NCBI GenBank assembly: GCA_965372715.1
Contig: CBDVDH010000041.1
Coordinates: forward strand, 1 to 35,297
Origin: an uncultured bacterium
GTDB taxonomy: Bacteria; B130-G9
DNA length: 35,297 bases
Direction: 5' to 3'
Shown here piece by piece: positions 1 to 35,297 of this stretch. The notes under the pieces are model-generated. The model was not told the origin of the DNA. It made no database searches and saw only the letters and a list, made by a program, of their open reading frames with translations. The stretch's first letter is position 1. Each line of letters begins with the position of its first letter. A program made the translations under genes and the position numbers.

Positions 1-52
1 CCTTTTCTGATGTGATCAAACGCACGAAGGGCGGGGCAAGCACCGCCCCTAC
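1..52. repeat. REP/REPIN-like element, family 1 (truncated by window start)
   Basis: agggcggggcaagcaccgcccctac at 28-52 is the reverse complement of GTAG plus an imperfect hairpin. It recurs at 26811-26835 and 28889-28913. Bases 1-21 resemble the reverse complement of the spacer next to those copies. Confidence 0.75.
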
Positions 53-70
53 GGCCCTCCCAGAATACAT

Positions 71-1426
71 CTATGGCCCATCCTCCTTGAGTCGCTCCTT
101 TGCTCGCGATACGAGCTCTCTGGCCAGGGCGAGCTCCGCGTCTTTGCCCTCGATCTCCCCGTTGATCTTGGCCATGAGCAGATGCCCAAGTATCTTGCCT
201 ATCATTGGGCCCTCCTCAAGGCCCATGCTCTTGATCTCCTGACCGCCAATCTCAAGCCGCACTGGGGACAGGACAGACCAATACCGCTCTAAGGCGCGTT
301 CGCCAGCCTTGCTGCGGCGCATGGCAACGATTACCACCCCTGCCTCTGCCAGAATATCGGAGAACAGCCCGTAAAGCTCGCCGTCCTTTGCTCTGTCCAG
401 GCCTTCTAGCCTGGAAGCGATGTCCTTCCCTCGAGCGACGAACTGCTCGACGATACTCGCCTCATTCTTGTCCAAATCGAAAACGTCGAGAGTGCTCGCA
501 AGTTCCGAGGCAGGGACATTTCCCATGAACAGCAGTAGCCTCACCAGCCATTTTCGGTAATCGTCCGGGAATGCGCCGTGCAGCTTGCTCTCGATCCCTT
601 CGATTCGCTGCAAGATGGGAAGAGCGTTGTGCGCAAGCGACAAATACGGTGAGATCGAAGTCAGGATAGACAGTTGGGTGAGGTCCCAGATAGCGCCCCA
701 GGGCATCTCCTCGATGAACAATATCCTCAGCTCGTCGGTCAAACGATGGGGCGAAATGGTCCTGAAGCAGCCGTCGCAGATCGCGTCCTCCGCGAGCTCA
801 ATCGTCGTGTCATCCAACACGAACTTGAAGCGATTGGCGTATTTGATGCCTCTGATAATCCTCGTGGGGTCGTCCACAAAGCTCTTGTCGTGAAGCACGT
901 TTATTAGGCCGATTTCTATGTCCTGAAGCGCGTTGTGTGGGTCGAGTATCTCACCAAAACTCTGAGGCGCAAGCGAGGCGCAGGCGCAGTTGATGATGAA
1001 GTCCCGGCGCCTCAGGTCCGCCTCAATCGTTGCGGGACTCACTTTGGGAAGCGCGCCCGGCGTGTCGTAGGTCTCGGTTCTCGCGGTAGCGATGTCGATG
1101 TGGAAGCCGTCTTGCAGAGGTATAGTCGCGGTTGCGAAGGCCCGGTTGAAAACGGGCTTGTTGACGGCATGCGGCGCCAATTCCTCTGCGACAGCCATCG
1201 CGTCGCCCTCAATAGCGACGTCGATGTCCAGGCTCTCACGACCGAGAAGAATGTCCCGAACGACGCCGCCCACGATGAACGCCCTTGCCGAGTGCTCGCT
1301 CGCGATTCTCCCGGTCAGTTCAAGCAGTTGTAGTAGGTCTTCGGGCAACGCCGACTTCATCAGGGGTAGAAGGTTTTTGACGTTAGAAATGCCTGCCCGC
1401 GTATCCCTTGACTGTTGCTTGCCCAT
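71..1426 (-). CDS. Class II tRNA nucleotidyltransferase (CCA/A-adding enzyme, poly(A) polymerase family)
   Basis: Motifs VGGVVRD, DID, ARTETY..PGALP, RRDF.IN and DDPTR..R. Start placed at ATG 1426 (MGKQQ); the upstream part of the 596-aa ORF overlaps the divergent gene and a promoter. Confidence 0.9.
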   Translation of the reverse strand: MGKQQSRDTRAGISNVKNLLPLMKSALPEDLLQLLELTGRIASEHSARAFIVGGVVRDILLGRESLDIDVAIEGDAMAVAEELAPHAVNKPVFNRAFATATIPLQDGFHIDIATARTETYDTPGALPKVSPATIEADLRRRDFIINCACASLAPQSFGEILDPHNALQDIEIGLINVLHDKSFVDDPTRIIRGIKYANRFKFVLDDTTIELAEDAICDGCFRTISPHRLTDELRILFIEEMPWGAIWDLTQLSILTSISPYLSLAHNALPILQRIEGIESKLHGAFPDDYRKWLVRLLLFMGNVPASELASTLDVFDLDKNEASIVEQFVARGKDIASRLEGLDRAKDGELYGLFSDILAEAGVVIVAMRRSKAGERALERYWSVLSPVRLEIGGQEIKSMGLEEGPMIGKILGHLLMAKINGEIEGKDAELALARELVSRAKERLKEDGP

Positions 1427-1478
1427 CGACCTAACCTTCTGGAGAGAAATCGCCTGGCGAACATCCCATATTTTGGAT

Positions 1479-1507
1479 AGGATATTTCTAGCACCACAAT
1501 ATGTCAA
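1479..1507 (-). promoter_or_regulatory. Putative sigma-70 promoter for the nucleotidyltransferase gene
   Basis: TTGACA-N17-TATCCT on the minus strand, about 50 bp upstream of the ATG. Confidence 0.6.
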
Positions 1508-1570
1508 GGTCAGAGTGTTTCCGCGGAGCGGAAACGGGACAATCCTCCTCCGCTGGGAGCTTCGGCGGAC

Positions 1571-1604
1571 AAGAAGGAAAAAGGGAAAAAAGGAGAAAAG
1601 GGAC
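1571..1604. repeat. Purine-rich degenerate tandem (~8-mer) repeat
   Basis: aagaaggaaaaagggaaaaaaggagaaaagggac; similar tracts at 13429-13470 and, reversed, at 33470-33520. Confidence 0.55.
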
Positions 1605-1673
1605 CCTTGCGTTCGGCGATTGCACAGTCTCGCTCCAACCACAGCGGATTGTGCCAGGCTACGGTGAAGACGC

Positions 1674-3221
1674 ATGGTCAAGGATCGCGACGTGCTGATA
1701 GTTGATGCAAATCTGGAATTGTCAGGCTTTAACGGCGGCTCGCTTCGGTCAATAGAGATCAAAGGCCCTCGAATCACGCAGGTCGGTACCAAGTCAGCAA
1801 CTGGAGTTGTGTCGGATGACGTCATCAACGCCAGGGGGAGGATCGTACTGCCGGGCTTCATCGACTCGCACGCTCATCTTCTTCTTAGAGAGTTCGATGT
1901 GTTGACGGTCGATTTTGCAGCGACGGTTGAAGCCGATGACATGCTTGAGCTGGTGAAACAGAAGGCTGCCGAGGCTGGCCCCGGCAGATGGGTGGTTGGC
2001 GTCAACTGGGACGATTCGAAGGTCTTGGGTATTGACAAGCTGAATCGGGAGCTGCTGGACGCGACCGGGCTTGAGAATCCGATTTTTCTCCAGCGGGTCT
2101 GCGGCCATGCCGCTTTCCTTAACTCGCGTGCAATGGGTGTGCTTTGCTCTGCATTGGGATTCGAGGAGGTCAAGCCCTACATTGACAGCTCAAGCGGCAA
2201 GATACGGGAGGGAGCAGTCCATCTGGTTCGGAGGCTCGTTAAGATCGAGCATCCAGAGAGGGTCCAGGGGGTGAGGCGATCGATTGACGAGGCGCTGTCG
2301 CTTGGGATCACCACGATCTGCGAGATGCACGCCTCGCCGTATCAGTTCGACGTGCTGAGGGATGCCGCAGCCCACATCGAGATACTTGTCTATGTGGACT
2401 ACATTTCCGACAAGAGTCTTGGGATGTTGAAGCAGCTCGAGCCGTCCGAGCTTTGCCGACCGGTCGGGCTGAAACTCGTTGTGGACGGTTCCATAGGCGC
2501 GCGGACCGCGGCGGTTTCGAGGCCCTATGCGGCAACTGAAGAGCGTGGCGTGCTGCTCCTGAGCAGGAATGAAATCGCCGAGATAGCCGAACGCGCGCTT
2601 CGGCAAGGCGTCCAGCTCGCTACTCACGCGATCGGCGACGTAGCGGTCGATGCGGTCATTTCGGCGTACGAGGACGCAGATGCAGAGTCAGTCCCTGACC
2701 ACCGGCACCGGCTTGAGCACCTGGAGGTCTTTCCGAAGCCGCTCGATGAGCATCTTGGGAAGCTGAAACGGACGGGGCTAATCGCCTCGATGCAGCCCGG
2801 CTTCATTGAGAGTTGGGGCCACAAGAATGGTCTTTATGGCGAGCGATTCGGCGCGGAATGGGCCAAAACGAACGCTTTTGACGCGGTCAAGCGAGCGGGC
2901 ATACCGCTCTGCTTCGGGTCGGATTCGATGCCAATCGGCCCGATCTATGGGATCCGGGGCGCTGTGAATCATCCTTGCCGTGATTTCGCCATGTCGATTG
3001 GCGATGCGATCGATGCTCACACTGCCGGCGCCGCGTTTGCGGTCCGGGAAGAGGAGCGTTTAGGACGCATCAAGGAGAGTATGAACGCGGACCTGATCAT
3101 CCTCGACTGCAAACGTCCAGACCAAATACTGGACTCCCGTGTGATCGCTACGATGAAGGCCGGTCGGGTCGTTTACGAAGACCAAACGCTTCGCCATCCC
3201 GGCGAGCGCACCGGAGGCTAA
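1674..3221 (+). CDS. Metal-dependent amidohydrolase (amidohydrolase_3 / YtcJ-like)
   Basis: Motifs PGFIDSHAH, KLVVDGSIGARTA, HAIGD, HRLEH, FGSD and G.I....ADL. Confidence 0.9.
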   Translation: MVKDRDVLIVDANLELSGFNGGSLRSIEIKGPRITQVGTKSATGVVSDDVINARGRIVLPGFIDSHAHLLLREFDVLTVDFAATVEADDMLELVKQKAAEAGPGRWVVGVNWDDSKVLGIDKLNRELLDATGLENPIFLQRVCGHAAFLNSRAMGVLCSALGFEEVKPYIDSSSGKIREGAVHLVRRLVKIEHPERVQGVRRSIDEALSLGITTICEMHASPYQFDVLRDAAAHIEILVYVDYISDKSLGMLKQLEPSELCRPVGLKLVVDGSIGARTAAVSRPYAATEERGVLLLSRNEIAEIAERALRQGVQLATHAIGDVAVDAVISAYEDADAESVPDHRHRLEHLEVFPKPLDEHLGKLKRTGLIASMQPGFIESWGHKNGLYGERFGAEWAKTNAFDAVKRAGIPLCFGSDSMPIGPIYGIRGAVNHPCRDFAMSIGDAIDAHTAGAAFAVREEERLGRIKESMNADLIILDCKRPDQILDSRVIATMKAGRVVYEDQTLRHPGERTGG

Positions 3222-3227
3222 TCACAC

Positions 3228-4856
3228 GTGAACAGGGCGGTCGAGGAGAGACACGAGGCGATAGAGAAGCTGGTTGCCGGGATGAGTCTGGAGCGGCTCG
3301 TCGGGCAGCTCTTGGTCACCGGTTTCGGCGGCGTTGATGTCCCTCAAACGCTCGCAGACCACATCCATAACCATCGAATCAGCGGCGTGATCTTGTTCAA
3401 GGACAATCTTTTTGACGCCGATCAGACGCGGCATCTGACGCAGAGTCTTCAGGATGCGGCTACTTATGCGGGCGAAGAGCTCCCGATGCTGATCATGACC
3501 GACCAGGAAGGCGGCGCCGTTACGCGCTTCGATTTCCTGACAATGCTGCCCTCGGCGATGGCGCTCGGCTCGGCTGATTCACGCTCCTATGCTTACATCG
3601 CGGGCGAGGTCTGCGGGAAGGAGCTACGCGCGCTCGGCATAAACGTGAACTGCGCGCCCGTTCTTGACCTTCTGACGAATCCGAAGAACACCTGCATCGG
3701 GACGAGGTCGTTCGGAAGCGATCCTGAGCGGGTCGCGGAGCTCGGCGCTCAACACATAAACGGGCTTCAGTCGGCGGATGTCATGGCTGTCGCAAAGCAC
3801 TTCCCGGGCCTCGGGGCAGCCTCCTCGGACACGCATCTTGGGCCGGTGCGAATCGAGAAGACATTGGACGAGCTCTTCGGGGCCGACCTCGTGCCGTTCA
3901 GAAGAGCTTTTGACTGCGGCGTCGCCATGGTCATGGCCACTCACGCCGAATACCCCAACCTTCCGGGTGGCGACACGGCGCTTCCCGCCTCGCTATCGCC
4001 GTATATCCTCACCGATCTTCTGCGAGAGCGGCTGGGTTTTCGGGGCCCAGCGGTGTCGGATGACCTCTCGATGGGCGCCATAACGGCGAGATGGAGCCCG
4101 GAGGAAGCCGCGATAGGGGCCATCGGGGCCGGTGCTGACTTGCTGCTCTTCTGCCGGGAGCTCGACAGAATTGGCAGCATTCACGGTGCGATTGTCAATG
4201 CGGTCAAGGATGGCGCCCTGCCAGCGGAACGGGTGCTCGACGCGGCCACGAGGGTCCTGTGGCTCAAGGCGGAGCTTCAGGCGAGGCTCGCGAACGGGCG
4301 GGAGAAGCCGTCGCTGGATGAGCTGGACCTTGATATGCACGAGCTTCTCGTGCACGAGATCGCCGAGAATGCAATCTGCGTCGTTCGGGATGAGGCCAAT
4401 TTGCTGCCGATTGACGCTGAGTCGAGCGTCCTGGTTATGCATCCGCGGCTTGAGGGCCGGTTCAACTTGCCGCCTTCGGAGAAGTGTGCATCCGTGTTCG
4501 ACGCGATGTTAGAGTACTTCGAGTCCGCTTCCGAAGTGCGTTACGATCGCAACGGGCCGTCGGAGACCCAGATAGACCAGATTGTGAAGATGGCCCAGGA
4601 ATCGGAGATACTGGTTGTATGCACGTTCTCTGCGGGCTCTCGGCCTGGGCAGTTGGACCTGTGCGGAAAGATTCTGACTCTTGGCAAGCCCTGCATACTT
4701 GTCGCGCTCGACGAGCCTTCCGATGTAAGTCTTGTCGAGGGTTTCGGGACGGCCGTCGCGGCATTCGGTTTCAGCGAGCCAACGGTCAGGGCGGTCGCCG
4801 CAGTCCTCGCCGGCGCGTCCGAGCCCGGCGGCACAATGCCGGTGGCGACGTCGTGA
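3228..4856 (+). CDS. nagZ: GH3 beta-N-acetylhexosaminidase (two-domain NagZ-like)
   Basis: Motifs DQEGG.V.R, APVLD, KHFPGLG....DTH and SDDLSMGAI, plus a C-terminal GH3 domain. Confidence 0.85.
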   Translation: MNRAVEERHEAIEKLVAGMSLERLVGQLLVTGFGGVDVPQTLADHIHNHRISGVILFKDNLFDADQTRHLTQSLQDAATYAGEELPMLIMTDQEGGAVTRFDFLTMLPSAMALGSADSRSYAYIAGEVCGKELRALGINVNCAPVLDLLTNPKNTCIGTRSFGSDPERVAELGAQHINGLQSADVMAVAKHFPGLGAASSDTHLGPVRIEKTLDELFGADLVPFRRAFDCGVAMVMATHAEYPNLPGGDTALPASLSPYILTDLLRERLGFRGPAVSDDLSMGAITARWSPEEAAIGAIGAGADLLLFCRELDRIGSIHGAIVNAVKDGALPAERVLDAATRVLWLKAELQARLANGREKPSLDELDLDMHELLVHEIAENAICVVRDEANLLPIDAESSVLVMHPRLEGRFNLPPSEKCASVFDAMLEYFESASEVRYDRNGPSETQIDQIVKMAQESEILVVCTFSAGSRPGQLDLCGKILTLGKPCILVALDEPSDVSLVEGFGTAVAAFGFSEPTVRAVAAVLAGASEPGGTMPVATS

Positions 4857-4922
4857 AGGCTGTGCGTCACGAATCGGACGGACATGTTCTCTGGGACCGT
4901 CTCGTGGTTTGGCGTTGCATTT

Positions 4923-4947
4923 GTAGGAGAGCGGTCTCAGACCCGCC
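4923..4947 (+). repeat. REP-like element, family 2 (single degenerate copy)
   Basis: gtaggagagcggtctcagacccgcc resembles the REP at 17936-17961. Confidence 0.55.
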
Positions 4948-4970
4948 TGTTTTGAGGGTGCGGAGCCGAT

Positions 4971-6335
4971 ATGTTTTCTAGCGTATTCGGGCAGCCCGCG
5001 GCGATTGAGGCGCTGAGCCGTAGCATCGCCGACGAGCGCGTCGCCAGCGCCTACCTGTTTGCAGGCCCGGCCGGGGTAGGGAAGAGGACGGTGGCGCTCG
5101 ATATGGCTCGCGTCCTTCTGTGCGAGCATCCCCAAGACGGCGCCGTGTGTGGTTCGTGCCCGTCCTGCAAGAGGACAACGCATTTCGCTGAGGTCCATCA
5201 ATCGCTGATGCTGTTTCAGGATGTCCTTCAGCCATTTGCTGTTGGGCGAGGCGCGATAATGAGCGTCGCTGGATATGAGGCGGACCAGGAGGCCGACTAC
5301 CTCGCCGCGATGGCCATTCTGGCCGATTTGGGTCTGCTGGAGTTTAGCGCATCAGCAGGTGCTGGCCCCAGGCAACTCGATTGCATTGAAAGGAGCCAGG
5401 CGGCCGTCTTCGAGAAGGCGGACTCCAAGGTCGTCTCGCTTACCGCTATTGACCGTTCGACTGAGCTGGTCCAGAAGCAAATCCGAAGCCGGAACGATCT
5501 TGGCCCGTACAGGCTTGCAGAGCACCTCTTCAGAAACACAACCGCGGGGCTGTATCAGGGCACGATCAAGATATGGCTCATCCGAAACGTCCTACAGCAG
5601 CGCCTCGTCAACAGGCCGCTCCTGGGCACGCGCCACGTATGCGTGATCGATGACGCGCACAAGATGCAGGAGCCGGCCCAGAATTGCCTTCTGAAGACGC
5701 TTGAGGAGCCGCCGCTCGGCACCGTGATCGTGCTTGTTACGGAGAACCCCTCGGCGCTCTTGCCGACGATCCTATCACGCTGCCAGACCGTAAACTTCGA
5801 GCGGCTCTCGACCGACGCCGTAGAGCGGTTTCTGGCTGAGAGGCGAGGAATTGAGCCTGACGCGGCGTCAGTCATCGGCTCGTTCGCCGGTGGAAGCCTG
5901 GGCCGTGCCATCTCAGTTAATCCGGACGAATTGATCAACAGGAAGGCCATCATCGCCGACGTCATAGACTGCGTGATAGAACGAAAGCTGGACGATGTGT
6001 TTGCGGTGGCCGACGGCGCGCTGCTTCAGGGTGAGAGCTCCAGGGCGAAGCGCCGAAAGTGGGCGCTCGATCTGCTCGACATGCTCTTGGTTTATCTTCG
6101 GGACGCGATCGTCCGCAGAGAAGGACAGCCCGCCAGGGAAGGGATGCTGCTGGGCGACGATCCCGCCGTCTTGTCGCTGTCCGAGACCTGCACTACTGAC
6201 CAGCTCTTTCGCCTCGACAAAGCGGTGAGGCGCGCCCGCGAAAAGATCGACGGCAACGCCGACATCCGTCTCACGCTGGAGACCATGCTCCTCCAATGCC
6301 TGTTGCCGAAGTCCCAGGGCCTAGAGTCAGCCTGA
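4971..6335 (+). CDS. holB: DNA polymerase III subunit delta-prime with a large internal insertion
   Basis: Motifs AYLFAGPAGVGK, zinc module C..CGSCPSC, NCLLKTLEEPP, LLPTILSRCQ and AGGSLGRA. Confidence 0.88.
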   Translation: MFSSVFGQPAAIEALSRSIADERVASAYLFAGPAGVGKRTVALDMARVLLCEHPQDGAVCGSCPSCKRTTHFAEVHQSLMLFQDVLQPFAVGRGAIMSVAGYEADQEADYLAAMAILADLGLLEFSASAGAGPRQLDCIERSQAAVFEKADSKVVSLTAIDRSTELVQKQIRSRNDLGPYRLAEHLFRNTTAGLYQGTIKIWLIRNVLQQRLVNRPLLGTRHVCVIDDAHKMQEPAQNCLLKTLEEPPLGTVIVLVTENPSALLPTILSRCQTVNFERLSTDAVERFLAERRGIEPDAASVIGSFAGGSLGRAISVNPDELINRKAIIADVIDCVIERKLDDVFAVADGALLQGESSRAKRRKWALDLLDMLLVYLRDAIVRREGQPAREGMLLGDDPAVLSLSETCTTDQLFRLDKAVRRAREKIDGNADIRLTLETMLLQCLLPKSQGLESA

Positions 6336-6353
6336 TAACGCTGGTGTTTCCGT

Positions 6354-6416
6354 TCAGGCCGCATAAACCACCCGGCACGTGCTCAATATCTCGCGCTTCC
6401 GCCAGGGATTCCGCAG
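6354..6416 (-). pseudogene. 3-prime remnant of an MNT nucleotidyltransferase antitoxin gene
   Basis: Translates as LRNPWRKREILSTCRVVYAA*; 57 of 63 nt match 7283-7345, the end of the MNT pseudogene. Confidence 0.75.
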
Positions 6417-6563
6417 AGAAATGGGCGTATGCAATACACCTCTACCGCGTTCGGATCGGAGCGTCGGGTAAGCAGACATGGCGATCTCGGTTGCTTTACA
6501 AAGGTGAGTTGCATATCCTCTCTGCATTAGGTTGCACAGTTGAGTGTTGCGAGGAGCAAAAGG

Positions 6564-6875
6564 ATGATCGTTGTCCTTTCGTTGAACAGCGTTCCGATTC
6601 GTCTTACTCAAGAGCGATGGCGGCATATCCTGAGAAGGCATCCAGAATTGCAGAGTCAGAAAGAGAAAGTGCTGGAAACGCTCTCCTCGCCCGACGCCGT
6701 CCACTTGGGGGATTTTGACACGCTGTTGGCCGCGAAGCACTGCTCACGGACACCGCTAACAGAGAAGTTCCTGGTCGTTGTCTATAAGGAGCTTGGGCGT
6801 GCCGACGGCTTTATTTTGACGGCATACTTCACCACGGAACTCTCTAGGAGGAGACAGACGCTATGGAAGCCTTGA
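6564..6875 (+). CDS. Putative RelE/BECR-fold RNase toxin (DUF4258-like)
   Basis: IRLT.ERWRHI..RHPEL and FLVVVY...GFILTAY; GAGGAG upstream of ATG 6564; overlaps the DUF2283 gene. Confidence 0.7.
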   Translation: MIVVLSLNSVPIRLTQERWRHILRRHPELQSQKEKVLETLSSPDAVHLGDFDTLLAAKHCSRTPLTEKFLVVVYKELGRADGFILTAYFTTELSRRRQTLWKP

Positions 6876-7096
6876 AAATACTGGAGAAAAAGGAGGCCTT
6901 GAACTGGGAATACGATGAGGAAGCCGACGTCCTCTACATCAGCATAGGGGAGCCCGAGAAGGCGCTTGGCCTCGACGTGGGCGACGGTGTCATCGTGCGC
7001 TACCGCGAAGATTTGGGCGAGGTCGTGGGAATCACGATTATGGGGATGAGAGAGCGTAGCCTCCTCGCAATGGCAGAGGCCCGAACGCCTCAGTAG
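6863..7096 (+). CDS. DUF2283 domain protein (putative antitoxin)
   Basis: YDEEADVLYI...G.VVGITI signature; 77 aa, acidic; AGGAG ribosome-binding site. Confidence 0.85.
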   Translation: MEALKILEKKEALNWEYDEEADVLYISIGEPEKALGLDVGDGVIVRYREDLGEVVGITIMGMRERSLLAMAEARTPQ

Positions 7097-7121
7097 CGCA
7101 TTTCCAGTGAGACTTCTGGCC

Positions 7122-7151
7122 GATATAGAGGATGAGGCGGCGAACTGTCAA
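7122..7151 (-). promoter_or_regulatory. Putative sigma-70 promoter, copy 1 (faces antisense into the toxin-antitoxin pair)
   Basis: TTGACA-N18-TATATC on the minus strand; near duplicate of 7682-7711. Confidence 0.45.
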
Positions 7152-7282
7152 CTGAGGGGGGATGGCCCGGATTGGTCAGATCGTCGCAAGCACATCCTCC
7201 ATGCCGCGCTGTTTGCACCACATCTCGGCGGGCCTGCGTTTCCGCTGCACATCATCCCACAGCCGGAGCCATATCTTTGTTG

Positions 7283-7591
7283 TCAGGCCGCATAAATCAC
7301 TTTACACGTGCTCAGTATCTCGCGCTTCCGCCAGGGATTCCGCAGCGCCTCTTTCTCGAGCAGGTCAACCGGACGACCGAAAAGGACTTCGAGTTCCCCT
7401 TTCATCTCCATCAGGTCCCACCACTCCAAGTCGCCGCGGGATCGAAGCTCACTAGCACGTCCACATCGCTGTTAGGCCCGAAATCCTCCTGAAGCACCGA
7501 GCCAAATTCGCCGTACGGCGAATTGGCGGACTCTCCATTTGCCGCAGAGCGCCGCAAGATCGCTTTCGGATATGTCAATGCCAAGCGCCAT
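7283..7591 (-). pseudogene. MNT (minimal nucleotidyltransferase) antitoxin pseudogene with two frameshifts
   Basis: Reconstructs across two frameshifts as MALGIDISESDLAALCGKWRVRQFAV / FGSVLQEDFGPNSDVDVLVSFDPAATWS / WDLMEMKGELEVLFGRPVDLLEKEALRNPWRKREILSTCKVIYAA*. It has the GS..DxD motif and a GGAGG RBS. An overlapping ATG starts a short MRPDNKDM fragment resembling a HEPN N-terminus. Confidence 0.85.
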
Positions 7592-7681
7592 AGTCCCTCC
7601 GGCTTTCCTCCTGCCGGTGTCCGTCAACAACCCGCCTCGCCACCTGCCAACTTTCCTTGAGAAGCGTGCTTTCCGACGGCC

Positions 7682-7711
7682 AATATAGAGGATGAGACGC
7701 CGGGCTGTCAA
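7682..7711 (-). promoter_or_regulatory. Putative sigma-70 promoter of the MNT pseudogene (copy 2)
   Basis: TTGACA-N18-TATATT on the minus strand, about 90 bp upstream of ATG 7591. Confidence 0.55.
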
Positions 7712-7741
7712 CTGGGGCAGGATGGCGTTCGGATGATGCCG

Positions 7742-10700
7742 CTACTCCTTCCCAAGCGCCTCACGAATCGCGGCCAGCTCACAGGGCGTGATCGACCAGA
7801 TTTGTCCGGCATATTCATCCATCTGGCACTCCAGTTCCAGGATCTCCACATTCCTCTGACACAGGGCAGCCATATGTGCCGCTTCAGCGGCGTTGGAGAT
7901 CTTCCTATGCAGTGGACTCGACCTGTCGAACTCGGGGATGGCGATCATCTGGAGGACATTGGGCTGCCCATAGCTCTTCCCCGTTGAGAGGGAGGAGTGT
8001 AAGAGCACCGAAGGAGAGCTATTCCCCAGTCCTGAGAAGAAAAAGGCCTCTTGGGTGCTGTCAAAACTAACCAATGTTACAACGTGTTGTGTCAAGCATA
8101 TCGAGGTGCCAAGAAAGGGATCATCGACTGTCTGGATGACGGATACACGCAATTCAGGCATGAATTGCCTCCATAGCGCTTTTATAGGTGAGATCGAGTA
8201 CGGCCCGACGCCATACATGGAATAGAATGGCTTGTCAGCACTATGGATCTTCCTGAATAGGCTTCTGCCTCGAAGCGTCCCCCGTTTCGGTGATATTACG
8301 TCTCCTTCGAACTGCTTCAGGTATGCGTACGTCTTGGGATGATACGCTTTCATGATGCTCTCGGGAATGCCGGCTCGTGTATTGGGATCCTGAGCGAGGA
8401 TAATGTAACAAGAAGGCCCAGCCTTCCAACGGGAGACGTCTCTACTCCGGACAAGCGGGAAAACGAGATCTTGCTCGATGACAGCTTGGGTCTTCTTGAC
8501 TTCGATTTCTCCTGCGTCCGGCAGATTCTCGATAAGTAACTCGCCATTAGGAAGACGCTCAATAACTCGAATCCAGAAGCAGCCATTGAGTCCGCCCGTA
8601 TTGACTCCCAAATGCGCTTGATAACCGCTCTGCCCCACGACCTTCAGTATGCCCTGTAATGCGCATTCTGTCGCAGTTAGCCAGGGAGAGGACCCCTTTT
8701 GGGGCAGGACAGGGACTGCATCGAGCTTCACTTGCTTGGTAATGGCGAGAAGATCGACCAAGGATTGATCTTGCGGCACTCGCCGTGGCCCGGACCAGGC
8801 GTAATAAGGGACAGGATAGGCGAATGAGTTCTTGCCTTTTTGGCAGACAAAGACGGCCGTGCGATTAGTTGCTCCTTCGAAGATCTGCATGTCACCAAAA
8901 TCGTGCACAGCTGTCGGTTTCAGGTAGTACCGTATCCTGTCTCTATTGAAGGCAAGCCGTCTGAAACCATCTCCGGCCCCGGCGCTTTTGAAGACTCTTT
9001 GTTTCATGACGAAAGCGAGTAGGCCAAGATCAGAAAGATAATTGTCCGCTACGGCGAACACAAAAATCATACAGAGATCCTTTTTCCCGCCTCCTAGTCG
9101 CCCCTCAAATCCCGACAGAGTAAAAAGCCCATAATTGGCCCAAAGCGGCTTCATGGAGTCACGATAGTCATGTGGGAGGTAATCCCAATTGACCCAGGGT
9201 GGGTTGCCGGCGACGTAATCGACCTTCTTGATGAATAGCGGAGCGAATGCATTCTTGATGATCCGTGCCCAGATGCCGTTCTCGTTGCCTGCATCGAGCT
9301 CTCGCAGCCTGCGATATAGCTGCTTGTGTAGCGCTTTCTCTGCCATCGGGAGCCCCTGCGCCTCGCACCTGGAAATGAATTCGTTCGGATCGTAATCACT
9401 GCGGACGCATTTCTCCAGCTCATCTGCATATTTCCCAATCCTCTCGCGATCCGATGTGACTTCCGTGGGAATGAGGAAATCGCCGGCACTCGTCTTGAGT
9501 TTTCTTGCCTTTCTAAGGCTTTCAGTGAACACATCCCCGTATTGCGACGGGGTCATGATTGAATCGCAGAGATAAACTGGCAGCTCAATTTCCCCGCCGT
9601 ATCGCAATAGGTCACGAATCGCCAGCAGATAATTCGTGCGCGAGGCCATAACGGCCAACGGATTGAGGTCGAAGCCAATGACGTTGCGCAGTATCTTCCG
9701 CAGAAGCTCGTCTTCCTGAAAGCCGCATTCGTGCCGGTGTTCGTCAAACCAGGCCTTGATGCGATTGATCGTCATAACAAGAAATGTCCCAGACCCGCAC
9801 GCGGGGTCGAGGAGGCGCTTGTCGGGATTGCCGTCGTAGCCGAGCTCGTTTAGCGTGAATTCGGCGAGCCAGTCGGGCGTGAAATACTCACCGAGGTCGT
9901 GTCGGACTGTCTTGGGAAAGAGTCGCTGGTAGAGCTTCTTTAATAGGTCTCGCGATTCTGACGGCTCGACGCTGAGTGTGTTTGGATCGTACTTGTTAAG
10001 CTCATCGACCATGGACCTAATGGCTTGCGCGAGCCTCTCATCCCAGGCGTCGATATACCATGAAAAGAGGTCACCCTCGAGGAAGTTGCGGATGCCCAGA
10101 TCTTTCCAAATCCCACCCCGTTCCAGTTTCTGAAGCTCGAGCCGCAGCTTCTCCGAGGTCGGTGCATCGAAGAGTTTCTTCAGCGTTGACAGCCCCAACG
10201 GTGACAGCGAGGCGACTATCTCGGCAGCTAGGAGCTTGATTAGGAGCGCATAATATGTGTGGACGGCGAACAGAAGTTGTGCAGGATTTGCGTATGGGAT
10301 GAGGTAATGGCTCCCAAGCTTATCGATTCTGGAACTCCTGCCGTGAATATCGTAGCCGCATACTTCACCGAACAGAATCTGCCACTGCTTGAAGAAGGTC
10401 TGCGCCTTGGCGCTTTCCGTCTCGCAGATAACTTCATAGATGCTGTGAATGCCCTCCTGAGCGAGCGTGCTTTTCTCGCCGAAATCCGCGCTAAGATTCT
10501 CAGGCGTGAAGGAATGTCCCCGTGCACTAAGTGAGACCAGTGCTCGCAGCAACTTCTGAGCGACATACGGTGTAACGGCACTCGGCGGACTGATGTCGAA
10601 CTCCCTGCCCCGACGACTGACGAATACCATATAGTTGCCATCACAGCCGACGCCGAGTATGCGCTCCATGCCGACCTGCTCTTCTCGTTGAAGGTCTGTG

Positions 10701-11014
10701 AAGCGCCTCTGTATCTGGGCGACTACGGCTCTCACGCCCGGCGAGTCCTGATTCTCACTCAGCTTCCCCGCGCCGTTGGGGTCCTTGTACTCGATTACCA
10801 CGCCGCCATATTTGGAGTCGATCCGGCCTCCTGCAAGGCCGTATTCGTGCCGACCCTTCATCTTCAGATTGGCCGTACCTATGAAGTTGTCGATCAGCTT
10901 CGTACACCCAATCCGAACCTCTTCTTCAGATTCGGCAAAACCAGCGATTTTAGGCATCTCGTCCGCCATCGTCGCCGCGTGTTTCGCTATTAGCGCCTCA
11001 AGGTTTGCTTCCAT
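7742..11014 (-). CDS. Single-polypeptide restriction-modification enzyme (type IIG/Eco57I-like N6-adenine methyltransferase with N-terminal nuclease)
   Basis: N-terminal ID..YGGVVIEYK fits PD-(D/E)xK. Methyltransferase motifs GEYFTP, LDPACGSGTFL, GFDLNP and NPPW are present, followed by a C-terminal region consistent with a target-recognition domain. Confidence 0.85.
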   Translation of the reverse strand: MEANLEALIAKHAATMADEMPKIAGFAESEEEVRIGCTKLIDNFIGTANLKMKGRHEYGLAGGRIDSKYGGVVIEYKDPNGAGKLSENQDSPGVRAVVAQIQRRFTDLQREEQVGMERILGVGCDGNYMVFVSRRGREFDISPPSAVTPYVAQKLLRALVSLSARGHSFTPENLSADFGEKSTLAQEGIHSIYEVICETESAKAQTFFKQWQILFGEVCGYDIHGRSSRIDKLGSHYLIPYANPAQLLFAVHTYYALLIKLLAAEIVASLSPLGLSTLKKLFDAPTSEKLRLELQKLERGGIWKDLGIRNFLEGDLFSWYIDAWDERLAQAIRSMVDELNKYDPNTLSVEPSESRDLLKKLYQRLFPKTVRHDLGEYFTPDWLAEFTLNELGYDGNPDKRLLDPACGSGTFLVMTINRIKAWFDEHRHECGFQEDELLRKILRNVIGFDLNPLAVMASRTNYLLAIRDLLRYGGEIELPVYLCDSIMTPSQYGDVFTESLRKARKLKTSAGDFLIPTEVTSDRERIGKYADELEKCVRSDYDPNEFISRCEAQGLPMAEKALHKQLYRRLRELDAGNENGIWARIIKNAFAPLFIKKVDYVAGNPPWVNWDYLPHDYRDSMKPLWANYGLFTLSGFEGRLGGGKKDLCMIFVFAVADNYLSDLGLLAFVMKQRVFKSAGAGDGFRRLAFNRDRIRYYLKPTAVHDFGDMQIFEGATNRTAVFVCQKGKNSFAYPVPYYAWSGPRRVPQDQSLVDLLAITKQVKLDAVPVLPQKGSSPWLTATECALQGILKVVGQSGYQAHLGVNTGGLNGCFWIRVIERLPNGELLIENLPDAGEIEVKKTQAVIEQDLVFPLVRSRDVSRWKAGPSCYIILAQDPNTRAGIPESIMKAYHPKTYAYLKQFEGDVISPKRGTLRGRSLFRKIHSADKPFYSMYGVGPYSISPIKALWRQFMPELRVSVIQTVDDPFLGTSICLTQHVVTLVSFDSTQEAFFFSGLGNSSPSVLLHSSLSTGKSYGQPNVLQMIAIPEFDRSSPLHRKISNAAEAAHMAALCQRNVEILELECQMDEYAGQIWSITPCELAAIREALGKE

Positions 11015-11220
11015 CGCCTCCAGTCCTTTTCTATGTGGCGGTTTTCTTCCCGACCGCGAAAAGCCACGTTACGCGTATTCTATCCGCTCAGAAGAAGATA
11101 GCCCCGCGCCAGTTCATGGTAAAGCGGATTCCGGCCTTAGAGTTCGGCTGAAAGAGGTGCAGGCCGCATCGGGCGAAAGGCAAATCGGCCCGGGCTTAGT
11201 CTGTGGATTGATGAGGTTTG

Positions 11221-12075
11221 TTACTCGCTGGCGTTCGCGATGCTCTCGCAATAGGCAGTTGCGCAGCCCTTGGCCATTTTGCGGACGCGGGCGATGTATG
11301 CGACCCGTTCCGCGACCGAGATGGCGGACCTTGCGTCGAGAATATTGAAAAGATGGGAGCACATGATACAGCAGTCGTAAGCGGGTTGCTCGAGCCCCTT
11401 CAAAAGGAGGTCAAAGCACTCGTCGTGACACAAGTCGAAGATCGCCTCCACGCGCTTAACATCCGCGGCCTCGAAGCTGAACTTCGAGAACTGCCGCTCC
11501 CGCTCGTGGTATATGTCGCGATATTTGACGTCATCGCTCCAGTTAAGGTCATAGACGCTCTTGGCGCCCTCAATTGAGGCGCAGATGCGCTCTAGGCCGT
11601 ATGTGATCTCGACGGACACGGGGTCGAGCTCGATGCCGCCTATTTGCTGGAAGTAAGTAAATTGCGTGATCTCCTGGCCGTCGAGCCAGACTTGCCAACC
11701 GAGGCCGGCAGCGCCGAGCGTGGGCGATTCCCAGTCATCGTGCACGAGGCGCACGTCGTGGTCTTTGGGCTCAAGGCCCATTGCGCGGAGGCTGTCGAGG
11801 TAGATGTCCTGGATATTCTCCGGCGGGGGTTTCATGATGACTTGGAATTGAAAATAGTGGCCGAGCCGGTTGGGATTCTCGCCGTATCTGCCGTCGGTCG
11901 GCCTGCGGCAGGCCTGCACATAGCCGACGTTGGCGGGCTTGGGCCCAAGGACTGAGAAGAACGTGGCAGGGCAGAACGTGCCGGCGCCGAGCTGCATGTC
12001 GTAGGGCTGGACGATGGCGCAGCCCTTTTCGGCCCAGAACCTCTGAAGCGCGATTATCGTATCCTGGAAGTTCAC
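11221..12075 (-). CDS. glyQ: Glycine--tRNA ligase alpha subunit
   Basis: Motifs [42 protein letters not shown] and SH.FN.LDAR. Confidence 0.97.
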
Positions 12076-12089
12076 GTATCACCGTCTAA

Positions 12090-12132
12090 GAAAAAGGGCG
12101 GCGGGCCCACTGCTTCCGCGAACCAACCGCCC
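12090..12132 (-). terminator. Possible intrinsic terminator between kbl and glyQ
   Basis: On the minus strand, gggcgg...ccgccc is followed by TTTTT; the loop is long. Confidence 0.35.
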
Positions 12133-12152
12133 ATTATTCGTTGCCTGTTTGC

Positions 12153-13337
12153 CTAGATCACGCCGTGCTTCTTGCCGACTTGCGTGAAAGCGTCGATCGC
12201 CTTGTCCATCTGCTCCTTCGAGTGAGCCGCGGAGAGCTGGACGCGGATTCTCGCCTGGCCCTTCGCCACAACCGGATAGAAGAACCCGATGACGTAGATG
12301 CCGAGCCCGAGCAAGTCGCGAGCCATGTCCTGAGCCAGCTTTGCCTCGCCCAACATGATCGGCACAATCGGGTGCACGCCCGGCCTGATCTTGAAGCCAG
12401 CCGCGGTCATCTTCTCGCGGAAGTACTTGGTGTTGTCCTCGAGGATGTCGCGTAGCTTCGTTGTCCGGCTGAGCATCTTGAACACCTCGTTCTCGGTGTA
12501 TGCGATGACCGGCGGAAGGGAGTTGGAGAACAGATACGGGCGCGACCGCTGCCTGAGATACTCTACTATCTCCTTACGGCCCGCCGTGAAGCCGCCGCTT
12601 GCGCCGCCGAGCGCCTTGCCCAGCGTGCTGGTGATGATGTCAACACGGTCGAGCACGCCGCGATACTCCGGCGAGCCGCGACCCGTCTTGCCGACAAAGC
12701 CCGTCGCGTGCGCGTCGTCCAGCATAACCAGCGCGTCGTATTTCTCGGCGAGCTCGCAGATGTCATCCAGCGGCGCAATATCCCCGTCCATGCTGAAAAC
12801 GCCGTCGGTCGCTATCAGCCTCACCCTGGCGTCCTGTGTCTCTTTCAGCCTGGCCTCAAGGTCGTTCATGTCCATGTGCTTGAAGATGTAGCGCCTCGCC
12901 TTACACAGCCTGATGCCGTCGATGATACTGGCGTGATTTAGAGCGTCGGTGATAATCGCGCAGTCTTCCTTCAGAATCGTCTCAAACAGGCCGCCGTTCG
13001 CGTCGAAGCAGGACGAATAAAGGATCGTGTCGTCCTTCCTCAAAAAGTCCGAGATCGTCGCCTCGAGCTCCTTGTGGATGTCCTGCGTCCCACAGATGAA
13101 CCTGACTGAGGACAGGCCATACGCATACTTGTCGAGGCCATCCTTTGCGTGCTGCACGAGCTTCGCGCTATTGCACAAGCCCAGGTAGTTGTTGGCGCAG
13201 AAGTTGATGACCTCCTTGCCCTTGACCGTGATGGCCGAATACTGAGGCGAGGTGATTATCCTCTCCTCTTTGTATAGGCCGGCCTCCTTGATCTCGCTCA
13301 GCTCCTTTTGGAGCTGGTCCTTGAACGCTCCGAACAT
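12153..13337 (-). CDS. kbl: Glycine C-acetyltransferase (2-amino-3-ketobutyrate CoA ligase)
   Basis: Motifs NFCANNYLGL, SVRFICGT, LNHASIIDG, TLGKALGG (PLP lysine) and RSRPYLFSN. Confidence 0.96.
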   Translation of the reverse strand: MFGAFKDQLQKELSEIKEAGLYKEERIITSPQYSAITVKGKEVINFCANNYLGLCNSAKLVQHAKDGLDKYAYGLSSVRFICGTQDIHKELEATISDFLRKDDTILYSSCFDANGGLFETILKEDCAIITDALNHASIIDGIRLCKARRYIFKHMDMNDLEARLKETQDARVRLIATDGVFSMDGDIAPLDDICELAEKYDALVMLDDAHATGFVGKTGRGSPEYRGVLDRVDIITSTLGKALGGASGGFTAGRKEIVEYLRQRSRPYLFSNSLPPVIAYTENEVFKMLSRTTKLRDILEDNTKYFREKMTAAGFKIRPGVHPIVPIMLGEAKLAQDMARDLLGLGIYVIGFFYPVVAKGQARIRVQLSAAHSKEQMDKAIDAFTQVGKKHGVI

Positions 13338-13394
13338 CTGAGTTCCTCCGCTAGGTAATACGAATCAGAAACGATTGTTTATCTAAGTGCCGCA

Positions 13395-13423
13395 ATCCTA
13401 TGCAGCACTGATATGACTGTCAA
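13395..13423 (-). promoter_or_regulatory. Putative sigma-70 promoter of kbl
   Basis: TTGACA-N17-TAGGAT on the minus strand, about 58 bp upstream of the ATG. Confidence 0.6.
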
Positions 13424-13584
13424 CAAACCAAAGGGAGAAAGGGAAAAAAGGACAAAAGGAAAAAGGGAATCGATGCACGGGCGGGGCTTGTCTTCGCCCT
13501 TTGTAAAAGGAACCACGAATGAACGCTAATGAACGCGAATAGAGGCATTTTTTGTCTCGTCTTCCTCGCGTCTTTCCGGTTAGA

Positions 13585-15843
13585 CTAATCCTTTTGGACG
13601 CGTAGGTAGGCGATCTTATCATCGACTGGACCGATCATCTTGGATGAATCGCCCGTCAAGCTGAGCGCGGCGTAGAGATTGTATATGCCAGCGGGCAGAC
13701 CGTCGTAGTCGAGGCGCAGGAGCTCGACTTGCCCGCTCGATAGCGCTGGCAAGGTAAGCGGGATAGGCTGCGGCTCGGGCGAGAAGTTCGGCAAATAAAA
13801 GAGCTGATCGCCAAGTCCGACGGCGGCCCAGGCATCGACCGCAATCGGCCGCCCGGCGTTTTGCAGGAGTAGCGAGACCACGAGCTCGCCGCCTTGAGGC
13901 CCGACGCTCTCGATCTTCACGTTCTGCTGGGCTGGCCCGCGGTCCTCGACAAGGCTCAGGCCCCTCGGCGTGCCGAGCCACTTTCTGCCGTCATGGTCAA
14001 TGACAATTCGCTGTGCGCCTGCTTCAGCGTACCAGATATTCTGCTCAGCAGCGGCGATCTCGTCGTTGAAGGGGGCCACTGACCAGAGGTCGCCATCGTT
14101 AAGGTAAATGCCCTCATCCGTCGCCAGCCAAACCGTGCCATCACTGTCGGCCTGAATGTCGTTGACCAGAACGTCCAGCTCCTTGACCCAGGGCTGCATA
14201 GGTCGCCTCACGAAGAGCGATTTCGGCTCGCCGCTGAAGGCCGTCGTGCCGAGATACGCGTTCCCGTGAGCGTCAAAGAACATTCTGCCGGCGTGAGGGA
14301 TTTCCTCGCCGCCGAACGGAATCTGCCGCCAGTCCGTCCCGTCATAGACCGTGTAGCCGGTGTTGCGGCGGAACCAGACTTCGTTGTCGGGGCCGATGGT
14401 CATGTCGGTCGGCAGTTCTGAGTTGAAGTAGTCGGTTGACGAATAGCGGCGCCACGTCTCCCCGCGGAACTCGACCGCCGCGCCGTCCGATTGTTCGACG
14501 AGGCTGGAGGGGTTGGTGAACCATATCGCTTCGGAGGCATCGGCGCAGACGTAGCCGCCGCTCGCAAGCTCGGAGTTCGCCTCGTTGAAAACGGTTGCCT
14601 CATCCATGCCGAAGCGGATTGTCCCGTAGCTTGCGCGCACCCACACGGCGCCTTCGAGGTCGAGCGCCATCTGGCCGGATGCGTAGTGCTTGAGCATGAT
14701 CTCGCTGTGCGATAGCCAAGACGAGCCGCATACCTGGCGCCATCCTGCCTCGCCGGGCATCCCATGCACGCCGAGCATCGGTGTTTCAATGCTGCGTGTC
14801 CAGATTCTGCCCAAGCTGTCCTCGATTATGTCGTTGACGTAGCCTCCGGGCAAGCAGTCGGTGAAACGGGCCCTCGTGAAATTGCTGTTCTGGACAATGA
14901 AAACGCCGTAGCCCCACATGCCGAAGATGACGGTGTCGGGCGGCATGGCGGCGCACGACGAGAAGCATGGGAAGCCGCGCAAGTTATATGCCTGAAAAGT
15001 GAAACCGTCCGCCTCGGTGAAGAGCGTCGCACTCACGCCGTCGAATCGGGCCAGCACGTCGCCCGCCATCGCCCAGAGATTCCCGGCGCCGTCGAACACG
15101 ATGCGCTTCGTCCAGAGCATCTCCCGACCCCAGATCGGGTCGTCCGACACGAGCTTCCATTCGTCCCCCGAGAGATTGAAGAGGCCCTCGCTTGATATGA
15201 GCCAGACGCCGCCGTCGTTATCCGCGCCGACCGCGCTCGTTCTGAATGGCGTCAGAACGCTCTCCCAGCTCTCACCCTCGAGCTTGGTCACGGAGAAGGC
15301 GCCGGAGATGGATGTCCAGACTCTGCCCTGGACGTCGAAGCAGATCGCCCCGTCGGGCATTGAGAGCGTCCCCTCGTAGAGCCTCCAGGCTTCTCCGTCA
15401 AACCGGCGCAGTCCGCGTTCATCAACAAGCCAGAGCGTGCCGTCTGGCGCGACGGCCATCATGTTCATCAGCCTTCGCAGCGGGTCAACAACGGGCGTTA
15501 TATCGCGGAGCGTAATGCTCGCGCCGTCAAGCCGCGCCTCAAGCAGCCACTGCTCTCCCTCGAACGGGCCAAACGGGCCGATATAGAGAGTTTCGGCATC
15601 AATCGGCGCGACGTTGAGAACGCCGTCGTTCGGCAGCCCGTCCGCGGACGTGTATTTGGTCAAGACGCCATCGCGCAGGACAATCAGGCCCGTCCGCGTC
15701 CCCACAAAAAGTGTCCCGTCCTTGTAGGCCACGCTCGTTACGTCGTTGTCACATCTGAAATGCGTGATATCATAGTCCTGCGCTCCGCAGAAAGCACAGA
15801 ATGCCAGCAGGACGACACATAGACCGATTCTCTTAGATGTCAT
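13585..15843 (-). CDS. Exported beta-propeller protein (two-component regulator propeller-like repeats) with a C-terminal beta-sandwich-like domain
   Basis: Signal peptide MTSKRIGLCVVLLAFCAFCGA; repeated D.DG.LW...GL..FDG..W blades; ATG 15843 has a GAGG RBS and overlaps the upstream stop. Confidence 0.8.
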   Translation of the reverse strand: MTSKRIGLCVVLLAFCAFCGAQDYDITHFRCDNDVTSVAYKDGTLFVGTRTGLIVLRDGVLTKYTSADGLPNDGVLNVAPIDAETLYIGPFGPFEGEQWLLEARLDGASITLRDITPVVDPLRRLMNMMAVAPDGTLWLVDERGLRRFDGEAWRLYEGTLSMPDGAICFDVQGRVWTSISGAFSVTKLEGESWESVLTPFRTSAVGADNDGGVWLISSEGLFNLSGDEWKLVSDDPIWGREMLWTKRIVFDGAGNLWAMAGDVLARFDGVSATLFTEADGFTFQAYNLRGFPCFSSCAAMPPDTVIFGMWGYGVFIVQNSNFTRARFTDCLPGGYVNDIIEDSLGRIWTRSIETPMLGVHGMPGEAGWRQVCGSSWLSHSEIMLKHYASGQMALDLEGAVWVRASYGTIRFGMDEATVFNEANSELASGGYVCADASEAIWFTNPSSLVEQSDGAAVEFRGETWRRYSSTDYFNSELPTDMTIGPDNEVWFRRNTGYTVYDGTDWRQIPFGGEEIPHAGRMFFDAHGNAYLGTTAFSGEPKSLFVRRPMQPWVKELDVLVNDIQADSDGTVWLATDEGIYLNDGDLWSVAPFNDEIAAAEQNIWYAEAGAQRIVIDHDGRKWLGTPRGLSLVEDRGPAQQNVKIESVGPQGGELVVSLLLQNAGRPIAVDAWAAVGLGDQLFYLPNFSPEPQPIPLTLPALSSGQVELLRLDYDGLPAGIYNLYAALSLTGDSSKMIGPVDDKIAYLRVQKD

Positions 15844-17200
15844 TTCCTCGCACCTTTCGCTTTCTCTTCCTTCTGTTTGCATAGACTGCGGCGATGATTG
15901 CGGCCACAATAACCGCAATGACAGCGCCGGTGTTTATACGCTTTCTCTTAGCGCCTTCGGGACTAGATTGCTCCGTGTGTGTTCGCTGCGGATCGATCTT
16001 CTGGCCGTTCATATCGTCGGCCATGCCCTCATCTGCCTTGTCATAGCGGGCTGCGTGTTGGACCTTTGCAGCCGTCTGATCCCCCGTTAGCTTCGCCAAA
16101 AGCGCCTTCACCTCATCTTCCATCCCTGTCATTTTCGCCTCGAGGGCTAACTGAAGGTAGGAGATGCAGAGCTCGCGAAGTGATGGGTCCTTCATCAGCT
16201 CCTTCACGAGGCGCAGGTCATAGCCACCCCAAGCGAAGGAATTTCCTTTCACAAAGGACTCTTTGAACCAGCGGATTGCGGCTTCTCTGTCCCCTATTTT
16301 AAGAGCCAATAGGCCTAAAACCGTGGCGATTCTGTTTCTATCAAGGTCCATAAATGGGGAATCCAGGAAGCGTCTTTCTCTTTCGCATAGGATTTTCCAG
16401 GCGTCCAATAACTCCTTCTGGGCCTGCTCATATTGGCCCAATTCCATGTGTAGTTCGCCGGCCGTCCTATGCTGCCATTGGCGCGATTTGAGGCCCATTG
16501 ACGTTTCTTCATCCAGCGGGGAGTCCATGCTCTGAACAGTCTTCAGCGCGTTCCCATAATCGCCGAGCTTCTTCTGGCAGAATTGAAGGTCCCAGGATGG
16601 AGAGGTGTCCTTGGGGAAGAGTAAATGAGCCGCTTCGAACGCCTGCAATGCAAGGGCGTATTCCTTTTGGGCCGCAAGCATTGCCCCGATGTTGTAGAGA
16701 GCAAAAGCCCTGTCCTTATCAGAATCGATGGGCGCGCTCTGATAGATATCGATCATTCGCTCGTAGAACCAGGCATCATCTGTTCCATATAGCCTCGCCG
16801 CATTTGAGAGAGCAGTCTCGTTGGGTTCATATTCGAAACAGGCCTTCGCGGCTTTCAGCGCTATCTCAAGCCATTGACTATATCCCTGATTGGACTCCTT
16901 CTTTCTGGAGGCCAGCATGAGACATGCGCGAAATAGGTTGTGGGAATCGAGCCATGGTCCCGATTCTGGGCTGCCACTCTCCAATAGAGATGAGATGTAC
17001 GTCTCTATCTCCTCCTCGGTCATGTCCCTCCGCTTGCCATCATCCTCGATTAGATCAAGGAAGAATTGGGATGGGACAATCCCGTCGGGAAGAACGAATG
17101 ACCCTATTGGCATCTGGCTTGGGTCGAGTTGCTCGGCGACATTTATCCCAGAGGTCAGTAGGAGGAGGAGGGTCAGAATCGCGGCAATCAAGAACTGCAT
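15833..17200 (-). CDS. Exported TPR-repeat protein with a C-terminal membrane anchor
   Basis: N-terminal hydrophobic signal; TPR-like helices (ALYNIG..Y..AL..F..A; G.L.M.LGQYEQA); C-terminal hydrophobic helix followed by an RRKRKRK tail. Confidence 0.75.
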   Translation of the reverse strand: MQFLIAAILTLLLLLTSGINVAEQLDPSQMPIGSFVLPDGIVPSQFFLDLIEDDGKRRDMTEEEIETYISSLLESGSPESGPWLDSHNLFRACLMLASRKKESNQGYSQWLEIALKAAKACFEYEPNETALSNAARLYGTDDAWFYERMIDIYQSAPIDSDKDRAFALYNIGAMLAAQKEYALALQAFEAAHLLFPKDTSPSWDLQFCQKKLGDYGNALKTVQSMDSPLDEETSMGLKSRQWQHRTAGELHMELGQYEQAQKELLDAWKILCERERRFLDSPFMDLDRNRIATVLGLLALKIGDREAAIRWFKESFVKGNSFAWGGYDLRLVKELMKDPSLRELCISYLQLALEAKMTGMEDEVKALLAKLTGDQTAAKVQHAARYDKADEGMADDMNGQKIDPQRTHTEQSSPEGAKRKRINTGAVIAVIVAAIIAAVYANRRKRKRKVRGNDI

Positions 17201-17364
17201 TTCAATAATCTTCCAAAATTGGGCGAACGCAAACTAAGTTTGCACTTGAGGGTAGCCGGTCAGATTTGCCTTTTCAAGCACTGTGCCGAATGGTGCCGAG
17301 AAAGGCGGAGGGGCGGGCGCGCCTTGGGCCATGCCAAAGTAGGGCGGGTCTGGGTGAACTCCCT

Positions 17365-17901
17365 CTACGACTCTAGCAGCTTATTCAGATCGTCGAGGAG
17401 CGGCTGGACGTCCATGCCGTGGACCTGCGCGGCCTGCTCGATGGTCTCCACCGCGGCCGAGGGGCAGGAAACGCAGGCGAGGCCGCGCGTGAAAAGCACC
17501 TTGGCCACGTCGGGATGAACGGCAAGCGCCTCGGTCAGCGGCATGTCCTTTGTGAAGCGGAACTTCCCTTCCTTCTTGAGGCTCTCGAACGTCAGGTTCG
17601 CAACGGAGGCCTTGAGCTCCCTGAGCTCCTTCTGGACCTCCTGCTCATGCCGCATCAGGGAGTCACTGAGGTTGTCGCAGGAACGTCGCAGCTCCTTAGA
17701 CAGCTTGTTGTTTCGATAGATGATGGAGCACAGCCATATACCAATTGTGGCGAGGATGGCCCATATCAGCTGATACGAGATGGATGAGACCGCCGTGCCG
17801 AAAAGAACCGTTATGTGCGGCCGCACGGAGAACCGGATGATCAGAAATAGCATTGCGGCGATGATAAGCCATCTTATCGCTGATTTCGATTTTTGCTGCA
17901 T
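17365..17901 (-). CDS. Membrane-anchored DUF1858 domain protein
   Basis: Two N-terminal TM helices, a coiled coil, then FTKDM...HPDVAKVL...GL.CVSCP....ETIEQAA.VHG.D (DUF1858 signature). Confidence 0.8.
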   Translation of the reverse strand: MQQKSKSAIRWLIIAAMLFLIIRFSVRPHITVLFGTAVSSISYQLIWAILATIGIWLCSIIYRNNKLSKELRRSCDNLSDSLMRHEQEVQKELRELKASVANLTFESLKKEGKFRFTKDMPLTEALAVHPDVAKVLFTRGLACVSCPSAAVETIEQAAQVHGMDVQPLLDDLNKLLES

Positions 17902-17935
17902 GATTGTATGTCCTTTTCTGGCGCGATAATCACTT

Positions 17936-18040
17936 GTAGGGGCGTGGTCTCAGACCCGCCCGTTCCAAATGATCTCCCGGTTCACGGTGCTCTACTCGAT
18001 AGATCGATATAGGCGTGCGGGTCAGAGACCACGCCCCTAC
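17936..18040. repeat. REPIN-like inverted REP doublet, family 2
   Basis: gtaggggcgtggtctcagacccgccc is followed about 50 bp later by the inverted copy gcgggtcagagaccacgcccctac. Confidence 0.75.
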
Positions 18041-18117
18041 ACGTCGCCCGCCTAGAGCCGCAATCCGGCCATTACATCGCGAGCCATGGGGTTGCACCTA
18101 ACCCTCAAAGCCGACCT

Positions 18118-18276
18118 CTAGAACAGCGTGTAAATGAACGGCGCAAGCGCGGAGCTCTCGCCAAAGATGATGACCACTCCCATAAGCAAAAGCACAAAGA
18201 CAATCGGCAGCAGCCAGAACTTTTTTCTGACCCTAAGAAACTGCCACAGTTCCTTCGCTATTCCTATCTTTCCCAT
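18118..18276 (-). CDS. DUF5989 family small membrane protein (SxtK-like), 52 aa, not in the ORF track
   Basis: MGKIGIAKELWQFLRVRKKFWLLPIVFVLLLMGVVIIFGESSALAPFIYTLF has the typical RKK.WL.P and APFIYTLF motifs and lies downstream of the SxtJ-like gene. Confidence 0.92.
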   Translation of the reverse strand: MGKIGIAKELWQFLRVRKKFWLLPIVFVLLLMGVVIIFGESSALAPFIYTLF

Positions 18277-18310
18277 ATCCGTAGCCTCTGATCATCGATC
18301 TATTAAGAAA

Positions 18311-18733
18311 TCAGAACTGTTTTGTATAGCGCTCCAGGCCGTCTTTCGACTCCTCCTTAAGAATCCAGAAACTGCTCTTCGAGGAGTTGAAATCCCGATG
18401 CAGCACGTCGCGCTTAATCAGTCTCATTATAAGTCCGAAGGGTGTGAACACAAGATAAAACAGAATGCTCAAGAGCAGGCGGGAATTGAACCAGCCGACG
18501 GCCCGAGCGAAGACCATCCAGCATCTAAACGCTGGCCCCAGAGGCCTGGGCGACACAAGGGCAATGAGGAAAACAGCGGCCGCAATAGCGATAAGAATCA
18601 GGCCAATAGGTGTTCCTTCTGGGAACCCGCGCAGCAAATACCTGATCGCCGTAATCACCGTCGCGAGCACGAGCAAAGCGCCGGCAACGACCCTCAGCTG
18701 CTTGGTCTCGTCTCTTGATAGTTCTTTCTCCAT
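18311..18733 (-). CDS. SxtJ family membrane protein
   Basis: W....G..NSR.LL...FY...TP.G..MR...RD.L...SS.W motif; translationally coupled to the carbamoyltransferase. Confidence 0.88.
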   Translation of the reverse strand: MEKELSRDETKQLRVVAGALLVLATVITAIRYLLRGFPEGTPIGLILIAIAAAVFLIALVSPRPLGPAFRCWMVFARAVGWFNSRLLLSILFYLVFTPFGLIMRLIKRDVLHRDFNSSKSSFWILKEESKDGLERYTKQF

Positions 18734-20547
18734 CAGTCCGGAGGAAACTCCTTTTTCCAGTTGTCCGGCTCATCCCAGGCCGGCTGCTCGTTCTTGTCCA
18801 GAATAAATGAGCCGACCGCGAGAAAGTCCATTCTGGTGCGCATGAAGCACTTGTATGCGTCCTGAGGCGTGCAGACGATTGGTTCGCCTCGCACGTTGAA
18901 CGACGTGTTTATTATGACCGGGCAGCCAGTCAGCTTCTTGAATTCTGAAATGATTGCGTGATAGAGCGGGTTGTCTTTCTTGTCAACGGTCTGAACTCGG
19001 GCGGAATAATCGACGTGCGTAACGGCCGGGATGTCCGACCGCTTCAATCTGAGCTTGTCGAGGCCGAATAGGCCTTGCGCGTTCTCATGCTCAATGCGGC
19101 GCTCTTTCTTGACCGGGGCGACGAGCAGCATGTATGGGCTCTCCCGGTCTAACTCGAAGTAGTCCGAGACGTCCTCTCTAAGGACTGTTGGCGCGAACGG
19201 CCTGAACGACTCGCGGAACTTGATCTTCTTGTTCATGACGGTCTGCATCTCCTCGGACCTCGCGTCGCCGATTATGCTCCTTGCGCCGAGCGCCCTCGGC
19301 CCAAACTCCATCCTGCCCTGACACAAGCCGACGACCTTCTCGCTGGCTACGAGCTTGGCGATCGTCTCGGGGAGCTTGTCCGATGCAATCAGCGCGTATT
19401 TCGCGCCCTGCTCCTTCAGAAACGCCTCAATCTCGTGGGCTGAGAAGCCCGGGCCGAGCAGCGAGGCATTCTGAGTATCCGTAACGCCATCGGCGCTGCG
19501 CGGGTTGCCGAGATACTGATGCCATACGAATAGTGCAACCCCAAGCGCGCCTCCAGCATCGCCGGCTGCGGGCTGTATCCAGATGTTGTCAAATGGCCCC
19601 TCACGAAGGATAAGCCCATTGCCAACGCAGTTCAGTGCGACGCCACCGGCGAGGCAGAGATTCTTCATGCCAGTCTCTTTGTGGACGTGGTTCGCCATCT
19701 TAAGCATGACCTCTTCGGTGACCTCTTGCACAGACCTCGCAAGGTCCATGTCTCGCTGCCGAATCGGGGATTCTGGCTTTCTCGGCGGTCCGCCAAACGC
19801 CTTATGGAAGCGTTCATTGGTCATCGTGAGGCCCGCGCAGTAGTTGAAGTAGTCCATGTTCATCACGAATGAGCCGTCGTCCCGCACCCTGATAAGATGC
19901 TCGTGAATGAGGTCAACGTACTCGGGTTCGCCGTAGGGCGCGAGGCCCATGACCTTATACTCGCCGGAGTTGACCCTGAAGCCCGTGTAGTAGGTGAACG
20001 CGGAGTAGAGAAGACCCAACGAGTGCGGGAAGTGCAGCTCCGCCAGTATTCTGACCTGATTCGCGGTTCCCACGCCGTAGCTTGCCGTCGCCCACTCGCC
20101 AACGCCGTCCATCGTGATGACCGCCGCCTCGTCAAACGGTGACGGGAAAAACGCGCTGGCAGCGTGCGACTCGTGATGTTCCGTGAAAAGTAACTCCCCT
20201 TCGTAGCTGAGCTCCTTCCCTAAAACGTCGCGTATCCAGAGCTTCTTCGAGAGCCAGAGCGGCATCGCCTTGAGAAACGAGCGAAGGCCGAATGGGGCAT
20301 AGGCGAGGTATGTCTCCAGGATTCGCTCGAACTTAATGAACGGCTTGTCGTAAAACCCAACGTAGTTGAGGTCCTGGGCAGATATGCCCGCGTGCTCAAG
20401 ACAGTATTTCACCGCGTTCTTGGGGAAGTTAAAGTCGTGCTTCTTGCGCGTGAAGCGCTCCTCCTGCGCAGCCGCGGCTATCTCACCGTCAACCACCAGC
20501 GCCGCAGCGCTGTCGTGATAATACGCTGATATACCAAGTATCTTCAT
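18733..20547 (-). CDS. O-carbamoyltransferase (NodU/CmcH family)
   Basis: Motifs ILGISAYYHDSAA, EERFTRKKHD, HHESHAASAF, DGVGE, LAGGVALNC, EFGPRALGARS and NTSFN. An alternative GTG start lies at 20556. Confidence 0.96.
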   Translation of the reverse strand: MKILGISAYYHDSAAALVVDGEIAAAAQEERFTRKKHDFNFPKNAVKYCLEHAGISAQDLNYVGFYDKPFIKFERILETYLAYAPFGLRSFLKAMPLWLSKKLWIRDVLGKELSYEGELLFTEHHESHAASAFFPSPFDEAAVITMDGVGEWATASYGVGTANQVRILAELHFPHSLGLLYSAFTYYTGFRVNSGEYKVMGLAPYGEPEYVDLIHEHLIRVRDDGSFVMNMDYFNYCAGLTMTNERFHKAFGGPPRKPESPIRQRDMDLARSVQEVTEEVMLKMANHVHKETGMKNLCLAGGVALNCVGNGLILREGPFDNIWIQPAAGDAGGALGVALFVWHQYLGNPRSADGVTDTQNASLLGPGFSAHEIEAFLKEQGAKYALIASDKLPETIAKLVASEKVVGLCQGRMEFGPRALGARSIIGDARSEEMQTVMNKKIKFRESFRPFAPTVLREDVSDYFELDRESPYMLLVAPVKKERRIEHENAQGLFGLDKLRLKRSDIPAVTHVDYSARVQTVDKKDNPLYHAIISEFKKLTGCPVIINTSFNVRGEPIVCTPQDAYKCFMRTRMDFLAVGSFILDKNEQPAWDEPDNWKKEFPPD

Positions 20548-20562
20548 TGTGCTCACGGATTC

Positions 20563-20608
20563 ATTTCAGATTCATTGGAACGAGCTGGCCATAATAAGTA
20601 TTGTACAA
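20563..20608. repeat. 46-bp perfect direct repeat, copy 1
   Basis: atttcagattcattggaacgagctggccataataagtattgtacaa, identical at 21993-22038. Confidence 0.95.
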
Positions 20609-20713
20609 TCGGTCTCGCTCGATACAGCAACCTCCAAGGAGATCCACTCCAGCTTAACCACCGGTCTAGATTCTGGGGAGAACTATGGCGGAAATGATGT
20701 TTCCACAAGACGT

Positions 20714-21946
20714 TCATCGCTTGAGCTTGATTCCAGCATTTCGTATTCTTGCTAGCACTAGTTTCGCGATAGCTTCGTGCCCTGCTGCGTTAGGATGACC
20801 GTCCTGCGTAATTGGATACGGTTGATCACCTTCCTCAAGACACTGTCTTAAGGCGGGTAAGGCATCTACCCAGTTGATCGAACGCACGTCGAGAAACTCC
20901 TTTGTTGCTGCCCAGAAGGCCTCTTCGTTTTCGATCAATCTCTGATACTCGCTGGTCATTCGACTAGGGTCCCGGAGAACCAATTCCTTGAAAACCAATT
21001 CTTTGGTGGGGATTAATAGCAATATGAAGTCTATGTCTTTGCTTTGCGTTCTTTCCCTCAGTGCTTTTATTGCTTTGCGACAGATGTTCCGACCCTCTAG
21101 TATTCTTGGATCCGCGAGGTCCAAAGCGTAAAGGCGAAGAGTCGGCCTGAGAATCGTCCTAAACTGATCATCTTCGTAAACATAGTAATTCCTTTCCGCC
21201 GCGTATTGTTTTCGTGATTCCCATATCTTGTCGGCGCTCCCGATACTTCTTGTGACTGCACTGAATAGTCCATACAATCTCGAGTTTTTCGAGAACCATT
21301 TTCTTATGTTAGTTACATCTGACTTCGGGTAAAGCACCGGCCTCTCGACCTCATTCGTCAAGCGCTCAGGACCTTTGATGCCCTGGAGCTGACGCTGTAT
21401 AGCCTCGTCAACTGATTTTAGCCAAGTCAGCTGGTTCCTGTCGTAAACGTAGGAATATGAGTCGTGAAGGTCATTCCCAGCATAAAAAGCCTCGATCACA
21501 AGCTTGGGATGAAGGCGGATAGCTTCATCCAACAGAACAATGCTATGTGTGGGTCCGTAGCCTCCATACGCCATATTGTATACTGTGAAATCGGACAGTC
21601 TTGCTAACTGTTGGGGCCAGGCTGATTCTAGCGGAACTCCACTCCCGTATGTTTGGGAATCACCCAAAGCTACTATGTCAACTTGCTGGGGGACGAACAG
21701 GTTTCGGAACCCGTTGCTGTCGTGGTCGGGACGAGCTGGATTAGGTCTGCTTCCCAGCTCTACATCCTTTATGACAGGGTATGTGTCGTCTAGCGTGGGA
21801 ACATGAGGATCTTGGCTAAGCATAGAATTGGCTTTAGGCAAGATAAGACACGTGACCTGAAGAAGTGCCTCAGAGGCTAACGCTACGCCGAGTATCATTA
21901 ATGCAGTAAACAGTATGCGTTTCCGTTGCGACATCGCGTTTCGCAT
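20714..21946 (-). CDS. Membrane-anchored SGNH/GDSL hydrolase-like protein
   Basis: N-terminal TM helix; LGDSQTYG, N...GGYG, GND and DGHPN blocks; AAGGAG RBS before ATG 21946; visibly more AT-rich than its neighbours. Confidence 0.85.
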   Translation of the reverse strand: MRNAMSQRKRILFTALMILGVALASEALLQVTCLILPKANSMLSQDPHVPTLDDTYPVIKDVELGSRPNPARPDHDSNGFRNLFVPQQVDIVALGDSQTYGSGVPLESAWPQQLARLSDFTVYNMAYGGYGPTHSIVLLDEAIRLHPKLVIEAFYAGNDLHDSYSYVYDRNQLTWLKSVDEAIQRQLQGIKGPERLTNEVERPVLYPKSDVTNIRKWFSKNSRLYGLFSAVTRSIGSADKIWESRKQYAAERNYYVYEDDQFRTILRPTLRLYALDLADPRILEGRNICRKAIKALRERTQSKDIDFILLLIPTKELVFKELVLRDPSRMTSEYQRLIENEEAFWAATKEFLDVRSINWVDALPALRQCLEEGDQPYPITQDGHPNAAGHEAIAKLVLARIRNAGIKLKR

Positions 21947-21992
21947 CAGAACTCCTTTGCTATTCATCCAGATTCTGAGGAGAGCTGTATTG

Positions 21993-22038
21993 ATTTCAGA
22001 TTCATTGGAACGAGCTGGCCATAATAAGTATTGTACAA
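21993..22038. repeat. 46-bp perfect direct repeat, copy 2
   Basis: Identical to 20563-20608. Confidence 0.95.
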
Positions 22039-22132
22039 CGGCTATGCAATCGATAATCTGGCATGGGCTTCGTGTCTTGCGAGGCGCTATTGTGGGACAA
22101 GATCGCAAATGAAGAGTAAAGGAAGCAAAGAG

Positions 22133-22315
22133 ATGATGTGGCTCATTATCGCAATCGCTGTCTATCTGCTGCTTCAGATCGTCATTCTGCCATATTTCGG
22201 TGTAGAGACGTGACTTTCGGGAGTATGTGGTGTCGGGTCTCGACGCGAGCAGAATAGCAAGCAAGAAGCAGCGCCTCACAGCGACAGCGCGGCGCGAGCC
22301 GGGCGTAGGGAATAG
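22133..22315 (+). CDS. Candidate small membrane selenoprotein (in-frame UGA at 22211-22213)
   Basis: MMWLIIAIAVYLLLQIVILPYFGVET-U-LSGVCGVGSRREQNSKQEAAPHSDSAARAGRRE*. AAGGA lies upstream, and a SECIS-like hairpin follows the UGA. Confidence 0.65.
22230..22246 (+). promoter_or_regulatory. Putative bacterial SECIS element
   Basis: Hairpin GUGUCG-GGUCU-CGACGC; the loop starts 23 nt after the UGA. Confidence 0.6.
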
Positions 22316-22360
22316 TCCGCTGACCCAGATGCTGTCTGAGGGAGATGAGGTGGGGTCGGT

Positions 22361-23554
22361 GTGAAACGTCCTGTTTCGACGAAGCGCATTGCTGGAAACC
22401 TGTTTTTGGTTCTGGTTTCTTTATGCGTGGCGTTGTTTGGGGCGGAACTCCTGTTGCGTTATTTCGACCCGCGCGAGCGGCTTGAAGCGGGTAAGGTCTT
22501 CTATGAACACGATGACGTGCTTGGTTGGCACAAGATTCCCAATGAGGAAGGCGTTCTCGTCCAGCCAGAATACGCGGTCTTCAAGAAGATCAACGCAAAG
22601 GGCCTCCGAGGACCAGAATGGTCCTACAAGAAGCCGGCCCTCGGCCTTTCAAGGATTCTCTGTTTGGGGGATTCATATTGCGAGGGCTATGCGGTTGAGC
22701 ATCAAGACCTGTTCACTGAGAAGCTTCAGAAGCGGATGGACAGTTGGGATGGCGGCCGCTGGGAGGTCATAAACGCCGGCACCGGGGGATACAGCACCGA
22801 TCAGGAGCTACTCTTCTTTCGGACAGAGGGCTACAAGTATGAGCCCGACCTCGTGGTCCTATTCTTCTACTACAACGACGTGGTCGTCAACACTCAGGAC
22901 ACGTATTGGGACGCGCCAAAGCCGCTTTTCAGGCTCGAGGGGGACAGGCTGCGTTTGATGAACGTGCCAGTGCCAATGCCCAAGATACGCGAGAAGAGCG
23001 AAGAGCTATCGCTCGGGGAGTGGCTCGGCGCAAATTCTCGAACCTATTCCTTTTTCGCTGATGAGCTTGGAGAATTGTCCTGGAGGTGGCTGTTCGGTGC
23101 AAAGCCGCCTGTTATGCCGCCGTCCTATAAGGAGTTCATCGTCTTTCAGAGCTCGCCGTCTCTGGAGACGCAGCGTGCCTGGAAGCTAACCCTGGCGCTG
23201 CTTGGCCAGCTCAAACGAGAGGTCGATGCCATTGGCTCTAGGCTGGTGGTCTTTCACGTCCCCTTTAAGGCCACTGTTCATCTCGATGAGTTTGAGGCGC
23301 TCAGGCGGCGTTACAGGATTCCCGCGGAGCTGTGTGACGAGGACAGACCGCGCAAGGACCTAGCCGCTGTGTGCCGCCGTCTGTCGATACCGTTCATAGA
23401 CCCTCTGGACCGGTTCCGAGAGCGTGCAGAGGCTTTGAGAGCCCACGGCAAGCGGTTGTATTTCGTTCTCGATGACCACTGGACTGCCGAGGGCAACGAG
23501 TTGGTTGCGAGCATCCTTTATGATTATATTGTCACCAACTATTCGGAAGAGTAG
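22361..23554 (+). CDS. Membrane-anchored SGNH/GDSL hydrolase-like protein
   Basis: N-terminal TM helix; LGDSYCEG, NAGTGGYSTDQE, YND and DDHWT..GN. Confidence 0.88.
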   Translation: MKRPVSTKRIAGNLFLVLVSLCVALFGAELLLRYFDPRERLEAGKVFYEHDDVLGWHKIPNEEGVLVQPEYAVFKKINAKGLRGPEWSYKKPALGLSRILCLGDSYCEGYAVEHQDLFTEKLQKRMDSWDGGRWEVINAGTGGYSTDQELLFFRTEGYKYEPDLVVLFFYYNDVVVNTQDTYWDAPKPLFRLEGDRLRLMNVPVPMPKIREKSEELSLGEWLGANSRTYSFFADELGELSWRWLFGAKPPVMPPSYKEFIVFQSSPSLETQRAWKLTLALLGQLKREVDAIGSRLVVFHVPFKATVHLDEFEALRRRYRIPAELCDEDRPRKDLAAVCRRLSIPFIDPLDRFRERAEALRAHGKRLYFVLDDHWTAEGNELVASILYDYIVTNYSEE

Positions 23555-23620
23555 GCGCAAAGCCCGGTATGCCCCTCCTGGAAATCCACGAGCGTCGCTT
23601 TTCGGATGTCGGCGTGGAGG

Positions 23621-23920
23621 TCATTCGCCCTCGCAGGGCTTTCTGTCGCAAGGCTCCCTTCGTCCGCAGCATGGAGCTGACCTGTCGCACGCAGCGCGAT
23701 CTTTGCCACTATCGGGGCCCGTGGACCCAGAGGCATGGACGCGCTTGTAGTCCGTGGCGTAGAAGCCGTGCCCCTTGAAGATGATCCCCGCGCCGGCGCC
23801 TAAGACCCGACGTACCCTGCCGCCACATTTCGGACACTGCTGGACCGGTTCATCGCTCATGTCTTGCAGCATGTCGAAATGATAGCCGCACTGTTTGCAC
23901 TTATACTCATAGGTTGGCAT
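23621..23920 (-). CDS. FmdB family zinc-ribbon protein with a Cys-rich tail
   Basis: MPTYEYKC..C...CPKCGG...FKG.GFY.TDY, with tail CDRSAPCCGRREPCDRKPC. Confidence 0.9.
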   Translation of the reverse strand: MPTYEYKCKQCGYHFDMLQDMSDEPVQQCPKCGGRVRRVLGAGAGIIFKGHGFYATDYKRVHASGSTGPDSGKDRAACDRSAPCCGRREPCDRKPCEGE

Positions 23921-23971
23921 TTGAGAACCGTTCTATCATTACTGTTTTTCCACTATTTGAAGCTCGGTTCA

Positions 23972-25150
23972 TCACTCGTTAAGCACTTGCTTTCGAGCAG
24001 CAGATTTTGCCTCATCATAAACCTCCTTCAAAGGCACGCTCTGGTCAACAGCAACTTCCCTACATGATTCGTATTCCGGCGCAATGTTCATGACCTCCTT
24101 CGAGGATCTGGCGATCTTTACACCTACTTGGCCGAATCTCGTATCGACGGAAATGCTTTCTCTAAGGAGCTTCTGCCTGCCTAAATGCGAGATTCGGACC
24201 CCAAGGGATGTTGTTTCTGAGAAGACCGTTGCCAAACACGCATTCTGATTCTCTTGCCTCGCTAAAACGCTGAGTAAGGTCCCTAATCTCCCTTTCTTCA
24301 TGACAATTGGCGTCATCCACACATCCAAAGCGCCGTGCCTCAGCAGGACCTCGCAGGCGCCGCTGAGTATCTCAGGGCTCATATCGTCGATGTTGGTCTC
24401 AATCAGAACGACCTGGTCGTGATCATATTCATCGGTTTCCGTCTCACCGATGAGGACTCTTAGCATGTTGGGTATTTCAAGGTCTCTGCTGCCGAGGCCG
24501 TAGCCAACGCTGTCGATTCTCATGGCGGGCATCGCGCCGAAACTGCTGCACAGGTTCTTCAGAAGGGCAGCGCCGGTGGGCGTCACGAGCTCGGCCTCGA
24601 TGCCGCGCGAGTAGATCGGCAGTCCTTTGAGGAGCTCGAGCGTCGCCGGCGCCGGCACCGGAATCTCGCCATGCTGGCACTTGACGAAGCCAGTTCCAAC
24701 GTGAATCCTCGAGCAACACACCCTCTCGATGCCGAGCTGCTCAAGCGCTGTCACGGAACCGATGATGTCAACTATTGAGTCAAGCCCTCCGACTTCGTGA
24801 AAATGAACCTCTTCGACGTCACTCTGGTGAATGCGCGCCTCGGCCATCGCGATGCACTCAAAGATGGTCCTGCTTTTCGTCTTGATGCCGTCACTTAGCG
24901 CGCTCTGGTCCACGATTTCGAGTATATGGCGCAAATGGTGATGTGCGTGCCCCTCATCAACTTCAACGTCGAACTTGACGCCGGATAGCGACCCTTTCAT
25001 CCCCCTTGTGGCCGTCAGCCGAAACCCAGAGACGTTGATCTTCTGGAGTTCCTGTTCGAGGCGCTCAAGGGCAAGGCCAGCGTCAAGCAGCGCCCCGATG
25101 ACCATGTCCCCGCTTGCGCCCGAGAAACAGTCGAAGTATGCGGTCTTCAC
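23972..25150 (-). CDS. larC: Nickel pincer cofactor biosynthesis protein LarC (Ni insertase)
   Basis: Motifs YFDCFSGASGDM, His patch HAHHH, VHFHEVG..DSIVD, PVPAPAT, TPTGAA, ETNIDD and PEYE; GTG start with GGAG RBS. Confidence 0.95.
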   Translation of the reverse strand: MKTAYFDCFSGASGDMVIGALLDAGLALERLEQELQKINVSGFRLTATRGMKGSLSGVKFDVEVDEGHAHHHLRHILEIVDQSALSDGIKTKSRTIFECIAMAEARIHQSDVEEVHFHEVGGLDSIVDIIGSVTALEQLGIERVCCSRIHVGTGFVKCQHGEIPVPAPATLELLKGLPIYSRGIEAELVTPTGAALLKNLCSSFGAMPAMRIDSVGYGLGSRDLEIPNMLRVLIGETETDEYDHDQVVLIETNIDDMSPEILSGACEVLLRHGALDVWMTPIVMKKGRLGTLLSVLARQENQNACLATVFSETTSLGVRISHLGRQKLLRESISVDTRFGQVGVKIARSSKEVMNIAPEYESCREVAVDQSVPLKEVYDEAKSAARKQVLNE

Positions 25151-25151
25151 G

Positions 25152-25904
25152 TTACTCTCCCATTCGGTTGATCGTGCTGGCCGTATAGCCCGCGCCAAAG
25201 CCATTGTCTATATTCACGACTGTGACGCCCGGCGAGCAAGAGTTCAACATGCCAAGCAGTGCAGCCACACCGCTGAAGCTCGCGCCATAGCCGACGCTGG
25301 TCGGGACCGCGATGACCGGCTTGTCAACTAGCCCGCCAACGATGCTGGCAAGGGCGCCCTCCATTCCCGCCACAACGACCAGCACGTTAGCCCCCAAGAG
25401 CCTGGCCCTGTTGTCCAGAAGTCTGTGAATACCCGCTACACCAACGTCAAAGAGCCGCTCCACCCGGTTGCCCATGATCTCGGCTGTTATGGCCGCCTCC
25501 TCTGCGATTGGCACATCGGATGTGCCGGCGCTCACCACCAGGATGACGTTGTCGTTGGCCGGAACGCGGTGTTGTCCAATAAGAGCTATGCGCGCTGTCT
25601 CGAAATAGACCGCGTCCTCTCTCTCGCTCTTGATGGCCTCAAACGCCGACCGGTCGGCCTTAGTGGCCATGACGGGGGACTGACTTGCCGCGAGTCTCGC
25701 CATGATCTTGGCTATCTGATCGTCCGTCTTGCCTGTGCAGAGCACGACCTCCGGGAAGCCCCGACGCACTTGTCTGTGAGTATCGATCTTGGCCCAGCCC
25801 AACTCGTCGTAAGGCAGAGACCGCAGGAGCTCGAACGCCTCCTCGGCCGTAACCTTATGCTCCGAAATATCTGATAGGAGCTTCCTAATTCCCTTTGCGT
25901 CCAA
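25152..25904 (-). CDS. larB: Nickel pincer cofactor biosynthesis protein LarB
   Basis: Motifs D..R..R.GFPEV, AGTSD, DVGVAG.HR, AGMEGAL, PTSVGYG and VVNIDNGFGA. Confidence 0.95.
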   Translation of the reverse strand: MDAKGIRKLLSDISEHKVTAEEAFELLRSLPYDELGWAKIDTHRQVRRGFPEVVLCTGKTDDQIAKIMARLAASQSPVMATKADRSAFEAIKSEREDAVYFETARIALIGQHRVPANDNVILVVSAGTSDVPIAEEAAITAEIMGNRVERLFDVGVAGIHRLLDNRARLLGANVLVVVAGMEGALASIVGGLVDKPVIAVPTSVGYGASFSGVAALLGMLNSCSPGVTVVNIDNGFGAGYTASTINRMGE

Positions 25905-26724
25905 GCTCGGTCCTCTTTCGAAGCGACTCGTTCATGCTGCCCGTTCTGTATCCCTCAATGTCCAAGCTCACGTAGGTGTAGCCTAACGACTTGAGGCGAT
26001 CAATGATTCTCCTCGACACGTCCCCCTTGAGGATACGCGCAAACTCATCCCTGAGAAGCTCAATCCTCGCCGTGTCCCCGCTGTCCCGAACCCTGAGCTG
26101 ACCGAACCCAAGCCGTCTCAAGAAGCGTTCTGCGGCCTCGATTCGTGATAGCCCCTCCGCCGTTATCTCAAGGCCATACGGCAGCCGGGTCGCGAGGCAG
26201 GAATCGGAGGGTTTATTCCAGTTGGGTAAGCCGAGCTCTCTGGCCAGCGTGATGATCTCGGACTTACTGAGTCCAGCGTCCTGGAGCGGGCTGCTGATGC
26301 CAAGCTCTTTGGCGGCCCTCATTCCGGGCCGGAAATCGCCCTCATCGTCGAGGTTCGCGCCGTTAATCACGTGCCTGGCTCCAGCCTCCGCCGCTGCTTT
26401 GCGCAACTTCTGGGCAACGAGCCATGCGCAGCGGTAACATCTGTCTCTTGTGTTGGCCACGAATTCGGGGTACTTCAGCTGCTCCGTCGGGATGACCACA
26501 TGCTTGACGCCGAGAGCTGCCGCGATTGACCTCGCGCTCTCGCTCTCGTCGCGCGCATATATATCGCCCGTGGCGGTTACGGCGGTCGTCCCGTCGCCCA
26601 AGACATCGGCAGCCACCTTCAACAGCAGTGTGCTATCCACGCCGCCGGAGAACGCGACCACCACGCTTCTCATCTCTGTCAAGATGCGCCTGAGCGTGCC
26701 TGATTTCTGGAATGAGCTCGCCAT
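25885..26724 (-). CDS. larE: ATP-dependent sulfur transferase LarE
   Basis: PP-loop AFSGGVDS, RCY.C, G.N.DD..D.RPG, CLATR.PYG, RVR and GYRTGSMN. Confidence 0.93.
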   Translation of the reverse strand: MASSFQKSGTLRRILTEMRSVVVAFSGGVDSTLLLKVAADVLGDGTTAVTATGDIYARDESESARSIAAALGVKHVVIPTEQLKYPEFVANTRDRCYRCAWLVAQKLRKAAAEAGARHVINGANLDDEGDFRPGMRAAKELGISSPLQDAGLSKSEIITLARELGLPNWNKPSDSCLATRLPYGLEITAEGLSRIEAAERFLRRLGFGQLRVRDSGDTARIELLRDEFARILKGDVSRRIIDRLKSLGYTYVSLDIEGYRTGSMNESLRKRTELGRKGN

Positions 26725-26761
26725 TTCTGCGGTGTCCAGCTCCTCTCAAGACTATCCAATA

Positions 26762-26835
26762 GTAGGGGCACTGCTTGCCGTGCCCTTAATTGGTTCGGCC
26801 ACATCGGAAAAGGGCGGGGCAAGCACCGCCCCTAG
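26762..26835. repeat. REPIN-like inverted REP doublet, family 1
   Basis: gtaggggcactgcttgccgtgccct, a 24-bp spacer, then agggcggggcaagcaccgcccctag. Confidence 0.8.
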
Positions 26836-26837
26836 CA

Positions 26838-28145
26838 TTAGTGGTCGCAGAGATTGTCGCCCGGCTTCAATTCGCCGGCCACATAGGTGTCGATCAGTTC
26901 TTGCGGCTCGTTCGCCGGAACACCAACGATCACCTCAATGTTCTGCTCGTCGAATAGGCGCTTGGCTCGCTGACCCATTCCGCCTGCGATGATGACGTTC
27001 ACGTTCTGCTCTCGGAGCCACCTGGGCAAGAGGCCCGGCTCATGGGCCGGTGCGCCGATTCTCTCCGAATTCAACGTTCGCTTGCTGACGGTATCCACAT
27101 CAAGAATGGCAAACTCCTCGCAGTGTCCAAAATGCTGTGCAAGCTTGCCGCTCGCAAGGGGTATTGCAATTCGCACTCGATTCTCCTTATTTGTTTCTGT
27201 TGTTGTGGCTCCTGCTGTTTCGGGCTTGGGTCTCGTGGCGCCGGTGAGAAAGCTGGGCGCCTCCGTCGTTGCTCCTCTGACGTGATCCAGTATCTTCGTG
27301 GCTATCTGCTCAAACGCGGCCGCTGCGCCTGAGTTCTTCGCCTCGTCCGCGAACGACCTGCCGGCATCGGATGCGGCCACTATGGATGGATCGATGGGTA
27401 TGCTGCCCAAATAGGGCACGTGAAGGTCTTGTGCCATCCTAGCTCCGCCACCGGCCTTGAATATGTCCACTCGCTCGCCGCAGCTGGGACACACGAAGCC
27501 ACTCATGTTCTCCACAACACCCAACACGGGGATATGGAGCTTCTTGCAGAAGCTCACGCACTTGCGGACGTCAATCACCGACAAATCCTGAGGTGTTGTT
27601 AGTATGATTGCGCCGTCTGGCCTCCCAATCAGCTGCGCTACAGACAGCGGCTCATCGCCGGTGCCGGGCGGCGAATCCACGACGAGGTAGTCGAGATCGC
27701 CCCACTGGACGTCTTTCAGGAATTGTTTGATGACGCCGTATTTCATCGGCCCGCGCCAGATGACAGCGTCGTCGCGACTTTGAAGCAGAAATCCGATGGA
27801 CATCACCTTAAGATTGTCGCTGAAGGCAATGGGCATGATCCCTTTCTCAGAGGCTTGTGCTCTTGAATCCTCGAGGCCGAGCAGCTTGGGGATGCTCGGG
27901 CCGTGAATGTCGATGTCCAACAGGCCGACCTTCTTGCCCTGCTGTGAGAGGAAGATGGCGAGGTTGGCCGCGACCGTGCTCTTGCCGACGCCGCCCTTGC
28001 CGGACAGGACTAGTATCTTGTGCTCTACGTTTGAAAGGCGGTTCGCAATCTCCTGGCGGTCCTCAGCCTGTTTTCTCATCCCCGAGTCGTTCCTCTCGGG
28101 GCGGTCGGCGCGCGCTTGACGCTTGAACTGCTCGCTGTTTCTCAT
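26838..28145 (-). CDS. Mrp/NBP35 Fe-S cluster carrier ATPase fused to a C-terminal NifB/NifX-like domain (Mrp-ORP type)
   Basis: Motifs SGKGGVGKS, DIDIHGPS, WRGP, D.PPGTGD and ENMS...CP.C; C-terminal HFGHC...HEPG...GGMG..A...CDH. Confidence 0.92.
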   Translation of the reverse strand: MRNSEQFKRQARADRPERNDSGMRKQAEDRQEIANRLSNVEHKILVLSGKGGVGKSTVAANLAIFLSQQGKKVGLLDIDIHGPSIPKLLGLEDSRAQASEKGIMPIAFSDNLKVMSIGFLLQSRDDAVIWRGPMKYGVIKQFLKDVQWGDLDYLVVDSPPGTGDEPLSVAQLIGRPDGAIILTTPQDLSVIDVRKCVSFCKKLHIPVLGVVENMSGFVCPSCGERVDIFKAGGGARMAQDLHVPYLGSIPIDPSIVAASDAGRSFADEAKNSGAAAAFEQIATKILDHVRGATTEAPSFLTGATRPKPETAGATTTETNKENRVRIAIPLASGKLAQHFGHCEEFAILDVDTVSKRTLNSERIGAPAHEPGLLPRWLREQNVNVIIAGGMGQRAKRLFDEQNIEVIVGVPANEPQELIDTYVAGELKPGDNLCDH

Positions 28146-28168
28146 TTTTTGTCCTCTACACGAAGGAA

Positions 28169-28840
28169 TTAAAGCCTGACAATTCCAACTATGAAGTCCC
28201 CAAACGGCAGCCGCAGGAAGCGACCAACCGCATTAAGAACCCCTGAAAGCCACAAAAGGCCTTGCCACGGAAAGACAAACGCAGTTGAATGAACCGCTGC
28301 ATGGCCGACCGTTTTCAGGAGCCTAGCGACCTCCTTCTTGGACATCAAACGCGCCCCAGCAAAGGTGGCGGAGCCTCGGCGCCGTCTGAGCCACGCGAGC
28401 AAAGACACGCGGTTTAGCACGCCCACGACTACCTTGCCGCCCGGCTTTACGCTGCGCGCGATCTCCGCTAGCGCCGCTTGCGCATCGGACATGAACTCGA
28501 GCGCCGTGATGGCGCACGCCAGATCGAATGTGCCCCTGTCAAACGGCAGGTTTTGCGCGTCGGCAAGCGCGTATTTTGCGGACGGGATACCCTTTGATGA
28601 CGCAACTTGAAGCATTTTTCTAGACACGTCAACGCCGATAACGTCAAATCCTGCGCTTACGAAGAACGCCGCCCAGTGTCCAGTGCCGCAGCCGACCTCG
28701 AGCATTAGTCTCCTATCGGACGGCGGGCCGAGCGCGTGGGCAATCTCCCTCTTCTGGATGCGATCGTAAGTCTGCCCGACCGGGTTTCTATACCAGTCGT
28801 CATACCGTTCGGCTACGTCCTCAAAATCGAATGCTGTCAT
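28169..28840 (-). CDS. Class I SAM-dependent methyltransferase
   Basis: Motifs LEVGCGTG, GVDVS..ML, DAQNLPF...FD and KPGG. Confidence 0.9.
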   Translation of the reverse strand: MTAFDFEDVAERYDDWYRNPVGQTYDRIQKREIAHALGPPSDRRLMLEVGCGTGHWAAFFVSAGFDVIGVDVSRKMLQVASSKGIPSAKYALADAQNLPFDRGTFDLACAITALEFMSDAQAALAEIARSVKPGGKVVVGVLNRVSLLAWLRRRRGSATFAGARLMSKKEVARLLKTVGHAAVHSTAFVFPWQGLLWLSGVLNAVGRFLRLPFGDFIVGIVRL

Positions 28841-28870
28841 TACTTCGCGCCCCTACACAACCCTTCATAC

Positions 28871-28913
28871 GTTCGGTCACATCAGAGGAGGGCGGGGCAA
28901 GCACCGCCCCTAC
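28871..28913. repeat. REP family 1 copy with conserved spacer
   Basis: gttcggtcacatcagaggagggcggggcaagcaccgcccctac, compared with gttcggccacatcggaaaagggcggggcaagcaccgcccctag at 26793-26835. Confidence 0.75.
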
Positions 28914-28972
28914 GAGGCCTCGCACCCGTCTGGCAGCCAAATTCCGGACGTCCAGCCTTCGGCGTGCAACCA

Positions 28973-29863
28973 TTACCCAATTTCAGATACGACCTGTTGC
29001 CAAAGCGCCTTGATCTCCTGGGCCACGGGCCCGGTGGTGTAATCAACGACTGTCGCGCCCATGACTTGGGCCTTTGTGACTGCCACATCGTATCTGATTC
29101 TGCTGAGTGCCTGTGCGCCGCTCTCCTGGGCAAACGCCTCAATCGCCTCGGTCATCTCGACGTTAAGGTCGAACTTGTTGACACAGACTGCCGACCTGAC
29201 GTCGAAATGCTTGGTCAGCTCGAGCACCCGCCCGAGGTCGTGCTTGCCTGAAAGTGTTGGCTCCGTGACGATAAGCACAAAATCGGCTCCCGTAACCGAG
29301 GCGATAACTGGGCAGCCGATGCCCGGAGAACCGTCGATCAGCACGAGGTCGAGGCCACGTTCCTCCGCCAGCTGCTTTGCCTGGCCGCGAACCAGCGAGA
29401 CGAGCTTGCCGCTGTTCTCCTGGGCGGCAAACAGCTTTGCGTGAACCATCGGCCCGTGCCTCGTCTCCGAAATATACCACTCGCCGTTTTGGGCTTCCTT
29501 CGATTCGATAGCGTTCTCGGTGCAGAAATGTGCGCAGACGCCGCAGCCCTCACAGGCAAGGGGATCGATACGGAACGTCTTCGGGACCATCCCGTTGCCG
29601 GGGCCATCGAAGTATATCGCGTCAAACCTGCATATCTCCTCGCACTTGCCGCACGCCGTGCAGTGTCCGGGGAGAATGCGGGTCTCTCTTCCCCCAACGA
29701 ATCTCTCGCGAGAGAGTATGCGAGGCGCAAGGACCAGGTGAAGGTCGGCGGCGTCAACGTCGCAATCCGCCAGGGCCTTGTTCCGCGCAAGCGAGGCGAA
29801 CGACGCAACGATGCTGGTCTTGCCTGTCCCTCCCTTTCCGCTGATGACGACGAGTTCTTTCAT
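28973..29863 (-). CDS. MinD-superfamily P-loop ATPase with an inserted 2x[4Fe-4S] ferredoxin domain
   Basis: SGKGGTGKT, DCDVDA, CTACGKC...C, CEGCGVC...C, ENSGKLV, PGIGCPVI and EPT.SG.HDL. Confidence 0.92.
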   Translation of the reverse strand: MKELVVISGKGGTGKTSIVASFASLARNKALADCDVDAADLHLVLAPRILSRERFVGGRETRILPGHCTACGKCEEICRFDAIYFDGPGNGMVPKTFRIDPLACEGCGVCAHFCTENAIESKEAQNGEWYISETRHGPMVHAKLFAAQENSGKLVSLVRGQAKQLAEERGLDLVLIDGSPGIGCPVIASVTGADFVLIVTEPTLSGKHDLGRVLELTKHFDVRSAVCVNKFDLNVEMTEAIEAFAQESGAQALSRIRYDVAVTKAQVMGATVVDYTTGPVAQEIKALWQQVVSEIG

Positions 29864-30726
29864 CGGGCGCCTCCTGAGAGCCTTTGGACTAGCGGCTGAA
29901 GGCGGTCAGAGTATCCCTTCACGGCGTCTATCGGCAATCTACCCGTCGAATACGCAACAGCGACGTCCCGGTCGTCCGGGATTTCGGCCAGCACGTCGAT
30001 TCTTTGCCGTTCGCAGTATCTCAGCGTCTTGTTGTCCCCAACGTCGCACCGGTTGATGACGACAGCGATCGGGATGCCGATCTGCCTCGTCATGTCGATC
30101 GCGAGCTTGAGATCGTTGAGGCCAAACGGCGTCGGTTCCGTCACTAGGACGACGAGGTCGGCGTCCCTGACCGTCTCGACCACGGGGCACGTTGTCCCAG
30201 GGGGAGCGTCGAGAATCGAGATGCCGTCACTCAACGCGCGCCGCTTCACGGCCTTGACGAGCGGTGGCGACAGCGCCTCACCTATCTTTAGCCTTCCTTG
30301 AGCGAACTTTATCTCGCCGCTATGTCCATCTTCTACCACGCCAATCTCCCGGTCGGCTTCGGTGATGGCGTTTGCAGGACACACGAGCGCACAGCCGCCG
30401 CAGGCGTGGCAGAGCTCTTGGAAAACGAGCGTCTGCTTGCCCATGCAGACAATCGCGTTGTATTGGCATATCTCCTCGCACTTGCGGCATAACGTGCATT
30501 TATCCTGATCGACAACCGGCACGGGCAAGCAGACCCGCTCCTGGCCTGTTATCTCAGGTTTCAGGAAGATATGACCGTTGGGCTCCTCGACGTCGCAGTC
30601 GAGATAGGCGACGTTGTGGCCTGCCCGAGAGAGCAGCACAGAAACGCACGTGGCGATTGTCGTCTTCCCCGTGCCACCTTTGCCGCTCGCTATTGCTACT
30701 CTCATCCTGCCGTTCTCACGACTCAT
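29860..30726 (-). CDS. MinD-superfamily P-loop ATPase with an inserted ferredoxin domain (paralogue)
   Basis: ASGKGGTGKT, DCDVEEPN, CTLCRKC...C, CHACGGC...CP, D.PPGT.CP and EPTPFGL.DL. The start overlaps the upstream stop; an alternative ATG lies at 30705. Confidence 0.92.
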   Translation of the reverse strand: MSRENGRMRVAIASGKGGTGKTTIATCVSVLLSRAGHNVAYLDCDVEEPNGHIFLKPEITGQERVCLPVPVVDQDKCTLCRKCEEICQYNAIVCMGKQTLVFQELCHACGGCALVCPANAITEADREIGVVEDGHSGEIKFAQGRLKIGEALSPPLVKAVKRRALSDGISILDAPPGTTCPVVETVRDADLVVLVTEPTPFGLNDLKLAIDMTRQIGIPIAVVINRCDVGDNKTLRYCERQRIDVLAEIPDDRDVAVAYSTGRLPIDAVKGYSDRLQPLVQRLSGGAR

Positions 30727-31484
30727 CAACCCAGTATTACGTCTTTGACAATCAGAACACACGCAATCACTGCGAGCGCAACGCCAAAGCAAACTCTCAC
30801 AGCGTTCGGCTTGAACTTTGCCGCCATCAGCCGCGAACCGCACTGACTGCCAATGAGCGCCGCGACGATGCATGGAACCCAGATCGACCAGTTGGGCCTC
30901 GCGGCAAGGCTGACGTGCGACATAAAACTTGCAGCGGTTGACCACACAACAATGAATACGGACGTTGCGGCAGCCCTTTTGGCATCAAGGCCCGCAAGGT
31001 ACAGCATCGGAACGACCAACGAACCCCCGCCGCGGCCAATAAGCCCACAAACGAAGCCAAGTGTTCCCCCGCCTCCTATGCCCAACATGGTTTTTGCGCG
31101 CTTGGAGTTGAGCCCCGTCTTTGGGCGCCGGCCCGACAGCATCACCGCAGATGCTAGTGCGGTGAAGGCCGCAAAAACGGCTATTAGCGTTTTTGGAGAG
31201 AGTGCTACATTAACCCGTGCGCCAACCGGGGCAAGCAAAAAAGCGGCACAAGCAAACGGTAACGCTGTCCGCCAATCGATCAATCTGCGCCGACCGTAGG
31301 TCAAGGCAGCTGAAGAGCTGCTGACCACATTCAACAGCAACGCCAATGGTATTGCCTCGGTCTTGAAGTCCATCCCCATCCAGAACAGTAACGGGACGTA
31401 AAGCTGCGAGCCGCCCATCCCCAGCATCGGAAAAACGAAGGAGATGGCGAAGACCAGAGGCGGAGCAAGAAGCACAATTCCCAT
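30726..31484 (-). CDS. Sulfite exporter TauE/SafE family membrane protein
   Basis: Hydrophobic, with two repeats (G.GG....VP.L and G..GRGGG...VP.L) and A.ATS. Confidence 0.88.
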   Translation of the reverse strand: MGIVLLAPPLVFAISFVFPMLGMGGSQLYVPLLFWMGMDFKTEAIPLALLLNVVSSSSAALTYGRRRLIDWRTALPFACAAFLLAPVGARVNVALSPKTLIAVFAAFTALASAVMLSGRRPKTGLNSKRAKTMLGIGGGGTLGFVCGLIGRGGGSLVVPMLYLAGLDAKRAAATSVFIVVWSTAASFMSHVSLAARPNWSIWVPCIVAALIGSQCGSRLMAAKFKPNAVRVCFGVALAVIACVLIVKDVILG

Positions 31485-31488
31485 CTAG

Positions 31489-31998
31489 TTACTTGCCCGG
31501 CTCCTTCCTACTTCGGCTGCCAATCTCTCCTGCGTCTAAGTTTGAGATATCGTCCTGCCATCCTGAGCGCGCGTCCGACCGGGTATCAAATCGAGGAATG
31601 AAAGGTTTAATATCTACAACCGGACTACCGTCGAGAATATCCTCATCCTGAATGAACAGGATGTTTCTCTCTCGCTTAATCAGCCGGACCAGGCTCAGAC
31701 CGATCGGGTTGGGCCTGCGCGGCGATCTCGTGGCAAAAACGCCCCTCTTGACGCTTTCCAGGTATGGCTTGACCTTCAAGGCCCAAGGTTCCGCTTTATG
31801 GAAGACAAATAGGATGAAGATGTGCGAGAACCCTTCCAGATCATCCAGGCCCTCTTCATATTCGGGCAAGATAACCACTCTCGCCCGACAGCCTTTGCCG
31901 TAAACGGGCTGGATTGGCGTCTTGTCTTTATCGACGTGGCTGCAAGACACAAAGCCAATCGGTCGAATGATGTATCCGGTGTGACTGGCAGGATTCAC
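31489..31998 (-). CDS. tsaA: TsaA/TrmO family SAM-binding tRNA methyltransferase domain protein
   Basis: Motifs PIG, GL..LEGFSH, GVFATRSP.RPNPIGLS and DG.P..DIKP. The start is uncertain (GTG 31998 or up to 32052). Confidence 0.88.
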   Translation of the reverse strand: MNPASHTGYIIRPIGFVSCSHVDKDKTPIQPVYGKGCRARVVILPEYEEGLDDLEGFSHIFILFVFHKAEPWALKVKPYLESVKRGVFATRSPRRPNPIGLSLVRLIKRERNILFIQDEDILDGSPVVDIKPFIPRFDTRSDARSGWQDDISNLDAGEIGSRSRKEPGK

Positions 31999-32098
31999 CA
32001 GACAATGTGCCCAAGACCAACGGCGTATGCTGCTGCCTTGCCCGGAACGCACCCGGAGAAGACAAGACGAGCCGACCTGGAATAACCGCAGCTGTCCT

Positions 32099-32311
32099 TC
32101 ATTGCCGCGTCATCAAGGTGCCGCACTTGGGACATTTCACCTGCGTGCAAGGCGCCCCCAATTGGTGCGGCACGGTCTCGCCGCAACTGGGGCAAACACA
32201 GTTGCCTCCGGGACCTGCTGCGAAACCACCTTGGCGACCTCGGCCACCGCCCATTCCTCGACCCGTTCCTGGTCCTTGACCTGTTGGTCCTGTTCCGTCG
32301 CCTCTTGGCAT
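32099..32311 (-). CDS. DUF5320-like small protein with a C-terminal Cys-rich zinc finger
   Basis: MPRGDGTGP.G.GP.TGRG, then CVCPSCG..H..G.PC...CPKCG; AAGGAG RBS. Confidence 0.85.
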   Translation of the reverse strand: MPRGDGTGPTGQGPGTGRGMGGGRGRQGGFAAGPGGNCVCPSCGETVPHQLGAPCTQVKCPKCGTLMTRQ

Positions 32312-32468
32312 TTTATCTACTCCTTTACAATCTCACTTTTCGAGGCCATCTATCGGGCGCCATGCGCCAGTGACCTCACGATTAAAATGGCATAGACTAC
32401 TAGATGAACAAACAATGGGCGCCCGGTCAAGCGATGCGTCCTGCCCGGGCACCCTCAATCCATGCGGC

Positions 32469-32846
32469 TCATTCGCTCTTGCTCTTCTCCAGCTCTTCCA
32501 TCCGCTTACGAATCTCAGCCAAACTGTTCTCCAGATACTCAGTCTGGCTCTTGAGCGCGCTTGTCTCCTGCTCAGGAGTTGGCGCGTAACCTGGTGGGGG
32601 CGCATAGCCGTAACCCGGCGCTCCCCATGCGGGCATTCCCATCGCGGCGCGCTGCCAGCCCGTCATGCCGGTCGCGTAATACTGGTTCCGCAAGCCCCTG
32701 CCTCTGCCGAAGCCGCCTCCAAAGCCTGCTCCTCGGCCGCCAACAGGATTCATATATCCCGGCACGTTGTATCCGGCACAGTATCCGGCCGCTCTGCCGG
32801 TCATCGGGCCCATACCCGCTGGCCCAGTTCCGTCTCCTCTAGGCAT
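32469..32846 (-). CDS. DUF5320 family protein
   Basis: MPRGDGTGP.GMGPMTGR.AGYC, a Gly/Arg-rich middle and a C-terminal coiled coil; AGGAGG RBS. Confidence 0.9.
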   Translation of the reverse strand: MPRGDGTGPAGMGPMTGRAAGYCAGYNVPGYMNPVGGRGAGFGGGFGRGRGLRNQYYATGMTGWQRAAMGMPAWGAPGYGYAPPPGYAPTPEQETSALKSQTEYLENSLAEIRKRMEELEKSKSE

Positions 32847-32909
32847 ATCTGCCTCCTTTCTCTTATCGTTTACTATTCGGCTTATCTCCGACCACGAAAA
32901 CTTCGCTTA

Positions 32910-33188
32910 CTAGAACCGTCGGCCGCGCCCGCCTCCTCGGCCTCGCGTGCCAAAGCCTCTCAAGCCACGCCCACCGCGGCCAAAAAAGGTGCCTCGCCAA
33001 GCAGGGTACAGCCCAGAGCGAAAACCAAAGCCCGGATGCGGTCCCGCAACGACAGGATACCCCCACCCAGCAGTGCCAGTGGCAAGACCCGTAGGCGACT
33101 GGCCAACCGGCACAGCACAGTAGCCCATTCCGCGCCCTGTCAAAGGCCCCATGCCCATCGGGCCCGTTCCGTCAAAACCTGGCATCAT
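32910..33188 (-). CDS. DUF5320 family protein (RGG-rich)
   Basis: MPGFDGTGP.GMGP.TGRGMGYC with tail GRGGRG..GRGGGRGRRF; AAGGAG RBS. Confidence 0.85.
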   Translation of the reverse strand: MMPGFDGTGPMGMGPLTGRGMGYCAVPVGQSPTGLATGTAGWGYPVVAGPHPGFGFRSGLYPAWRGTFFGRGGRGLRGFGTRGRGGGRGRRF

Positions 33189-33269
33189 TCATCTCCTTTC
33201 ATTTTCCTGTTGTCCACTGTTCTCCTGACTCACAAACCGTCATGGGCGAACCGCCTCTCATATTGTCCC

Positions 33270-33461
33270 TCATGTTGAAGCACTGGGGGCGCAGCTGGCG
33301 CCCGACGAGGCGCTTATGTTCGAGCCAAACATGGACATCAGCCGTTTAGGGTCCTTTGCATCGCATTTGGGACAGGAAACCGATTCGCTGCCCTCGCCTG
33401 CGCCCTGAAGAACCTCAAAACGCTCACTGCAGCCCCTGCATTCATACTCATATATGGGCAA
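33270..33461 (-). CDS. FmdB family zinc-ribbon protein (possible C-terminal Sec read-through to 33258)
   Basis: MPIYEYEC..C...FE...CPKC; TTG start after GAGGAG; ends CAPSAST-UGA. Confidence 0.88.
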   Translation of the reverse strand: MPIYEYECRGCSERFEVLQGAGEGSESVSCPKCDAKDPKRLMSMFGSNISASSGASCAPSAST

Positions 33462-33534
33462 GGCTATACTCCTCTCCCTTTTTCCTTTTCCCCTTTTTTC
33501 CTTTTATCCCGTTTCCCCTTCTGGGGAAACACTT

Positions 33535-33894
33535 CTACCAATGTCCCTTAACGTCCGGGTTCGCCACGGGCTTGATCTCGCCACTTTTGAACTGTTCCAG
33601 GACTTCCGACACGGTTCCGCTGGCCCCGGTCACGACCTTGACGCCGGCCGCGTTCAAGGCACGGAAAGCGTTCGGCCCGCAGTGTCCTGTTATCACCGCC
33701 TCAACCCCCCTGTCGGCCATTAGCCGAGAAGCCTGAACTCCCGCCCCGTGGGACGCGTTCATCGTCTCGCTGTTGTCGTGCGCCTCGAACTCGCTGCTCT
33801 CGGTATCGACGAAAATGAAGAACGGCGCCCGCGCAAAACGCTCGTCCATCTTGCTCTCGAGCGTCTTTCCCTCGGAACTGACTGCTACTTTCAC
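33535..33894 (-). CDS. NifB/NifX family protein, orange-protein (ORP)-like
   Basis: D.RF.RA, HGAG and ITGHCGPNA motifs; C-terminal GHW. Confidence 0.9.
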   Translation of the reverse strand: MKVAVSSEGKTLESKMDERFARAPFFIFVDTESSEFEAHDNSETMNASHGAGVQASRLMADRGVEAVITGHCGPNAFRALNAAGVKVVTGASGTVSEVLEQFKSGEIKPVANPDVKGHW

Positions 33895-34301
33895 CTTCTG
33901 TTTCCTCCTTTATTAAAGAATCCACCACAACGGCCATGACGAAAACGCCTCCCGCCCCTGCGTCCGCAAATACCCGGCAGCGCAGCAAAATCGCTGGTCT
34001 CAAGCTCTCCGTTGAGAAAAGCCATCAGAACGTCATTAACGCATCCGTTAGCCCATCCGGCAAGAGAAATCCCAGAATTCGTCAGCATCACCGCAAGCGG
34101 CCTGGAAACCGCCCCACAGATCAAGACGTCGAGGCCAAGTCCGGCTATCTTTCTCGCCCGAAACGGCAAGTATGTCTCCAGAAGTTCGACCTCATCCCGT
34201 CCGATCTCCTTGCCATCCTCAATCTTCAGAACCAAAAGCCGCTTGCACCCGTCGAGCACGGGCGAAATTTTGTCTTCCCAAACCGAAATGCCAACTTTCA
34301 T
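33891..34301 (-). CDS. NifB/NifX family Fe-Mo cofactor-binding-like protein
   Basis: KISPVLD, LICGAVS and C-terminal PG.CG.RG.RR.R.G; AGGAG RBS before ATG 34301. Confidence 0.85.
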   Translation of the reverse strand: MKVGISVWEDKISPVLDGCKRLLVLKIEDGKEIGRDEVELLETYLPFRARKIAGLGLDVLICGAVSRPLAVMLTNSGISLAGWANGCVNDVLMAFLNGELETSDFAALPGICGRRGGRRFRHGRCGGFFNKGGNRR

Positions 34302-34323
34302 CGTTATCTCCTGTCCCTGTTTA

Positions 34324-34340
34324 AGCATCTCCTGTGCCAA
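34324..34340 (-). promoter_or_regulatory. Sigma-54 (-24/-12) promoter
   Basis: TTGGCACAGGAGATGCT on the minus strand (GG-N10-GC), 23 bp upstream of the first gene of the cluster. Confidence 0.8.
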
Positions 34341-34432
34341 ACTCGCCCCAATCGTCGCTGTATGCCCACAATCCACGTCTATTAGGCCGTCTATGGGGGC
34401 TGTCTGGATGAGAAAATGGGCTGCAATTCAGT

Positions 34433-34485
34433 CGCGATGGTTGCAAGTATGCAACTCATCGCGCGATAACGCTGCATATCGCAAC
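34433..34485. promoter_or_regulatory. Putative enhancer-binding protein sites
   Basis: Palindrome GTTGCA-agta-TGCAAC at 34440-34455, extended by cgcgatg/catcgcg, and a degenerate second copy gctgcatatcgcaac at 34471-34485; 100-145 bp upstream of the sigma-54 site. Confidence 0.6.
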
Positions 34486-34502
34486 CATTTGACATGAGTG
34501 CA

Positions 34503-35297
34503 AATCTCCGCAGGGGATACCGTGGGTAGCCGTGTGTGAAACACAACGGGAATCGAGGCCTTTACAAATATCTTCGTGTAAGCCATGCTATAAATCTATG
34601 CCGACGTTTTATCAAATCTATTATCATATTATCTTCACAACAAAGAGAAGGCGACCTGTTCTCCTTGCGGCAGGTCGCGAATGGCTCTTTCGATTCATCT
34701 GGGGGATTATCAAGAACAGGGATTGTCATTTGTATCGGATCAACGGCATGGAAGATCACATTCATCTAGTCACCGCTCTTCATCCTAAAATTTGCCTGGC
34801 GAATCTGATGAGGGATGTCAAAGCCGGGTCATCCAAATGGATAAAGGAGAAGAGGCTCTTCCCGGATTTCGAGGCTTGGCAGGACGGTTATGGTGCGTTC
34901 ACACATTCTCAGGTGGATAAGGACCGCCTGATCGAATATGTGAGGAACCAGCAAGAAGACCATAAAGAGCTCTCCTTTGAGGAGGAATGGCGCAGGCTAT
35001 TGGCTGAGGCTGGTATAAAGCTCGACGGCAGGTTCGAATGATCCCGTCAGGCTGACGCCTGCGGCTACCCATGGCCTTCCCTGACGGGAAATTAGAGCAG
35101 GCCTGTGACGAACCAACTTTGATCGCTATACAGTCGCCAGAGTGCATTCGAGACAATCGTCAATCCCCGATAGGGGATACCGTGGGTAGCCGTGTGTGAA
35201 ACACAACGGAAATAGATGCAGGCCGGATCACCTCATCTCAATCCGTCAGGCTGACGCCTGCGGCTACCCATGGCCTTCCCTGACGGGAAATTAGAGC
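34503..35297 (+). mobile_element. REP-associated tyrosine transposase locus: tnpA flanked by inverted GTAG REPs, followed by a REPIN/BIME-like doublet
   Basis: REP A at 34512-34549 is identical to 35172-35209. REP B at 35044-35098 is identical to 35243-35297 and inverted relative to A. Confidence 0.85.
34598..35041 (+). CDS. tnpA: IS200/IS605-type HUH (Y1) transposase, probably REP-associated
   Basis: YHIIFTTK.R, EDHIHL (HUH), K..SS.WI, WQDGYGAF and Y..NQ (catalytic Tyr). Confidence 0.92.
   Translation: MPTFYQIYYHIIFTTKRRRPVLLAAGREWLFRFIWGIIKNRDCHLYRINGMEDHIHLVTALHPKICLANLMRDVKAGSSKWIKEKRLFPDFEAWQDGYGAFTHSQVDKDRLIEYVRNQQEDHKELSFEEEWRRLLAEAGIKLDGRFE

Follow-up and report, generated by a model that had tools for sequence, protein, structure and literature searches.

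A conserved in-frame UGA with a SECIS hairpin points to a family of small single-pass membrane selenoproteins in bacteria

Recoding of UGA as selenocysteine (Sec) by SelB and a SECIS hairpin is an established bacterial mechanism. In eukaryotes, small single-pass membrane selenoproteins are represented by SELENOK and SELENOS, whose short N-terminus is luminal or lies outside and whose cytosolic tail is disordered; SELENOS is reportedly reduced by thioredoxin. The DUF2892/YgaP-like proteins form another small membrane module, made of two helices with a G-x-x-T-C motif beside the helix, and are found together with rhodanese. The gene described here shares with fdhF of Escherichia coli an in-frame UGA, a short hairpin within ~20 nt of it and a GGUC-type loop opening with G. 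This comparison had been drawn in the initial annotation of the locus and holds, the apex of the E. coli K-12 fdhF element being GCA-GGUC-UGC. The first loop G of fdhF lies at nt 22 counted from the U of UGA, that of our gene at nt 26 and those of most of its relatives at nt 23-27. Unlike formate dehydrogenase, to which it is unrelated, the encoded protein is only 60 residues long, with 26 residues before the Sec.

The window analysed is a stretch of 35,297 nt from an uncultured bacterium (assembly GCA_965372715.1, contig CBDVDH010000041.1). Re-reading the sequence reproduced all the earlier coordinates for the open reading frame, the UGA at 22211, the 33-codon extension and the hairpin. The small gene (22133-22315, + strand, 60 codons with the UGA in frame) starts with ATG at 22133, followed by a second ATG at 22136. 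It is preceded at 7 nt by a ribosome-binding site, AAGGAAG (22119-22125, + strand), which was read directly and is kept in three relatives from the same phylum. An alternative in-frame ATG at 22109 would lengthen the protein by 8 residues; no good ribosome-binding site was found 5' of it, and in relatives outside the phylum the start codon lies 2-5 residues ahead of the helix. The N-terminal 26 codons (22133-22210, + strand) encode a short N-terminus and one transmembrane helix (residues ~3-22), and in translation read M-M-W, a hydrophobic run and then the motif L-P-Y-F-G-V-E-T. The UGA (22211-22213, + strand), predicted to be read as Sec at residue 27, stands at a conserved TGA column where some relatives carry Cys. 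It is followed by 33 codons (22214-22312, + strand) for L-S-G-V-C-G-V-G and a hydrophilic, poorly conserved tail, up to the true stop TAG (22313-22315, + strand), as judged from sequence and translation. Cys32 is encoded by TGT at 22226-22228, five residues after the UGA. A search for sigma-70-like promoters and terminator-like sites in 21800-22500 detected neither, and an Rfam search of 21500-23000 returned nothing relevant.

The hairpin (22230-22246, + strand) consists of the arms GUGUCG (22230-22235) and CGACGC (22241-22246) around a GGUCU loop, giving 6 pairs including one G-U, or alternatively 7 pairs with a GUC loop. Its first base is the 17th past the UGA and its loop starts at nt 26, within the range of 16-37 nt given for the UGA-to-loop distance in bacterial SECIS elements in PMC13188914. 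Taken alone, the window hairpin is at chance level (z = -0.06 for the fold of 22205-22275, 200 shuffles), and the minimum-free-energy fold of the same region pairs differently and omits it. For 57 TGA forms taken from different genomes, we then looked 14-34 nt from the UGA for the best hairpin and scored it by its pairs, a G-U counting half. The score was at least 5 in 51 of the 57, compared with 19% of composition-matched shuffles, and at least 6 in 77%, compared with 6% of shuffles. The loop started 23-27 nt from the U of UGA in 49/57 and opened with G in 48/57; loops remain GGUC, GGA or GGC although the stems differ completely among lineages. Eighteen sequences sharing one register could be aligned without gaps, and 89.6% of their cells were paired (60% when shuffled), a percentage inflated by their having been picked by hairpin register. 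The compensatory changes are unaffected by this choice: both sides were altered in all 8 stem pairs, the covariation score was 0.83 compared with 0.24 for shuffled sequences, and 0 of 500 shuffles scored as high. Sliding the partner arm, as a control, left at most 47% paired. In some cases a synonymous change in the codon of the +5 Cys is accompanied by a matching change in the arm facing it. The hairpin was present in 72 of the 77 named TGA loci listed, and in only one of nine loci, all from Planctomycetota, that carry a Cys codon at the same position. On these comparative grounds the window hairpin, whose covariation the initial annotation had proposed as a check, is a SECIS element. The family divides into relatives with TGA plus hairpin and relatives with a Cys codon and mostly no hairpin, and this comparison indicates that UGA 22211 is a conserved coding position.

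When genomes translated in all six frames were searched with the read-through peptide, the gene turned up in a congener, in two further genera of the same family and in two genomes that are unrelated. All of these relatives have TGA at the identical column, and the similarity extends past it, as the initial annotation had suggested looking for. Our collection includes 7 genomes of the window's phylum, 4 of them with the gene, and 14 of a second small phylum, 12 of them with the gene and all 12 with TGA. A broader sample of 401 genomes, comprising relatives of the window's organism and others spread across the domain, was searched with a profile of 30 Cys forms (E<=1e-4). The family was matched in 49 genomes from 46 genera, with TGA at the Sec column in all 49 (48 loci read directly, the 49th, G160, only tabulated as containing TGA). 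A selA model matched 180 of the same 401 genomes. selA is present in all 49 family-positive genomes, and the family is missing from every one of the 221 selA-negative genomes, a complete split in a sample that includes related and thus non-independent genomes; by this comparison the family appears to occur only in genomes with Sec machinery, and about a quarter (49/180) of the selA-positive genomes sampled carry it.

Among named genomes, a search with one family member as query gave at least 80 loci; among those listed, 77 of 80 have TGA, 1 has CGA and 2 could not be resolved. These loci come from Akkermansiaceae and other Verrucomicrobiales, Melainabacteria/Obscuribacterales, Myxococcota, Pirellulaceae, Acidobacteriota and 'Deltaproteobacteria'; they overlap the 401-genome sample and are not independent of it, and two are identical to loci found earlier. 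The initial annotation had proposed that homologues ending with TAA or TAG at this column would speak against it, and neither codon was found there in any homologue examined, TGA standing in the 49 genomes and in 77 of the 80 named loci listed. Three environmental contigs covering the gene also retain the TGA. Their sole difference from the window over 22133-22246 is G>A at 22245, which turns the G-U pair of the hairpin into A-U, and 9 or more differences fall in the tail and spacer (22259-22343). A word-based search with the window's protein returned only two near-identical entries.

We also built a profile from the first 41-45 residues of 17 TGA forms, entering Sec as Cys, and ran it against 1.84 billion representative proteins. 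It gave 1155 matches at E<=1e-3, of which 31 reached E<=1e-10; almost all of the matches are 40-110 residues in length. The family motif, [IV]-L-P-x-[FL]-G-[IV]-x-T-X-[ML]-S-G-x-C with X at the Sec column, was present in 141 of the best 150 of the 1155. Position X among these 141 is Cys in 109, Trp in 25, Ser in 3, Gly in 3 and Arg in 1, and 139 carry the +5 Cys. Seven more of the best 150 end exactly at the Thr before the UGA. L19, P20, G23 and T26 are invariant in the 17 TGA forms and nearly so in the 141 database relatives. The expected homologues with Cys aligned to the UGA thus exist, as 109 of the 141 database relatives and, at the DNA level, as the nine Planctomycetota loci, in which the codon is TGC or TGT. 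The Trp forms are most simply explained as TGA translated under genetic code 4 by the source pipelines; for the one Trp form whose codon was checked via a genome relative, the nearest one (89% identical) has TGA at that position. The U-x4-C pair described initially proved common but not universal, since some TGA forms are without the +5 Cys.

A few sequences depart from this pattern. P0002, a metagenomic relative 88% identical to the window's protein, has Gly at the Sec column, and its frame differs upstream and in the tail. Locus L202 (~1585) has CGA (Arg) at the Sec column and an early stop. The Gly, CGA, Ser and Arg forms may represent decayed copies, calls made with a different genetic code or genuine replacements. 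Locus L053 (G070:C17) was matched weakly, as the second hit in its genome (E = 0.009); it reads S-T-C-L-R-N-V-C with Cys at the Sec column, shows no clear hydrophobic helix upstream and is possibly unrelated to the family. In the ESM Atlas, only a 'hypothetical protein' cluster was found, with Planctomycetota as its commonest taxon, and exact-sequence look-up of 10 relatives gave no informative names.

All four genes of the Sec machinery that the initial annotation had named for checking were found in the window's genome (112 contigs, 95.9% complete): selA (567 bits), selB (315 bits, above the cut-off), selC, i.e., tRNA-Sec (75.6 bits, the gathering score being 47), and selD (371 bits). The selD gene (G000:C97:383-1312) itself carries an in-frame TGA, and it is therefore of the Sec type of selenophosphate synthetase. 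From its gene content, the organism is predicted to be able to decode UGA as selenocysteine.

AlphaFold2, run on a 17-row alignment, predicts one helix at residues 3-22 and, with low confidence, no structure after residue 22. The N-terminal flank of the helix is short across the family (median 3 residues, with 0.7 Lys+Arg), and the 25 residues following the helix hold 3.1 Lys+Arg. By the positive-inside rule only, the Sec/Cys motif and the tail would face the cytoplasm, an orientation that fits the TrxA-type domain fused to some relatives. The protein would accordingly have a two-residue N-terminus outside, the motif LPxFG[IV]xT-Sec-LSGxC at the cytoplasmic face of the membrane and a disordered tail. 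We also weighed a lipoprotein signal but rejected it: many members have a residue other than Gly, Ala or Ser ahead of the +5 Cys, and position -3 is Ser.

Fused forms occur in the second phylum, where in 10 of the 12 carriers the frame continues via a linker of ~15-75 residues into a complete thioredoxin domain. The thioredoxin equivalog model TIGR01068 matches all 10, over the thioredoxin part only (residues 51-147). For a fused form, the AlphaFold2 model has a helix at residues 3-23, then a disordered segment and finally a thioredoxin fold predicted with confidence (mean pLDDT 81). In three of the 10 fused genes, no ATG, GTG or TTG occurs in frame after the UGA and ahead of the fold, and the domain of these three would therefore be made only via read-through of the UGA. 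The active site of the fused thioredoxin is an all-Cys C-x-P-C, mostly WCGPC, with the Sec ~45-105 residues upstream. Longer fused Cys forms were not found in a search with a single Cys member as query, which is a weak test.

Free-standing genes for thioredoxin and related proteins also occur beside the small gene. Among 34 non-fused TGA loci, thioredoxin genes adjoin 3, namely a Trx2-type gene directly downstream in one unrelated genome and genes within ~1.5 kb in two others, and an AhpC/TSA-family redoxin lies upstream in 1. Two of nine Cys-form loci also have thioredoxin neighbours, which flank the gene in L120 and lie upstream of it in L113. Genes for an ECF sigma factor and a zinc-finger (zf-HC2) anti-sigma factor lie just downstream in 3 of the 9 Cys loci (L113, L118 and L119, Planctomycetota). 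A link to sulfur transfer comes from 66 named loci, of which 15 have a rhodanese-domain gene next door (8 CoA-disulfide-reductase/rhodanese fusions, 3 metallo-beta-lactamase/rhodanese fusions and 4 rhodanese alone) and 3 have a TauE/SafE sulfite exporter. The 8 CoA-disulfide-reductase/rhodanese fusions end ~60 nt upstream on the same strand (L156, L161, L174, L175, L179, L181, L183 and L187). Nearly all of the rhodanese and TauE neighbours belong to Melainabacteria/Obscuribacterales. An alpha/beta hydrolase (Hydrolase_4) directly follows on the same strand in 6 of the 66 loci (L156, L174, L186, L187, L198 and L199), and in L186, L198 and L199 the upstream gene is other than a CoA-disulfide-reductase/rhodanese fusion. 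The remaining neighbours vary widely between lineages, and all these functional clues come from a minority of loci, many of them in related genomes.

In the window, the small gene lies in a divergent intergenic region flanked on the other side by a minus-strand SGNH-type hydrolase gene. Downstream of it, 45 nt away on the same strand, is a gene for a membrane-anchored SGNH/GDSL (AlgX-like) hydrolase (22361-23554, + strand; Pfam Lipase_GDSL_2 and ALGX). No terminator-like site was found between the two, and they are probably co-transcribed. The same order is seen in three relatives from the phylum and in one unrelated genome (G122). The hydrolases directly downstream in the family represent two unrelated folds, SGNH in the window's phylum and one other genome and alpha/beta in Melainabacteria. 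The region 18733-23554 encodes a NodU/CmcH-type carbamoyltransferase and two divergent membrane-anchored SGNH/AlgX-like hydrolases, and looks like a polysaccharide-modification cluster. It contains a 50-nt direct repeat, 98% identical between its copies (20559-20608 and 21989-22038), the 32-nt core of which occurs at these two sites only in the whole genome. The copies sit just upstream of the minus-strand starts of the carbamoyltransferase and SGNH-type hydrolase genes and may be a shared promoter or leader. On the minus strand beyond the cluster, a gene for an FmdB-type zinc-ribbon protein with a long C-terminal extension and Cys only (23621-23920) adjoins one for a LarC-like nickel-insertion protein (23972-25204). 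According to PMC13188914, FmdB-family proteins are selenoproteins in some organisms.

Taken together, the conserved TGA column, the Cys homologues, the covariation of the hairpin and the link to selA strongly support the initial view of the gene as coding for a membrane selenoprotein, and on this comparative evidence the UGA at 22211 almost certainly encodes selenocysteine. We estimate at roughly 0.85 the probability that 22133-22315 (+ strand) truly encodes a single-pass membrane selenoprotein of 60 residues. SelB with Sec-tRNA(Sec) would bind the hairpin at 22230-22246 while the ribosome holds the UGA in its A site, Sec would be inserted, and translation would continue for 33 codons to the UAG. 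Sec27 and Cys32 may then form a selenenylsulfide/selenol-thiol couple that thioredoxin re-reduces and that could act on oxidants or sulfane sulfur near the membrane. This functional part is proposed because of the thioredoxin fusion and the thioredoxin neighbours. Such a membrane-tethered, thioredoxin-recycled Sec27/Cys32 couple is, we infer, the most likely mechanism, at a little less than even odds. The pair had been described at the outset as serving redox chemistry or metal binding; the fused domains and the neighbouring genes lead to thioredoxin and, in one lineage, to sulfur-transfer enzymes, nothing specific to metals was seen, and the assignment stays inferential.

The same selenoprotein might instead be a carrier, in which Sec27, with or without Cys32, relays sulfane sulfur, selenium or a soft metal in partnership with rhodanese-type sulfurtransferases and is not a thioredoxin-recycled reductase. 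The rhodanese-domain neighbours in 15 of 66 named loci, together with TauE/SafE in 3, point in this direction, and TGA forms that lack the second Cys would suit a carrier better than a dithiol-type couple. However, nearly all such loci belong to the single lineage Melainabacteria/Obscuribacterales and represent few independent events, the window's phylum has no rhodanese or TauE neighbours, and the fusion to a classical thioredoxin points to reduction of a disulfide or selenenylsulfide. Because thioredoxin also reduces persulfides, the two readings overlap in part, and we consider the relay, the chief alternative to the thioredoxin-recycled couple, somewhat unlikely.

Two further explanations would deny the protein its central role. 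Were the UGA an ordinary stop, the product would be a 26-residue membrane peptide, and the hairpin and the open frame beyond it would be incidental or RNA-stabilising. It is hard to see, however, why the column would then hold neither TAA nor TAG in 49 genomes and hold TGA in 77 of 80 listed named loci, why the family would be confined to selA-positive genomes among the 401 sampled, why relatives would carry Cys there and keep the +5 Cys in frame, why the hairpin would accompany TGA and be missing with Cys codons (8 of 9), or how some genomes would reach their thioredoxin domain, for which read-through is the only route. The unremarkable single-sequence fold, the public gene calls that stop at the Thr preceding the UGA (7 of the 150 best matches) and the poorly conserved tail are in keeping with an ordinary stop, but we regard it as extremely unlikely. 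The gene could also act as a selenium-sensing leader, in which the efficiency of UGA decoding tunes the SGNH hydrolase 45 nt downstream and the peptide is secondary. The shared strand, the short gap free of a terminator-like site, the recurrence of a GDSL/SGNH hydrolase after the small gene in the phylum and one unrelated genome, and the alpha/beta hydrolase directly following in 6 of 66 named loci would all accommodate such a role. But downstream genes differ in most lineages, relatives with a Cys codon, which need no recoding, keep the peptide motif and thus indicate selection on the peptide, and in the thioredoxin fusions the peptide belongs to an enzyme. A leader function is thus very unlikely, and the selenoprotein reading remains the one that we favour.

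The initial annotation did not recognise the protein as a member of a named family, and no such family matched it. Searches of Pfam-A and NCBIfam (release 20.0) with the window's protein, 12 Cys forms, 20 Trp forms and 2 UGA-truncated forms gave only sub-threshold matches at chance level, with no model above threshold. None of the 119 prokaryotic selenoprotein families in Table 1 of a 2026 review (PMC13188914) resembles it. Nor was a description of the family found in the main texts of the literature searched, including PMC13188914, bioRxiv 10.1101/2022.07.06.499078 and PMC4807772; it is distinctly unlikely, but by no means negligible, that the family is already described somewhere, for instance in a supplement under a 'hypothetical protein' label. 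What is new, and apparently uncatalogued, is the family, its architecture and its prevalence, the recoding mechanism being the standard bacterial one. It had been anticipated that gene callers would truncate or miss the gene, and in practice it is either dropped or called as a fragment of 29-40 residues. Callers miss it, and catalogues may have done so, because fewer than 30 codons (about 26) precede the UGA, and genes of this kind form a blind spot of current methods. Selenoprotein catalogues steer genome annotation and estimates of microbial selenium use, and a family carried by about 1 in 4 of the Sec-using genomes sampled, absent from Pfam, NCBIfam and the 119-family list, would be a sizeable gap. 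The family may also offer an entry point to membrane-proximal redox or sulfur chemistry in little-studied phyla, namely Verrucomicrobiota, Melainabacteria, Planctomycetota, Myxococcota and candidate phyla.

Among described bacterial selenoproteins, those with a thioredoxin fold (UxxC or CxxU; Table 1 of PMC13188914) are akin to the present family in their likely thiol/selenol chemistry and, in one phylum, through the thioredoxin fusion. Unlike in those proteins, the Sec lies outside the fold and beside a membrane helix, and the window's protein has no thioredoxin domain of its own. TsoA (NF045695), known here from its row in the table of PMC13188914, has the similar motif U-L-A-x-C, compared with U-L-S-G-x-C in our family, but its spacing is U-x3-C and not U-x4-C and its model spans 144 positions; that model (cut-off 170 bits) gave no match at E<=10 to the window's protein or to the whole genome. 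In the DUF2892/YgaP-like module, the motif differs from ours in its Pro-Gly spacing and there are two helices instead of one, and neither the window's protein nor 12 Cys forms matched it in Pfam at E<=1. A single-pass membrane micro-selenoprotein is a type missing from the 2026 catalogue as given in Table 1 of PMC13188914, and the natural thioredoxin fusion suggests the reductant of its membrane-interface Sec.

In architecture the protein resembles the eukaryotic SELENOK and SELENOS, to which no sequence relation was found, no Pfam family scoring above threshold at E<=1. Unlike the window's protein, with its Sec at the membrane interface and its SECIS element in frame, these have their Sec near the C-terminus and a SECIS element in the 3'-UTR. 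We advance only tentatively, as more doubtful than probable, a wider view of this family, found in 49 of the 180 Sec-decoding genomes sampled and in at least five named phyla. It would be among the most widespread bacterial selenoprotein families, missed by the catalogues because of the short stretch before its UGA, and a bacterial parallel in design to SELENOK and SELENOS, with a membrane-tethered Sec/Cys site that thioredoxin services and that protects or maintains the inner face of the membrane by acting on lipid peroxides or persulfides.
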